A stretch of DNA of 64,000 bases from an uncultured Verrucomicrobiae bacterium (GCA_937775205.1 CALKBX010000014.1:1054-65053), one strand, 5' to 3'. Positions 1-64,000 are shown, counted from the first letter of the stretch. Notes: generated from the letters alone by a model not told the origin. Program-made: numbers and translations.

Positions 1-737
1 AGGCCGCCATCCATTCGCAAGCCGACTTCCTCAGGCGTGTCACGAAAAAGCAGCCACGCGAGCGGTGCCATCACAACAATGCAGGCCACCCCCATCAACA
101 GCCATGCCCCCTCGGTGGTAAAACGTTTCTGGAGCGCATCGAGCACGGTCGGCGCAATGGAGTAGCCGAAAGCGACCAGCACGCCACTAATGGCGGTGGC
201 CAAGCCGCGCCTATGATCGAACCATTTGCCAATGGCGTTACGGCAGACCAGTGAGAGCACTCCTTGCCCCGCGGCGCGCACCATGTAAAAACCGAGGGCA
301 ATCGCCGCGAACACCGCCGCCACGCGCGCGACAGACGGAAGACTGGCAGCAAGTGCCCGAGCAAAGTGTGTCGTGGCGGCGAGATAAAACAGGGTCAACC
401 CCAGCGCGACGGCAGCAGCCACGCCCATACGACGTTCGCCCATACGATCGAGCGCACGTCCCAGTCGAGGCAACGTCAATCCACTGGCCACGGTCCCCAC
501 GCAATACGCAAAGCTGAGCTGCAAACGCGTGAGCCCAAGCTTTTCCATCAACACCTCGGTGAAGACGCTGAAGCCCATTGTCTGTCCCGGGATGCTGAAA
601 AGCGCACCCAACGTAGCCGCAAACACGATGACCCATCCGTAAAAAAACGGGCACGCCGCCGGCGAGAACGGCACGCGCGCATCCCAGATGCTGCGCGGGC
701 GCGGCGGCGTTTTATTCTGGTCATCGATTTCCGGCAC
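1..737 (-). CDS. MFS transporter, 3'-truncated by the window edge
   Basis: Not in the ORF track. Manual minus-strand translation from GTG 737 gives ...PFFYGWVIVFAATLGALFSIPGQTMGFSVFTEVLMEKLGLTRLQLSFAYCVGTVASGLTLPRLGRALDRMGERR, with hydrophobic helices and an MFS motif A-like GxxxDRxGxR. Confidence 0.8.
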   Translation of the reverse strand, partial: MPEIDDQNKTPPRPRSIWDARVPFSPAACPFFYGWVIVFAATLGALFSIPGQTMGFSVFTEVLMEKLGLTRLQLSFAYCVGTVASGLTLPRLGRALDRMGERRMGVAAAVALGLTLFYLAATTHFARALAASLPSVARVAAVFAAIALGFYMVRAAGQGVLSLVCRNAIGKWFDHRRGLATAISGVLVAFGYSIAPTVLDALQKRFTTEGAWLLMGVACIVVMAPLAWLLFRDTPEEVGLRMDGG

Positions 738-827
738 GAAGGCGAAAGCACTGCACGACACGCACGCCCATGCAAGCCCGATGATGCCCCTACTTGCCAA
801 TCCACCCACGCGCGTTACCATCGGCCC

Positions 828-3482
828 ATGCAACGCACCCCGCTCCTCGCGGCCCTGATGGCCTTCTCCTTAAACGCGACGCCCGTGCCACAAACGCCCG
901 CGCAAGCACTCAAGGCGTTTCAAACTGAGAAGGGCGTGCGAGTGGAATTGGCGGCGGCGGAACCGCAGGTGAAGGACCCGGTGGCGATGTGTTTTGATGA
1001 CGCGGGGCGGATGTTTGTGGTGGAAGGGCGCGGGTATCCGTTTCTGCCGGCGAAGGATGGCAAAGGGAAAACGCCGCCCAAGCTGGGTACGGTGGCGTTG
1101 CTACAGGATGCCGATGGCGATGGGCGGTTTGAGAAGCGCACGACGTTTGCCGGGGGGTTTACGTTTCCCAATGGCGTGATGCCGTGGAAGGGCGGCATCT
1201 TCCTGACGTGCGCGCCGGATATTTGGTATCTCAAGGACACCACCGGAGATGGGCACGCGGATGTGCGGCGCGTGGTGCTCACCGGGTTTGGCACCAAGAG
1301 CAGCAGCGAACAACTCCGCGTGGCCAGCCCCACGCTCGGGCCCGATGGCTGGGTGTACATCACCAGCGGCCTCACCGATGCCAACGTGACCAGCCCGCTG
1401 CACCCCAAGCGCGCGGCCGTCACCGCCAAGCGGCAGGACGGGCGGTTTCATCCGGAGACGTTTATTTACGAAACCCTCGCCGGCACCGGTCAGTTCGGCC
1501 AATGCTTTGATGCGCGCGGAAACCGGTTTGTTTCCAGCAATCGCAACCCGCTCATGCACGTGGTGCTCGCTGCCGGGTTGCTCCGGCGCAACCCGCACTA
1601 TCCCTTTACCGACACTGTGCAGAACGTCGTGCCCGTCGCCGCCAAGGTGTATCCGCTGAGCCCCGACACCACGGCGGCCAGCTACATCCCCAGCCTGATT
1701 AACAAGCAACACAGCGGCACCTACACCAGTGCCAGCGGCATTTGCATCCGCGGCAACAGCGCCTTCATTTGCGAGCCCGCGCAAAACCTCGTGCAACGCC
1801 AGGTGCTCACCCCCGCCGGTGCCACCTTCACCGCCGCGCACCCCACCCCCGGCCGCGATTTCCTCGCCACTCCCGACCAATGGTTCCGCCCTGTCCACAC
1901 CACCGTGGGCCCCGACGGCGCGCTGTACATCTGCGACATGGTCCGCCAATACATCGATCACCCCCGCTACCTCCCCGAAGACATCCGCGCCAAGCTCCCC
2001 TTCAAAGCCGGCACAAACCACGGCCGCATCTGGCGTGTCATTTTAAAAACCCCCGCTCCGCCCCAGCGCACGGCCAAGCAGTTGTCGGCAGCGGAGTTGA
2101 CCTTGCGTTTAAGTCGGGCTGATTTCCCCAAGGTGGAATTTCCGGCGGAGTTAATTAAACTCGCCAAGTCATCGGATGCCCGCAAGCGGTTCCAAGCTGC
2201 CTTGCAGTTGGGCGGTGTGCAACACGAGGCCAAGGTCACCGCGCTGGTGAGAGTGCTGGTTAACGGCGTGGACGACAAATGGACTCGCGCGACCGTGTTC
2301 AGTTCACTTGGCGAACAGTCCATTGAACTGCTCGATGAATTGGCGAAGGGCTCGAAGATCCGACGCACCAATCTTACCCCCGTTCTAAAGCCGCTGGGCG
2401 GTATCATTGCCCGTAGTCGTGGAAAAGCTGAAATCCTCAGCGTTATCGAACGGCACTTCGCTGCGGGCTTTGGCTGGGAGGCCGAAGAACGAATCGCTCT
2501 GCTTAAGGGCATCGCGGCAGATGTACGGCGGCGACCGTTCATCGGGGCGCAAAAATCAGTGTTCGGCCTCGTGGCGGAACATCCTCCGGCCCGGGCGAAT
2601 GTTGAAAAAACCTTCCAAGCAGCCCGCAACCGCGCAACGGGCAGACAGTCAAGCGCCCTGCGCGCATCGGCCATCGAGTTGCTGGCGTACTCCACCTACA
2701 AAGAGGATGGTGAAACGCTTCTCAAACTGTTGGCCCCGGCACAACCGCGGCCGGTGCAGCTGGCGGCAGCCCAATCACTGGGACAAATTAGTGACCTGCG
2801 TGTTGCATCAGCACTGATGGAAAAATCCCGCTGGGGCAGCTACGCGCCGGATTTGCGCGAGGCGGTCCTAGGCGTGGTGTTAGGCCGGTCGATTTATCAG
2901 CCCGCGCTGATGGCAGCATTGGAGGATGGCACGATACCTGTGTACGCCCTTTCACCCGCACGGCGGCGCGCATTGGAACGCAACAAAACCATCGGCGCGC
3001 GAGCCAAGAAACTGTTTGCCAAACATGCCGGTGGTGACCGCATGAAAGCCTATGAAGCCGCCAAGCCGGTTTTAAAAATGAAAGCCGATGCCGCCAATGG
3101 CGCGAAGATGTTCACGCGTGCCTGCGCCCTGTGCCACACCCACAGCGGCCAAGGCCACGCCGTGGGACCGGACCTCACCGGCCTGCGCAATCAACCCGCC
3201 GCCACGCTGCTGCTGCACATCATCGTGCCCAACCACGAAGTCCAAGGCGCCTACACGCTTTACGAAGTGGACACCCGCGACAACCAAACCTTCGCCGGCC
3301 TCCTCGCCGCCGACACTCCCGAACAAATCACCCTCAAGCTCCCCCTCGGCCTCACCAAAACTTTGGCGCGCAAAAACATCAAAACCCTCCGCGCCAGCCC
3401 CATTTCACTCATGCCCGAGCAGTTAGAAAAAACCATGACGAAGAAGGAATTAGCGGATTTGCTGGCGTTTTTGAAAAAGTAA
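828..3482 (+). CDS. PVC-type membrane-bound dehydrogenase / heme-binding CxxCH protein
   Basis: Beta-propeller N-terminus (DPVAMCFDDAGRMFVVE, FRPVHTTVGPDGALYICD), HEAT-like middle, C-terminal cytochrome c (CALCH, VGPDL, SLMP). Start placed at ATG 828 after a TTGCCA/TACCAT promoter-like motif. Confidence 0.88.
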   Translation: MQRTPLLAALMAFSLNATPVPQTPAQALKAFQTEKGVRVELAAAEPQVKDPVAMCFDDAGRMFVVEGRGYPFLPAKDGKGKTPPKLGTVALLQDADGDGRFEKRTTFAGGFTFPNGVMPWKGGIFLTCAPDIWYLKDTTGDGHADVRRVVLTGFGTKSSSEQLRVASPTLGPDGWVYITSGLTDANVTSPLHPKRAAVTAKRQDGRFHPETFIYETLAGTGQFGQCFDARGNRFVSSNRNPLMHVVLAAGLLRRNPHYPFTDTVQNVVPVAAKVYPLSPDTTAASYIPSLINKQHSGTYTSASGICIRGNSAFICEPAQNLVQRQVLTPAGATFTAAHPTPGRDFLATPDQWFRPVHTTVGPDGALYICDMVRQYIDHPRYLPEDIRAKLPFKAGTNHGRIWRVILKTPAPPQRTAKQLSAAELTLRLSRADFPKVEFPAELIKLAKSSDARKRFQAALQLGGVQHEAKVTALVRVLVNGVDDKWTRATVFSSLGEQSIELLDELAKGSKIRRTNLTPVLKPLGGIIARSRGKAEILSVIERHFAAGFGWEAEERIALLKGIAADVRRRPFIGAQKSVFGLVAEHPPARANVEKTFQAARNRATGRQSSALRASAIELLAYSTYKEDGETLLKLLAPAQPRPVQLAAAQSLGQISDLRVASALMEKSRWGSYAPDLREAVLGVVLGRSIYQPALMAALEDGTIPVYALSPARRRALERNKTIGARAKKLFAKHAGGDRMKAYEAAKPVLKMKADAANGAKMFTRACALCHTHSGQGHAVGPDLTGLRNQPAATLLLHIIVPNHEVQGAYTLYEVDTRDNQTFAGLLAADTPEQITLKLPLGLTKTLARKNIKTLRASPISLMPEQLEKTMTKKELADLLAFLKK

Positions 3483-3534
3483 CCGCAAGATGTCCCGACA
3501 CACTTCCCACATGCGCGGGATTTACGTCTTCGAA

Positions 3535-4992
3535 ATGAAATCTGGAAAACGGATATTGCTGGCGGTCGCGGTTCTCGTCGCTTGGATTCTACCGGCGGCC
3601 GAGAAAAACATCGTCTTCGTCATCGCCGATGACCTCAGCCCCACGATCGGCTGCTACGGCGACATGACGGCGGTGACGCCTAATATCGATCGACTCGCCG
3701 CTGATGGCACCCGATTCCGCTACGCCTTCGCCACCACCGCCAGTTGCAGCGCCAGCCGCTCGGTCATTCTCAGCGGCCTGCACAATCATCGCAACGGACA
3801 TTACGGGCACCTGCACAGCTTCCATAAATTCAGCAGCTTCCCGTGGGTAAAAACCCTCCCCGTGCTGCTCGCCAAGGCCGGCTACCGCACTGCGCGCGTC
3901 GGCAAACATCACAACGGGCCGGAGGACATTTATTTCTTTGAAACAAAAATCAAAGCCAACAGCCGCAGCACCGTCGAGATGGCCAACAACTGCGAGGCGT
4001 TTATTAAGGCCGACGACAAAAAGCCTTTCTTTTTATACTACGCCACCAGCGACCCCCATCGCGGCGGCGGCGATGCCAACGAGCTGCCCCACAAACCCAA
4101 TCGTTTCGGCAACAAACCCAACAAAGGCGCGTACCCCGGCGTGAAGGAAATTTTTTATGACCCCGCAAAAGTCACCGTGCCGCCTTTCCTGCCGGACACC
4201 CCTGAGACGCGCGCTGAGCTCGCGCAGTATTACCAAAGCACTTCGCGCGTGGATCAGGGCCTCGGGCGGCTCATGGAAATTCTCAAGAAAAATGGGAAAT
4301 GGGAAAACACGATTATCATTTTCACTAGCGACCACGGCATGGCCTTTGCTGGCGGCAAGACCACCGTGTACGAAGGCGGCCTGCGCGTGCCCTTCATCGT
4401 GCGCAATCCGTACCAAAAAGACCGCGGCAACACCAACAACGCGATGCTCTCCTTCGTGGACATCGTCCCAACGCTGCTCGACTTCGCTGGCGGTTACGAC
4501 GCCAAGACCAGCGCCGCCAAACCCGCATTGGTTGGTAGCACAAAAAAACCGTACAAATTCCACGGCCGCTCTTTCCTCCCCATCCTCGCCGAGAAAAATC
4601 CAAAAAATTGGGACACGATCAACGCCAGCCACACCTTTCACGAAATCCAAATGTACTACCCGATGCGTGTCGTGCGCGACCGAAAGTACAAGCTCATCTG
4701 GAACATCGCCCACCCGCTCCCCTACCCCTTCGCCAGCGATCTCTGGGCCGCGCCCAGTTGGCAGGCCCAATGGAAAAAAGGCGAGAGCGCCAACTACGGA
4801 AAAAAGACCGTGCGCGAATATATCCATCGCCCGCAGTTCGAGCTATTCGACATCAGCGCCGACCCCAACGAAGCCGTTAACCTCGCCACCGACGCCAAGT
4901 ACGCCAAGGTGTTGGAAGAATACAAAGCCAAGCTCAAGCAATTCCAAAAGGACACTCAGGATCCGTGGATACTCAAGTGGCGCTACGAGTAG
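3535..4992 (+). CDS. Sulfatase (N-sulfoglucosamine sulfohydrolase-like)
   Basis: Signal peptide, NIVFVIADD, FGly motif CSASRSVILSG, GKHH, FTSDHG, YEGGLRVP. Confidence 0.9.
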   Translation: MKSGKRILLAVAVLVAWILPAAEKNIVFVIADDLSPTIGCYGDMTAVTPNIDRLAADGTRFRYAFATTASCSASRSVILSGLHNHRNGHYGHLHSFHKFSSFPWVKTLPVLLAKAGYRTARVGKHHNGPEDIYFFETKIKANSRSTVEMANNCEAFIKADDKKPFFLYYATSDPHRGGGDANELPHKPNRFGNKPNKGAYPGVKEIFYDPAKVTVPPFLPDTPETRAELAQYYQSTSRVDQGLGRLMEILKKNGKWENTIIIFTSDHGMAFAGGKTTVYEGGLRVPFIVRNPYQKDRGNTNNAMLSFVDIVPTLLDFAGGYDAKTSAAKPALVGSTKKPYKFHGRSFLPILAEKNPKNWDTINASHTFHEIQMYYPMRVVRDRKYKLIWNIAHPLPYPFASDLWAAPSWQAQWKKGESANYGKKTVREYIHRPQFELFDISADPNEAVNLATDAKYAKVLEEYKAKLKQFQKDTQDPWILKWRYE

Positions 4993-5109
4993 GGAGAAAT
5001 GACCAAGACCGGCGGGAATAACCAAGGCCCAATAATGCCCCAAACCGTATTGGGTCATTGAAATTTGGGAATTCCTGGGGACTTGGACATTGGAAATTGG
5101 GCATTCCCC
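4993..5109. repeat. Heptamer-built imperfect palindromic repeat (AATGACCAA...TTGG), copy 1
   Basis: Left arm of ..CCAA units, right arm of TTGG.. units; similar elements at 8888, 30350 and 56533. Confidence 0.7.
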
Positions 5110-5228
5110 ATGAGTTGTTCCCACATTATTCACACATTATTTCCTCAAAATATCCCTGTTTTTACGGAGTTTTCTGGCGCTGCGCGGATAACCCTTGAGG
5201 TTGTCAACAGGCCTCCTGCTTCACTGTT

Positions 5229-5244
5229 TGGCACTCAAATTGCT
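5229..5244 (+). promoter_or_regulatory. Sigma-54 (-24/-12) promoter
   Basis: TGGCAC-TCAAA-TTGCT matches the consensus TGGCAC-N5-TTGCW exactly. Confidence 0.7.
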
Positions 5245-5258
5245 GTGTAACCAATGCA

Positions 5259-5354
5259 ATGAAAAACATGGCCCCAATTGATATTTTTTTCCTGTGCCTC
5301 ACCGCCGGTACCGCTGCCTTTGCGGTCGTGTGCGTGGTGCTGATGAGCACGTGA
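5259..5354 (+). CDS. Putative 31-aa single-pass membrane peptide
   Basis: MKNMAPIDIFFLCLTAGTAAFAVVCVVLMST*, directly downstream of the sigma-54 motif; below the ORF-track cutoff. Confidence 0.5.
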   Translation: MKNMAPIDIFFLCLTAGTAAFAVVCVVLMST

Positions 5355-5513
5355 AATTCCCCAACGCATCCGCGCACGCACCTGCTTTGATCTTGTAAGC
5401 GAATGCGTTATTGATTAGGCTTCCCGTGTCCTTGGAATCAAGGATGTTCCGCGCCGGTGTCCAGTCGCGCGGAGTTTCCCAACGCCTCACGGACGCAAAG
5501 CCAAAGGACTGTA

Positions 5514-6103
5514 ATGAGCGAAGAATACACCCCCAACCCGTTTACATCACTGAAACCGCGCCCCCCAATCTGGTCAAGGGTGCCATTGGCGCATTGCTTG
5601 GCTCGCTGATTGGCGGCGCTATTTGGGGCGGCATTTGCATCGGAACCGAAAATGGAGGTGGGGGCTACGCCGCCATTGGCGTGGGTGCCTTGGTCGGCAT
5701 TGGGGCGAGTAAGTTCGCTGGGGGTAAAAGCGCGATGCTGGGAGTGATCGCGGCCCTGTTTAGTATTTTTGGGGTTTTGTCGGGTAAATATATATTCGTC
5801 GCCCACGACATGTTGTCGTTTGAGGAACAGTTTGAGGAACAGGTGATGCAATCTAACTCGCTGTGGGTAAGTGTTCCGGAATCACAACGAAGTCTTTTTC
5901 TGGCAAAGGCTACGACGGAGTTCGAAAAACTGCATGGCGCCAAGCCGAAGGATATTGGATTCTTTTCAGTCGGGCCGGTGACTAAAATGATGTTTCGCCC
6001 TGAGTCGGAAATCTTTGATGGGCTTGATATTCTTTTTGCAATATTCGCTTTGGGTTGGGCTTGGTTTTATGCGAATGAAGACTCCGTGGTGGCAGAATCC
6101 TGA
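5514..6103 (+). CDS. Hypothetical membrane protein (probable 1-nt frameshift near 5530)
   Basis: Gly-rich TM helices (GAIGALLGSLIGGAIWGG). AAAGGA SD and ATG 5514 join the main frame if one C is added to the C-run at 5530-5534. Confidence 0.6.
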
Positions 6104-6206
6104 CGAAGGGATCACGCCTTAAAAAAACGGTCATCGGTCCACGGGTCGGCGGTGTTTGAATAGCCACGCAACGCTCCTTCGCCGCGATGTATTTATCCTT
6201 CATCCC

Positions 6207-6569
6207 CTATTGGGTGCGAACTACATCCCCGGGTTTCAAAATGGTTTCTGCGGTAGTCTGAATTTTCTGTGAGCCGCGGACTACTTCGATAACCCGTCCG
6301 GCTGTTTCAATTTTTGACAAGCTCAGCCCCTTTTCCCACGGCACTTTTTTGGTCACTCCGGTGGTGGTGTCGATGACGGTGACGGCTCCTTTTTTGAAGG
6401 CGGCACCAGCGATGTCGAAGGTGGTGTTGATGGCGGTTTTGGTGACCGCGCCGCCGACTTTGATCGTCGTCTCGGCGATTGCTCCGGTGGTTTTGAGCGT
6501 GTAAGTGGCAACGGTCTTGCAGCCGGTGACGGCTGTTGCCGCTAACATTAATAGGAGTCGAACCATCAT
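6207..6569 (-). CDS. Hypothetical lipoprotein with C-terminal SLBB/beta-grasp-like segment
   Basis: Lipobox VTGC; C-terminus KKVPWEKGLSL...ILKPGDVV. Confidence 0.6.
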   Translation of the reverse strand: MMVRLLLMLAATAVTGCKTVATYTLKTTGAIAETTIKVGGAVTKTAINTTFDIAGAAFKKGAVTVIDTTTGVTKKVPWEKGLSLSKIETAGRVIEVVRGSQKIQTTAETILKPGDVVRTQ

Positions 6570-6976
6570 TGGGAAACAAACCGCAGCACATCGCCGGGCT
6601 CGAGGAGGGCTTTGTTTGTGCCGTCGAGTTGTTCGTCGCCGCGTTCAATTTTGCACGGGCCTGGCGGGCGATTGAGGCCGGCGGTACGGCGGGCGGTGTA
6701 CACGGTCATGCCCTCGCGCCACGGCAGTACTTTTTGCAGCCCGGTTTCCGGGACGAGCAAGGTGATAATTTGCGGCGCTTGGGCCGCTTCGCCGCCGGGG
6801 TTGGTCACCGCATCCACCGCCAAGCCGACGGCAGCGTTTTGCGCGCCGGCCACGGGATTGCCTCCGGACGTGATGGTGCCCGTTGCAAATCTCACCACAG
6901 TTTTGCAGCCCATCGCTGAAAAAATCAACAACAGGCCGAGTGCACCGTGGCAAACGATGCGTGTTACATAGTGCAA
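6566..6976 (-). CDS. Hypothetical lipoprotein, paralogue of the adjacent gene
   Basis: Lipobox AMGC; C-terminus QKVLPWREGMTV...LLEPGDVL. Confidence 0.6.
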   Translation of the reverse strand: MHYVTRIVCHGALGLLLIFSAMGCKTVVRFATGTITSGGNPVAGAQNAAVGLAVDAVTNPGGEAAQAPQIITLLVPETGLQKVLPWREGMTVYTARRTAGLNRPPGPCKIERGDEQLDGTNKALLEPGDVLRFVSQ

Positions 6977-8100
6977 ACCAAGTCGCGCTCGGGCACGATG
7001 CCCCAGCGTTCGCTAACCTCCTTGTGCCCGGGCTGCAAGCCCCAGCGATCGGGCAACGGCTCCGGGCCGTCGAAATTCGGATTGGCGCCCTTCAAATCCA
7101 TGCAGCCGGCGTTGTTGCCGATGTCGGTAATGAAATCGCGCTCGTCGTCGGTAAGGGAAATTGCCGGCAACGCGGCAAGGTCATCGAGCTTGGCCTCGAT
7201 GGTTTTGGCGTCATCGCCCGCTTCCTGGATGAGCGTGGGGATGACGCTTTCCACCGCCGGATGCGCGAGGTTCCACAGGCACGCGAGTTGCAGCAGCGTC
7301 ACCCCGTGCGACTCGGCCACTGCGATCATTCGATCAATTTTTTCGCTACCGCGCTCCACCCACCCACTCGGCCGATACACACGGTGGTCGCCCTCGGCAA
7401 AAGTGTGCCCGGGCCGCACGTCACCGTGGAACAACCCGCCGTGATCCACCACGCGCGTGATGACTTTCACGCCAAGCTCTTCCGCCGCCGGCAACACCAA
7501 AGCGCCCGGCCACGGCTCGAGCGGATTGAGAATCACCATCGCCCAATCAATTGTGGCCGCAAATTTTTCCATGCACAAAAGCATGTCCAAAGTAAATCCA
7601 TTAGCCGGCCCGGGCGCGATGCCGATGCGCTCGGCCAGACCGGCCTCCTTCAGCGCCGCCATACCTTCCCAAACCGCATCGCTGGTGTAGCCGGTCACGT
7701 CGGGGTTGTGCAGCAGCAACAAATCGAAGTGCTCCGCGCCACAGCGTTCAAGTTCCTTTTCCGTGGCCATGCGGAGGTAATCGGCGTAGCCCTCCGGCCC
7801 GCGCAATTGGGGGTCGGTGAAACGCGGGAACCCACGCGAACCGGCGCGTTCGCCGTTGTAAAAATCATGACCCACCGCGCCCACGAGGCAGTAGCTGTCG
7901 CGCGGTTTGTCGGCGAGCCCGCGCGCGAGCATTTCATCTGAAGCGCCCTGACCGTACACATCAGCCGTCATAAACGTCCGCGCGCCCTTTTCGTAAGCAC
8001 GATTGATAAGCGCGAGATACCGCTCCTCATCGAGCTGTTCGCCGAAGTGCATATATCGGCCCCCACTCCAAGTGCCGAAAGCTGTGCGTGTCAAATCCAT
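6964..8100 (-). CDS. Aldo/keto reductase
   Basis: FGTWSGG, TADVYG, DLLLLHNPD, QLACLWNLAHPAVESVIP. Confidence 0.85.
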   Translation of the reverse strand: MDLTRTAFGTWSGGRYMHFGEQLDEERYLALINRAYEKGARTFMTADVYGQGASDEMLARGLADKPRDSYCLVGAVGHDFYNGERAGSRGFPRFTDPQLRGPEGYADYLRMATEKELERCGAEHFDLLLLHNPDVTGYTSDAVWEGMAALKEAGLAERIGIAPGPANGFTLDMLLCMEKFAATIDWAMVILNPLEPWPGALVLPAAEELGVKVITRVVDHGGLFHGDVRPGHTFAEGDHRVYRPSGWVERGSEKIDRMIAVAESHGVTLLQLACLWNLAHPAVESVIPTLIQEAGDDAKTIEAKLDDLAALPAISLTDDERDFITDIGNNAGCMDLKGANPNFDGPEPLPDRWGLQPGHKEVSERWGIVPERDLVCTM

Positions 8101-8205
8101 CGCGCGGGAGCATACCAAAAAACGACCATTTTTCAATGCTGCAGTTCCATTGACTGTGAATGAAAAAACATTTCCGCTGCGACTTCCTTCTTTTATGGTG
8201 CCCGA

Positions 8206-8892
8206 ATGTTTACGGCGGCGGATTTATTTGACCTCAGCCAAACCGAGCACGCCGCCCTCCTTGAAGGCGACGGCCCGGCGTGGGCGGCATTGGCGCGCAT
8301 CAGCGATTACCTTGCCGCCCATCTGCAGCCGGCCAATTACGCCGCTGTTTCGCCCAAGGCGGTGGTTGGCGAAAACGTGTTTCTCGGCAAAGGCACGGTG
8401 GTGGAGCCGGGCGCAACTATAATCGGCCCGGCGATCATTGGCGCGAATTGCCAAATCCGGCACGGCGCGTACATTCGCGCCAACGTCATCATCGGCGACG
8501 GCTGCGTGATCGGCAATTCGTGTGAATTGAAAAACGCGCTGCTGTTCAGCGACTGCCAAGTGCCGCATTTTAATTATGTGGGCGATTCCATTTTGGGCCA
8601 TCACGCGCATCTTGGCGCGGGGGTGGTGCTGTCCAACTTCAAATCGTTCCCCGGCAACGTGACCGTGCAGCACGAGGACAAAAAAATCGATACGGGCCTG
8701 CGCAAATTTGGCGCGCTTATTGGCGACCACGCGGAGCTGGGCTGCAATTGCGTGCTCAACCCCGGCAGCATCATCGGCCGCCGCAGCGTGATTTATCCGA
8801 ATGCGAACTGGCGCGGCGTGCTCGCGGAGAATCGAATTGCAAAGCATCGCGGGGAGATGGAAATTGTGGAGAGAATGAGCAAGGCCCAATGA
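8206..8892 (+). CDS. Hexapeptide-repeat acetyltransferase, similar to the GlmU C-terminal domain (standalone)
   Basis: Left-handed beta-helix repeats, PHFNYVGDSILG, TGLRKFGALIGD. Confidence 0.8.
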   Translation: MFTAADLFDLSQTEHAALLEGDGPAWAALARISDYLAAHLQPANYAAVSPKAVVGENVFLGKGTVVEPGATIIGPAIIGANCQIRHGAYIRANVIIGDGCVIGNSCELKNALLFSDCQVPHFNYVGDSILGHHAHLGAGVVLSNFKSFPGNVTVQHEDKKIDTGLRKFGALIGDHAELGCNCVLNPGSIIGRRSVIYPNANWRGVLAENRIAKHRGEMEIVERMSKAQ

Positions 8893-8996
8893 CCAAGCCC
8901 CAAGGAAATCACAAACACCAAAACCCAAGACAGACTCCCACTTGGTCATTGGTCATTGGGCCTTGCTCATTCCACCGTCTTTGGTCATTGGTCATT
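8888..8996. repeat. Heptamer-built palindromic repeat, copy 2
   Basis: AATGACCAA...TTGGTCATTGGTCATT; its TGA (8890-8892) is the stop codon of the upstream gene. Confidence 0.75.
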
Positions 8997-9001
8997 CGCC
9001 A

Positions 9002-11101
9002 ATGATCCTCTCCTCCGACCAACAGCCCGCAGAAACCTCCGGCCTCGAAGCGCAGGTGGAGGAAATTTTTGGGCCGGGCGGGCTGTTGTCGAAGTCGAAA
9101 AATTTCGAGTTCCGGCCTCAACAACAAGCGATGGCCACGGGCGTAGCGCGGGCGTTGGAAGCGGGAAAGAATTGCGTGGTCGAGGCCGGCACGGGCGTGG
9201 GCAAGAGTCTCGCCTACTTAGTTCCAGCCATTTTGCACGGACAGGCGAGCTTGAAGAAAGCCATCATTTCCACGCACACCATCAATTTGCAGGAACAGTT
9301 GGCGGAAAAGGATCTGCCGATGTTGCAGCGGATTTTGCCGGTGGAGTTTAGTTACACGATGCTGAAAGGGCGCGCTAATTATCTGTGCACGCATCGGCTC
9401 CATCGCGCGTTGCAGCGGGCGGATGGACTGTTCACCTCGCCGGAGATCGCCGAGCTGAAGCGCGTGGCGGAATGGGCGGCGGAAACCAAGGACGGCAGTT
9501 TGTCCGATCTCGATGTGGAGCCGGATCCTAAAGTGTGGGAGGCGGTTTGCTCCGAGCGCGGCCTGTGTGCGCCCAAGCTGTGCGGGCGCGGGAGTGACAC
9601 GGCCTCGCTGCACGGCGAATGTTTTTTCCAAAAAGCGCGACGGCGGTTTCTCAGCGCTGATGTGTTGATCCTCAATCACTCACTTTTTTTTGCGAGCCTC
9701 GGGCTGGTGGCCGATATCGAGGATGACGATGCGGAAGACAGCGTGGGCGACGGGTTGTTGTTCAAAAATGATTTCGCGATTTTTGATGAAGCGCAGCACC
9801 TCGACCGCGTGGCGTCGCGGCACATAGGCCTCAGCGTTTCTAGCGGGCAAATGCGGTTCAACCTCCAGCGCCTGTGGAATCCGCGCACGGAGAAAGGCAT
9901 CCTCTCCGTGTTGCGCAAAGGCAATGTGGTGAAAGGCGTGACCGAGACGCTTAATGAGGCGGAGAAACTTTTTGGCGAAGTCGAAGGGGCGTGCGATGCG
10001 TTGCACGCACAATCGCCGCGCCGCCAACGCGATTGGCAGGAGCTGCGCATTCGGCAGGCGGATTTGGTGGAAGACACCGTGTCGCAGCCGCTGCAACGTC
10101 TGCGCGAATCGCTGGGGCACCTCATCGAGGACAGTGAGGATGAGGAATCCTCCGCCGAGTTGATCGAATGCAACCGGCGTATCGCGGAGATTCGCGACGC
10201 GGTGGCCACCTTCATCGGGCAAGCCGCCGAACAACACGTGTATTGGGTGGAACGCACCGGCCGCAATCGGCAAAACCTTTCGCTGAACGCCGCGCCAATC
10301 GATGCCGCGGACTTCCTGCGGCGCCGCTTGTTTGGCAGCGGATCGCCCGTCATCTGCACCAGCGCCACGCTGGCCGTGGAGGATTCGGATCGCTGCCAAC
10401 TGCCTCCCGAACAAAAGGCAATGTGCCCGGGCTTGGAGTATTTCATCAACCAAGTCGGCGCGGAAACTTCGCGGCGCGCGCAGCTCGGTTCTCCTTTTGA
10501 TTATCAACAAAACGTGAAACTTTATGTGGCTGGGAAAATGCCCGACCCGCGAGCAGACGAATACGGCGAAGCGCTCGTGCAATGGATCGGCCATTTCATC
10601 CGCATGACGCACGGCAAGGCGTTTGTGCTTTTCACTAACGGCAAATTGATGCGCGAGGTGGCGGAGGAAATGGAGCCGTTCTTTGACGAGCTGGGCATCC
10701 GCGCGTTCGTGCAGGGCACCGGCACGCCGCGCGCCACGATGCTGGAACAGTTTAAGCAAGACACTAACTCGGTGTTGTTCGGATTGGACAGCTTTTGGCA
10801 GGGCGTCGATGTGCCGGGCGAATCGCTCTGCAACGTGATCCTCACACGACTGCCCTTCGCCGTGCCAGATCACCCGCTCATCGAGGCGCGCGTGGAGGCG
10901 ATTGAGGCGCGCGGCGGCAATGCGTTTATGGAATTTAATTTGCCGGAGGCCATTTTAAAATTCCGCCAAGGCGTCGGCCGGCTCATTCGCACGCAGGACG
11001 ACAGCGGCATCATCGCCGTGCTCGACAACCGCGTGCTCACTAAGCGATACGGCCAAAAATTCATCGATGCCCTCCCGCAAATGGAGTTGGAAATTGTGTG
11101 A
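9002..11101 (+). CDS. dinG: DinG/YoaA family ATP-dependent helicase
   Basis: Q motif RPQQ, EAGTGVGKS, KGRANYLC with Fe-S Cys residues, DEAQH, SATL, QGVGRLIR. Confidence 0.9.
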   Translation: MILSSDQQPAETSGLEAQVEEIFGPGGLLSKSKNFEFRPQQQAMATGVARALEAGKNCVVEAGTGVGKSLAYLVPAILHGQASLKKAIISTHTINLQEQLAEKDLPMLQRILPVEFSYTMLKGRANYLCTHRLHRALQRADGLFTSPEIAELKRVAEWAAETKDGSLSDLDVEPDPKVWEAVCSERGLCAPKLCGRGSDTASLHGECFFQKARRRFLSADVLILNHSLFFASLGLVADIEDDDAEDSVGDGLLFKNDFAIFDEAQHLDRVASRHIGLSVSSGQMRFNLQRLWNPRTEKGILSVLRKGNVVKGVTETLNEAEKLFGEVEGACDALHAQSPRRQRDWQELRIRQADLVEDTVSQPLQRLRESLGHLIEDSEDEESSAELIECNRRIAEIRDAVATFIGQAAEQHVYWVERTGRNRQNLSLNAAPIDAADFLRRRLFGSGSPVICTSATLAVEDSDRCQLPPEQKAMCPGLEYFINQVGAETSRRAQLGSPFDYQQNVKLYVAGKMPDPRADEYGEALVQWIGHFIRMTHGKAFVLFTNGKLMREVAEEMEPFFDELGIRAFVQGTGTPRATMLEQFKQDTNSVLFGLDSFWQGVDVPGESLCNVILTRLPFAVPDHPLIEARVEAIEARGGNAFMEFNLPEAILKFRQGVGRLIRTQDDSGIIAVLDNRVLTKRYGQKFIDALPQMELEIV

Positions 11102-11146
11102 CGCGCGCGGGCTTGATTCCCGCCAGCAGCCTGTTAAACTCTCCGC

Positions 11147-11551
11147 ATGTCCGACATTGCCGAATTTGTTCATTCCAACGCAGCCAAAGTGTCACCCAAA
11201 ATTCTGCACGGGATCCACCTCAAGCTCCCCCAATTGAAGCTGGAGTTTGCCGAGATTCACGCGCCAAAATATCCGCACCTTGTCGATCAGCTCGAGCTGT
11301 TGGCCGATGTGATCGAAGACTATGCCGAGGGAGCGGATCAGGAGATTCCGTTTTTTGTGGTCGCAGAATCCTGCTTCGCTCTCGCCTACGCGCACAAGCA
11401 AACACATCTCATCCCCGATCACGTCCCCGATGTGGGCTATGCTGACGAATCCGCCGTGGTGCGCACCGTGTTCATCGAAAACGAAAAAGCCCTCAGCGAA
11501 TACTGCAAACGCCACGGGCTCGACTTCGCGGAAGTGACCACCGCAGCATAG
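11147..11551 (+). CDS. YkvA/DUF1232-like protein
   Basis: FALAY...LIPDHVPDVGYADE resembles the DUF1232 motif DLIPDxIPxxGxxDD. Confidence 0.65.
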   Translation: MSDIAEFVHSNAAKVSPKILHGIHLKLPQLKLEFAEIHAPKYPHLVDQLELLADVIEDYAEGADQEIPFFVVAESCFALAYAHKQTHLIPDHVPDVGYADESAVVRTVFIENEKALSEYCKRHGLDFAEVTTAA

Positions 11552-11608
11552 CCACTAGCTACATTTCCGGTTTACATCTGACCAGCGGGCGTTAGCCTTG
11601 GGGCTTCC

Positions 11609-12571
11609 ATGAAACGCATCACCGCTCTTTTCCTTTCGTTCGCCTTCGCCGCTGTTGCGATGGCTGAAGACCTCCGCATTGGCCTCATCGGGCTGGACAC
11701 TTCCCACGTCATTGCCTTCACCAAAATCATCAATGACCCCAAAGCCACCGGCCCACTCGCAAAAGCAAAAGTGGTTGCGGCCTTCAGGGGCGGCAGTCGC
11801 GACATCCCTTCCAGCGCGGATCGCATTGATAAATATACCGAAACACTCACGAAAGAATACGGCCTCAAGCTCTACCCCACCATCGCCGAGCTGTGTAAAA
11901 ATGTGGACGCCATCATGCTCGAAAGCGTCGATGGCCGGCCCAAGGTACGCCAAGCCATCCCGGTGATTGATGCGGGCTTGCCGCTGTTCATCGACAAACC
12001 GATGGCCGGCTCATTGGCGGATGTGATTTTCATTTTTGATTACGCCAAGAAAAAGGGCGTGCCAATTTTCAGTTCATCGTCGCTGCGTTACGGGAAAACG
12101 AACCAAGCCATTCGCCACGGCTCCATCGGCACTGTCGCCCGCGCCGAGGTGCACAGCCCCTGCTCGCTGGAGGTGCATCATCCGGATTTGTTTTGGTACG
12201 GCGTGCACGGATGCGAATCGCTCTTCACCATCATGGGCACCGGCTGCCAAAGCGTTGTGCGGCGAACCACCGCCGATGGCAAAATCGAAGTGGAAGGCAC
12301 GTGGAAAGGCGGCCGCACTGGCATCTTCCGCGAAGGCAAAGGCTACGGCGGCAAAGCCAAAGGCACCAAAGGCGAAAGCGAAGCGGGTGGTTACGACGGC
12401 TATGCGCCGCTCGTGGTGGAGGCGGTGAAAATGTTCCAAACCGGCAAAGTTCCCGTGAGCGCGCAGGAAACCATCGAGATGTTCGCCTTCATGGCCGCCG
12501 CCGATGAAAGCAAACGCCGCGACGGCAAGCCGGTGACGATCAAGGAAATGATCGAGCAGGCGCGGCAGTAA
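11609..12571 (+). CDS. Secreted Gfo/Idh/MocA family oxidoreductase
   Basis: Signal peptide, IGLIGLDTSH, FIDKPMA, SSSSLRY, WYGVHG. Confidence 0.85.
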   Translation: MKRITALFLSFAFAAVAMAEDLRIGLIGLDTSHVIAFTKIINDPKATGPLAKAKVVAAFRGGSRDIPSSADRIDKYTETLTKEYGLKLYPTIAELCKNVDAIMLESVDGRPKVRQAIPVIDAGLPLFIDKPMAGSLADVIFIFDYAKKKGVPIFSSSSLRYGKTNQAIRHGSIGTVARAEVHSPCSLEVHHPDLFWYGVHGCESLFTIMGTGCQSVVRRTTADGKIEVEGTWKGGRTGIFREGKGYGGKAKGTKGESEAGGYDGYAPLVVEAVKMFQTGKVPVSAQETIEMFAFMAAADESKRRDGKPVTIKEMIEQARQ

Positions 12572-12575
12572 TAAA

Positions 12576-13142
12576 TCAGCCCAACTTCAGAAAATTCCGC
12601 AGCAACGTCCGGCCGTCCTCGGTGAGGATGCTTTCGGGATGAAACTGCACGCCCCAAATCGGATGCTCCTTGTGGCGCAATCCCATCACTTCGCCGGCCT
12701 CGGTCTCGGCGGTGATTTCTAGACACTCGGGAACGGTGTCGCGCTTGACGACGAGTGAATGATAACGCGTGGCGACGAAGGGATTGGGCATGCCTTCGAA
12801 CAGGTTTTTTTCGTCATGCGAAATGGGCGAGGTTTTGCCATGCATGATTTGGTCGTTCACCACCACCTCCGCGCCGAACGAATGCCCGATGCATTGATGC
12901 CCAAGGCACACGCCCAAGAGCGGCGTGCGCGGGCCGAAGGTTTTTATGATGTCATTAGAGAGCCCCGCCTCGCGCGGCGTACACGGCCCGGGCGAAATAA
13001 GAATGCGCTCCGGCTTCAGTGCCTCGATTTGTTCCAGCGTGATTTCATCATTCCGATGCACCTCCATCGCCACATCCTCCTCGCCGAGATACTGGACGAG
13101 GTTAAACGTAAACGAATCGTAGTTGTCGATGACGAGTAGCAT
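12576..13142 (-). CDS. trpG: Anthranilate/aminodeoxychorismate synthase component II (TrpG/PabA)
   Basis: [35 protein letters not shown]. Confidence 0.92.
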
Positions 13143-13146
13143 TAGT

Positions 13147-13749
13147 TTACTTTTTTGCCTTCCGCTTGGGCTTGGGCATATTGAATAGCTCTAATTGTGG
13201 CGCGGCGAAGAGGTCGTAGTTTTTTAGGATGCGGATGATTTGGAGGAGGTCGCTTTTTTGGTAGTTACGGTTGACCTCGATGTGGTCGATGAGGTCGGAG
13301 AGCATGGTGCGAAAGGCAATGACGGCGTCGATGCCTTTGGCGCGGAGGACGTCGATGCTCTGCTGGCGGGCTTCGCCGGCGGTGGGGAGGGCGGGGACGA
13401 CGAGGATTTTGGTGAGCGGCCCGGGGCCGCCGAAGGCGTGGGTGGCGCGGGCGAAAGTTTCTGGGCCGGCGAAGCGAAACATCTCCGGCGCGTGGGCGAG
13501 CACGGCTTGGGTGAAGACTTCGGTATGCCAAGCCTTTACCACCACCACGGCGCGCGTGAGATGCTTAAGGTCGTCGGCAGATTCGAGTACGAAGGGGACC
13601 TCGGGTTCGTCGGTGGGGCCGCCGGGATTATGTACGTAGAAATCTACTTCGTCATCCTCGCGCTTGGGCGCGATGTGCTTGCGCTGCTGTCGCACGAAGA
13701 ATCCGTGCAACTCGAAGAATTCGCGGACGATGGTTTCGCTAACAGCCAT
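13147..13749 (-). CDS. Hypothetical protein, possible PD-(D/E)xK-like fold
   Basis: Operon-like position between aroB and trpG; EFFELHGF...EVDF...VVVKAWH pattern. Confidence 0.7.
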
Positions 13750-14854
13750 TTGGGAGATTGAGGGTTGAGGGTTGAAGGTTGAGGGACTGGCGGATTTGGG
13801 CGGGTTGGACTTTTTGTCCGGTTAAAACTTGGCCGATTTTTTTGGCGAGGACGAAATTGATTTGGCCGGCGGTTACTTTTTTGTCGAGTTGGATGGCGGT
13901 GAAGAGGCGTTTGGTTTGGGCGAGGGTGAGCTTCACGCTTGTTGGCAGGCCAGTGTTTTTGAAGAGGGCGGTGATGCGGGCGGTGTCTTTTGCGGGAAGA
14001 CCGGCTTGGGCTTGGGAGATTCTGGCAGCGGCGACTTGGCCGATGCTGATGGCTTCGCCGTGGAGGTATTTTCCGTATTTCGAAATGGCCTCGAGGCCGT
14101 GGCCGAGGGTGTGGCCAAAGTTGAGAATGGCGCGCAGACCGGTTTCGTTTTCATCAAGGCCGACGACGGCCGCCTTGATTTGACAGCAGCGCGCGATGAC
14201 GGCCGCGAGGGTGGCGGGGTGCTGTTGCAGCAGCTTGGGCAAATCGCGCTCGAGGCGGGTAAAGAGTTTTGCATCGTAAATGATGCCGTATTTAATGACC
14301 TCCGCGAGGCCGGCGCGGAACTCGCGCGCGGGCAAGGTGCGCAGCGTGTCGAGGTCACACAGGACGAATTTGGGTTGGTGAAATGCGCCGACGAGATTTT
14401 TGCCAGCGGCCAAGTTGACGCCGACCTTGCCGCCGACGGAGCTGTCCACCTGCGCGAGGAGTGTGGTGGGCACTTGCACAAAATCAATGCCGCGCAAATA
14501 GGTGGCGGCCACAAATCCAGCCATGTCTCCGACCACGCCGCCGCCGAGGGCGACCACAAACGAGCCTCGCTCGATGCGGTGCTTGGCCAGTTGATCGTAA
14601 CACGCCTGCACATTTTTTAGCGTCTTGGCCTGTTCGCCGGCGGGTTGGGAAATGAAGACGGGCGCAAAGCCGGCGGCCTTGAGCGAAGCGAGGGCGGGTT
14701 TGCGATAGCGGCGGGCAACGGTGGTATCGGAAATCACCACGCAGCGTTGGCCGAGTTTTTGGTGGGCGCAATGTTTGCCGAGGTCAGCGAGCAGTCCCGC
14801 CCCGATGTGAATCGGGTACGTTCGGTCTGCCAGCGGTACCTTGACCGTGCGCAC
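13739..14854 (-). CDS. aroB: 3-dehydroquinate synthase
   Basis: GEQAK, ALGGGVVGD, PTTLLAQVDSSVGGK, LNFGHT, HGEAI. Confidence 0.96.
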   Translation of the reverse strand: MRTVKVPLADRTYPIHIGAGLLADLGKHCAHQKLGQRCVVISDTTVARRYRKPALASLKAAGFAPVFISQPAGEQAKTLKNVQACYDQLAKHRIERGSFVVALGGGVVGDMAGFVAATYLRGIDFVQVPTTLLAQVDSSVGGKVGVNLAAGKNLVGAFHQPKFVLCDLDTLRTLPAREFRAGLAEVIKYGIIYDAKLFTRLERDLPKLLQQHPATLAAVIARCCQIKAAVVGLDENETGLRAILNFGHTLGHGLEAISKYGKYLHGEAISIGQVAAARISQAQAGLPAKDTARITALFKNTGLPTSVKLTLAQTKRLFTAIQLDKKVTAGQINFVLAKKIGQVLTGQKVQPAQIRQSLNLQPSTLNLPNGC

Positions 14855-14862
14855 GGCGGGGG

Positions 14863-16716
14863 TCAGGCGGTGGCCTGTTCGGCGACGTACGGGGCGATGC
14901 CCTCCACGCGCAGGCGGCGGGTTTCGCCGCCGAGTTCAAATTCAATTTCTTCCCCAGCCGCGCGGCCGAGAATGGCCTGGCCCATGGGGGTGAGGTAGCT
15001 GATGAGGTTGTTATCCGGGTCGCCGTCCCACGCGCCGAGCAGGGCAAACTCCTCACGAACGCCGCTGCCGAGATGGGTAACGGTGACGCGCGTGCCTACG
15101 TTGGCGGCGGCGGCATCGGCATCGACGTAGTTCATGCCGCGCGCGCGGTCGAGGTCGCGCTCCCATTCGGCTTGCAGAGCGGTCAACACTTTTTGCTGTT
15201 CCTTGGCGGCTTTAAATTCGTGGTTCTCGCGAAGATCGCCGTACTCGCGGGCGATTTCGATTTCCTTGGAGTTGGCCGGGATGCGCTTTTGCTTCAAGTC
15301 CTCCAACTCCGTCGCGCGCCGTTCGAGGCTGGCCCACGATACCATCAACGTGCCTTCTCCCTCGGCTTTCTTCTCCGGCTTGTCCTTCTCGCTGCCGGTG
15401 ATGAATTCCTGAATCTCCGGACGCGTTTTCACAATTTTGCCCAGCACCGATCGTTTGTCCATCCCCTCAAAACTCGTGGAGAGCTGAATGGCGCGGGTGA
15501 TGTCCTGCACCACTTCGAGTTCCGCCGACTTAGTGAGCGTCTCGATAAGGCCGGTGTCGGCCAGAATATAATCGCGCAGTTTGCACGCGCGCTTTTCGGC
15601 GCTGGTTTCGCGCTCGATGGCCGAGAGCATCGCGCCGAAGGCTTCAGTCGTCAGTAAATCCGCATATTCCTCGGGCTGTTCCTTGGCCAACCACAGCAAC
15701 AGCTCGGCCGCGGCGGCGTGGTGGTTGATGAGATGTTCCAGCTCTTCCTTAAACGTTCCGGCTTGGTCGTGCGCGGCGAGAAGATTCGCGCACTCGCCCA
15801 CCAATCGCGCGGGCACTTGATTGGTCATCACCAACAGCGAGGTCGCCCATTCTTCGTTGTTCGCTTGGAAGGAATCGAGCACGCGCCGTTGCCGCGCCGC
15901 CGGCACGGCTGTCACCACTTCTTTCACCGAAGGATTCGTCTCCCAAACCGTGGCCTCGGTGGGTGCGCCTTCGCCGATCTCCGCGCCCAGTGCCTTGGCA
16001 AGGTCATCACGCGCCATCACCGCTTCCAGCGCGAGCGGCGCTTGCGTTCTGGCGTGGCTTTTAATTTCTTCGTTCAACTTGCCGAGCGTGCCTTCCGCCA
16101 TCGCGGCGGCATCGTCGAGGTCGCCGGCATTCTTGGAAATCTCCGCCGCCACCACCACCCGCGCTTTCAACCCGCGGGCACTCGAAAAATCCTGCTGCAA
16201 TCGTTCCTGCAACGGAATCTCCTGCGATTGATATTCGATGGCCTCGGTCTTTTTGGTGGGCAGCTTGAAGTGGCCGTCCTTTTTCATTTCGCGCCGCGCG
16301 GTCTCCCACCATTTTTTATAATCGTCTTTTTCAATCACCTCGGGCACGAGCGATTCCTGCACTTTATCTGCGGTGGCAAAAATTCCGTAACTATCAATAA
16401 TGACTTTAATTACCTCTTGATGTTGCAGCGCGGCCATTTGTTTGAGGCCAGTCATATCCGTGGCTTTGCGCGCCTCGATGTGGTCTTTGGAAATCGGCGT
16501 GAGAATTTTGGGCGCGAAGGCGAGGTCGATGCTGTGGCCGGGGCGACTGTTGAAATCCACCGCCATTTTCCCGAGCACTACGTCCACGGTTTTGATGCGG
16601 CCAAAGCCCCAGCTCTTGTGCATGCAAAAACCTTCGGTCGCCATTTGCACGAGGATTTCCACATCGCCGGGGAGGATTTTGCCAGAGGCCGCTAGTTTTT
16701 CGAATTCTTCTTTCAT
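14863..16716 (-). CDS. greA: Long GreA/GreB-family transcription elongation factor
   Basis: C-terminal AREYGDLRENHEFKAAKE and ISYLTPMGQAILG; ~450-aa N-terminal extension containing HKSWGFG. Confidence 0.88.
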   Translation of the reverse strand: MKEEFEKLAASGKILPGDVEILVQMATEGFCMHKSWGFGRIKTVDVVLGKMAVDFNSRPGHSIDLAFAPKILTPISKDHIEARKATDMTGLKQMAALQHQEVIKVIIDSYGIFATADKVQESLVPEVIEKDDYKKWWETARREMKKDGHFKLPTKKTEAIEYQSQEIPLQERLQQDFSSARGLKARVVVAAEISKNAGDLDDAAAMAEGTLGKLNEEIKSHARTQAPLALEAVMARDDLAKALGAEIGEGAPTEATVWETNPSVKEVVTAVPAARQRRVLDSFQANNEEWATSLLVMTNQVPARLVGECANLLAAHDQAGTFKEELEHLINHHAAAAELLLWLAKEQPEEYADLLTTEAFGAMLSAIERETSAEKRACKLRDYILADTGLIETLTKSAELEVVQDITRAIQLSTSFEGMDKRSVLGKIVKTRPEIQEFITGSEKDKPEKKAEGEGTLMVSWASLERRATELEDLKQKRIPANSKEIEIAREYGDLRENHEFKAAKEQQKVLTALQAEWERDLDRARGMNYVDADAAAANVGTRVTVTHLGSGVREEFALLGAWDGDPDNNLISYLTPMGQAILGRAAGEEIEFELGGETRRLRVEGIAPYVAEQATA

Positions 16717-16791
16717 AGGTTTGACAACGCGCCGCCCCGCGATGTAGCGAAAGGACTCGCGTGACAGAGTGCGTGGGCGGATAATAGCGGC

Positions 16792-18111
16792 GTGCCAAGG
16801 CAAAATCCAAGAGAAATCGCCGCGCGCCTCCTGCGAGAGTGGGAGCGAGGCCCGGAAACCGCCGACACCCTGCTGGCCGGTGCCCTGCCGCACTTGCCCC
16901 CGCGCGATCGCGGCTTGTGCCAGGAGCTGATGCTCGGCGTCATCCGGCATCGCGCCGCGCTGGACTGGTTGATTGACCAAAAAACCAATGGCCGCCGCCA
17001 GCAAGCGCTCGCGCAAATTCTCTTGCGGCTCGGTTTATACCAGATTTTCTGGCTCGACCGCATCCCCGGCCACGCCGCCGTGAACGAAACGGTCAGCCTC
17101 GCCCGTCGTCACGACCTCGGTCCGCAAGCGGGATTTCTCAATGCCGTGCTCCGCAATTGCCTCCGCGAAATGGACGACTGGCGCGCGCGCTTGGACGATC
17201 TCCGGCGCGAACGCCCCGCCATCGGCCACTCGCATCCGCAGTGGCTCGTGCAACGCTGGCAGGATCGCTGGCCGGATTATGACAAACTGCTCGAGTGGAA
17301 CAACACCCCCGCGCCCGTGTACGCCCGCCGCAATCCGCTGCGCGCCACCGCCCCCGAGCTGGAGGCCCAATGGAAAAACGAGGGCGCGACGTTTGAGCCC
17401 GTGAAGCGCGATTGGCTCGGCTCGCACGAAATATATCACTTGCAAAGCGACGGCTCGCCCGCCGCGCTGGAAAGTTTTGCCGAAGGGAAATTTTATGTGC
17501 AAGACCCAAGCACGCTCGCATCCGTTTATGAACTCAACCCGCAAGCGGGCGAAAACATTCTCGACCTCTGCGCTGCGCCCGGCGGCAAGTCCACCGCCAT
17601 CGCCGAACGAATGAACAACGAAGGCAGCGTCCTCGCCATCGATCTCGATGAAGCCCGCCTCGGGCGCTTGCGCGAAAACATCGCGCGCCTCGGCCACACT
17701 TGCATCGAGCCCAAACCGTTGCACGCCATCGACCTCAAAAACGCCGGGCCCTTCGACCGCATTCTCGTCGATGCCCCCTGCTCCAACACCGGCGTGATGC
17801 GCCGCCGCGTGGACGTCCGCTGGCGGCTGCACGCGCGCGAGCTGGCCGTGCTCGCCCGCACGCAACTGGATTTACTCCAACGCGCCGCGCGTCTTTTGCC
17901 CGTGGACGGCACGCTGGTTTACAGCACCTGCAGTTTGGAGCACGAGGAAAACGAAGCGGTGGTGGAAAAGTTTCTGCAAAAGCGGCGCGATTTCGAACAG
18001 GAAATCGCCCGCACAATCACGCCGATGGCCGATGGCGTGGACGGCGCATTCGTCGCGTGTCTGCGACGCGTGGAGTTGAGTGCTACCGCGCCGGAACCAG
18101 CAGCTTGCTAA
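16792..18111 (+). CDS. rsmB: 16S rRNA m5C967 methyltransferase RsmB/Sun
   Basis: NusB-like N-terminus, VQD, DLCAAPGGK, DAPCS, YSTCS. Confidence 0.92.
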   Translation: MPRQNPREIAARLLREWERGPETADTLLAGALPHLPPRDRGLCQELMLGVIRHRAALDWLIDQKTNGRRQQALAQILLRLGLYQIFWLDRIPGHAAVNETVSLARRHDLGPQAGFLNAVLRNCLREMDDWRARLDDLRRERPAIGHSHPQWLVQRWQDRWPDYDKLLEWNNTPAPVYARRNPLRATAPELEAQWKNEGATFEPVKRDWLGSHEIYHLQSDGSPAALESFAEGKFYVQDPSTLASVYELNPQAGENILDLCAAPGGKSTAIAERMNNEGSVLAIDLDEARLGRLRENIARLGHTCIEPKPLHAIDLKNAGPFDRILVDAPCSNTGVMRRRVDVRWRLHARELAVLARTQLDLLQRAARLLPVDGTLVYSTCSLEHEENEAVVEKFLQKRRDFEQEIARTITPMADGVDGAFVACLRRVELSATAPEPAAC

Positions 18112-18973
18112 TCGGCGCGTGGTCATCCGTGAGCACCGGCGATTTTGCCGCGCTCAACGGTGCATTAGCCTGAATGCGCCCCAGCCGTGGACCGAAATGC
18201 GCCGGCAACTTCGGCTGCGCACGCCGCAGCAAATCCAGCCGCGCACGCAGCGTGGCACTCGTCAGCCCGCCGGTCTTTGCCTTCACCCCCACCAGCACGA
18301 TGTTGCGCGAATCGGCAGCGGGGAAATGGTACACGTGCGGGAACACCGTTTTCATCGTGCGATACATCGACCCCACGATATCCGCCCGCCATTCGTTGTA
18401 CGTGCCAATCACGTTATACGCCAGCACCCCGTTGACGGTCAGATCCTCCGCCGCGAGTTGAAAAAATTCTTTGGTCGCCAAGTGATACGGAATGAATGAG
18501 CCATACGTATTCGACGAATAGGCGTCCATCATAATGGCATCGTATTTCCGCTCCTTGTTGCGGCGCAAATAACCGCGCCCATCGCTGATGTGAATTTTAT
18601 GAGTTTTATTTTCCTTCACCCCAAACCATTCCTTGGCCACCTTGGCCACGGTGGGATCCAGCTCCACGGTGTCCACGTGCACGGTTGGAAAATAATGCTG
18701 AAATGCCCGCTGCGTGCTGCCGCCGCCCAGCCCCATCACCAGCACACGCTTGGGTTTGGGATTCCAGAGGAGCGGCATTTGAAAATAATCGGTGTACTCA
18801 AAATGCCCGAGCAACGGATTGGCAATCAACAGGCGCGTTTCCATTGAGCCATTGAAGCGCAGCATTCGATAGCCGCCTTTGTCCTCCACCGTGATTTGGT
18901 TGTGCGCCGATTGGCTGCGATGCCGCACGGCGCCTTCCGCCACTGCCGCAAAAAGCAGCGCCACGGTGATCAC
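18083..18973 (-). CDS. Spermidine-synthase-like SAM-dependent transferase domain protein
   Basis: VLVMGLGGGS, VELDP, DGR, DAIMMDAY, LTDDHAP. GTG start overlaps the upstream TAG (TAGTG); alternative ATG at 19000. Confidence 0.8.
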   Translation of the reverse strand: MITVALLFAAVAEGAVRHRSQSAHNQITVEDKGGYRMLRFNGSMETRLLIANPLLGHFEYTDYFQMPLLWNPKPKRVLVMGLGGGSTQRAFQHYFPTVHVDTVELDPTVAKVAKEWFGVKENKTHKIHISDGRGYLRRNKERKYDAIMMDAYSSNTYGSFIPYHLATKEFFQLAAEDLTVNGVLAYNVIGTYNEWRADIVGSMYRTMKTVFPHVYHFPAADSRNIVLVGVKAKTGGLTSATLRARLDLLRRAQPKLPAHFGPRLGRIQANAPLSAAKSPVLTDDHAPISKLLVPAR

Positions 18974-19770
18974 TATTCGTCCTGTAAATCTTCCGGCCAT
19001 TGCCAATCGATGAGACAACATAACCCCCCCAGCCCCAATGTCAACCCACCCGTCAGCTGAAAAATTTGTGTCGTGGTAAACACATCGATCAGCACGTACG
19101 CCGACACAAACACGCCCGCGATGCTGCCCACCGTGCTGGCCGCGTACACCAACCCGCTGACCGTCCCCACGTGCTCCACTTGCCGCGCGGCCAGCCGCAC
19201 CATGAAGGGCGCAATCATCGCGAGCACAAAACACGGGAACAAAAAAACCACCGCGCTGCCGATGGCCGGATCGAGCTTGCGCCACACCGCTGGTATTTCC
19301 AAAGGCGCGGCGGCATCGTCAGGCGGCAGCGCGGGCAATGCATTAGTTGCTGTGCCTTCTAAAAAATCCGGTGATATTTCGGACAACAAATTTGTTTCTG
19401 TGATGAACGATTCCGTGCTGACTGCTTCGGGTTCAACGGATTTCTCGTGGCGATCCACAATGCCGTCCAACACGACCGGTGCCATTTGCGGAATCAACAA
19501 AATAAAAACCCCCGCCGGCGCCAGTAGCAGTGACAGAAAGCGCGCCTTTTTGAAACGATCCGCCAAGTGCCCGCCCACGCCGTAGCCGAGTGCGAGCGCC
19601 AGCATCACCATTCCGATTTGGCTGGTCCACACATAGAATGCCCCGCCAAACCACGGCTGCAAATACCGCGCGCCGACGATTTCCAGCACCATCACCGCGA
19701 AGCCGCCGAGCAGCACCAACGCACCCAAGGCGAGAATGCGGCCGCGCGGAGTTGAGTCGTCGTCGTTCAT
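18973..19770 (-). CDS. Membrane module of the fused MFS/spermidine synthase family
   Basis: MVLEIVGARYLQPWFG, ALGYGVGGHLAD, YAASTVGSIAG. Confidence 0.8.
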   Translation of the reverse strand: MNDDDSTPRGRILALGALVLLGGFAVMVLEIVGARYLQPWFGGAFYVWTSQIGMVMLALALGYGVGGHLADRFKKARFLSLLLAPAGVFILLIPQMAPVVLDGIVDRHEKSVEPEAVSTESFITETNLLSEISPDFLEGTATNALPALPPDDAAAPLEIPAVWRKLDPAIGSAVVFLFPCFVLAMIAPFMVRLAARQVEHVGTVSGLVYAASTVGSIAGVFVSAYVLIDVFTTTQIFQLTGGLTLGLGGLCCLIDWQWPEDLQDE

Positions 19771-19772
19771 TT

Positions 19773-20636
19773 TTATGGGAAAACCGCCACGGTGAGCCCC
19801 GTACATTCGCGCACGGTTGCCGCCATCGATTCCAGTTCCGCCAGTTCCAGCTTGGTGGCAAAGGCTTCCGGCGTGGGGCGCGCCACGGTGTACAAATGCA
19901 CCTCACGGATTTGACCACCGCCCGCGGTAAGCTCGTTCAACCGATCGCAGTACGCCTGCAACTCCGCCGCGCTCATCGCCTCGCCGTGGACTTTTAGAAA
20001 AAGGCTTTGAATGATAATCGCGCGCGTCTTCGCGGTGGCGAGGAGATTATCGAGGATGCGCTGGAATTTTACGTTGGTACGATTAACGGCTTTGAAATAT
20101 GCCTCCGTGCCCGCATCGAGTTTGCCCCACACTTCGCCCTCATTGGCGTCCATCAACTCCAAGCCGCGCTTCACGTCGCCCTTGTCCAGTCCGGCGGCGT
20201 CGGTGATGAGGACGATTTGCGTGGCGCCGAGCCCTTCGGCTTGTTTCACGTCCACGACGATTTGCACGCAGTCGGCAAAATTGTGAATCATCGTCGGCTC
20301 GCCGTCGCCGCTGAAGGCGATGTCTTTCACCTCGCGCGTGAGCCACGGCACTTTGTCAAACTTCGGCTCCTTCGCCAAGCCGCCGTCCTTGGCAAAACGA
20401 ATCATCGCGGTCAGTTCATCCTTCATTTGGCGGAGGTCCACCTCGGTGACGGCGCCCGGCACACGGCGATCCACCTCGCAGTAAATGCAGTCGAAATTGC
20501 AAACCTTGTCGGGGTTGAGATTCACGCCGATGGAAAGCCCCTTGCTGCGGCGCGAGATGACCGGATACACAAACGTAAAATCCGAAAATTGCCGTGTGTG
20601 ATCCTGCACCGCCGCCCAGCTTGATTTGATTTCCAT
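19773..20636 (-). CDS. Radical SAM protein (TYW1-like, COG0731 type)
   Basis: SRRSKGLSIGVNL, CNFDCIYC, FSGDGEPT. Confidence 0.85.
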   Translation of the reverse strand: MEIKSSWAAVQDHTRQFSDFTFVYPVISRRSKGLSIGVNLNPDKVCNFDCIYCEVDRRVPGAVTEVDLRQMKDELTAMIRFAKDGGLAKEPKFDKVPWLTREVKDIAFSGDGEPTMIHNFADCVQIVVDVKQAEGLGATQIVLITDAAGLDKGDVKRGLELMDANEGEVWGKLDAGTEAYFKAVNRTNVKFQRILDNLLATAKTRAIIIQSLFLKVHGEAMSAAELQAYCDRLNELTAGGGQIREVHLYTVARPTPEAFATKLELAELESMAATVRECTGLTVAVFP

Positions 20637-20699
20637 AGCACCCTTGCCCATGCGCGATACTGTACGCCGCCAGCGGCCCCGTGCCAACGCTCAAGCGTG

Positions 20700-22112
20700 T
20701 CACGCACCGAATCGATTTGTAACTTTGCCGTACGTGCGCGACTTGCCGTCTTCGCCAAACTGCTCCCATGTATGCAGCTCGCCCTCGCGATATTCCGAGC
20801 GGAAGCTGGGCGAACCATCCTCGTGCCAGCCCAGCCAAATGCCCGCGCGACGGTTGAGGGCAAAGAATCCCTCCATCTCTTTCTTGCCGTTGGCGTGATA
20901 GTAAGCCCCCGTGCCGTGCTTTTTGCCGCGGATTAATTCTGTCTCCTCGCGCAGCTGCCCTTCCTCGTCCCAGCGCTGCATCAAGCCATCGCGCTGGCCG
21001 TTGACGAGCTTGTATTTTAGCTGGGGGGTGCCATTGGGGTATTCCACGATGACGGTGCGGTTGTTTAACAGATACCGCTCTCGCGCCTTGTGTTCTGATT
21101 CTTCTTTCTCATTGCGCTCTCGTTCTTTGGCCTCTCGCTGTTCTTTGGTCACCCGTTCCTTTTCCCGCCGCATCTTCTCGGCAAACTCGCGTTCTTTCCG
21201 TTCGCGTTTCTCGCGTTCCAGACGCCCTTTTTCCTGTTCAAACCACCCTGCGTAGTCTGCCGCGTCCACCCCGTCGGGCCATGAAATCATCTCTTCACTT
21301 TTAGATTGCCAAGTTGACCGGCGCATCCAGTCGCTCCATTGGTCATACCGTTCGTCCTGCAGCTCCGCTTGGCTGATGCGCTCGGGCCACTTGGCCGGAT
21401 CCATCTGGTAAATACGCACCATCCAGTCATAAAGATCCCGTCGCATAAATCTCACCATTTCAGACCGTTCGAAGAATGCCTCCGTGACGCAGCTAAAGAA
21501 CTCTACTTTATCGGTGGTGGCATATTTGCGAATGATTTCGTTGCCTGTTTTCTTCTCCCATGCGCTGCAAATATCCGCGTATTCTTCTTCAAGGAAATGT
21601 TGGTACTGTACCCTAGCGGCCTTGCTGTCAAAGTGCGGAACACTATCAAAATCGGAATCTCTGTATTCGAGCATGTGGCCGAACTCGTGTAACGTGACGT
21701 TGTGGTTATCGACCCCATCGTGCATCCCGTTTTTTGTGCTCCGCCACGACTGCCGAATGGTCCCCCCCGGCTCTGCCCATCCTCCCCAATTTTTACCGTC
21801 CTTATCCGTTACGTGCATTTGATGAAACACGAATGTGTGGAAATGTTCGTAATCTTTCTTGGATCGACGCGCGATCAATACACAGGCTTCGCATGCGACG
21901 CAGACCTTTTGCATTTCCTTGTCGGGGGTGGGGCCCACCCACTTGTCCCACTCCCAAAGCACCTTGCCGACGAACCACGGGATCATTTCTTCCACCACCA
22001 ATGTCAGATCTTCCGGCAACCGCCGATACAACGCCACGTTTTGCTCTAGGATATCCCGCCACTTCGGCTTGAAGCCGGGCGGAAATGGGGCAGGGTGAGA
22101 AACGATGGCCAT
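20700..22112 (-). CDS. MtfA/peptidase M90-like zinc peptidase fused to a charged coiled coil and MORN-like repeats
   Basis: NVTLHEFGH, YATTDKVEFFSCVTEAFFE, E/R/K-rich helix, repeats such as YHANGKKEMEG. Confidence 0.75.
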   Translation of the reverse strand: MAIVSHPAPFPPGFKPKWRDILEQNVALYRRLPEDLTLVVEEMIPWFVGKVLWEWDKWVGPTPDKEMQKVCVACEACVLIARRSKKDYEHFHTFVFHQMHVTDKDGKNWGGWAEPGGTIRQSWRSTKNGMHDGVDNHNVTLHEFGHMLEYRDSDFDSVPHFDSKAARVQYQHFLEEEYADICSAWEKKTGNEIIRKYATTDKVEFFSCVTEAFFERSEMVRFMRRDLYDWMVRIYQMDPAKWPERISQAELQDERYDQWSDWMRRSTWQSKSEEMISWPDGVDAADYAGWFEQEKGRLEREKRERKEREFAEKMRREKERVTKEQREAKERERNEKEESEHKARERYLLNNRTVIVEYPNGTPQLKYKLVNGQRDGLMQRWDEEGQLREETELIRGKKHGTGAYYHANGKKEMEGFFALNRRAGIWLGWHEDGSPSFRSEYREGELHTWEQFGEDGKSRTYGKVTNRFGA

Positions 22113-22161
22113 GGAGAGAGGCCATTACGCAATGAAGCGGATTTGTTTCCAAGCAAAAAGG

Positions 22162-22935
22162 CTACATGCCCATCACTTGATATCCGCAATCGACATAGAG
22201 CACTTGGCCTGTGATCGCCGCCGCGCCGTCGCTGGCGAGGAAGGTGCCGGTGGCGCCCAGCTCTTCGGGCAGCACGTTGCGCTTGAGCGGCGCGTGCGCT
22301 TCATAATGCTTGAGCATACTGCTGAAGCCCGCGATGCCGCGAGCAGCCAGCGTGTTCACTGGCCCGGCGCTGATGCAGTTGACGCGGATTTTTTGTTCGC
22401 CCAAATCGCTCGCCAAATAACGCGTGCTCGCTTCGAGCGATGCCTTGGCCACGCCCATCACGTTGTAATGCGGGATCACCTTTGCCGCGCCATAATAACT
22501 CATCGCTACGATGCTGCCCCCCTCGGTCATCAACGGCGCGGCCGCGCGAGTCAGCGCCACCAGCGAGTACGCGCTCACGTCGTGCGCCACGCGGAAGGCC
22601 TCGCGCGTGGTAGCCACAAACGTTCCCTCCAGCGCTTCCTTCGGCGCGAAGGCCACCGCGTGCAGCATCAAATCCAGCTTGCCGCCAAACTTGTCGCCCA
22701 CTTCGTTGAACACGCGATCGATGTGATCGTCCTGCGTCACGTCGCATTCAGTGATCAGCGTGTCGTCGCCAAAGGTCTCCGCCAATTGGCTCACGTTGTC
22801 CTTCAGCCGCTCGCCTTGATACGTAAATGCCAAGTTCGCGCCCGCCTCTTTCCACGCCTGCGCGATGGCCCACGCAATGGATCGCTTATTCGCCACGCCA
22901 AAAACGACGCCTGTTTTTCCCGATAAAATTCCCAT
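22162..22935 (-). CDS. fabI: Enoyl-ACP reductase FabI
   Basis: GVANKRSIAWAIA, YNVMGVAKASLE, ISAGPVNTLAA. Confidence 0.95.
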   Translation of the reverse strand: MGILSGKTGVVFGVANKRSIAWAIAQAWKEAGANLAFTYQGERLKDNVSQLAETFGDDTLITECDVTQDDHIDRVFNEVGDKFGGKLDLMLHAVAFAPKEALEGTFVATTREAFRVAHDVSAYSLVALTRAAAPLMTEGGSIVAMSYYGAAKVIPHYNVMGVAKASLEASTRYLASDLGEQKIRVNCISAGPVNTLAARGIAGFSSMLKHYEAHAPLKRNVLPEELGATGTFLASDGAAAITGQVLYVDCGYQVMGM

Positions 22936-23093
22936 AACGCCGCCAGCCCTACGGAAAACCAACCCTCGGTGCAAGGCACAAATTCGTGTGGCGCAGCAGG
23001 TGGGGTGGCTTCTCCACGCGCGCCACGGCGGTTTCGGAGAAGCCACCCCACCCCTGCGTTGAAAACTTCTCTCTCACCGGCTACCTTCGCCCA

Positions 23094-24215
23094 ATGAAAC
23101 GCCGCGTGTATCTCAACCACCTTTCGGGCACCCCCCTTGCGCCCGAAGTGCACGAGGCGATGCGACCGTTTTTCGAGGAGCACCATCACGGCCTGGCCGC
23201 GCGCGAGGCTATCGCCACCGCGCGCGGGCAATGCGCCCAACTCATTGGCGGCACGCCCGAAGAAATCCTCTTCACCAGCAGCGGCACCGAGGCTAACAAC
23301 CTCGCCATAAAAGGCACGGCCTTCGCGCAGCGCGAGCGAGGAAACCACCTCGTGCTCTCGAACATCGAGCATCCGTCTATTGAGCAATCCATCACGTGGT
23401 TGGAGGAAAATGGATTTGAAGCGACACGCGTGCCGGTGGACTCCGAAGGGTTTGTTTCGCCCAAAGCCATTGCTGATGCGGTCACGGACAAAACCATTCT
23501 CATCGCCACCCACCACGCCAGCCACGACCTCGGAACGATTCAAGACATCGCCGCCATCGGCACCATCGCCGCCAAGCGCGGCATTCCATTTTTGGTCGAT
23601 GCCACCGCGAGCGGGGGTTGGCTGCCCATCAATTTAGCAGCGAACATTTCCCTGCTCACCCTCGCTCCGCATCGCTTTGGCGGGCCGCAAGGCGCGGGCA
23701 TTTTATATCGCAACCGCCGCGCCCCCCTCGCGCCCATCATCCACGGCGGCGCGCAGGAAGACGGCCTCCGCGCCGGCACGGAAAACCTCGCCGCCATCGT
23801 CGGCGCGGGCGCGGCGGCGGCGTTGCCAATCGTTGACGTCACCGTGTTGCAGCACCAACTGCACGACGGTTTGCTGAAAACTATCGAGCCCGTTCGGCTC
23901 AATGGCGCTGAGCTTGGCGCGGGTCGTTTGCCTTCGCACCTCAATTATTCCATCGAGGGCATCGAGGGCGAAGGGCTCGCGTTGGCGCTGGATTTGCAGG
24001 GCATTGGCATCGCCAGCGGCGCCGCGTGTGTCACCAAAAATTTGGCAGTGCCGCCCGCGCTGACGGCAATCGGGCTTGACGCCGCCTTGGCCAAAGGCAA
24101 CGTTCTCCTCTCCCTCGGCCGCGACACCACGGCGGCGGACATCGATCACGTGCTGGAAGTCATTCCAAAACAAGTCGATAAACTCCGCAGCCTGTCGCCT
24201 GCGTGGGATGCTTGA
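23094..24215 (+). CDS. IscS/NifS-like protein with degenerate PLP site
   Basis: FTSSGTEANN, EHPS, RAGTEN and SGAAC present, but HRFGGP replaces HKxxGP. Confidence 0.85.
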   Translation: MKRRVYLNHLSGTPLAPEVHEAMRPFFEEHHHGLAAREAIATARGQCAQLIGGTPEEILFTSSGTEANNLAIKGTAFAQRERGNHLVLSNIEHPSIEQSITWLEENGFEATRVPVDSEGFVSPKAIADAVTDKTILIATHHASHDLGTIQDIAAIGTIAAKRGIPFLVDATASGGWLPINLAANISLLTLAPHRFGGPQGAGILYRNRRAPLAPIIHGGAQEDGLRAGTENLAAIVGAGAAAALPIVDVTVLQHQLHDGLLKTIEPVRLNGAELGAGRLPSHLNYSIEGIEGEGLALALDLQGIGIASGAACVTKNLAVPPALTAIGLDAALAKGNVLLSLGRDTTAADIDHVLEVIPKQVDKLRSLSPAWDA

Positions 24216-24216
24216 A

Positions 24217-25254
24217 ATGAGTTTAGAACAATCCATCGAAGACGCCCTCAAAGGCGTGAACTATCCCGGCTACTCGCGTGACATCGTGTCGTTCGGCCTC
24301 GTGAAAAATATCGCGGCGGCCAATGGCTCCGCGAGCATTGCGCTGGAGCTCACCACTCATAACCCTGAAGTCGCCGCCCAACTCAAAGCCGCCGTGGAAA
24401 CCGCCGCCGCCACCGTGGAAGGCATCGACCGCGCGATGATCCAAATCAAAATGCCGCCCGCCGGCGAAGCTCCCGCCAGCGGTCAAGCCGGGCCCAATCG
24501 GATGCCGGGCATTAACAAAGTCATCGCCGTCGCTTCCGGCAAAGGAGGTGTGGGCAAAAGTACTTGCGCGGTGAACCTCGCCTGCGCACTGGCGCAGGAC
24601 GGCGACGAGATCGGCCTACTCGATTGCGACATTTACGGCCCAAGCGTGCCGTTGATGATGGGCGTGAACGAACGCCCGCTCGTGAGCCCCGAAGAAAAGT
24701 TAGTGCCGTTGATGAGCCACGGCGTGAAACTAATGAGCATGGGATTTTTGTTGGAGGGCGATCAGCCGGTCATTTGGCGCGGGCCGATGATTATGAAAAC
24801 CATCCAGCAATTTGTGATGCAAGTGGACTGGGGCACGCTGGATTATTTGTTGATTGATTTGCCGCCGGGCACGGGCGACGCGCAGCTTTCACTTTGCCAA
24901 ACCGTGCCGCTCGATGGCGGCGTCATCGTCACCACGCCGCAGGAAGCCTCACTCGGTGTGGTGCGCAAAGGCATCGCGATGTTCGAGCGCGTGAATGTGC
25001 CCATCCTCGGCATCGTTGAAAATATGAGCTACTTCACGGCGCCCAACGGCGACCGCGTAGAAATCTTTGGTCACGGCGGCGGCGCGGCTGAAGCGAAGCG
25101 CCAAGAAACGGCGTTCCTTGGCGAGGTTCCGCTGTTCACCGAAATCCGCGAAGGCGGTGATGCCGGCATTCCGGTGGTCGTCAAAACCCCCGAAGGCGCG
25201 CCGGCCCAAGCGTTTGGCAAAGTCGCAGCCGCATTGCGCGAGACGCTCGACTGA
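24217..25254 (+). CDS. mrp: Mrp/NBP35 (ApbC) Fe-S cluster carrier ATPase
   Basis: N-terminal DUF59-like domain, SGKGGVGKST, DIYGPS, WRGPM, DLPPGTGD, VENMS. Confidence 0.92.
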   Translation: MSLEQSIEDALKGVNYPGYSRDIVSFGLVKNIAAANGSASIALELTTHNPEVAAQLKAAVETAAATVEGIDRAMIQIKMPPAGEAPASGQAGPNRMPGINKVIAVASGKGGVGKSTCAVNLACALAQDGDEIGLLDCDIYGPSVPLMMGVNERPLVSPEEKLVPLMSHGVKLMSMGFLLEGDQPVIWRGPMIMKTIQQFVMQVDWGTLDYLLIDLPPGTGDAQLSLCQTVPLDGGVIVTTPQEASLGVVRKGIAMFERVNVPILGIVENMSYFTAPNGDRVEIFGHGGGAAEAKRQETAFLGEVPLFTEIREGGDAGIPVVVKTPEGAPAQAFGKVAAALRETLD

Positions 25255-25395
25255 CACTTATCCACTCTATGCACCCGTTGTTCACCAGTGGCTGGGGACA
25301 ATTAGGCGCAGATTTCGCTTTTTTCCCTGAAAAAAGTGTTGTTTGTCTTGAACAGACGGTGCTACCTTCCCGTCCCATTTGACGGAGAAATCCCG

Positions 25396-25608
25396 ATGGC
25401 CAAGTCCACTAATAATCAGGAATTGCTAAAGCGCTCGTCGCTGTACCGCGAGTTTTTGGCGGAGCGCGAGGAGATCCTGCGGCACAAGTGGATTGAATCC
25501 GAAAAAGCCGGCATCGACGTCGGCTTCGAGGAAGCGCTCACGGGATGGATGCTAAAGCACCGCTCCGTATGGCGCAAACGCCGGCAAGCCGCCCGGCACT
25601 GTGTTTGA
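25396..25608 (+). CDS. Small DUF4032-like protein
   Basis: EILRHKWIESEKAGIDVGFEEAL; GGAG SD upstream. Confidence 0.7.
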   Translation: MAKSTNNQELLKRSSLYREFLAEREEILRHKWIESEKAGIDVGFEEALTGWMLKHRSVWRKRRQAARHCV

Positions 25609-25617
25609 AATTTGATG

Positions 25618-25729
25618 CCCTTTAACGCGGTCCCGCGAGGCCGCCAAGGACGATGATGAAACTAAACGGATTTTATCCGCGTTGGATTCACGTGCAAACA
25701 AGCACGCGGAATCGGCGCGGGTTTTTTTT
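25618..25729 (+). promoter_or_regulatory. PyrR-binding attenuator leader
   Basis: CCTTTAA...GGTCCCGCGAGGCC...AAGG fits the PyrR binding loop (CUUUAA plus RGUCCnGnGAGGY), followed by a GC hairpin and T8 immediately before pyrR. Confidence 0.85.
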
Positions 25730-26269
25730 ATGGCTGACCCAAACGCATCACGCACGGTGCCTGAAGCCGACGCCCTCGCGCGCGCGTGGCGGCGCGTGGC
25801 GCACGAGATCGCCGAAGCCCACGCCGACGGCGGCGCGGTCATCCTCGTGGGCATCCAACGCGGCGGCGTGGCGCTGGCTCAACACCTCGGCGAAACGCTC
25901 GGCGGCATTTACGGCCAAGCCGTGGCGGTGGGCTCCGTGGAGCCGGGACTGCACCGCGACGATCTCTCCCAACGCGGCATGGCCGAACTGCGCCCCACCG
26001 AGTTGCCCGGTGATTTGGCAAACAAAGTGGTGGTGCTCATCGACGACGTCCTCAGCACCGGCCGCACCGTGCGCGCGTCCATCGATGCCGTGATGGCCTT
26101 TGGCCGACCACAGTGCATTCGGCTAGCGGTGCTCATTGACCGCGGCCATCGCGAGCTGCCCATCCGCCCCGATTTCGTTGGCAAAAATCTCCCCACCCAT
26201 CCCGACGAACATGTAGAAGTACGCACGGACAATTCCGGCACGCCCATCGCCGTCACGATAAAAAAATGA
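25730..26269 (+). CDS. pyrR: PyrR (pyr operon attenuation protein / UPRTase)
   Basis: [36 protein letters not shown]. Confidence 0.95.
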
Positions 26270-27198
26270 GTTGGCATCGCAAACATCTCCTGGACATCGA
26301 AAGCCTCAGCGCCGAGGAGCTCACTACCGTGCTCGACACCGCGCGCGAGTTCAAAGCCGTGGGCGAGCGCGATATCAAAAAGGTCCCCGCGCTCCAGGGC
26401 AAAACGGTGGTGAACTTTTTTGTGGAACCCTCCACCCGCACGCGCGTGAGCTTCGAGCTTTCCGCGAAACGATTGAGCGCGGACATCATCAATTTTTCCG
26501 CCGATGCCTCGTCATTCCAAAAAGGCGAGAGCCTCAAGGACACCGCGCGCACCCTCGAGGCGCTCAATGCCGACATCATCGTCATCCGCCACAAAGCCGC
26601 TGGCGCACCGCATTTTCTCGCGCGCTTTCTCAACGCCCATGTGGTCAACGCCGGCGACGGCGCGCACGAGCACCCCACGCAGGCGCTGCTCGATGTGTTT
26701 ACCATCCGCGAAAAGAAAGGCAACATCGCCGGCCTCAACGTCACTATCCTCGGCGACATTTTGTTCAGCCGCGTCGCGCGTTCCAACATTTGGGCCCTGC
26801 GCAAGCTCGGCGCGAACGTCACGCTCTGCGGTCCAAGCACACTCGTGCCGCGCGTGTTTGAGCAAATGGGATGCCGTGTCACCTACGATCTCGATGAAGC
26901 CCTAACCGGTGCCGATGTCATCAACCTCCTGCGCATCCAACACGAACGCCAGCGCAAGACGATGTTCCCCAGTATCGGCGAATACGCCCGCCTCTTCGGC
27001 CTCAACCGCGCGCGCCTCGCCAAGGCCAAGCCCGACGCCCTCATCATGCACCCCGGCCCAATGAACCGCGGCGTGGAAATCGAAAGCGAACTCGCTGATA
27101 GCGACCGTGCCGTGATTCTCGAACAAGTCACCAACGGAATCGCCGTGCGAATGGCAGTGTTGTATTTGGTAAACGGCGGGAATGCTGAAGAGCTTTAA
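26266..27198 (+). CDS. pyrB: Aspartate carbamoyltransferase catalytic subunit
   Basis: [32 protein letters not shown]. Confidence 0.96.
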
Positions 27199-27770
27199 AG
27201 ATTCTGCTCAAGCACCGTCTGGCTCGCCTCGGCTACTTCCGCGTGCAGCGATCGCCCGTGGCTGTCCATTGTGACGACGGCTGGGAACTGATCCACCTCC
27301 AATTCCCAAATGGCTTCGGGACTGCCAAACTCTTCCAGAAAATACACGTTGTGAACTTGGGCGATGTGTTCGGCCAACACTTGCGCCGCGCCGCCGATGG
27401 CGTGCAAATACACGCCTCCGTTTTCCGCACAGCCCCCGAGCGTCTTCGGCCCCATGCCGCCCTTGCCGATCACGCCCCGCACACCGAACTTTTTCATGAT
27501 GTCCGCCTGATACGGCTCCTCGCGAATGGAAGTCGTCGGCCCTGCCGCGGTCACTTTCCATTCGCCCGCGTCATCCTTCACCACCACTGGGCCGCAATGA
27601 TAAATGATGCTGCCCTCCAAATTCACGCCCTCGGGAAGTTCGCCGCCTTCGTGCAAATATTTATGAACCGCATCGCGCCCGGTATACACCACACCCGAAA
27701 TCGCCACCGAATCGCCGACCTTCAGCGCGCGGATTTGTTCCTCGGAAATAGGGGTGGTAAGTTCGATCAT
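27195..27770 (-). CDS. Fumarate hydratase / tartrate dehydratase class I, beta subunit
   Basis: TGRDAVH, YHCGP, AGPTTS, IGKGG. Confidence 0.9.
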
Positions 27771-27771
27771 T

Positions 27772-28650
27772 TCAATAAATCCACTCCGTGATTTCGCCCG
27801 CACCGTCCAACTTCGCGCCGTGGCGGCGGAAGGCCCAGCACATGTAGCTGACGCTGACGAAGTACGAAGCGGGCACGCGATTGGCGGCGCGGATTTTTAC
27901 GCCGAGCAGAGTGGTGTTCCCGCCAAAGCCCATCGGGCCGATGCCGAGTTTGTTGGCGGTGTTGTGGATGTCCGTCTCCAACGCGGCCAATTCGGCATTT
28001 TCGTTTTCATCATCGAGGTTGCGCAGGAATTGCGTTTTCGAGAGCTCATAGCCCGTGGCGCGATCGCCGCCGATGCAGACTCCGAGAATGCCCGGGCCGC
28101 AGCCTTTGCCTTGGGCTTGTTGCACGGCATCGAGGATGACTTTGCGGCAACCATCGAGATCGCGATTGGCGTTCAGTTTGATGTTCGGCAGCGAATATTG
28201 CGCGCCGACGTTTTCGCAACCGCCGCCTTTGAGCACGAGACGCACGGTCACATTCGCTTCGCGGGTTTGATGAAAATGAAAGGTTGGCGAGCCGGGGCCG
28301 ATGTTCGTTCCATCATTTTTTCCGGTGAGCGAATCCACGGAATTTTGCCGAAGGAATCCGCGCTTTGTTGCCTCGGTGACCGCCGCGCGCGCGGTATCGG
28401 CAAACTCCATTTGATCGTACCCCACCGGACAATCCACATAAAAAAGCACGCTGCCGGTATCCTGACAGAGCGGCTGGGATTTCTCCTTGGCGAGCCCGAT
28501 GTTGCGCTCGATGATTTCCATTGCGTTCTTGGCGATGGTGTCTTGCTTTTCATTTTCGAGCGCCGCGAGAATCCCGCGCTGCACGTCATCAGGAATCTCC
28601 GCCGACGTGCGGCGGATGATTTCGATCAGCGATTCAAACAGCGGCTCCAT
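27772..28650 (-). CDS. Fumarate hydratase / tartrate dehydratase class I, alpha subunit
   Basis: PLCQDTG, KGGGCEN, GCGP, GIGPMGFGG, MCWA. Confidence 0.9.
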   Translation of the reverse strand: MEPLFESLIEIIRRTSAEIPDDVQRGILAALENEKQDTIAKNAMEIIERNIGLAKEKSQPLCQDTGSVLFYVDCPVGYDQMEFADTARAAVTEATKRGFLRQNSVDSLTGKNDGTNIGPGSPTFHFHQTREANVTVRLVLKGGGCENVGAQYSLPNIKLNANRDLDGCRKVILDAVQQAQGKGCGPGILGVCIGGDRATGYELSKTQFLRNLDDENENAELAALETDIHNTANKLGIGPMGFGGNTTLLGVKIRAANRVPASYFVSVSYMCWAFRRHGAKLDGAGEITEWIY

Positions 28651-28743
28651 TGCGGCACTATGCTATAGCGTAAGCGCACCGGTGTCAATCTGAGGACGGT
28701 TGACGTTGACCTCGGTGGACCAAGCGGGCAACGTGCCGCCGAG

Positions 28744-29568
28744 ATGAACAAGGGCTCCGAAAGCAAAGATGCTAAATCCCGCAAAGCCGCCGCGCCCAGG
28801 GCGTTGCCGTTGCCCGTGGCCGTGCCCAAATGGCCGTTCCTGTTGGCTGATATTATTTTCATCGGGCTCGGCTATTGGATCAGCACACTCATCACCGGCC
28901 CCGCGCAGCAGTGGCACATCATCAGCATTTTGGTTTGCGCTGGATTGGGCGCGGCGTTTGCAGTGGCGCCGTTTTATTTTGAGTACCGCGCCGGGGCTAA
29001 GGCAGTGGAGATTGCCCAGCTCACCACCGTGGCCAAGGAGGTGAACAAAATGGAAACCGTGGCCGCGCAAATCGCCGAGGCCACCGAGCGCTGGAATGCT
29101 GTGCAGGAATCCTCCGGCCAAACCGCACAACTCGCCGAGGAGATAGCCACCGGCATCGCCGCCACGGTGAAGGAGCATCACGAGTTTATGGCCAAAGCCG
29201 GCACGGACGAACACGCCACTCTTAAGCTTGAAGTGGAAAAGTTGCGGCGCGCCGAGCAGGATTGGGCGGCGACATTGGTCGGTCAGTTGGATTTGGTTTA
29301 TCGCCTCGAACGCTCCGCTGCTGCATCCGGCAAAGAGCCCTTTATGCAAACGATGGCCACGTTCCAATCCCAATGCCGCGACCTCGCCAAGCGCGTGGGG
29401 CTCGTGGCATTTGAAGCGGAACCGGATGCCGCCTTCGACGCCGAACATCACGGCATGCTCGACAACGAATCCAAACCCGTCGATGGCGCAAAGGTCACCG
29501 AAACCCGCCTGCCCGGCATCCGTCTCCAAGGCCGGTTGATCCGCAAGCCTTTGGTGTCGGCGGCTTAG
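28744..29568 (+). CDS. Membrane-anchored protein with C-terminal GrpE-like domain
   Basis: Two TM helices, a coiled coil, then FDAEHH...PGIRLQGRLIRKPLV, similar to GrpE FDPxxH...GYxLxGRxxRPAxV. Confidence 0.7.
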   Translation: MNKGSESKDAKSRKAAAPRALPLPVAVPKWPFLLADIIFIGLGYWISTLITGPAQQWHIISILVCAGLGAAFAVAPFYFEYRAGAKAVEIAQLTTVAKEVNKMETVAAQIAEATERWNAVQESSGQTAQLAEEIATGIAATVKEHHEFMAKAGTDEHATLKLEVEKLRRAEQDWAATLVGQLDLVYRLERSAAASGKEPFMQTMATFQSQCRDLAKRVGLVAFEAEPDAAFDAEHHGMLDNESKPVDGAKVTETRLPGIRLQGRLIRKPLVSAA

Positions 29569-30335
29569 CCCGCCTTACGACTAGCATGCGCACATACACC
29601 GCGTTTGCTGGCGGTGATGAATTCTAATAATTCCCGCGTGCGGATGCCCACGGTTTCCTTCAGCAAATCCGCCGCCTTTTCGCCTTCCAAAAAAACGCGC
29701 CGATAATACGTTTTTATCTCCGTACGTTCTTCCGCGCTGATGTCCGCGCGACGGAGGCCGACGGTGTTGAGGCCGCATAATTTGTTCACACCAAACACCA
29801 TCGTGAAGGGCGGCAAATCCTGGCTCACCGCCGCGTTGCCCTGCATCATCGCCAGCGCGCCGATGCGCACAAACTGATGCACCGCGCAATTGCCGGAAAG
29901 AAATACGTGATCCGCAATCACCGCGTGCCCGCCCACGAGCGCGCCGTTGGCAAAAATGTTGTGGTCTCCTACCACCGCGTTGTGGCCCACGTGACTGGCC
30001 GCCATAAAAAAATTGTGGCTGCCAATGATAGTGTCCTCTTCGGGCGAATTGGATCGATGCAGCGTGACGTGTTCTCGAATCACATTGTCATCACCAATGC
30101 GCAGTCGCGTGGGTTCGCCGGTGTACTTCAAATCCTGCGGCGCTTCGCCAATCACCGCCCCGGCGTGGATGCGGTTGTTTTTGCCGAGCGATGTTTCGCC
30201 TGTAAGATGCGCGTGCGGCCCAATCTCGGAACCGGCGCCCACCGTCACGCCGGAGTCAATAACGGTGTACGGGCCCACGGTGACCGATTCGTGCAGTGTG
30301 GCTTTGGGGTGGATGATGGCGGTGAGGTGGATCAT
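29565..30335 (-). CDS. lpxA: Acyl-ACP--UDP-N-acetylglucosamine O-acyltransferase
   Basis: IGEAPQDLKY, IREHVT, SHVGHN, VHQFVRIG, GLNTVGLRR. Confidence 0.9.
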   Translation of the reverse strand: MIHLTAIIHPKATLHESVTVGPYTVIDSGVTVGAGSEIGPHAHLTGETSLGKNNRIHAGAVIGEAPQDLKYTGEPTRLRIGDDNVIREHVTLHRSNSPEEDTIIGSHNFFMAASHVGHNAVVGDHNIFANGALVGGHAVIADHVFLSGNCAVHQFVRIGALAMMQGNAAVSQDLPPFTMVFGVNKLCGLNTVGLRRADISAEERTEIKTYYRRVFLEGEKAADLLKETVGIRTRELLEFITASKRGVCAHASRKAG

Positions 30336-30349
30336 AAGAATGGGCGGGG

Positions 30350-30468
30350 AATGACCAATGACCAAAATCCAATACCCAAGGAATGACCAAATCCCAAGCC
30401 CCAAATTAGATTATTGAAATTTGGGAATTGGGTTTTCCTTGGTCATTGGGCCGTGAGATTTGGTCATT
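30350..30468. repeat. Heptamer-built palindromic repeat, copy 3
   Basis: AATGACCAATGACCAA...TTGGTCATT; contains the radC stop codon. Confidence 0.75.
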
Positions 30469-31174
30469 TATAAATGTACCCGTGCTCCTTCAGCGAAAAA
30501 TAATCGCGCTCGCGGTCGGTCGTGCGTTGGCCGAGAATGACGTGGTCGAGCACTTCAATTTTTAATAGCTGCCCGGCGCGCACGAGGTCGCGAGTAACAG
30601 TGATGTCGGCTTTGGACGGGGTGGGGTCGCCGCTGGGGTGGTTGTGCACGAGGATGACGGCGGAGGCATTGGCGGCCACGGCGTGGCGGAAGACGTCGCG
30701 CGGGTGAACGATGGCGGCGTCGAGCGTGCCGTTGGTGAGATGCACTTTGCGAATGAGCCGACGGCGTGTGTTCACGAAGATGGCATAAAAATGTTCGACC
30801 TTGTAGGGGCGGCATTCCTCGCGCAAAAAATTGGCAACGGATTCCGGCGTGTCGAGCACAGGCGCGGCTTCTCGAATTTCCGCAGCCATTCGGCGGGCGA
30901 GGGTGAAGGCGCTTTGCAGCGCGATCGCCTTGTCGCGGCCGATGCCTTTGATCGTTTGCAACTCCTCCAACGTCGCTTGGGATAGCGCACTGAGTGTTCC
31001 AAATTGGCGAACGAGTTCCGCGCCGACATCCACGGCGGATTTTCCTTGGAGGCCAGTGCGTAAAAGGATGGCGATGAGTTCAACATCCGAAAGCGCATCG
31101 GGGCCCAGCTCGGCCAATCGCTCTCGCGGGCGTTCGCGGTTGGGCAAATCCTTGATGCGCGTTGAAAGGGTCAC
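30464..31174 (-). CDS. radC: RadC family JAB-domain protein
   Basis: RPRERL, HhH GIGRDK, HNHPSGDPTPSKAD, LDHVI. Confidence 0.93.
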   Translation of the reverse strand: MTLSTRIKDLPNRERPRERLAELGPDALSDVELIAILLRTGLQGKSAVDVGAELVRQFGTLSALSQATLEELQTIKGIGRDKAIALQSAFTLARRMAAEIREAAPVLDTPESVANFLREECRPYKVEHFYAIFVNTRRRLIRKVHLTNGTLDAAIVHPRDVFRHAVAANASAVILVHNHPSGDPTPSKADITVTRDLVRAGQLLKIEVLDHVILGQRTTDRERDYFSLKEHGYIYK

Positions 31175-31213
31175 GGGGAAAGAATGGCCCCATTAATATT
31201 ATCGGCAAGTGTT

Positions 31214-32491
31214 TTATTCGGGCACGCGAAAGCGTGCAAACTCCGCGCGCGCGTGATCGGGGATGCGGGCTTTGAGGTGGACGGTGTCGCCTTCGTAGCG
31301 TTCCTCGTCCACTTGGCCGAGGGCGCGGATGCGAGCGAGCGTGGCGCCGTCGCTGGCGGGGACTTGCAGTTCCAAACAACTGCGCATCGGCCGCAGCATA
31401 ATGCCCAGCTCGGCTTGTAGCTCGTCGAGGCCTTCACCGGTCTTGGCGGAAACGCACACCGCGTGCGGGTATTCGGCCAACCAATGAAGGTTGCCGTTGC
31501 GACCGGGGATTTGGTCGATTTTGTTGAAGACCATCAGTGTCGGCTTGTCGTCCGCGGCAATTTCCTTGAGCACTTCGTTGACGGACGCAATTTGGTCGGC
31601 GGCTGATTCGCTGGAAACATCCACCACGTGCAACAGCAAATCCGCTTCCACGACTTCCTCGAGCGTGGCTTTGAATGATTCCACCAGTTGATGCGGCAGC
31701 TTGCGAATGAAACCCACTGTGTCGCTGAGGAGCGCGTTTTGATTGGTCGGCAAATTAATGCGTCGCGTGGTGGGATCGAGCGTGGCAAAGAGTTTATCCT
31801 CAGCCAACACTTCCGCGCCGGTGAGCGCGTTGAGAAGCGTAGACTTGCCGGCGTTGGTGTAGCCCACGATGGACGCCAGCGGCCATTGGCTGCGTTGGCG
31901 GCCTTGGCGCTGGGTTGAGCGCACGCGTTTTACTTCCTTCAAATCGCGGCGCAGTTTGGAGATGCGATCCTGGATTCGACGGCGATCCACCTCGAGCTGG
32001 CTCTCGCCATCGCCGCGCATTCCGATGCCGCCTTTTTGCCGCGAAAGGTGCGTCCACAAACCTGTGAGCCTCGGCAGGATGTGTTGCAGCTGCGCCATTT
32101 CGATTTGCATTTTGCCTTCCCGCGTTCGGGCGCGTTGGGCGAAAATGTCAAGGATGAGCGCGGTGCGATCGAGCACTTTGCAGTCGAACACGCTCACGAG
32201 ATTACGCGTTTGGGCGGGCGAAAGTTCGTCATCAAAAATGACGGTGTCGACGTCGCCTTGTTTGCAGATTTCGGCAAATTCGTTTGCCTTGCCTTTGCCG
32301 ATGTACGTTGCGGCGTGGGGACGGTCGAGGCGTTGGGTGCCTTCGCCGATGATTTTCGCGCCAGCGGTGCGGGCGAGTTCGGCCAGTTCGGCCATCGTTT
32401 CCGTGAGGTCCGCGCCGGTGCGTTTGCTCAGTTGCGCACCGATGAGGAAGACGCGTTCCGTGGCTCCGATTTGTTCTGCGAGGGCTTTCAC
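31214..32491 (-). CDS. hflX: GTPase HflX
   Basis: GYTNAGKST, LFATLDPT, DTVGF, NKID. Confidence 0.95.
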   Translation of the reverse strand: MKALAEQIGATERVFLIGAQLSKRTGADLTETMAELAELARTAGAKIIGEGTQRLDRPHAATYIGKGKANEFAEICKQGDVDTVIFDDELSPAQTRNLVSVFDCKVLDRTALILDIFAQRARTREGKMQIEMAQLQHILPRLTGLWTHLSRQKGGIGMRGDGESQLEVDRRRIQDRISKLRRDLKEVKRVRSTQRQGRQRSQWPLASIVGYTNAGKSTLLNALTGAEVLAEDKLFATLDPTTRRINLPTNQNALLSDTVGFIRKLPHQLVESFKATLEEVVEADLLLHVVDVSSESAADQIASVNEVLKEIAADDKPTLMVFNKIDQIPGRNGNLHWLAEYPHAVCVSAKTGEGLDELQAELGIMLRPMRSCLELQVPASDGATLARIRALGQVDEERYEGDTVHLKARIPDHARAEFARFRVPE

Positions 32492-33372
32492 GTGATTTTC
32501 TCAATCAATCTCCGCGCCGTTTCCGCCGCCGGTTCGTTGGCGGGCACGGTCAGCGTTTGGGTTCCGTGCAGTTTGCGGAACCACGTCATTTGTCTGCGAG
32601 CGAATTGCCATGTGCGTGATTTAACCAAAGCAACCGTTTCCGGCAAGCCTTGTTCGTCGTTGAGGTGCCCAATAACCTGTCGATATCCGAGGGCTTGTTG
32701 CGCGACGGGGTTACCTTCCAAGGCTAAGCGCAGCGAACAAGTTTCTGCCACCAAGCCGGCGGAAAACATCGCGTCCACGCGCGTGTCGATGCGATGGCGC
32801 AAATCTTCGCGGTCGCGTTCGAGCAGGAAAAAATTTTGCGGCACTTGGCCGGTCCACTCGGCGCGTTGTTCGGAAAAGGGTTTGCCCGTGAGGCGAATGA
32901 CTTCAACCGCGCGCGTGACGCGACGGCGATTTTGGCGGTCGATGGTTTCGTGCGTGGCGGGATCGTGTTCGAGCAATTCAGCGACGAGGGTTTCCAACTC
33001 CATCGTTGCCAACTCCGTTCGCAGGGTTGCGTTTGCTTGCGGCGAATCGCCCAAGCCTTCGAGCCACGCGCTGAAATATAATCCGGTGCCGCCACAAAAA
33101 ACCGTGCGCTTGGTTTTTTGGATGAGCGGTTTGGTGCGCGTCACGAAACTGGCCGCATCAAACGATTCGGTTAACTCAAGAATGTCGATGTGGTGATGCG
33201 GGATGCGCGCGCGTTCTTCGGCCGTGGGCTTGGCGGTACCGAGATCCAGCCCGCGATAGACTTGCATTGAATCGACGGAAATAATTTCGCCGTGAAGCTG
33301 TTGGGCGACCTCGAGTGCCACGGCGGATTTCCCGCTGGCGGTGGGGCCGGCGATGAAGGCGGGGGCACCCAT
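32488..33372 (-). CDS. miaA: tRNA dimethylallyltransferase
   Basis: GPTASGKS, DSMQVYRGLDLGTAKP, GGTGLY, ARRQMTW. Confidence 0.95.
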   Translation of the reverse strand: MGAPAFIAGPTASGKSAVALEVAQQLHGEIISVDSMQVYRGLDLGTAKPTAEERARIPHHHIDILELTESFDAASFVTRTKPLIQKTKRTVFCGGTGLYFSAWLEGLGDSPQANATLRTELATMELETLVAELLEHDPATHETIDRQNRRRVTRAVEVIRLTGKPFSEQRAEWTGQVPQNFFLLERDREDLRHRIDTRVDAMFSAGLVAETCSLRLALEGNPVAQQALGYRQVIGHLNDEQGLPETVALVKSRTWQFARRQMTWFRKLHGTQTLTVPANEPAAETARRLIEKIT

Positions 33373-33375
33373 CGT

Positions 33376-33934
33376 TTAGGATTCCTTTTCGGTGCTTCTC
33401 TCCTCGTCCGGTCGTTCCTTCGCGCCATGCGAGAAGGAAGAGCAATCCCACCCCAATGCAAATGCCCATGTCGGCAATGTTGAAGGCGGGATAGCCCAGC
33501 TTGGAGCCATCGCTACGGATAAGATAAAATCTTACGAAATCGATTACGTATTGATACGCCACGCGATCGATGAGGTTGCCAAGGATGCCGCCGATGAGCA
33601 GTCCGATGGCGAGCTTGCCGGTGGGGGTGTGGGTTTCGAAATGGTGGCGATACTTGATGAGCGCAATCAGTGCCACCACGGAAAGCGCGGCAAGCGGCAG
33701 ACTGCTGCCTTCGAACATGCTCCAGGCGGCGCCGGAGTTGTGCCAGCGCACAAAACTGAGAAACCCTTCGATGACGACCTTGTTGATTCGCCTTTTCCGA
33801 GAGCGACGGATGACCAGCTGCTTGGTGATTTGATCGGCGACCAACACGATGGCGGCCGTGGTGAGGATTCGTTTTTCCTGGAAGAACGAAACCCGCTCGC
33901 TGCGGGGAGGCGCTTCTGCCTTGGTTTCGTCCAT
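33376..33934 (-). CDS. lspA: Lipoprotein signal peptidase II (probable frameshift near 33420)
   Basis: DQITK, NSGAAWS, GNLIDR, VIDF, FNIAD. An alternative frame ends ...KERPDEERSTEKES* just before miaA. Confidence 0.9.
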
Positions 33935-33939
33935 GCCGG

Positions 33940-35043
33940 CTAGTGCGTGCGCATCGGCATCAGCACGTAGAGGAAGGGGGTGTTGCTCTTGAGCACGCCG
34001 GGGCTGAGGCTGTCGGTAAGCTCAAAAAATACTTCGTCTCCCTCGAGCACTTTGAGGGGGTCCATGAGGAACGTGGGATTGAAAGCTACTTCGATTTCGG
34101 GGCCTTTGTATTTGATGGCGATGGACTCGCGCCCGGATCCGATGTCGGGGGTGTTGGCGGTGATGGCGAGGTTGTCATTGGCGAAGGTGAGCTTCACGGA
34201 ATTCGCTTTGTCGCTGGTGATTTGATCGGCGCGGCGCAGTGCGTGATGCAGCTCCTCCTTGCCGAGCGTGATGCGCTCTTTGAATTCACCGGGGATGACT
34301 TGTTTGAAATTCGGATAATTCCCTTCCACCAGTTTGCTGTGCAGCACAATGGCTTCGCCGCCTTCCTGCGGGAGCGTGAATTCCACGTGCGTGTCTCCGA
34401 GGCGAATTTCCACGTCGCCTGTGCTTTGCAACAAGCGCTGCAGTTCGGCCACCGCTTTGTTGGGCAAAATAAATTCCGCTTTGGTTCCGCCTTCGATTTC
34501 CTCTTCCACCAATGCGAGTCGGCGTCCGTCCGTGGCCACGAGCGTAAGGCGGTCGGGCGTGATGACGATGTTGATTCCGTTGAGCACGTGGCGCGATTCA
34601 TCCGTGCTCACGGCGTAGCCGGTTTTGCGAATCATTTCCTTGAACTTCGCCTGCGGCACTTTCACTTTGCCGCTCTCCTTGAACTTCGCCTGCTGCGGAT
34701 ACTCATCCGCTCCAATCCCGTTGAGCTTGTACTTCGACGCGCCGGCCTGGACGGTGGCCACCTCTTTGTCGCTCACTTCGATTTCTATTTCGCTCGCCTC
34801 AATTTCGCGCACCAAGCCAAAGAGCCGTTTGGCCGGCATCGAGGTGGCGCCCTCGCGCTCCACTTCGGCGGGCACGGATGCGTGCACGCTCACCTCAAGA
34901 TCGGTGGCGCGCAGCTCCAGCCGTTTTTCGCCGGCGACGAGCAGCACGTTGGAAAGAATGGGGAGCGTCGAGCGAGCGCCCACAACATTTTGGACCGCCT
35001 GCAATCCGCTGGCCAGGTCGTCTTTGGTTACCGAGATTTTCAC
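33940..35043 (-). CDS. dnaN: DNA polymerase III beta clamp
   Basis: STLPILSNVLL, ATDLE, VATDGRRL, GNYPNF, VLMPMR. Confidence 0.96.
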   Translation of the reverse strand: MKISVTKDDLASGLQAVQNVVGARSTLPILSNVLLVAGEKRLELRATDLEVSVHASVPAEVEREGATSMPAKRLFGLVREIEASEIEIEVSDKEVATVQAGASKYKLNGIGADEYPQQAKFKESGKVKVPQAKFKEMIRKTGYAVSTDESRHVLNGINIVITPDRLTLVATDGRRLALVEEEIEGGTKAEFILPNKAVAELQRLLQSTGDVEIRLGDTHVEFTLPQEGGEAIVLHSKLVEGNYPNFKQVIPGEFKERITLGKEELHHALRRADQITSDKANSVKLTFANDNLAITANTPDIGSGRESIAIKYKGPEIEVAFNPTFLMDPLKVLEGDEVFFELTDSLSPGVLKSNTPFLYVLMPMRTH

Positions 35044-35236
35044 AAAGTCTAATTAGATGAATGTTTCAAACAGTATAACACTATTATTAAGAGCCGTGGA
35101 TAAGGCAAACAACCCTCGGAGTCAAGGCGGAGTGGGGGAAAAAAGCCAGAAATTTCGACACACGGCTGTGGATAAAAATGTTGGCAAAAACTGGCAAGTC
35201 GCAAAAGTTGGGGAAAACAGAGTTGATGGGGTCTTT
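35044..35236. other. Candidate replication origin (DnaA boxes plus AT-rich unwinding element)
   Basis: TGTGGATAA 35167-35175, CGTGGATAA 35095-35103 and TGGGGAAAA 35209-35217, with an AT-rich tract at 35050-35090 upstream of dnaN. Confidence 0.65.
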
Positions 35237-36409
35237 TCATCGAGTGATCCCCATCTTATTACCCGATCGACAACGCGCCACAACGCGCGGGATTATTTCA
35301 CAAGCGGCGGCAATGTCGACATCCGTCGTTTCACGCCCCAGCGAAAGCCGCACCAACGCATTGGCCTCGGCGGGCGGTGCTCCCATAGCGAGCGCCACGT
35401 GCGACGGAGTGACCGAACCGCTGGCGCACGCCGAGCCGGCCGAAGCGCAAACGCCTTCCAAATCCAACCCGCTCAAGAGCGCGATGCTATCTGTGCCTTC
35501 AACGGTAAAGGAAATGGTGTTGGTCAAACGATTGGCGGAATCGCGATCGCCAAGGAAAGTTGAGCCTTCGGTGGCATCCACCATTTCAATTAAGTTCCCC
35601 GCGAGCGGGGCTAGGGTTTCCATTGGGAAAATCGGGTTGGGGAGAAACCGCACAATTGCCTCGGCGAGGCCGATGATGCCGGGGAGATTTTCGGTGCCCG
35701 CGCGGCGTTCGTTTTCGTGCGGCGCGCCGTGCACGATGGGGTCGGGCATCAATGGCGATTTGGCGTATAGCAAACCCGCACCATTGGGGCCGTGGAACTT
35801 ATGGGCGCACAGCGAAACCAAATCCGCATTGAATTCGGCGATGCCATTCATCGCCATTTTGCCAAAGCACTGCACGGCGTCCGTGTGGAAAACTACGCCC
35901 TTATCGGTACAAAGTTCACCAATTTCCGCCACCGGCTGGAGCGTGCCCACCTCGTTATTGGCGGCCATAATGCTGACCAAAACCGTATCGGACCGCAACG
36001 CCTCGCGGACGGACTCCACGGCCACGCGACCGGCGGAATCCACGGGGAGAAAAGTGACCTCAAAACCCTCGTTATTCGCAAGATATTCACAAGGAGACAG
36101 CACCGCGTGATGTTCCACGGCGGAGGTGATGATGTGCCGCCCATTGTCGCGCAGTTGCCGCGCCATTCCGTGCAAAGCGAGGTTGGTGCTTTCGCTGCCG
36201 CCGCTGGTGAAAATGATTTCGCTGGGCTTGCACTTCAGCGTGTCGGCGACGCGATCGCGCGCGTCATCCAGCAACGACCGTGCGCGTTGCCCCACATGAT
36301 GCACACTGGAAGGATTGCCCCAAACCTCATCGAGGATCGGTAACATCGCTGCGCGCACGTCGGCATCCAGCGGAGTGGTGGCGTTGTAATCCAAATAAAT
36401 CGTGCGCAC
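35237..36409 (-). CDS. iscS: Cysteine desulfurase
   Basis: YLDYNATTP, GNPSS, ANNEVG, DAVQ, HKFHGP, SAGSAC, VRLSLG. Confidence 0.93.
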   Translation of the reverse strand: MRTIYLDYNATTPLDADVRAAMLPILDEVWGNPSSVHHVGQRARSLLDDARDRVADTLKCKPSEIIFTSGGSESTNLALHGMARQLRDNGRHIITSAVEHHAVLSPCEYLANNEGFEVTFLPVDSAGRVAVESVREALRSDTVLVSIMAANNEVGTLQPVAEIGELCTDKGVVFHTDAVQCFGKMAMNGIAEFNADLVSLCAHKFHGPNGAGLLYAKSPLMPDPIVHGAPHENERRAGTENLPGIIGLAEAIVRFLPNPIFPMETLAPLAGNLIEMVDATEGSTFLGDRDSANRLTNTISFTVEGTDSIALLSGLDLEGVCASAGSACASGSVTPSHVALAMGAPPAEANALVRLSLGRETTDVDIAAACEIIPRVVARCRSGNKMGITR

Positions 36410-36438
36410 GCCCCGTGTTTACTCCATACTTCGCGCCG

Positions 36439-37251
36439 ATGCCAGACTGGCTTCAAGTCATCCTGTTGGGCGTGGTGGAAGGCATCACGGAATTCCTACC
36501 CGTTTCGTCGACGGGCCATCTGTTGTTGGCAGAGCCGTGGCTAGGCGCGCGTCCGGATCACTTCACCATTTGCATCCAAAGCGGCGCGGTGTTGGCAGTG
36601 CTCGCAGTTTTCCGCGAACGCGTGCGTTCTCTCTGGGAAAAAAGGAGCGAGGCCGAAACCCAGGATTACCTCAAAAAGCTCGGTTTTTCCTTTGTTTTAA
36701 CAGGGTTCGGCGGATTGGCTCTCAAAGCCGCCGGATGGGAATTGCCCAACACAATCGCCCCCATCGGCTGGGCGTTGCTCATCGGCGGACTGCTCTTCAT
36801 CGCGTACGAACTGCGCCAACCAAAGAAAGTTGAGAGCGATGCTGAAGAAAACAAACCATTAAGCCTCACGTGGACAATCGCGATTGCCTTTGGCTTGGCG
36901 CAGTTGGTGGCGATGGTTTTCCCCGGCGCTTCGCGCAGTGGCGCGACGATTTTGATTGGCCTCATCCTCGGGATGGCGCGGCGCGATGCGGTTGAGTTTT
37001 CATTTTTGCTTGGCGTGCCCACCTTGCTCGCCGCGGGCGGATACGAACTCGCTTCAGCGTTAAAGGAAAACTCAAACGCCGTAATCAGCGAATGGAACAC
37101 CCTCTTGCTCGGCACCGCGGCCTCGGCGGTGACGGCGTTCATCGTGGTGAATTGGTTGCTCGGCTATTTGCAACGGAACACGTTTATGGCGTTCGGTTGG
37201 TACCGATTTGGCGCAGGGCTTTTGGTGCTCGGGATGGCGGCAATGGCTTGA
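36439..37251 (+). CDS. uppP: Undecaprenyl-diphosphate phosphatase
   Basis: GVVEGITEFLPVSSTGH, PGASRSGATI, EFSFLL. Confidence 0.95.
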   Translation: MPDWLQVILLGVVEGITEFLPVSSTGHLLLAEPWLGARPDHFTICIQSGAVLAVLAVFRERVRSLWEKRSEAETQDYLKKLGFSFVLTGFGGLALKAAGWELPNTIAPIGWALLIGGLLFIAYELRQPKKVESDAEENKPLSLTWTIAIAFGLAQLVAMVFPGASRSGATILIGLILGMARRDAVEFSFLLGVPTLLAAGGYELASALKENSNAVISEWNTLLLGTAASAVTAFIVVNWLLGYLQRNTFMAFGWYRFGAGLLVLGMAAMA

Positions 37252-37326
37252 GTGAAAACAGCGGAAAAGGCCAATTGTGTACAAATCGGACTTTTTCACC
37301 GATTTATCCACAGGCAAAAAAGAGGG

Positions 37327-38469
37327 TCAAAATTCGTAGATGAAATTGAGGTGAAACCCTTGGTTATTGTGGCGGCCATTGACGGGTTCATCGGTGTTAT
37401 CCCAGCGGTATTCAAGGCGCGAGATGACGTTTTCCCAGATTTTGTAATTCAGCGTGAGCGTGAGGCTCTGGCCGTCGGTTTGTTCGGCGGCGCTTTCGCC
37501 AGAATACAGTTTTGCGCCTTCCTGATAAATCTCCGCGCGGGCGGAGAGCGTGAGGTCATCGGAAAGCGTGCGGCCCACGTACAGGCCAAACACCGAGTCA
37601 TCATTGCCTGCGCCGGGCAAGATGCGCGAGTCGTGCGTGAGGCTGAGATTCCACTTCTCGGAATTGGGAAGCAAACCCAGCCCGAGCGAAAGATTTTGGA
37701 TGGGATTGCTCCCCGTTCGGGCGCGGCCATTCACGTAGCCCAATGAAAAACGCGAGCCGCCCAAGGGCCCGAGCGCCTCGGGTAGTTCCCACATCAAACC
37801 GGCAAGCAACGTCTTGCGGTCGGCATTGGCGGGGGTGCCGTTGATGCGGGGATCGTTGGTGTTCGCCACGCCGAGGGCGATTTGGTAGCGGCTGTCCCAT
37901 TCATAAAGCGGATCCACCCCCGGCCGCCCCGTGCCCGGAAAAAAAGCAAGGATGCCCGTGTGCACGGTCGGTTGAATGGTGTAGCCCCACGAGCGCGTGT
38001 AGTGCGCGTTGGCATTGTGATCGGGTGACTCAAAGCCGACGATGGAATTAAAAGTGCCGATGCGCAGATCAAGGCTGGAGGTCTCGCCCGCGGTGAGTGG
38101 GTTGACCAAAGGAAAGCGAAGATCCAAATACGCCTGCCGCAACTCCGCGGAATTCGAAGTGGAGCCCGTCTCCAAATCACTCGCATCCGGCCCGAGCCAA
38201 AGGTCCACGCGATAGCCCGAATCCAAAAGCCAATTCTCCATCGGTCGATGCAGCGAGAGCGCTACCACATCCAGCGAAAACGCATTTGCGCGACTCGTGG
38301 TGCCCGAGAGCCCATAAGCGAAATTCCCCGGGCTCGGGCCCCAACGATACCCCGTGCTCACATACCCCGACAGCGTCGCCGAAGCCGCCAACGCCGGAGC
38401 GGTCACTGCCGCATCCTGCGCCCGAGCCGAGCCAATTAAAATAAAGACCAACAGAACCAATCCACGCAT
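37327..38469 (-). CDS. Outer-membrane beta-barrel protein (BBP2/DUF1597-like porin)
   Basis: Signal peptide, LSGYVSTGY, ELRQAY, GTFNSIVGFE, PTVHTG, terminal YEF. Confidence 0.8.
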   Translation of the reverse strand: MRGLVLLVFILIGSARAQDAAVTAPALAASATLSGYVSTGYRWGPSPGNFAYGLSGTTSRANAFSLDVVALSLHRPMENWLLDSGYRVDLWLGPDASDLETGSTSNSAELRQAYLDLRFPLVNPLTAGETSSLDLRIGTFNSIVGFESPDHNANAHYTRSWGYTIQPTVHTGILAFFPGTGRPGVDPLYEWDSRYQIALGVANTNDPRINGTPANADRKTLLAGLMWELPEALGPLGGSRFSLGYVNGRARTGSNPIQNLSLGLGLLPNSEKWNLSLTHDSRILPGAGNDDSVFGLYVGRTLSDDLTLSARAEIYQEGAKLYSGESAAEQTDGQSLTLTLNYKIWENVISRLEYRWDNTDEPVNGRHNNQGFHLNFIYEF

Positions 38470-38520
38470 CCAAACCTCCAACCCCATTAAGCACCCAACT
38501 CTTACGCGCATCAAGGCATT

Positions 38521-38553
38521 AAAAAAACCCCTCCGGTTTCCCGAAGGGGTTTC
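38521..38553 (-). terminator. Rho-independent terminator of the upstream porin
   Basis: GAAACCCCTTCGG-GAAA-CCGGAGGGGTTTTTTT on the minus strand. Confidence 0.8.
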
Positions 38554-38572
38554 AAAGGTTTCTAACGGTTAA

Positions 38573-39746
38573 TTAGAAGCTGTAGATCAGGTTCAGCGCG
38601 ATCGTATCCTGCGATTGGCCACGGCTAACGCCGTCTCCTTGTTGTGCAGCATCCGAGTTATGCTGGTCATGACGCCACTCGATGCGGGAAGTAACATTTT
38701 CCCAGATCTTGTGGTTAACGCCGAGGGTTAACGACTGCAAGTCGTCAGCATTCTCGAAGCTATCCACGGATTGGAGAGTTCCATCACCGTCAAGATCGGC
38801 ATTGATGTTACCGATTTCCGCACGTGCGTTGATAGTTGTATCAGCGTTTAATGCGTAGCTCAGATGATATCCAAGAACATTAGAGTCAGCTTGGGTTGCA
38901 TGACCGTACTCCACGTGGTCCCAAACGAGCTTGTGAGACAAGTTTGCGATCGGCAGCGGAGTGCTGATGCTTGCGTAGTGGTACTCTGTGTCTTCACCGT
39001 TACCACCAGTAGAAGAATCGGTGGGGCCAGAGACAACGCCGTAGTAGAGCTCACTACCACCAAGGTAGGTGCCAAGGCTATCGGGCAGGGTGTAGGACAC
39101 GGAAGCCAGCCAGGTTTTGCTGGAACCATTACCGCCGGAGCTGCCGTTTGTTGCATTTCCAGTGGTGTTAGCGAGACCGAGTCCAACCGTGAGACCAGCA
39201 GCCAAATCATAGCTGGCCAGAATGCCGGTGTGGTGAGTCGGCTCCACAGCGAATCCCCAAGAATGGGTGTAGAACGTGTTCTCGTTGTAGTTGTAGACTT
39301 CGTTGCCGACGATCGTGCCGAATTGGCCGACCTTCAGGTCAATGCCGTTGCCTACGTCAAGACGCAGATCAATGTTGGCCTGCATCAGTTCAACCGTGCC
39401 GCCTGTGCCGGAATCCTGCGTGCCAATGTCGCTGGCAGCTGGGCCCATCCACAGTTCAACGGTGTAACCGGTCGTCCATGGCGCCGTCGCCCTGTGCGGA
39501 CGAAAGTTTCAGGTCAACCACGTCCAAGCTGAACGCGTTCGAGTTTCAGCCGCGCGGAAGTAGCCCGCCGGTTCCTTGACCGTTGCCGTAGTTGTAGCCA
39601 GTGCTCACATAACCGCTTAGGGTTGTGGAAGCAGCCAGCGCTTCTGCGCCCGCGGCGGCATCTTGCGCCTGAGCGACAGACGAAAGGGAGACGATGCCAG
39701 CGGCAGCGAGACCCATGGTCCATTTATTCATTTTCATATTTTTCAT
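38573..39746 (-). CDS. Outer-membrane beta-barrel protein (BBP2-like), frameshifted near 39450-39550
   Basis: N-terminal piece MKNMKMNKW...LSGYVSTGY (39546-39746) and C-terminal piece ...KIWENVTSRIEWRHD...IYSF; SD AGGAG. Confidence 0.8.
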
Positions 39747-39966
39747 GTACTCCTGTAATAGGTGTTAACTTTTATACTGCAGTTTACTGATACGGGGAGA
39801 ATGCCGAGGCACAAACCCCACGCCCAAAAAGGCGCGTTGCGGGGGGATATACGGGGAATCGCATTCTCATTGCAAGCAAATTCTCACAGAAACTTTACGT
39901 GTCCGTACTAATTTGAAACGAGTTTGAGGGGTTGATTTTGTCTTGGCAATCGCTATCCTCCCGCTC

Positions 39967-40989
39967 ATGCATCGCTTGCTCTTGCTCGTTCCGGCCATCT
40001 CTTTCCTAGCCCTTTGGATAGGGAAAACTCAGGACTCTCCCAAGCCCGCAGCGCCACCCGCTCCGGATGCGGCTGCGATGGCGGCCATTTTCCAGCCACC
40101 ACTCACTGCTCTGGATCGCCTCCCGCGCAGCGCGGAGGACCAGGCGAAAGTGGATCTCGGTCGGCATTTGTACTACGAAAAACGCCTGTCCAGTAATAAC
40201 AAAATTTCCTGTAATTCGTGCCATTTGCTCGATAAATACGGGGTGGATGGGGTGGCTTTCTCGCTGGGCGTGCCCGGCGAACCGGTGGGCCGCAATTCGC
40301 CGACCGTTTATAACGCGTTTTTCCACATCGCCCAATTTTGGGATGGACGTGCCGCCACAGTTGAGGAACAGGCCAAAGGCCCTATTTTAGCGGGAAAAGA
40401 GATGGGAATGCCTAGTGCTGCCGCCGTGGTGGCCAAGCTGAAGGGCATCCGGGAATACCCGCCGCTCTTTAAGAAGGCGTTTCCGCGGGATGATGACGCG
40501 GTTAATTATATGAACGTCGGCACAGCGATTGGGGCGTTTGAGCGGAATTTGGTCACGCCTGGGCGCTTTGATGATTTCCTCGCCGGCAAAACCTCCGCCC
40601 TTACAAAACGCGAGCAAAAAGGCCTGAAAACGTTTGTCACCACCGGCTGTGTCACCTGCCACACGGGTCCGTTGGTGGGGGGGAACAGCTACCAAAAGCT
40701 CGGCCTCGTGAAGCCTTGGCCCAATCAAGCCGACCTCGGACGCTCTGCAATCGTAGGCAATGATGCGTTTAAGATGTTCTTCAAAGTGCCGAGCTTGCGG
40801 AACATTGAGAAAACTGGCCCGTATTTCCATGATTCCAGCGCCAAAACACTGGAAGCAGCTGTCACCAAAATGGCCGCGCACCAGCTTGGCCGCAAATTGA
40901 GCGGTGAACAGCTTGCGGATATAGTCTCATTTCTCAAAAGCCTCACCGGCAAAATACCCACCGAATACATCAAAAAACGCCCATTCTAG
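39967..40989 (+). CDS. Di-heme cytochrome c peroxidase (CCP/MauG family)
   Basis: CNSCH, RNSPTV, QFWDGRA, CVTCH, FKVPSLRN, PYFHD. Confidence 0.92.
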   Translation: MHRLLLLVPAISFLALWIGKTQDSPKPAAPPAPDAAAMAAIFQPPLTALDRLPRSAEDQAKVDLGRHLYYEKRLSSNNKISCNSCHLLDKYGVDGVAFSLGVPGEPVGRNSPTVYNAFFHIAQFWDGRAATVEEQAKGPILAGKEMGMPSAAAVVAKLKGIREYPPLFKKAFPRDDDAVNYMNVGTAIGAFERNLVTPGRFDDFLAGKTSALTKREQKGLKTFVTTGCVTCHTGPLVGGNSYQKLGLVKPWPNQADLGRSAIVGNDAFKMFFKVPSLRNIEKTGPYFHDSSAKTLEAAVTKMAAHQLGRKLSGEQLADIVSFLKSLTGKIPTEYIKKRPF

Positions 40990-41119
40990 GCGAATTTAAT
41001 CCCGATTTTACCGCACAAAAAATCCACTTTGACGGGTGAATAAAGCCCCCGCCCTCGCGTCTCAATTACAGACACGCCACTCAGGCAGTCGAACAGGAGG
41101 CATTATAGACAGGTTGGGT

Positions 41120-41158
41120 AGCCCGTCGGCTCTGGCAACAGACCGACGGGCTTTTTTT
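41120..41158 (+). terminator. Strong intrinsic terminator, possibly ending a small RNA or leader
   Basis: AGCCCGTCGG...CCGACGGGCT followed by a T-tract. Confidence 0.75.
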
Positions 41159-41206
41159 GCGGACATTTTTGCCGACAACTTGGGCGCGGACTGCCACCCT
41201 CCGCCG

Positions 41207-41761
41207 ATGGGCGAACTCGATCCCCAACTCGACCAATTTCTCCGCCGCCAACCGACCCTCGGCGAAGGCGTGTACCTTGCCAGCACCGCAGTCGTTGTGG
41301 GCGATGTCTCCTTCGGCGATCACTCCAGCGTTTGGTACCACGCCGTGCTGCGCGGCGATATCAACTTCATCAAGATCGGCCATCACACCAATATCCAAGA
41401 CGGCACCGTCGTCCATCTTGCCGATGACTTCCCCTGCGAAATCGGCAACTGGACTACCATCGGCCACAGCGCCGTCGTCCACGCTTGTCGCATCGGCGAT
41501 GAATGCCTCATCGGAATGAACAGCACCGTGCTTGATGGCGCCGTCATCGGCTCCCAATCCATCATCGGCGCAAATGCACTTGTCACCGGCGGTACCCAAA
41601 TTCCCGAAGGCTCTCTCGTCCTCGGCAGCCCCGCCAAAGTCATCCGCCCCCTCACCCCCGAGGAACGCGCCGACCTAAAACCATGGGCCCAAAAATACGT
41701 CGACAACACCGCCTATTGTTTGAAGCACAAATTGAATGTCGGCGCGCCGTTGGCTACTTGA
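41207..41761 (+). CDS. Gamma carbonic anhydrase family protein
   Basis: VLRGD, TNIQDGTVVH, TIGHSAVVHAC, GSPAK. Confidence 0.9.
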   Translation: MGELDPQLDQFLRRQPTLGEGVYLASTAVVVGDVSFGDHSSVWYHAVLRGDINFIKIGHHTNIQDGTVVHLADDFPCEIGNWTTIGHSAVVHACRIGDECLIGMNSTVLDGAVIGSQSIIGANALVTGGTQIPEGSLVLGSPAKVIRPLTPEERADLKPWAQKYVDNTAYCLKHKLNVGAPLAT

Positions 41762-41820
41762 AAATCCCCGATTGAGCTTGCCAGCCGCCCTTGTGTTTGG
41801 CAAACAGGACGACCTTATTT

Positions 41821-41896
41821 GCGCGGTTAGCTCAGTTGGTAGAGCATCACCTCGACACGGTGGAGGTCATTGGTTCGAGCCCAATACCGCGCACCA
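41821..41896 (+). tRNA. tRNA-Val(GAC)
   Basis: Cloverleaf with GCGCGGT/ACCGCGC acceptor stem, D arm, anticodon loop TCGACAC, TTCGA T-loop and encoded CCA. Confidence 0.95.
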
Positions 41897-43282
41897 TCTT
41901 TATCCCGGTTTGTTTAGAGCCAGAACGACAAGGTTTCGATAATTTTGGTATTAGGAAGAATCCCAGGAAGCATAATTTTCGGGACAGGCTACTTGGTGTA
42001 TTTCGGCACGGATCCATCCCCGGTTGACTTCCCGCCATCAAGAATCCAAGCGAGGTTGAAACGTGCTACTGTTGAGCCGCCTTTGGGCCCACCTTCAAAG
42101 TGGTGAAAGATCATTCCTTCAGTGATTGTCCCCGGGCGGCCGGAGGTGATAGAGGAGTAAGCGTGTCTGCCTGCATAAACTAATTTTTTGATTGGCCAGC
42201 TTTTGCCGCCGTCGAAGCTGGCCCACACGGTTCCGTGGTCGCGACCGCTGGGACTGTCGCAATTGCTATAGATCAGGATGTCGTGCCCTTTGACTGCCAG
42301 TCGGGTGAGGCCACCCATGCAGCCGTAATTAGTGTTTTGAGGGCCATCAGGAAGGACTTCGCAAAATTTCAGGTCTTTCCATGTTTTACCTCCGTCCGTG
42401 CTGGTTGCGGTCCAACGACGACGAGGGTTGGCTCCTTCCTCAGCCCAGTGTCGACGTGAGTTATAATAAATTGTCCCATCACTCAATTCAGCAAGGGTTG
42501 CTTCGCCGGTTCCGTTAGCAGGGAAAGGCTCACTGCTGTGCCAGGTTTTGCCTCCGTCATCACTATAGATGGCGTTGGTGTAATGATTCGGCCAAGAGTC
42601 ACTAGCATTCTTTCCCGCATAGAAACGGGAAGGGCGAAGGAGCCTTCCCTTATGTTTGCCATGACGCAGGGTAATGCCGTGCTCATTCATGTGCATGGAA
42701 GGCGCATTGCCTTTTGAGTCAGGCTTAATGTTGGTCTTAATTTTCCGCCATGATTTGCCATCATCACTGCTGCGGAAGACGTGAATCGGGGCGGGCGGAT
42801 GACGGTCCTCGACAAACGCGATGATGTCTCCATTGGTTTCGTTGACGGTTAGCCCACCGGTCTGGAACCCAGGTTTGGCGATGACAATTTCTGGGCCCCA
42901 GGTTTTGCCGCCATCTTCGCTGCGTTTGGCCCGGACGTGGCTGGTGCCCCAGGTGGCAATCACAGTACCCTTCATGCTGACCACAATGTTACCAAAACGT
43001 TCTCCTTTGAAAACCTGTTGAAGATCATGGTGTGGTTTAGTGAGGTGCGGCTTTAATGGCCCCTCCACTTCGGCACCCTGAGAATTCCTTGCCGAAAGAA
43101 TTACGGCAAATAACAAAATAAATGTAAATGAAGGCTTGAGCATATGTGCCAACAGAATGGCAAATGATAGGCGGAAGGCAATCGGAAAAACGCCTGATTT
43201 TAGAGTACCACCAGAATAGAGATCGACTTGAAGGAGAGCGTTGGAGGTCATTGGTTCGAGCCCAATACCGCGTACCATCTTT
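41861..43282. mobile_element. Integrase-less genomic islet at tRNA-Val, bounded by a 41-bp direct repeat
   Basis: TGGAGGTCATTGGTTCGAGCCCAATACCGCG(C/T)ACCATCTTT at 41861-41901 and 43242-43282. Confidence 0.8.
41989..43143 (-). CDS. Secreted sialidase-like BNR/Asp-box protein
   Basis: Signal peptide and five Asp-boxes (SEDGGKTW, SSDDGKSW, SDDGGKTW, STDGGKTW, SFDGGKSW), plus AYS. Confidence 0.85.
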   Translation of the reverse strand: MLKPSFTFILLFAVILSARNSQGAEVEGPLKPHLTKPHHDLQQVFKGERFGNIVVSMKGTVIATWGTSHVRAKRSEDGGKTWGPEIVIAKPGFQTGGLTVNETNGDIIAFVEDRHPPAPIHVFRSSDDGKSWRKIKTNIKPDSKGNAPSMHMNEHGITLRHGKHKGRLLRPSRFYAGKNASDSWPNHYTNAIYSDDGGKTWHSSEPFPANGTGEATLAELSDGTIYYNSRRHWAEEGANPRRRWTATSTDGGKTWKDLKFCEVLPDGPQNTNYGCMGGLTRLAVKGHDILIYSNCDSPSGRDHGTVWASFDGGKSWPIKKLVYAGRHAYSSITSGRPGTITEGMIFHHFEGGPKGGSTVARFNLAWILDGGKSTGDGSVPKYTK

Positions 43283-43285
43283 TAC

Positions 43286-44518
43286 TTACTTTTGTGGCGC
43301 AGGCTCCGGCGCGTTGGCTTCGGGGTTGACGTAGGTGTAGGTGCCGCCGTTTTCCTTGGCGATAATCATGAGCAACGCTTCGCCTCGGCGCCCGCGGATT
43401 TCGTCGCCGAGGCCAAGGGTGTTTACTTTGATGTCCTTGCCGGCGTTGAGTTGATTTACGGTGTCCATCACGCGTGGGTGGAACTGCCCATCAGTGAGCA
43501 GCCAAATTTCCGTGGGCTCATGGCCGAACGCGCCGTTTAGCGCGGGGATGGGATCGGTGCCGCCTCGGGCATCGCGCGTGTCCAGCCATTCGGTCATGCG
43601 GGTGATGTTGTTCGGTGTGGCATCGAGCATGGCGCTGGCGGGCATGGCGTCGGCGTCGCGGTTGAAAAAGTAAATATAAAATTTACTGCCCTCTTCCATT
43701 TGTTGCAGCGTGTTCAACAGCGCCTTCTTGGCCACGGCCAATCGTTCGCCGTGCATGCTGCCGGATTTATCAATGAGAAAAATTAGTCGGCCATCGGAGG
43801 AACCTTTGTCGATGCTGAACCCGCCTTCACCGAATACCACGCCGGCGATGTTGGTGGTGGCGCCGATGCCGGAGACGCCGACGGCGTGTGATGCGGCGTT
43901 GGCGTACACGGCCATTTCTTTAGCGCGCGGTTTTTGATTTTCGTGCGTGGCCAGTTCCACGCGGGCGAGGCGAGGCAGGGCGTTGGTGGAATCCCAAACC
44001 GACTGCCACATCGCATCGGCCCCGTGCGGCCGGAGGTTGATGAGAAACTGCGTGACCCGCGGCAGCAACACCGTGCGGTGCATGCGCGTTACGGAATTCG
44101 TGGCGGCCAAGAGCGCTTCCTGTTTGAGCACCAATTGATGGTCGCCGTCGTGTGTGGGTTCCACGATAAATTGCACGCGGCGCAACGGCGATTGGCCCAG
44201 CGATCGTTCCCCCCAATAACCGGGCGGCACGCGGGTGACTAGCTCGAGCTGGCTGAAACCTTCCGCGCCCTGCCCCGCGATGAAATGCCCCGGCCCGCTT
44301 TGGCGATACCACGAGGCTCCGGCAAGGGCATCGGCCATTGCGCGCAAAGCCATGCGTTCGCGCTGGGTGTTGTCGGCCGTTTCCACGCCGGTACGCGTGG
44401 CGGTGAGCAGCGAGCCGAACACGCCAAACACCATCGTCATTACCAGGGCCAAAATGGCCACGGCGACGAGCACTTCCGGCAAAGTAAAGCCGGCTTTGGA
44501 TTGTTGTTTGTGTGCCAC
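43286..44518 (-). CDS. Prepilin-type (GspJ-like) protein fused to a VWA domain
   Basis: KAGFTLPEVLVAVAIL N-terminus, LPRLARVEL, VWA MIDAS motifs DKSGS, GGT and LLTDG. Confidence 0.8.
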   Translation of the reverse strand: MAHKQQSKAGFTLPEVLVAVAILALVMTMVFGVFGSLLTATRTGVETADNTQRERMALRAMADALAGASWYRQSGPGHFIAGQGAEGFSQLELVTRVPPGYWGERSLGQSPLRRVQFIVEPTHDGDHQLVLKQEALLAATNSVTRMHRTVLLPRVTQFLINLRPHGADAMWQSVWDSTNALPRLARVELATHENQKPRAKEMAVYANAASHAVGVSGIGATTNIAGVVFGEGGFSIDKGSSDGRLIFLIDKSGSMHGERLAVAKKALLNTLQQMEEGSKFYIYFFNRDADAMPASAMLDATPNNITRMTEWLDTRDARGGTDPIPALNGAFGHEPTEIWLLTDGQFHPRVMDTVNQLNAGKDIKVNTLGLGDEIRGRRGEALLMIIAKENGGTYTYVNPEANAPEPAPQK

Positions 44519-44567
44519 GGGAACGGTGAAAGTTTTACCGCAAAAGACGAGCGTGCACAAGTAGGGA

Positions 44568-45941
44568 TTACACCTCCACCGCTTCACCCGGTGCGGGTTG
44601 GTGGATGATCAGTTTCGGCAGGCGCTCGCGCAGGGTTTGCTCCATCCAATCGCGGGCCTCGGGTTCGCCGTGGCCGAGGAGGATGGTGCGGGGGTTGAGG
44701 CGCACGGCGAAGTCCACCAATTCATCACGATCGGCGTGGGCGGTGAGGTCGTAGCATTCCATTTCGCAATGGCGGGTGAGTTCGCCGCCGCTGTCGCTGA
44801 AGTGAAAGGCTTCCCCGCGAGCGGCGGCGCGTAGTCGGCCCGCGGGCGTGTCGGGCGCGGCGTAGCCGACGAAGTGAATCGCGTGGCGTTCGACCGGCGC
44901 CATGCGCACCGCCAGTTCGTGCGCCGCAGTGTGCTCGCTCATCATGCCGGCGGTGATGACAAAGAGCTGGCCGTCGAGATTGATTTTGTTCATATCCCGC
45001 CGCTCGAGCACGCGAAGATCCAGCGCCTCGTGCAGATTGAGGTCCGGCCTGCGATTGGGCGCGCGGCCGGAAACGAGGTCATAAATTTCCGTGAACACCC
45101 GCCCCAAGCCGCCAATGTAAATGGGTTGTTTGCGCAGCTCGCCGCGTTGCATCGCCAGCGCGATCATGCCCAAAACTTCCTGCGTGCGGCCGAGCGCAAA
45201 CACCGGCACGAGCACGCCCGCCTTGCGGTCGAGCCCGGCGCGGATGGCATCCAGAAAACGCTTGGCCTCTTTGTCGCGCGTGAAGCCTTCGGGCGATTCG
45301 GTGTTGCCACGGGTGGTTTCCAAAATGAGCACATCGGCTTTCACGCCGTCGAAATCCGCCTTGGGCGAGAGGGTTTGATCGTGGAAACACACGTCGCCGG
45401 TGTAAAATAAACTTTCCTTCCCGTGCGCCACGCGGATGCCTGCGGAGCCCAGCACGTGGCCGGCGTGGTGGAAGGACAGCGTGGGCGATTCCTCTTCGCC
45501 CGTGAATGCGCCCCACGGTTCTTCGTGGCCATATTTAAAGCCTTGGAATAAATAGGATAGCTCGTCGATTTCCTCGTGGCTGTACAGCGGGTAATCACAA
45601 ATGCCTTGCTCCACACGCTGGCGTTTCATCACGTTCACGGAATTGTGCAGCACGCGTTCCACGATGAAATAGCTCGGCTCAGTCATCAACACCCGCGCGC
45701 GGGGAAAGTGCCGCAACGCGACGGGCAACGAGCCGCAGTGATCGTGATGGCAATGCGAGAGCGCGATGGCTTCCACATCAGCATTTGCCACCTGCGAATA
45801 GCGCGGCAGTCCTTTGCTTCCCTCCATGCCCGGATGCGTGCCGGCATCGAGCAGAAGGGTGTGGTCGCCGTTTTCCATAAACTCGATGAGCCAGGCGCTG
45901 GCGCCGATGGTGTCGGCGGGGTTGAGATTGGTCACACGCAC
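44568..45941 (-). CDS. MBL-fold beta-CASP ribonuclease
   Basis: SHCHHDH, AGHVLGSA, YTGD, FALGRTQE, TAHAD, HGE. Confidence 0.9.
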   Translation of the reverse strand: MRVTNLNPADTIGASAWLIEFMENGDHTLLLDAGTHPGMEGSKGLPRYSQVANADVEAIALSHCHHDHCGSLPVALRHFPRARVLMTEPSYFIVERVLHNSVNVMKRQRVEQGICDYPLYSHEEIDELSYLFQGFKYGHEEPWGAFTGEEESPTLSFHHAGHVLGSAGIRVAHGKESLFYTGDVCFHDQTLSPKADFDGVKADVLILETTRGNTESPEGFTRDKEAKRFLDAIRAGLDRKAGVLVPVFALGRTQEVLGMIALAMQRGELRKQPIYIGGLGRVFTEIYDLVSGRAPNRRPDLNLHEALDLRVLERRDMNKINLDGQLFVITAGMMSEHTAAHELAVRMAPVERHAIHFVGYAAPDTPAGRLRAAARGEAFHFSDSGGELTRHCEMECYDLTAHADRDELVDFAVRLNPRTILLGHGEPEARDWMEQTLRERLPKLIIHQPAPGEAVEV

Positions 45942-46037
45942 GGAGGGAGCCTAAAGGCGTAGGCGGAAACTCGCGAGCCAATTGCTCGGCTTGCGTCGCC
46001 TTGCTTCAAGCGCCGCGCGCGGGTAACCTGCGCGCGG

Positions 46038-47141
46038 ATGCGTTTGCTGGATCGCTATTTGCTGCGCGAATTATTCGTGCCGTTGTTTTACTGCCTTCTG
46101 GGCTTCCAGATTTTCTGGACGGCCTTCGATTTGTTCAGTCGGCTGGACGTGTATCAAAACGCCAATATGGGCACCGGCGAAATCGCGCATTATTATCTGC
46201 TGCAAACGCCGGAGCTACTGACCACCGTGCTGCCGATTGCGCTGCTGTTGGCGCTGCTTTACACGCTCACCAACCACGCGCGCCACAACGAGCTAGTGGC
46301 CATCCGCGCGGCGGGCGTGAGCATGGCGCGGCTGAGCGTCCCCTACTTTGCGGTGGCGGTGGTGCTGGGCGGCGGCTTGTTTCTGGTTACCGAATTCATC
46401 GCCCCCAAGGCCACCGCCGAAGCCACGCGATTGGTCAAGGGCAAGGGAGACACCAATTCCGTGTGGCTGGTGAATCTTGATTTTCGCGATGATTCAAAAA
46501 ATCAAGTTTGGCATATCAAACGGTACAACCCCGCCACCGGCGAAATGGAACAACCCGCCGTGGATTGGGAGGAGCGCGATGCGCGCTATGAATTGTTTGC
46601 CAGCCGGGCCGAATGGAAGCAGGGCACGTGGGTGTTCTACGATGCTCAACTGCAAATCTATCGGCCGCCCACCAATGACCTGCCGCAGTTGCTGGTAACC
46701 AACGTGTTGACCGGCCGGTTTATTGGCGGATCGCCCGCGCAATTGCAGGCGGAAATCAAGGTGAGCCAAATGGACAAAATTATGGCGGCCAAGCGCCTGC
46801 GGCTTTCGCTCGGCGAAATAATGGAATACTGGGAATTACATCCCGGAATGAAAACCGATCGCGCGGCGTTGTTGATGACGCAATTTCACGGGCGATTGGC
46901 GCAGCCGTTCACCTGTCTGGTGGTGGTGCTCGTGGCGCTGCCTTTTGGCGCGGCGGGCGGCCGACGCAATGTGTACGCGGGTGTGGCGGGAAGTGTGGGG
47001 ATTTGTTTTTTTTACTTCGTGCTGTTGCGCTGGGGATTGGCGCTGGGCACGGCTGGCCACATCCCGGCGCTGCTGGCGGCATGGCTGCCGAATTTGATTT
47101 TTGCGGGCGTCGGAATAACGATGCTACGGAAGGTGCCATGA
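46038..47141 (+). CDS. LptF/LptG family LPS export permease
   Basis: LDRYLLRE, ELVAIRAAGVS, AAWLPNLIF. Confidence 0.9.
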   Translation: MRLLDRYLLRELFVPLFYCLLGFQIFWTAFDLFSRLDVYQNANMGTGEIAHYYLLQTPELLTTVLPIALLLALLYTLTNHARHNELVAIRAAGVSMARLSVPYFAVAVVLGGGLFLVTEFIAPKATAEATRLVKGKGDTNSVWLVNLDFRDDSKNQVWHIKRYNPATGEMEQPAVDWEERDARYELFASRAEWKQGTWVFYDAQLQIYRPPTNDLPQLLVTNVLTGRFIGGSPAQLQAEIKVSQMDKIMAAKRLRLSLGEIMEYWELHPGMKTDRAALLMTQFHGRLAQPFTCLVVVLVALPFGAAGGRRNVYAGVAGSVGICFFYFVLLRWGLALGTAGHIPALLAAWLPNLIFAGVGITMLRKVP

Positions 47142-48802
47142 ATTTTCCGCCGGAACAAATGGCGCGGCTGTATGACGGCGTGCGGGCGATTCATTCCACG
47201 CTGGAACCGGAGGCCGCATTGCGCTTGGTGGTGTGCGAGGCGGTGGGATTGGTGGGCGCCGCGAGCGGTTCGCTGGTGCTGGTGAACCCCAACACGGGGC
47301 GGTTGGAAATCGAGGTGTCGGAAGGCCCCGCGCCGGTGCTGGAGGAGGGCATCGCCGGCTGGGTGGTGCGGCATGGCGAATCACTGAGGGTGGGCAAGTC
47401 GGAGGCGGAAGACCGCTTCGCGTCTGCGCGGCCCGGCACGCAAAGCGAGCTGGCGGTGCCGTTGCGAATGGAGGGCTCGGTGCGGGGGGTCATCCATGTG
47501 GACGCCCCGGCGGCCGATGCGTTTTCTGAAATGGACCAGGTGCTGTTGGAGGAACTTGCGGTGCACGCCACGCAGGTCATTCATAACACGTGGCTTTACG
47601 AACAACTGCGCCAACGCACGGAACTTTTGGAATCGTTGGTGAGCGTGGGGCAGACGATTAACCGCACATTGAACCTCGATGACGTGCTGGAGGCGATCAC
47701 GCGCGAGGCGGCGGGGCTGGGCCGCGCGCGCGCGTGCTCGCTGCAGTTGCTCGATGCCACCAGCGAATGGCTCGAAGTGCGCGCGCAACACGGCGCGGGC
47801 ATCGATTACCAGCAACGGCCGCCGCTGAGCGTGGCGGAGAGTTTGATGGGCGCGGTGGTGCGCCGCCGCAAGCCGGTGCAAGTGGGCGACCTGCAAACTT
47901 CCGCGCAGTATCAGCACGCAGAAATCGCCCGGCGCGAGGGCTTTGTTTCGTTGCTCAGCGTGCCGCTGGTTTATTCGGAAGATTGCCTTGGCACGCTGAA
48001 TATTTACACGGCCGCGCCGCACGTTTTTTCCAATGAAGAAGTCAACACGCTGGCGGCACTGGCGGAACTCTCGGCGGTGGCGATTGAGAAAGCGCGGCTG
48101 TACGAACGCACGGTGGATGGGGAGGAGCAATTGCGCCGCAACGAACAACTCAGCGCGCTGGGATTGCTGGCGGCGGAGGTGGCGCACGAAATTCGCAACC
48201 CGCTTACGGTTATGAAGATGCTGTATCACTCGCTGGATTTGCAATTCCCCGAGGGCGACCCGCGCCGCGAGGATGCGCGCGTGTTGGGCGACAAGATGAA
48301 TCACCTCGATCGCATCGTGGATAACATCGTGAACTTCGCCCGTAACGCCGAGCCGCGGATGGCGCCGGTAGATGTGCCGGGGTTGATCGATGATTTGGCG
48401 CTGCTCACACGACACAAGTTGCAGCAGCATTCCATCGGCTTGGAGCGCGAGGACGCGCCGGATTTGTCCCTGGTGAAAGCCGATGCTACGCAACTTTCGC
48501 AGGCGTTTCTCAACGTGATTCTCAACGCCACCGAGGCCATGCCCGAAGGCGGGACACTGCGCATCACCACTCGTCGCGAGGACGGGGAGCTGCAAGTTGC
48601 CTTTGCCGACACCGGCCCGGGGATGACCGATGCTCAGCGCGCCCGCGCCTTCACCGGCATGCTCAGCACCACTAAGGAAAAAGGCGGCGGCCTGGGGCTC
48701 GCCATCGTGGCTAAGGTGGCCGAAGCCCACGGCGGGCGCGTGAAATTGGAATCAGTGGAAGGCCAAGGCACGGAGATAACAGTTTGTTTTGCGGCGGAAT
48801 AA
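47138..48802 (+). CDS. GAF-GAF sensor histidine kinase
   Basis: Two GAF domains, AHEIRNPL, NVILNA, DTGPG, GLGL. Confidence 0.9.
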   Translation: MNFPPEQMARLYDGVRAIHSTLEPEAALRLVVCEAVGLVGAASGSLVLVNPNTGRLEIEVSEGPAPVLEEGIAGWVVRHGESLRVGKSEAEDRFASARPGTQSELAVPLRMEGSVRGVIHVDAPAADAFSEMDQVLLEELAVHATQVIHNTWLYEQLRQRTELLESLVSVGQTINRTLNLDDVLEAITREAAGLGRARACSLQLLDATSEWLEVRAQHGAGIDYQQRPPLSVAESLMGAVVRRRKPVQVGDLQTSAQYQHAEIARREGFVSLLSVPLVYSEDCLGTLNIYTAAPHVFSNEEVNTLAALAELSAVAIEKARLYERTVDGEEQLRRNEQLSALGLLAAEVAHEIRNPLTVMKMLYHSLDLQFPEGDPRREDARVLGDKMNHLDRIVDNIVNFARNAEPRMAPVDVPGLIDDLALLTRHKLQQHSIGLEREDAPDLSLVKADATQLSQAFLNVILNATEAMPEGGTLRITTRREDGELQVAFADTGPGMTDAQRARAFTGMLSTTKEKGGGLGLAIVAKVAEAHGGRVKLESVEGQGTEITVCFAAE

Positions 48803-48887
48803 AAACCTGCGCATCAACTGAATGGATGATGATAGATTGTGACCAACTTGCGATTGCGCCCCGGCGGCAAGCCGGTAAACTGGACGG

Positions 48888-49232
48888 ATGAGAGGCTGGG
48901 CAATCGTTGCATTAGCAATCACCGCGAGTGTGGCCGGTTGTGGCGATGGTGGGCCCGACACCGAGGCGGGACGCCGGCACGCGGCTATCGTGGCCAAGCT
49001 CAAGGCGGTTGACCCGGGCATCCGGTCCGCCACGGATGTTTCCGCAGCCATTAAAAAATACGAAGCCGCCAACACGGAAATTCAAGCAATCAACGAACAA
49101 TTTCCAAATTCGGATGAGGCGGAAGAATTGACTCAAATATTAAAATGGGTGGAGGAGGAAGTGGCCCGGTTGAAAGTAATTCAGGAAGCCAACCAACCGC
49201 CGCCGACGAATCCGCCTGAATTTTATCAATAG
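48888..49232 (+). CDS. Hypothetical lipoprotein
   Basis: Lipobox VAGC; promoter-like TTGCGC/TAAACT just upstream. Confidence 0.6.
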   Translation: MRGWAIVALAITASVAGCGDGGPDTEAGRRHAAIVAKLKAVDPGIRSATDVSAAIKKYEAANTEIQAINEQFPNSDEAEELTQILKWVEEEVARLKVIQEANQPPPTNPPEFYQ

Positions 49233-49287
49233 CGAACGACTAAGGATTTATATTGTCGCACGCGCGTTCGGCCGCTATGTTTGATGT

Positions 49288-49494
49288 ATGCGGACATGGG
49301 AGCATCGGCAGCTGGACGCGCCTGAGAACGAGCTGGAGCAGGTGCTTCAGAGTTTTGGAGAAAACGGGTGGGAACTAGTGAGCGTGATTGATGAGACCAT
49401 CGACCCCAGCCGCCAAGCGGATCGCCGAATGTACCGCCTGTTTTTCAAGCGCCCCTTGAGCGAGGTGGAGCCGGGGGAAACCACAGAGGATTAA
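49288..49494 (+). CDS. DUF4177-like small protein
   Basis: WEH...LQSFGENGWELVSV...FFKRP. Confidence 0.7.
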   Translation: MRTWEHRQLDAPENELEQVLQSFGENGWELVSVIDETIDPSRQADRRMYRLFFKRPLSEVEPGETTED

Positions 49495-49868
49495 TTCTTC
49501 GGGGAGCCGTCGGCATTCCACGCGTGCAGTTCAACCGGGTCGCCTTCCTCATCCCAAGCCCGCACAAAAACCCGAACGCCCTGTTCGTATTTTTCTTCCC
49601 ACCGAAGAGTGTCCTGTCCGTAGACTACTCTGCCGGTGAAAATTTTGCCCGTGCCCGACTCATGCCAAAGGCCATCCGCTTGTCGTGAGATGGAGACGGA
49701 GTCGGGTTCTTGTTTCAGTGTCGGCTGAGTTTTGGAAAACTTCGGCACGGAATCGCCAATGTCGCTGTCATTTGTTTTGGGGGTATCTTTCGTGGCGGAA
49801 CTCTTTTTGGAACATCCTCCGGCCATCAGCAGCACAATCGCAGCCAGAATGAGCGATGCGGAATTCAT
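49491..49868 (-). CDS. Hypothetical lipoprotein
   Basis: Lipobox AGGC; DGLW...FTG motif. Confidence 0.6.
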   Translation of the reverse strand: MNSASLILAAIVLLMAGGCSKKSSATKDTPKTNDSDIGDSVPKFSKTQPTLKQEPDSVSISRQADGLWHESGTGKIFTGRVVYGQDTLRWEEKYEQGVRVFVRAWDEEGDPVELHAWNADGSPKN

Positions 49869-51685
49869 CGAATCACAAGACCCGGCGAATAATATTTTAT
49901 GTCATTCACCGCAGCTTGGGTGATGCGGGTGCGGCTCAATCTCAGGACGCGCAAACTGGCCCAGCCACTGAGATGCTGAGCGGCGGCATCGGTGATTTCC
50001 GTATCCGTGAGGTCCAGCTCGCGCGGCTGGAAAAGCACTGCCAAATGTTCGAGGTCGTCATTATCAATGAGCGTGTGCGCGAGGTTGAGCGTTAAGACCT
50101 CGCCCGTTATCGCGTGGCGTTCGAGCTTGCCACCCACGGCGCGAATGGCGGCCTCGGCGTTCAAACTGTTTTTCCGCAACGCCTCGGAGAATGGCCCTTG
50201 GGCTTTTCGTTTCATCTTGAGTCCGGACGTGACCACCGGCTGGCCGATGTTTGAGGAAATCAGGTTAGTGTAAATGATACTTGCCTGCCAGGCATCGAGG
50301 CCCTTCCATTTGAAACCCGTGTGGGGCAGCCGGTTGTTGCTCATGAAAGGCGGCCGGTCATGCGAGCCCTGAGTGGGATCCAATCCCAGATACCACGAAA
50401 GGGGCTGGTACGGGACGGTTTTTTTATAGAGAGGATCCTGAGCATTGAATCGGGTCCGAACAAGATGATCGCGGTGGTTCTTCGTGATGAGGGAGCGGAT
50501 GGCATGGTCTTTCGCGGCAAATCGTTCCACCCGCAACTGCCGCGCGCGCAGCATCGCGGTCTCACCCAAGTGATACGACTCGGCGCGTTTTTTCTTGAGG
50601 TCATCCATCTCCAATCGCGCGAAAGCCAACCATTGGATCACCAGCGCGTATTGTTCTGTGGAGGCCGCTGCCGGCTTGGCGCGCACGGCCGCGAGCAACT
50701 GATGAAATCGCTCACGGTTGGTATCCACAAACGGATTGAGGTGGTTGGTTAGTTTGGGTTGGGCCTGAAGTTTATACCAATTTTTCCAGCCCTTAAGCAG
50801 CATAGGAATTCCGCCGGGCCAGTTGGCCTGAACATTTCGGGCCCAATGGAGAGTGCGATCCCTCTGCCATTCGCTGCTGGTCTTGGCCCGGTGCAGAGAG
50901 GAGCGGAAAAAAAGCTGCGCGGACGGGTTGCCCAGAAAAAAATCCACCAATGATTGGGCAAGAAAATATCCGATCGCCGTGTTCCCAAACAAGGCTTCCC
51001 ATTCTTCATATTTCGTGGCGGCGATGAACTCGACAAATTGCTTCTCAGTCATATTTTGTACGCGTTCCATATGGTGCTGAAACTGATTCATCGTATCGAT
51101 TTTTTTGGACACGCCCAAATGTTGTTTGCGGTTCGAATACCACTCGGGCAATCCCTCCGAAAGCCACACCGGCATTACCCCGTAATCCGCCGCATGTACG
51201 GAGTGGCACATTTCATGGAGCAGCGTCGGCACAATTTCCCAAGGCATGTCATGCAGCCAATAACAAACAATCTCGGTTGGGAATTGCGGCGGCTTGGAAT
51301 GGTCGCCCGTAATTCGATTCACCTGATTATAGCTCGTGTTAAACCCCAGCGTTCCGGGCCCCACATTAATATCTTTTGATGCGGAGTACCGTTGATACGA
51401 CTTAAAATCGGGCAGAAAATCGATTTTGTAATGAAAATCATTCGGCACGGTAATCCCAATGGCACGGTATTTGGTGACGAGGAGTTCCCCCTCGCGCGCA
51501 ATATATTGTGCCAACGAAGCCGGAATCGCGGAACCGTGCGTGTTGATGTACACTCGGCCATATCGTTGGTAGCCCTGCTGACCGATGGCCGGGCCCGCTA
51601 GCAGCAGGAAAGCCAAAAGAGTGAACGCAAAAAAATCTCCGGGAAGGCACACTCGATACATTCGCTTGAATCCAAAAATATTCAT
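49865..51685 (-). CDS. Secreted HExxH zinc metallopeptidase-like protein (DUF1570/MA-like) with C-terminal LRRs
   Basis: LLHEMCH...WLSEGLPE; C-terminal LDLTDTEITD and LRLSRTRIT repeats. Confidence 0.7.
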   Translation of the reverse strand: MNIFGFKRMYRVCLPGDFFAFTLLAFLLLAGPAIGQQGYQRYGRVYINTHGSAIPASLAQYIAREGELLVTKYRAIGITVPNDFHYKIDFLPDFKSYQRYSASKDINVGPGTLGFNTSYNQVNRITGDHSKPPQFPTEIVCYWLHDMPWEIVPTLLHEMCHSVHAADYGVMPVWLSEGLPEWYSNRKQHLGVSKKIDTMNQFQHHMERVQNMTEKQFVEFIAATKYEEWEALFGNTAIGYFLAQSLVDFFLGNPSAQLFFRSSLHRAKTSSEWQRDRTLHWARNVQANWPGGIPMLLKGWKNWYKLQAQPKLTNHLNPFVDTNRERFHQLLAAVRAKPAAASTEQYALVIQWLAFARLEMDDLKKKRAESYHLGETAMLRARQLRVERFAAKDHAIRSLITKNHRDHLVRTRFNAQDPLYKKTVPYQPLSWYLGLDPTQGSHDRPPFMSNNRLPHTGFKWKGLDAWQASIIYTNLISSNIGQPVVTSGLKMKRKAQGPFSEALRKNSLNAEAAIRAVGGKLERHAITGEVLTLNLAHTLIDNDDLEHLAVLFQPRELDLTDTEITDAAAQHLSGWASLRVLRLSRTRITQAAVNDIKYYSPGLVIR

Positions 51686-51839
51686 AGTCGTGCGCGGCGT
51701 AAGTCTGCCTCAACCTACCATTCACTTCACGTACTCGCAACAGTCAATTTGATTCAATAAAACGAAGCAATGAATTTGCCCTTTCAATGCCCCGAAAGAC
51801 CACTATGTTTAAAGTAAGCGATGCATCGGGTTACGCACA

Positions 51840-52020
51840 AATCAGAATTATTATTTTGTCCCTCCTGCTGGAGGTGGGCTGTTGCTCACCCAGCGCCTCC
51901 GCGCCCGCTTTTTCACAGGCGCGGCCGGTCGTGGAGTTTTCGATCGTCACCCTCAACATCTCCCACGGGCGCAAGGCTAAGCTTACAGTGGTGTCTTGGC
52001 ATTTGGATTATGTTTCAGTA
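51840..52020 (+). pseudogene. Remnant of an endonuclease/exonuclease/phosphatase-family gene
   Basis: SIVTLNISHGRK joined almost directly to VVSWHLDY, two motifs normally far apart in EEP proteins. Confidence 0.45.
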
Positions 52021-52056
52021 GAAGCCCAATTTCAGGCAGCACAAAATTCTTGCCGC

Positions 52057-53367
52057 CTAAATAAACTCGTTGATCAAGTTCTCCAAAAATTCTTGGCGGC
52101 CGCTGGTGTTCGGCGTCACATCGCCTTTTTCGAGCATGTGAGTTTCGAGGCTCTTGAAGGTGGCTTTGCCTTCCTCGATGTCTTTGCCGATGCCGGTGTC
52201 CCAACTGGCGTAGCGGTCTTTCATGAACGCGGCCAAGCGGCCGTCGGCGCGGATGGCAGCTGCTATTTTTAGGCCGCGGGCGAAGGCGTCCATGCCGCCG
52301 ATGTGCGCGTGGAAAAGGTCGATGGGCTCATGGCTTTCGCGGCGCACTTTGGCATCAAAATTCACACCTCCCGGCGCGAGGCCGCCGTGTTTCATCACCG
52401 CGAGCATACATTTGGTGGTGAGATAAATATCGGTCGGGAATTGGTCGGTGTCCCAACCGAGCAACAGATCGCCGGTGTTGGCGTCCATCGAGCCGAGGAA
52501 ACCCTGCCCGCCGGCGAAGTCGATTTCGTGCTCCATCGAGTGGCCCGCCAGCGTGGCGTGATTGGTCTCGAGGTTCAGCTTCACGTGCTCTTCCAAACCA
52601 TAAGTGCGCAGGAAATTAATGCATGCCGCCGCATCGAAATCGTACTGATGCTTGGTTGGCTCCTTCGGCTTGGGCTCGAACATAAACTGGCCGGTGAAGC
52701 CAATCTCCTTCGCGTAATCCACCGCCATGTGCATGAACGCGGCGAGATGATCCAGCTCACGGTGCATATCCGTGTTCAGCCAATTTTGATACCCCTCGCG
52801 GCCGCCCCAAAACACGTAGCCTGCTCCGTCGAGATCCTTCGTCACCTCCAGCATCTTTTTCACCTGCGCCGCCGCAAATGCAAATGCGTCCGCATTGCAA
52901 CTCGTTGCCGCGCCGTGCATGTAGCGGGGGTTGCTGAATAAATTCGCCGTGCCCCAAAGCAGACGCTTCCCCGTCCGCGCCTGTTCCTCCTTCAGCACTG
53001 CCGCCACCGCATCGAGATTTGCATTGCTCTCCGCCAACGACGCCCCTTCCGGCGCCACATCGCGATCGTGAAAACAATAAAACGGCGCGCCAAGTTTCTC
53101 GAGAAACTCAAAAAATACCCGCACCCGATTCTGCGCATTCGCCACATCATCCGCGCCCTCCCAAGGACGCAAAGCCGTCCCCGGCCCGAAGGGATCCGCG
53201 CCGCCGCCGCGCATCGTGTGCCAATACGCCACGCCGAAGCGCAAGTGCTCCGTCATCGACTTGCCCTCGACTTGCTCGGTGGCGTTGTAGTGCTTAAAGG
53301 AGAGCGGGTTCTTGGAATCCGCGCCCTCATACTCGATTTTATTTACGTCGGGAAAAAATTCAGCCAT
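52057..53367 (-). CDS. xylA: Xylose isomerase
   Basis: AYWHT, FHDRD, WGGREGY, EPKPKEP, GWDTDQF, NFDAK. Confidence 0.96.
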
Positions 53368-53429
53368 GAGATTTAATGGGTTCGCGCGCATTGAAGGGAA
53401 CCGACGCGGCCAAGTCAAGGGAAAGGCAA

Positions 53430-54542
53430 CTACCAAACCTCCACCGGCCCTTTGGGGACGGGGATGGTTTTGCGTTTTTCGACGGCGGTTTCGGGTTCCT
53501 GCATGAACGAGGCGACCATGGGGGGGAGTTGGTATTGAGGGAGGAGATGGCCTTCCGTGTCAGTGAATTTTTCACGCCAGTCAAGGTAGTCGGCGAGGAC
53601 GGTTTCAAAATCGTCGCGAGTGCTGATTTGGACGACGGCCTTGTTGAAGGGCTTTGCGGGGCCGAAGCGTTTGGCGTACCACGGGGCGACTTTGCGGAAC
53701 ATCACGCTGCCGCGATTTTCGCCAAAGACTTCCACCATCAAATCGTAATGCCGGCGCAGCACGCGGATGCGTTCGTCAAAGGTCGGCTCGGGCAACAGCT
53801 CGCCGGTATCCATGAAGTGCTGCGTGTGTTTGAAAATCCACGGATTATAAAACGCCCCGCGCCCAATGCTCACGCCCGCGCAGCCAGTGGCCTCGAACAT
53901 ATGCTTCGCGGCCTCGGCGGTGGTGACATCGCCGTTGCCCACCACCGACAGGCTCGGCACGGCCTCGACGACTTTGCGAATGCCCTCGAGATTCACCGTG
54001 CCCTCAAACCCCTGCGCGCGCGTGCGGCCGTGGACGAAGATGGCGGCGATGCCGGCGTCCGCCAACGTGCGCGCCAGGTCGGGCGCGGTAAGATTTTGGT
54101 CATCCCAACCGAGCCGCATCTTGGCGGTGACGGGAATTTTCAGGGCATCGACCATGCCGCGCACGAGCGCGTGCGTTTTGTCCAGCTCAGTCATCATCGC
54201 CGAGCCGCCGCCGGTCTTCACCACCTTGCGCACGGGACAACCCATGTTGATGTCGATGGCCGAAATGCCGAGCGACTCGAGCTGCAGCGCCGCATCACGC
54301 ATCTCCTCCGGCACCGCGCCAAAGAGCTGCACCGCGAGCGGGCGGTCGGCGTCATTCGTCTCGATGAGCTTCAGCGCCTTCGGATTGCGCTCAATCAGCG
54401 AGCGGGCATTCACCAAATCCGTCGTGCACAAATCCACCCCGCCCACCTCGCGAATGACGAGCCGGAACGGCAGATTCGTATACCCCGCCAGCGGCGAAAG
54501 AAACAAATTCGACCGCAGCGTCAATGTGCCCATTTGAAACAT
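53430..54542 (-). CDS. dusB: tRNA-dihydrouridine synthase DusB
   Basis: SPLAGYT, QLFG, INMGCP, HGRTR, GNGDV, IGRGA. Confidence 0.93.
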
Positions 54543-54579
54543 ATTGCCCGGAGATTTTAACAGAGATGCGGGAGGATTT

Positions 54580-55300
54580 TCAGGATAATAATTTTTCATC
54601 CTGAACATCGTGCGCATCCGTATTTTTTCCATAATAAATTTCCGCCAATCGCTGTGGTGATGCGCCGAGCCAGTAGCGGACGATGACAGCGGGTCATTAG
54701 CCAGTGGGTTTTGAGCGTGCCGTATTTGCGGAATTTGCGGGCGGAGGTGAGCACTGTGGCGGGCGCTAGTGCGAGGCGACCATGGGCGGCGAGGGTTTTG
54801 CAGAGTTCGAATTCTTCCATCAGCGGCACGTCGGGCACGCCGCCGCATTGCTCGAGCACATCGCGTTTCACGAAAATGGCTTGGTCGCCGAAGAGGCGGT
54901 TGGCGAGTGCCCACAGAAGCCAACAACGCAAACGCGAACCTGGCAACGCGCCGCCATCGCGAAAGCGTTTGTAAAAACCACCGGCAACCACCAGCGGTCG
55001 GGCGAGGGTTTCCGCAATGACCGCGCCCGCATTCTCCGGCAGCCAAGTGTCCGCGTGTAAAAAAAGAATAACGTCGCCGGAAGCCTGCTGCGCGCCGAGG
55101 CGAAGTTGCTTGCCGCGACTGGGTTCGCTTTCGAGGACGGTGCAGTTGTGTTCGCGTGCGATGGCTTTTGTGTCGTCTGTACTGCCGGCATCGACAACGA
55201 TGATTTCCTTCACCTCGGGAATGGCCCGCGCGCGCTTGAGCGTCTCAGGCAATTCGCTTGCCTCATTGAGCGTGGGGATGATGACCGACAGGGCCGGCAT
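54580..55300 (-). CDS. GT2 glycosyltransferase of the TIGR04283-like (rSAM-associated transferase 2) type; frameshift near 54688
   Basis: SVIIPTLNE, LFLHADT, GDQAIF, PLMEE, TSARK. Removing one base restores the tail YWLGASPQRLAEIY. Confidence 0.82.
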
Positions 55301-55303
55301 GGC

Positions 55304-56513
55304 CTAGTCGTCCTTCAAATTTTCGTACGCGCCGAAGTCGCTGAAGAAGTGTTTTTTGGCGAATTTGTAGATCCAGTTTTTTTCGGGGACTTGCTCGGTG
55401 CGGTTCCATTGGCTGGGGCGATTTTGCATGGCTTCGAGTTCGGGAAGGGCGGTTTTGCGGGCAGTGCCGTCGGGGGCGTCGTGTTTTTCGACGAACTCTT
55501 TCACCTTATCGGGGCGCTCGAGCATGATGCAGCCGCGCGTGGTTTCGCTGCTCATCTTTGCTGAAATCTTTTAGGTATTCGCTTTGCACGAAGACGTCAC
55601 GGATATGGCGGTCGTCGTTAATATTTTCCTTGGCGAATTGAATGATTGGACACGGCTCAATGGCGCCCCAAGGGCTGATGTGATGGCTGATGCCGGTGGC
55701 GGCGGGGCATAGCGCCTGTCCGTCGTCCATATAATAGGCGTCGATGAGCGCGAGCGGTTTTTCGCAACGCATGTTGACGACGAACTTGCGGATCTTGACT
55801 TGCTGCTCGGGCGTGAGGCAAAGCTGCTCGTTGGGCTCGGGGCCGACGGGGCGGTAGGTGTGATACCACGCGTACATCACGCCGAGGTCGATGAGCTTGT
55901 CGAGCCAACGTTCCTGCAGAAGGTCGTCGATGTTGTTTTGGCAAAGGCTCGTGGCCACGCCGGTGAGCAGTTTGTTTTCCACGCAGTTCAGAACGCCCTG
56001 CATGCTCTTGCTGTAAACATCCGCCTTGCCGCGCCGCTCGTCGCTGACCAGCTCGGTGCCCTCGATGGAAATGAGCGGGGTGACATTGCCCATCGCGCGC
56101 ATTTTTTTCGCCACCTCATCGGTGATGAACTGCCCATTGGTGAAAATCTGAAAATAACAATCGGGATGTTCCGCCAAAATATCGAGCAGTCCCTTGTACA
56201 TAAACGGCTCGCCGCCGAGGATGCCGAAGAAACTATTGCCCGCCTCGCTAGCCTCGCGGATGAGCCGGTGCAGTTGCTCCGCCTCAATCTTTTCCTGCTT
56301 CGCCGCGACGTCCACCCAGCAGCCTTGGCAGCGGAGGTTGCAGGAATTGAGCACGGATATGTAAAGGAACGGCGGAAAGTACTCGCCCTTTTTCAGCCCC
56401 TTTTTAAACCGCTGCACACTCCGCATCCCGCGCCAGCCGAAGTTGTAGGCAAACTTCCAGAGCAGACGCTTATCTGTCTCGAGCAAAACCCGTTTGGCCA
56501 TTCGGAGGTACAT
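55304..56513 (-). CDS. Radical SAM protein with SPASM/twitch-like C-terminus; frameshift near 55560
   Basis: CNLRCQGC, GGEP, FTNG, CPAA...EPCP; C-terminal piece GCIMLERPD lies in a second frame. Confidence 0.85.
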
Positions 56514-56532
56514 GCGCGGATTATCGTTCGCG

Positions 56533-56608
56533 AACGACCAATGATCAATGATCCAATGTCCAAGGGAATGGAGGGACGAGGGAGGGGGTGATTTGCGAAT
56601 TGCGAAAT
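56533..56608. repeat. Half copy of the heptamer repeat
   Basis: AACGACC-AATGATC-AATGATCC-AATGTCC, GAGGGAC/GAGGGAG and TTGCGAA x2. Confidence 0.55.
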
Positions 56609-56643
56609 TAAAGGAAAACGGACGGATGAAGGCCTCCATAGGG

Positions 56644-56856
56644 CTAGAACGGTTTGCCCGCGAGGTTGGCGAATAGTTCGTCGCGGCGGGTGCGGGCTTC
56701 ATCCACATCGTGCGTGCCGAGGCTTTTGCGGACGCGGCGTTTGGTGAAGTCGGCCATGTGCAGCGTGTAGTGCAGCCACCAGGTTCCGTGGTTGTTCCAC
56801 AGATGGTGGTCCGGATTCTTTCGGTTTACTCTTACTGACAGGGTTGGTGCTCTCAT
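56644..56856 (-). CDS. 70-aa basic protein resembling a standalone integrase arm-binding (beta3-alpha) domain
   Basis: NPDHHLWNNHGTWWLHYT...RRVRKSLGTHDVDEARTRRD. Confidence 0.75.
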   Translation of the reverse strand: MRAPTLSVRVNRKNPDHHLWNNHGTWWLHYTLHMADFTKRRVRKSLGTHDVDEARTRRDELFANLAGKPF

Positions 56857-56888
56857 TGTGCGCTTTCTCTAAAACGCTTCAGGTTCCG

Positions 56889-57051
56889 GAAATAAAAACG
56901 CCGCTTATGCAATGCAACATCGGCGGATCATTTCCCTGGAGTTTGTTGTTTAGGGCTGATGCCCCACACATCGGCAGATGACACAGTCACCTCCAAGGCC
57001 CTTGCTTGCTGCCGGTTGCCAGACTTATTTCAGGGCTCATTTCTGATGCGC
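56889..57051 (-). ncRNA. Structured cis-regulatory leader with terminator (riboswitch candidate)
   Basis: P1 CGCAUC/GAUGUG closes a multistem domain; terminator CGCCG...CGGCG-UUUUUAUUU ends ~33 nt before the ATG. Confidence 0.6.
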
Positions 57052-57287
57052 GGGGAGAAAAGCATAACTCCGCTAAAGCGAGGCAAGGATTTTTTCATCG
57101 GTCGTTTTCAGCTTAAAATCGCGCTTACATGTGCGAGATGCAGAAAGCAACCAGGAGCGTGACTCCGCCTATGCAGGCGAGAAACACTTTGTCGATTTTT
57201 GAAAGTTCAATCTTCATACCCTGTCAGACGGGAAACGATCGGCCATGTTACTGTTTGTTTTCGGGCTGGCTCATGGCATAAACGGGC

Positions 57288-57920
57288 ATGGCGAAAACTA
57301 CCCAAAAGTATTTCCTGCTCATAACCTGCCTCACGGCCTAAGTGGATTGGCGGGAGCAGGCGAGGCGGTGAAGTTGTTTGATGGCAAGACGTTTGCCGGT
57401 TGGGAGGGGAACCGAGCAATCTTTTCGCATTGAGCAGGGTGCGGTGGTTGGAGGCAGCCTAAAGGAAAAGGTTCCCCGCAATGAATTTCTTTGCACGAAA
57501 AAGACGTACAAAAATTTCATCCTCACGCTGGAGGTAAAGCTGCTGGGCGGGCCCAAGGCGAATGCGGGGATTCAGATTCGCACGAAACGCATTCCGAACC
57601 ATCACGAAGTGAGCGGCTACCAAGCCGACATGGGCGTGGGCTGGTGGGGGAGTTTGTACGATGAATCGCGCCGGAACAAAGTGCTGGCGCGAGCGGATGC
57701 GGCGGTCATCCAAAAGGCGCTGAAGCCCGATGACTGGAACCAATACAAAATCCATTGTGAAGGCCGGCGCATTCGATTGTATCTTAACGGGCAGTTGACG
57801 GTGGACTACACCGAGCCGGATCCAAAGATTCCTGAGGAAGGCGTGATTGCCCTGCAGATCCATGGCGGTCCCCCGAGCGAGGCTTGGTATCGGGAGATTA
57901 CCCTCATGGAATTGCCCTAA
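57288..57920 (+). CDS. DUF1080 (3-keto-disaccharide hydrolase family) protein, two frameshifts near the 5' end
   Basis: LFDGKTFAGWEG, NAGIQIR, GYQADMG, GSLYDE, WNQY, GVIALQIH. Confidence 0.85.
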
Positions 57921-57958
57921 TCCGCCGATGAACCGAATCTGCTGAAATTTGAAGGGTG

Positions 57959-60645
57959 CTATTTGGGCTGTGCGAGGTGGTATTGATTCACCTTGGGGTT
58001 TCCAATGCGGGTGGTTTTCCCGTTGCCCCAGTTGATTTCCAATGTCTCCACGGTCTTGAGATCGCCGAGGCCGAAGTGAACGATGGCGGGGTGTTGCGAC
58101 CGCAGGGAATCGCCGGTGATGACGGGCTGGACAAAGGTCTTGTCGCCCGCCTTGAGTTTGACCACTGCTCCGAGGGGCGAGATGCCGTGGCGGCCCCTTA
58201 AGCGAATGCCGATCCAGTTGCCGGAGGTTTCCCAGTTATTCTTGATGACGTGCAGCAATTCGCTGGAGCCGCGGATTTTGGCTGAGAGTTGTGCGACCAG
58301 TAAATCCGGCCGACCATCGGCATCGAAGTCAGCTCCCACCACCACGCGCGAATCAAACTCATGCGACACGCCGAGCAGGAAGGCCACATTCACAAACCCC
58401 TCGCCCGGCAGGTTCAGGTAAAACACATTGTGCTCAAACCCGTTCCACGAGTTGCCGCCTAGTTCGTTCGTGCAAGGTTCCCTTAAAATAATTATCCAAC
58501 ACACAGTCGCGCTTGGAATTGCCGGAATAAATATCGTGTCGCCAAAAAGTGGTGCAATAATCCTTGGCGGAATCACGGCTGAGATGGCCATTGGCGACGA
58601 AGATGATCGCGGTCGCCATCGAGGTCAAAGTCCGCGCCGGTAACACCCCAGCTCCATCCGGCGCGGGCCACCTGATGGTTATAGGGCGCCTGTGCAAAGC
58701 CATCCTTTCCCGCCGAGGAAAAGGCGGTTACCGTAGCCCATCTTCATGCGGTGAGCCTGGTGCCCGGCAAAATCCGTTACGACCGGCCTTCATGGTTTCC
58801 AACCGGCGTGCGGTGGTGGAGCCCATACCGGTCATGTATAGGTCCAGGCGTCCGTCGCCGTTGAAGTCACCCAGGGCGTGGCTCATGCCGAAGCTGAAAC
58901 GATCCTCCCCGAGGGTGGCCGTGATGTCAGTGAAGCGGCCCTTGCCGTCGTTAAGATAAAGGTCGAGGCCGGAGAAGTCGCTGACGTTCATGAGATCCAA
59001 ATCGCCATCGCCATCGAGATCCACGAGGGAACCGCTGTACGAACGGCGGAAGCGTTTGCCCGCAAGGCCGGCGGACTCGGTGGCATCGGTGAAGTTGCCG
59101 CGGCCATCATTCAACAACAGGTAGGAGGGATAGCCGTCGTTGGCATTATAATAGGGAGTGGGAAACTGGCCTTCTATGTAGGGAACTTGTACTGCATCAC
59201 CCACACATCCAAATCTCCGTCGCCATCCACATCGCCCGCGCTGCAGGCGGAGGGGCTGCGCAATTGCCCGCCATGGGAAATTCACGGGGCTGGGTTGGTA
59301 AACTGACCGGCCCGATGGCAGGTACAGCAGGGGTTGCCTAGCGTTTGCGAAAAGGCCAGAAGATCCATTAGGCTCGTCGCCGTTGAAATCGGCGATAATG
59401 CCCGCTGAGGGCGGTCTTTGGGAAATCGCAGCAAGGGTTCGAGATCAAATTTCCAATTACCGCGATTCCAATGCAGTTCGTTGGCTCCGGGCAGGATGAT
59501 TTCCGGCAGCCCATCACCGTTGAGATCTTTCACCAGAGTGGGACTAAGTGCGGTGCCCTTGTCGTTTGATGAAGCAATCTTGAGTTTCGGTACAAACGGA
59601 GCTGCGCCGGTGCGCTCGAGAGCGCGGAGAGAGTCGACCGCGAGCTCGCCCACACTGCAAATCCTGAGCACCCTCGCAGCTTGAGCCATTCGACCTGTAG
59701 TTCCCCGCGGAGGATGACGCGGCGGGTTTCATTTTGGGCATGGATAGTAAATCTGAAAAGCGAGTCCGCCGCATCCGAACCTTCCTTGAAGGCAAATGTT
59801 TCCTGATGCCACTCCGATTCAATCAACTCCCAACCCTCCGCCTTGCGGGCCGCCAACCAGGCCTTCCATTCCGCGGGGTTCATCGGCTTGGTGTCCGCGT
59901 TCAGCTTGAGGCGCCGGTCAATGATGTTCCATTCCAGCGTGCGTTTGGATTGCGGTTCAGGCAGGGCAAGGCTGGAGAAACCAAACTCCGCCAGCGGGGC
60001 AAATTTATCCTTGGCCCCGCGCAGTTCATCCCACAAATCCGTGAACACCGCTTCCACCTGTTGCGCGGCGGTTTCCTCTTTCCATACGGTTTGATCCAGT
60101 TGCTCTCCGTTCTTGAACCACGGTTTGGATGCGTTGCTGCAGCTCCTCCGGCAAAGCCTCTTTCACCAAACGTCCTGCCTCAAACTCACGATGGCCCACG
60201 TGCAGCCCGTCCGGTTCCCACTCATCCCAGTTCCCGTCCGGTTGTCCTTCACGAAAAGTCGCACGCCAGCGTAGTTGGCCGTTCGGGTGCCATTCGGAGC
60301 ATTCGCCATCGCGTTTTCCAGCTGCGAAGGAGAGCTCTGTTTTTTGTTTTCCTTCCGGATACCACTCGCGCCATTTCCCGTGGGATCTTCCGTCCTTGTA
60401 GATTTTTTCCACCCGACGATCTGCCATTGGGGTAAGTGCTCTTTACCGCTCCAGAAAACGGGATGATTTCCTGCCTGAAATAGTTCAGCCCATCGGCGCG
60501 CTTTTCCAGGTCGGAGGCCTGCGCGACGCGTTGGTTGGGTTTCGTGGCAGTGGAAGGTCCGGCGGGTTTCGAGTCACGCGAGCAACCCAAGCCGAGGGCA
60601 AGAATCACAACGCACAGTAGCTGCAGAAATGAGCAATTTTTTCAT
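57959..60645 (-). pseudogene. Lipoprotein with MORN repeats plus CRTAC1/FG-GAP/ASPIC-UnbV domains, multiply frameshifted
   Basis: Fragments in several frames: LGLGC lipobox, WYPEGKQK repeats, DLDGDGDLDL, DFNGDGRLDL, DFDADGRPDL, HFGLG. Confidence 0.75.
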
Positions 60646-60945
60646 GGTCGCAAAAGCTTCGCTTGAATCAATCCTATGAAAGAAGAAGCTCTCGCGCAAA
60701 CTTTATGAGTTGAACGGAAGAATAGATTCATCCGACCTTAAAAACGGTGGAATGATTTGGGTAGCAACCTTGAATGCAAGCCGGGCTAAATAGGAAAACA
60801 TGCTTTTATCATTAGTAAAAGGGAGTGATTTTAGATAGAAAAAGGTGTTGCATGGCCTGAGCTTTTCCCGCAAAATTAATTCGCTCTGTCGCTTCGGCGG
60901 CGGGGCCGATTAATCGATCCTGTCAAAGAAAACCCAAATAACAAA

Positions 60946-61161
60946 ATGCTAAAGAAATACACGAAATATGCGGCTACGGCGTTTGCTGTGGCTTCCCTAT
61001 CCACATTCATGATTGGCTGTGGTGAGGTTGCAGAGGAAGACACAACCCCAGAAGTTCCTCCAACGGAACCTGAAACAAGTGAAGCACCAGCACCAGGTGC
61101 AGATGCAGGTGCAGGTGGTCCAGGGGCGGGAGAAGAGCCTTTGAAGGTACCGGGAGAATAA
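60946..61161 (+). CDS. Small acidic Pro/Gly-rich lipoprotein
   Basis: MLKK...FMIGC lipobox with a low-complexity acidic tail; followed by a terminator. Confidence 0.75.
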   Translation: MLKKYTKYAATAFAVASLSTFMIGCGEVAEEDTTPEVPPTEPETSEAPAPGADAGAGGPGAGEEPLKVPGE

Positions 61162-61193
61162 GGCCCGGAAGCTAACCCAATAGTATTCTAAGC

Positions 61194-61220
61194 AAAGCTC
61201 CCCCGCGGGGGAGCTTTTTT
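61194..61220 (+). terminator. Intrinsic terminator
   Basis: AAAGCTCCCCC-GC-GGGGGAGCTTTTTT. Confidence 0.85.
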
Positions 61221-61313
61221 GTGGCTTGATGGTAATGAGGGTTATCCGGTGTTCGTACATTGGCGCAACCGGATTCGCCCTAATATGGTTAATTTGTTTA
61301 AAACGAGCCCAAC

Positions 61314-61345
61314 AAAAAACCCCCCCGACCTGCGTCGGAGGGGTT
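61314..61345 (-). terminator. Intrinsic terminator of the pilin-like gene
   Basis: AACCCCTCCGAC-GCAG-GTCGGGGGGGTTTTTT on the minus strand. Confidence 0.8.
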
Positions 61346-61370
61346 GAATTTTATTCAGGTTTTTTGCAGT

Positions 61371-62417
61371 TTATTCGGTAACTTGTTGGAAAAGAGTTAC
61401 GGAACCATTCCGCGGGAATTCACCTGCACCACCCGTGGCTTTCGCTGCTGTGGTCAGCTGCGCTCTCCACGTGGCGTTGTCTCCCTGCACCACAGCACCA
61501 TCAGAAGTCGAGAAGTTACCCTGACCGGCGTCCAGTCCGGATATGCCCCAATGTTTGGCAGCTCCAGGACTCTTGCCTGCGAAGCTACCACCATGGCCGT
61601 TGACGCCGCCCGAGCCATCGGCACCAATGAAGTCGGTACCGTTACCAGCGTTGCCGCGACCGGCGTTTCGCCAGCTTCCCTCGCTGGTTCCCACAGGAAG
61701 GGTAGTCATGTGCCAATCATTGCCATTCAACCATCCGGTGGGCGTCATGAAGAATTCCTTGCCCCAGCCTTGGATGTTGCGGGTGAGGCTAAGCACTGTC
61801 TCGGGTTTCTGTTCATCACCACCCATATGGATGCCATAACTTCCAGACTTGCCACCATTATAATAGCATGCCGCGTTCCAGCCCATTAATTTGTCACCGC
61901 TCGAGCCACCATCAAGGTTGCCTCTCGTGGCAGCCACTTGGTTTTTGCTTTTGGCTTTTGGATCCGAGGGAGAGAGCCACATCTTGTGAGTGGTCAGCGA
62001 AGCGCGAAGAGCAGGAAGGGTGCTGATGTAGCGAATGTCGGCCATGTGATGATTCCGATGGAATCTAAAGCCAGCCATTGGCTTGTTACTTCCCTGATAA
62101 ACGGCCTGTTCGCCGAAATCATTGCCCCAATTGTGTGAACGCCAGTGATTATTCCTTGGTGTCTGGTCGCGGTAGTCACTCGCATAAGCATCCATAGCAT
62201 CACGATCCTGCAAATTCTGGATCATCGCTCCGGTATCACCGGCCATGCTAAGAAGAGCCTTGGAGATCTGACCGACATTGTTGGAACATTTGAGTCGATT
62301 AGCCTTTTTCTTAGCTTTAGCCAAGGTGGGAAGGAGCATACTGGCCAGGATGCCGATAATGGCGATCACTACCAGCAACTCGATGAGGGTAAATCCCTTA
62401 TTGATTTGTTTTTTCAT
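61371..62417 (-). CDS. Prepilin-type N-terminal cleavage/methylation protein (PVC pilin-like)
   Basis: [30 protein letters not shown]...CSNN; C-terminal [10 protein letters not shown] (H-X9-DG-like). Confidence 0.9.
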
Positions 62418-62502
62418 GGTATTTATTTGTTGTTCTGGGTTACGCGCCTTCGTTTAGCAAAAGCGCGGGTGGATTGATATTATACCAATCCGTCAAAACG
62501 CG

Positions 62503-62518
62503 CGCAAGTTTGATGCCA
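62503..62518 (-). promoter_or_regulatory. Sigma-54 promoter of the pilin-like gene
   Basis: TGGCAT-CAAAC-TTGCG on the minus strand, ~85 nt upstream of the ATG. Confidence 0.7.
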
Positions 62519-62806
62519 ATTAGTTTTTGGCAGTTTTATGGGAGAGAACGAGGTGATTCCGCGATTGATGCGTGGAAAATCGAAGTTTGGGAGATTTTTC
62601 ACGCAAAGAGTGGGGTTATTGTGACGGTTCCCGGGAGACAGGGTTAAGGGCTTGAAATGTGAGGGCGTTGTTGAAGCTCCATGTATTCGAAGTGCATGAT
62701 TTGCGAAAAAGGGCTTGCCAAATCAAGGGGTTTGTTAAAAAATGCCCGTTCAGCCGTGACGCGGCGGAACCTTAGTGAGACTAAACCTGTCGAAAGAAAA
62801 ATAGAA

Positions 62807-63007
62807 ATGTTGAAGCAAAACCTGACCAAAGTAATCGCCGTGGCTACCATCGCTGCGGCTGGCGTATTCGTTTCCGGTTGCGCGGAAGAGGCTGTTGAAG
62901 ATGACGGCACGCCCGCCGTGAGCGAAGATGGCGCGGAGCTCGAAGACGATCCGCAGGGCGATCCTGAAGCTGGCGGCGATGATGCTGGCGGCGAAGAAGG
63001 GAAGTAA
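62807..63007 (+). CDS. Small acidic lipoprotein, paralogue of 60946-61161
   Basis: MLKQ...FVSGC lipobox with an acidic Gly-rich tail. Confidence 0.75.
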   Translation: MLKQNLTKVIAVATIAAAGVFVSGCAEEAVEDDGTPAVSEDGAELEDDPQGDPEAGGDDAGGEEGK

Positions 63008-63043
63008 CGCACCTAACTCGCACAACTCAAAACGATTAACAAG

Positions 63044-63070
63044 AAAGCCCTCCGTTTACGGGGGGCTTTT
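63044..63070 (+). terminator. Intrinsic terminator
   Basis: AAAGCCCTCCG-TTTA-CGGGGGGCTTT. Confidence 0.75.
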
Positions 63071-63215
63071 CCTTTTCCGGCTTCAATCAAAAAAGGCCAC
63101 GGGGGAGATAAGTTTGATCGGGTTCTATTCACCATAGAATACTCTTAGTCCTCCCACAAAACCCATCGGTGTGGCTGAATGTTTTTGTGAGGTTCTTCTA
63201 TACAACAAATTAGAT

Positions 63216-63249
63216 AAAAAAACCCCCCCTGGCATAGCCGGGGGGGGTT
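63216..63249 (-). terminator. Intrinsic terminator of the second pilin-like gene
   Basis: C-run/G-run hairpin followed by a T-tract on the minus strand. Confidence 0.75.
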
Positions 63250-63269
63250 GTGGTTGGGCCTATTAGAGA

Positions 63270-64000
63270 CTACCAACGGAAACGGTTAGCTGTGTTAACC
63301 GGACTGGTGTGAGTGCCGCCTTTTTGTTTGGCGGTGGTGGCGAGGGCTTCGTTCCACTGAGCTTGGTCACCTGCCAGAACGGAACCGTCAGAAGTGGACC
63401 AGTTGCCGGTATTGGCATCTAAGCCGGACATTGAGCAATTCGCCCAACCATTACCGGGGCCGATCAGGTCTCTTCCGCGAGCGGAAGTGGTTAGGCGCGT
63501 TTGCATCGTACCGTTCGGCCACTGCACGCTGCCGCCAGGCAGATTGTTCCATTGCGAGCGCCAGTCACCACGGACATTCCGGGTGATTGCGAGCATTGAC
63601 TGGGGAGTTTGGTCATCACCCATTTGGTGGTAGCCATAGCTGCCGGCGTGGTGGGATATGTAGTTACCTCGGTCGCCCCACTGGTTTGCGGCCCATTTGC
63701 CACCGTCGAGCTTGCCTCGTGTGCTATCCGCTTGGTTACCACTCTTCATCCTGGGATCAGATGGCGAGAGGATCATTTTCGAGCTGTCCAAGGCGCGACG
63801 GATGGCGGGCAGGGTCATAACGAAACGAATGTCAACCATGTGATGGTTGTGTGTATAGTTCAGCGTAGTGGTACCGTCGGCCCGGCGGTAGTCAGAGGCG
63901 TAGGCGGCCTTGTTGTCGTCCTTTTGCATGAGCCACGGCATCGCTTCAAAATCACCGGCGAATCCGATATAAGCTTTGGAAGATTGACCAACGTTATTGG
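63270..64000 (-). CDS. Second pilin-like paralogue, 5' end outside the window
   Basis: Frame open to the window edge (NNVGQSSKAY...); shares AYASDYR, NHHMxDIR, LSPSDP, GSYG, TRN and SGLDA...STSDG blocks with 61371-62417. Confidence 0.85.
   Translation of the reverse strand, partial: NNVGQSSKAYIGFAGDFEAMPWLMQKDDNKAAYASDYRRADGTTTLNYTHNHHMVDIRFVMTLPAIRRALDSSKMILSPSDPRMKSGNQADSTRGKLDGGKWAANQWGDRGNYISHHAGSYGYHQMGDDQTPQSMLAITRNVRGDWRSQWNNLPGGSVQWPNGTMQTRLTTSARGRDLIGPGNGWANCSMSGLDANTGNWSTSDGSVLAGDQAQWNEALATTAKQKGGTHTSPVNTANRFRW

Follow-up and report, generated by a model that had tools for sequence, protein, structure and literature searches.

Features of the locus

The window, i.e. the whole 64 000 nt stretch of DNA that was analysed, comes from an uncultured Verrucomicrobiae bacterium (GCA_937775205.1, CALKBX010000014.1:1054-65053) and includes, on the minus strand, a short ORF for a 70-aa protein (the mini-protein) that is preceded by a long structured leader. 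After this ORF, and on the same strand, lie genes for a radical SAM enzyme, an 83-aa protein, a GT2 glycosyltransferase and Dus, in that order. The positions of the features are collected in Table 1.

Table 1. Features of the leader and of the genes that follow it, numbered from the first nucleotide of the window
Feature	Position	Strand	Basis and remarks
SAM-I/IV-type aptamer remnant (P1, damaged P2, shortened P3, P4 hairpin, 3' hairpin, A-rich tail)	56934..57053	-	Covariance model R1, 61.4 bits, E 5.8e-13, model positions 1-129
P1 5' strand GCGCAUC	57045..57051	-	Aligned to the invariant CAUC of 38 distinct leaders
J1/2, AGAAA	57040..57044	-	A at 57042 in place of a near-invariant G
P2 remnant	57022..57038	-	Extra A; 3' strand AAGUC versus GGGUC; non-pairs marked in the cmsearch alignment
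P3 remnant GGCAACCGGCAGCAAGCAAGGGCC	56997..57020	-	5' strand and loop shortened; loop GGAG and bulged U of GGUGCC lost
P4, internal hairpin between P3 and the P1 3' strand	56973..56994	-	Intact; predicted fold
P1 3' strand GAUGUGU	56966..56972	-	GAUG columns invariant
3' hairpin GGGGC-AUCA-GCCCU (P5 in SAM-IV numbering)	56952..56965	-	Folds; helix 6 covaries
CUCC, 3' strand of pseudoknot PK-2	56938..56941	-	Partnerless in the window copy
Intrinsic terminator, CCGCCG...CGGCG and UUUUUAUUU	56890..56926	-	Folds; 5' arm GAUGU, CUGAUGC in relatives
Hairpin abutting the start codon	56858..56883	-	Conserved and covarying in alignment A1; duplex energies
Mini-protein of 70 aa, standing alone and similar to an arm-type DNA-binding domain	56644..56856	-	ORF, homologues, predicted fold
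Radical SAM enzyme, no named subfamily	55506..56513	-	Pfam PF04055, 1e-13
83-aa ORF, conserved but not assigned to any known family; accompanies the radical SAM gene	55304..55555	-	ORF and homologue comparison
GT2 glycosyltransferase	54596..55300	-	Pfam PF00535, 1.4e-22

The minus-strand sequence of the leader reads as it was quoted in an earlier note on this DNA, and the features listed there, namely a GGGGC/GCCCU hairpin followed by an A/C-rich linker, an intrinsic terminator ending about 33 nt before the ATG, and three words present in two copies each (GCAUCAG, GCCGAUGU and GAAAUGA), were all found by direct reading and by folding. The terminator ends at 56890, 33 nt 5' of the ATG at 56856. 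Its stem was not listed by a simple terminator scan because the loop is longer than the limit set in that scan. The sequence CCUGAAGCG, which forms the 5' arm of the start-codon hairpin, is the second element that is nearly complementary to the P1 5' strand. The 244-nt leader folds with a predicted energy of -80.8 kcal/mol (z -2.33; 2 of 200 shuffled sequences were equally good), and the leader with its mini-protein gene is a single-copy locus in its genome.

Relationship of the leader to SAM-I/IV riboswitches

When the window was compared to Rfam, the region from 56400 to 57500 gave no match to the SAM-I/IV family (RF01725) at E<=10, and the leader thus lies below the gathering threshold of that family (41.1 bits). 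Searches of the leader in E-value mode returned chance rows alone, snoU13 (E 3.8) and PhrS (E 1.7), and at the gathering level the whole window contains only a tRNA. A search of the whole genome with RF01725 at E<=10 found a single match, to another copy on a different contig (C5), which is considered below.

The leaders of orthologous genes gave a different result. The regions upstream of mini-protein orthologues align with the window leader and occupy a syntenic position, and RF01725 was found there at 11 of 15 loci at E<=1, with eight of the 15 at or above the gathering score. In related genomes 10 of 31 had an RF01725 match at E<=0.01, eight of them at or above the cut-off, and most genomes of the window's genus have just one RF01725 match, which precedes the mini-protein gene. 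Among loci sampled across the phylum just two of 20 reached the gathering score. A new covariance model, R1, was built from 14 leaders with the window and its nearest relative excluded; 11 of the training leaders came from the loci with RF01725 at E<=1 (eight at or above gathering), and the leader of the second copy in the window's own genome (L030, 51.6 bits) was also used. R1 matched the window leader over the full length of the model (Table 1). Intact same-genus copies score 110-131 bits under this model, for which they are training sequences.

The earlier note had named conservation and covariation upstream of homologues as a check on the RNA, and both were found. When 38 distinct leaders were aligned to R1, both partners vary in 23 of the 34 pairs, and 90.1% of the cells are paired compared to 72.8% in shuffled alignments, with none of 500 shuffles as high, while sliding the helix partners past one another lowers pairing to 34-44%; the alignments concerned (A4 and A5) were fitted to the model, which biases the pairing statistics toward the structure. 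The internal hairpin, named P4 here following SAM-I and SAM-I/IV nomenclature, corresponds to helix 5, in which six of six pairs show changes on both sides across the leaders. The pseudoknot that joins the P3 loop to the tail (PK-2) also covaries, with GGAG/CUCC replaced by GAAG/CUUC in two leaders (L014 and L025), and in 58 of 65 distinct leaders the loop has 4 nt or more that are complementary to the tail.

Intact relatives have P1, an undivided P2 that is plain and covaries, P3 with a CAACC/GGUGC internal loop, P4, a 3' hairpin and PK-2. The same set of elements has been described for SAM-I/IV riboswitches (PMC2864571, PMC6890682), and a P2 that lacks the kink-turn is stated to be a hallmark of the group (Weinberg 2010, PMC2864571). 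A riboswitch of the same type lies upstream of metK in one related genome (G042), which fits SAM as the ligand. On these comparisons of sequence and covariation, the window leader is a damaged descendant of a SAM-I/IV riboswitch (RF01725). Membership of the leader in the SAM-I/IV clan, to which the hallmarks named in the earlier note point, is hence borne out by the RF01725 matches in orthologous leaders. The further suggestion made there of a new or variant riboswitch class is not, as the orthologous leaders are ordinary SAM-I/IV riboswitches and the lesions are specific to the lineage; the Rfam comparison that the earlier note had advised finds no riboswitch in the window itself, and it is the matches in the orthologous leaders that remove the novelty.

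Lesions of the window copy

At 57042, J1/2 of the window copy has A for the G found in 37 of the 38 distinct leaders in alignment A4, the window being the exception, and in alignment A5 the same column is G in 29 of 33 rows, with A confined to the window and the L072/L067 alleles. The U that bulges from GGUGC(C) is present in 37 of 38 distinct A4 rows and is a gap in the window alone. In P2 one A has been gained and two G-to-A changes have altered the 3' strand, and most of the P2 pairs are lost as a consequence. P3 is shortened and has lost its GGAG loop, and no PK-2 loop-to-tail complement of at least 4 nt was found in the window. The earlier note was thus correct, for the window copy, that the AAGAG of J1/2, a kink-turn P2 and the U of GG-U-GCC are missing.

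A check of the ligand pocket found that the AUC/GAU of P1 and the CAAC of P3 are present, and that the J1/2 G has become A and the U is deleted. In SAM-I, residues 6-8, 11-12, 44-47, 57-59 and 87 are reported to lie within 5 Å of SAM (PMC6890682) and, from the Rfam consensus alignment, the two positions changed in the window would correspond to residues 11 and 57. P1, P4, the 3' hairpin, the terminator, the start-codon hairpin and the ORF have been retained, and the first of two boxes complementary to the P1 5' strand, in the terminator, is eroded to GAUGU. Judged from these changes the window copy has most probably ceased to respond to SAM and serves as a fixed leader, the loss of ligand binding being a prediction from the sequence.

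Decayed alleles in relatives

Contigs assembled from metagenomes provided 55 further mini-protein loci, and these together with the genomes show that the window is one of four different decayed alleles in its genus. Intact leaders are also found there (L005-L009, L063-L066 and L071). The allele represented by L072 and L067-69 includes the J1/2 A and the P2 changes seen in the window and has lost a different segment, located between two GGUG repeats. In L004 and L062 one copy of a GGCAAC repeat is deleted, and L116 combines both kinds of deletion.

It could be supposed that the window leader still functions, as a variant riboswitch with a core altered to suit another ligand, such as SAH or another adenosyl compound. 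P1, P4, the 3' hairpin, the terminator and the start-codon hairpin have all been kept, the ORF that follows is under purifying selection, and other classes of riboswitch are known to include subgroups of variants whose specificity has changed (PMC6847200). However, the altered core is not conserved, as four closely related alleles have different deletions in P3, the loss of P2 and of the pseudoknot is uncompensated and the anti-P1 box is eroded too, and we regard this explanation as improbable. That close relatives have different deletions, with no compensation, favours a loss of constraint over a conserved variant pocket, and lesions that differ among closely related alleles point to decay and not to a conserved new core.

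A separate question is whether the window presents its allele correctly. Contigs from four public runs, from four studies, carry an L072-like allele over the leader, and the exact P3 allele of the window was not recovered among them. All of the contigs that cover 56990-57015 share the same indels relative to the window, amounting to four small P3 indels in the window, and they reconstruct the L072-like allele. Contigs from RNA libraries span the leader and ORF of the L072-like allele, though as contigs they show neither the transcript nor its ends. The best DNA run contains only 0.44 of the sampled words and no run reaches half. Part of the P3 damage may therefore be assembly or consensus error in a mixed population, the true allele being L072-like. 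Against this, the sample is four runs, contigs drop rare variants, and the genes neighbouring the leader in the window are intact; we consider such an error unlikely, though appreciably less so than a functional variant. The J1/2 G-to-A change, the AAGUC of P2 and the P5 changes are common to the window and the L072-like allele, so the decay is real either way. The L072-like alternative is itself decayed.

Expression platform and proposed mechanism

In every leader that was folded, the 3' hairpin is accompanied by a long terminator that has a U run, and a further hairpin abuts the start codon. The P1 5' strand, GCAUCAG(G), is complementary to a box in the terminator, CUGAUGC, and to a second box in the start-codon hairpin, CCUGAUGCG. 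Of 66 distinct leaders, 45 have the exact word CTGATG downstream, and 19 of these have it in two places (shuffled sequences: mean 1.7, maximum 7). Duplexes of the P1 5' strand with the boxes have predicted energies of -10.6 to -19.1 kcal/mol in intact leaders, where P1 itself has -6.2 to -15.3 kcal/mol; the corresponding duplexes in the window have -8.0 kcal/mol for the eroded terminator box and -11.2 kcal/mol for the second box. The proposal in the earlier note that a downstream strand competes for the P1 5' strand therefore agrees with the complements found.

These features suggest how the ancestral leader would have worked, namely as a SAM-I/IV riboswitch that was a transcription-terminating OFF switch. 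When SAM is absent, the P1 5' strand would pair with both CUGAUGC boxes, blocking the terminator and leaving the start region open. When SAM is bound, P1 and the pseudoknot would be locked, the terminator would form and the start hairpin would close. Terminator/antiterminator OFF logic is that of the SAM-I class and is the same as proposed here. The gene under control, usually monocistronic, would encode a conserved protein of about 68 aa for which a DNA-binding fold of the integrase-arm type is predicted. In the lineage of the window the sensor has decayed, with the J1/2 G, the bulged U, P2, P3, the PK-2 partner and the first anti-P1 box all hit. The predicted minimum-energy fold of the window leader has P1 together with the terminator, which would silence the gene, though the ORF is under purifying selection, and this counts against the scheme. 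On the evidence as a whole, we consider it likely that the locus consists of a decayed SAM-I/IV OFF-switch leader in front of an arm-type mini-protein, the mode of switching and the binding of DNA by the protein being predictions.

The mini-protein

Stand-alone orthologues of the mini-protein were found in 25 of 61 related genomes; a single match in one further genome (E 0.003) was dropped as it lies inside an unrelated 568-aa ORF. The protein is also present in 69 of 401 genomes sampled across the phylum, with up to six copies in some. The orthologues are 62-122 aa long, and a profile built from 30 family members recovered 992 cluster representatives at E<=0.001, 739 of them at E<=1e-10. The best 150 of the 992 profile matches are all 66-230 aa long, and among these 150 none has a catalytic domain or occupies the N-terminal position of a tyrosine recombinase. 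The members of the family are annotated at source only as 'hypothetical protein', from Verrucomicrobiota. They share a near-invariant, Trp/His-rich motif, NPDHHLWNNHGTWW-H-T. For the window ORF compared to same-genus orthologues, dN/dS is 0.11-0.40, indicating purifying selection.

The AlphaFold model of the mini-protein (mean pLDDT 81) has strands at residues 19-22, 25-33 and 39-45 followed by a helix at 51-67. A Foldseek comparison of the model, another check advised in the earlier note, found nothing in the PDB at E<=0.001, and a profile search of PDB sequences found nothing at E<=10. An exhaustive structural aligner did recover, among its top matches, the arm-binding domain of the HPI integrase (3jtz_A, Z 4.8, rmsd 2.2 Å over 50 residues, 26% identity) and the N-domain of lambda Int (Z 4.5 and 4.1), matches that are weak (Z < 5) and tied with PH and PX domains. 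In Pfam the closest families stay below gathering, DUF6538 at 22 bits against a cut-off of 27 and Arm-DNA-bind_3 at 15.7 against 27, and across the 30 family members these were found at E<=0.01 in 17 and four, respectively. The nearest named clusters in the ESM Atlas are all integrase N-terminal or arm domains (0.92-0.93). There was no match to the mini-protein in PADLOC or PHROGs. These predictions are consistent with, though not proof of, a stand-alone arm-type DNA-binding domain with a putative role in binding DNA. The likeness to arm-binding domains and the absence of a catalytic domain, both pointed out in the earlier note, hence hold for the predicted fold, the structural and ESM Atlas comparisons and the length of the ORF.

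Association of the riboswitch with the mini-protein gene

A riboswitch recognized by R1 lies upstream of the mini-protein gene at 71 of 110 loci, made up of 15 of 25 in related genomes, 23 of 29 in the phylum sample and 33 of 55 in metagenomes, where the count of 110 includes, as a non-match, one locus that has no upstream sequence. The 39 loci without this riboswitch include a genus with the protein in 28 of 28 genomes, and an Rfam search of 15 mini-protein loci lacking the SAM-I/IV type gave no riboswitch of another kind, only tRNAs at two loci. Two contigs carry tandem duplicates of riboswitch and mini-protein gene, and at several loci the next gene is convergent, making the riboswitch and mini-protein a monocistronic unit there. 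Conversely, 21 R1 matches were found in the 61 related genomes, 15 located before a mini-protein gene and six elsewhere; of these six, one lies before metK, one before the gene of a vWA protein and four before genes whose products belong to no known family.

The earlier note had offered, as its other option, a protein-RNA autoregulatory module, which would mean binding of the mini-protein to the leader of its own gene. Co-occurrence of leader and protein is the only support for it apart from some RNA- and ssDNA-binding proteins that appear in the Foldseek list at insignificant scores. As the leader is fully explained as a SAM-I/IV riboswitch with an expression platform, as leaders of the same type precede the unrelated genes just listed (metK, the vWA protein and those of unknown families) and as more than a third of the mini-protein loci (39 of 110) do without one, autoregulation is a very improbable account of this locus.

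It was also noted earlier that radical SAM and GT2 genes lie downstream, and Pfam matches place both on the same strand, but the two are not constant partners, being found at 30 of 110 mini-protein loci. The radical SAM gene is the commonest downstream neighbour in a clustering that is noisy, because of spurious ORFs in high-GC DNA, and in which tblastn was used to check the radical SAM cluster alone. In NCBIfam the radical SAM gene stays below the cut-off of every model, and PADLOC and PHROGs give only a generic similarity to viperin models. The GT2 gene matches NCBIfam TIGR04283 (arsenosugar-biosynthesis type; 209.5 bits against a cut-off of 182). Given this neighbour and the conserved Trp/His-rich motif, the mini-protein might be a precursor peptide or partner of the radical SAM enzyme, with control by SAM reflecting that pathway. 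However, there is no radical SAM gene at 80 of the 110 loci, the next gene is convergent in several, 16 of the 30 loci with a radical SAM gene have no riboswitch, and the mini-protein is predicted, with a mean pLDDT of 81, to be a folded domain. We therefore attach very little probability to this hypothesis.

A second riboswitch and metK in the same genome

The second riboswitch copy in the genome of the window is intact (51.6 bits with the Rfam model). It lies upstream of a gene for a 263-aa protein of no family and about 3 kb from a tRNA gene, on the other side of which is a tyrosine-integrase gene. The two proteins encoded behind this riboswitch have no PADLOC or PHROGs match.

No riboswitch was found at the metK gene of this genome. 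This metK is divergently paired with a gene for a protein that combines an ArsR-type HTH and a methyltransferase domain, an architecture which we take to be that of SahR, and the intergenic region between the two contains a TTGACG...CGTCAA repeat that is strongly conserved in 23 genomes of the family. The possibility that the mini-protein is a transcription factor of the methionine regulon was considered and is weakened by this arrangement, with metK lacking a riboswitch and lying beside its own SahR-like regulator and a conserved repeat.

Comparison with known systems

The orthologous leaders share P1, a P2 free of internal loops, the CAACC/GGUGC of P3, P4, the 3' hairpin and PK-2 with the SAM-I/IV riboswitches ('SAM-I-IV-variant', RF01725) in the form in which Weinberg et al. 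(2010) present them. The window copy differs in that it fails the Rfam model and has lost both the bulged U and the J1/2 G, together with PK-2 and most of P2, and the group of leaders differs in its main target, which is a DNA-binding-like mini-protein and not a gene for methionine or SAM metabolism. Compared to SAM-I (RF00162), the orthologous leaders have the same nucleotides in the ligand pocket and P4 in the same position, but they lack the kink-turn in P2 and PK-1, have the 3' hairpin and PK-2 in addition, and use a competing strand that complements the P1 5' strand and is present twice.

The predicted fold of the mini-protein, three antiparallel strands and then a helix, resembles that of integrase arm domains (HPI integrase 3jtz, lambda Int, Arm-DNA-bind_3, DUF6538). 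Unlike these, it stands alone at about 68 aa, has its own conserved NPDHHLWNNHGTWW motif and scores below the family cut-offs.

A precedent for a SAM riboswitch that is coupled to a DNA-binding regulator and not to an enzyme comes from Desulfovibrio vulgaris, where a SAM-I riboswitch/sRNA is described as acting on the regulator SahR (bioRxiv 10.1101/803072). The RNA described there acts in trans on a known methionine regulator, whereas the leaders studied here lie in cis, before a mini-protein that is uncharacterised. Outside the gene-context supplements of Weinberg et al. (2010), our search of the literature found no paper on an association of SAM-I/IV riboswitches with the mini-protein or on decay of this kind.

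Implications

The novelty first seen in the RNA is removed, the 'non-canonical' leader being a broken SAM-I/IV riboswitch, and it is apparent that the RF01725 model of Rfam misses not only the window copy but also many intact verrucomicrobial members. What is unusual is the target, as a well-understood sensor of SAM is attached, across many genera, to a tiny protein resembling an integrase arm. The link to a riboswitch offers a practical way into a protein family that counts 739 clusters and is uncharacterised.

As a tentative view, which we hold to be possible with the odds somewhat against it, the SAM-I/IV riboswitches of many Verrucomicrobiota may serve mainly to make an arm-type DNA-binding protein and some island-type genes responsive to SAM, and not the enzymes of methionine and SAM metabolism. 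This would constitute a cascade from riboswitch to DNA-binding protein, perhaps connected with mobile elements or with the sensing of SAM depletion, and the marine lineage of the window would be losing the sensor by repeated, independent deletions mediated by short repeats. If this is true, the pseudogenisation of a riboswitch would have been caught in mid-course in this marine lineage. In either case, the several independent decay alleles found within one genus provide a natural series for the loss of riboswitches whose terminators persist.

Organization of the riboswitch and mini-protein loci

The genome from which the window derives contains a second SAM-I/IV riboswitch, on contig C5, which is intact (51.6 bits with the Rfam model) and has the same terminator and start hairpin as the leader of the mini-protein gene. 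It is followed by genes for proteins of 263 and 192 aa, neither belonging to a known family, and at another locus (L014) a homologue of the 192-aa protein is encoded after the mini-protein gene. Because a tRNA gene lies about 3 kb away, with a tyrosine-integrase gene on its far side, and a vWA gene is also near, the C5 riboswitch region looks like an island. Integrase genes are typically found close to a tRNA gene, and the mini-protein gene is similarly placed in three genomes of the phylum (L039, L040 and L041), where a tRNA gene is within a few hundred bases.

The whole unit is duplicated in tandem on two contigs, the second riboswitch preceding a mini-protein paralogue. In one decayed-leader allele from the window's genus (L072), loss of the usual stop near the C-terminus extends the mini-protein ORF to 144 aa. 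The mini-protein is also present in all 28 genomes sampled from genus g41, which are small, and at the two loci examined there (L060 and L061) the upstream region included neither a riboswitch detected by R1, the covariance model built from 14 leaders, nor any Rfam family.

Coordinates of features at the loci compared
Feature	Location	Strand	Remarks
Extended mini-protein ORF	L072:1501-1935		Decayed-leader allele
Second SAM-I/IV riboswitch region	C5, ~229900-234600 (L030/L031)		
Tandem units	L089:1301-2117		Riboswitch, mini-protein, riboswitch, paralogue
Tandem units	L092:323-1220		Riboswitch, mini-protein, riboswitch, paralogue
83-aa ORF	window 55304-55555	-	Overlaps 3' end of radical SAM gene
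GT2 gene	window 54596-55300	-	Above NCBIfam cut-off for TIGR04283, 'arsenosugar biosynthesis glycosyltransferase'
TTGACG ... ATCCGGATACGTCAAT region	L122:1510-1597; also L123-L145		Upstream of metK

Downstream genes and metK

The radical SAM enzyme encoded beside the GT2 gene reached the cut-off of no named radical SAM subfamily. Searches of Pfam, NCBIfam, PADLOC and PHROGs assigned the 83-aa ORF to no family. It is kept together with the radical SAM gene in eight further loci (87-98 % identity), and its product may act as this enzyme's partner or substrate.

The metK gene forms a divergent pair with a gene for a protein combining an ArsR-HTH and a methyltransferase domain, an architecture of the SahR type. 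The short metK intergenic region includes an element, TTGACG ... ATCCGGATACGTCAAT, that is strongly conserved in 23 genomes of the family and probably serves the methionine cycle as its promoter and operator.
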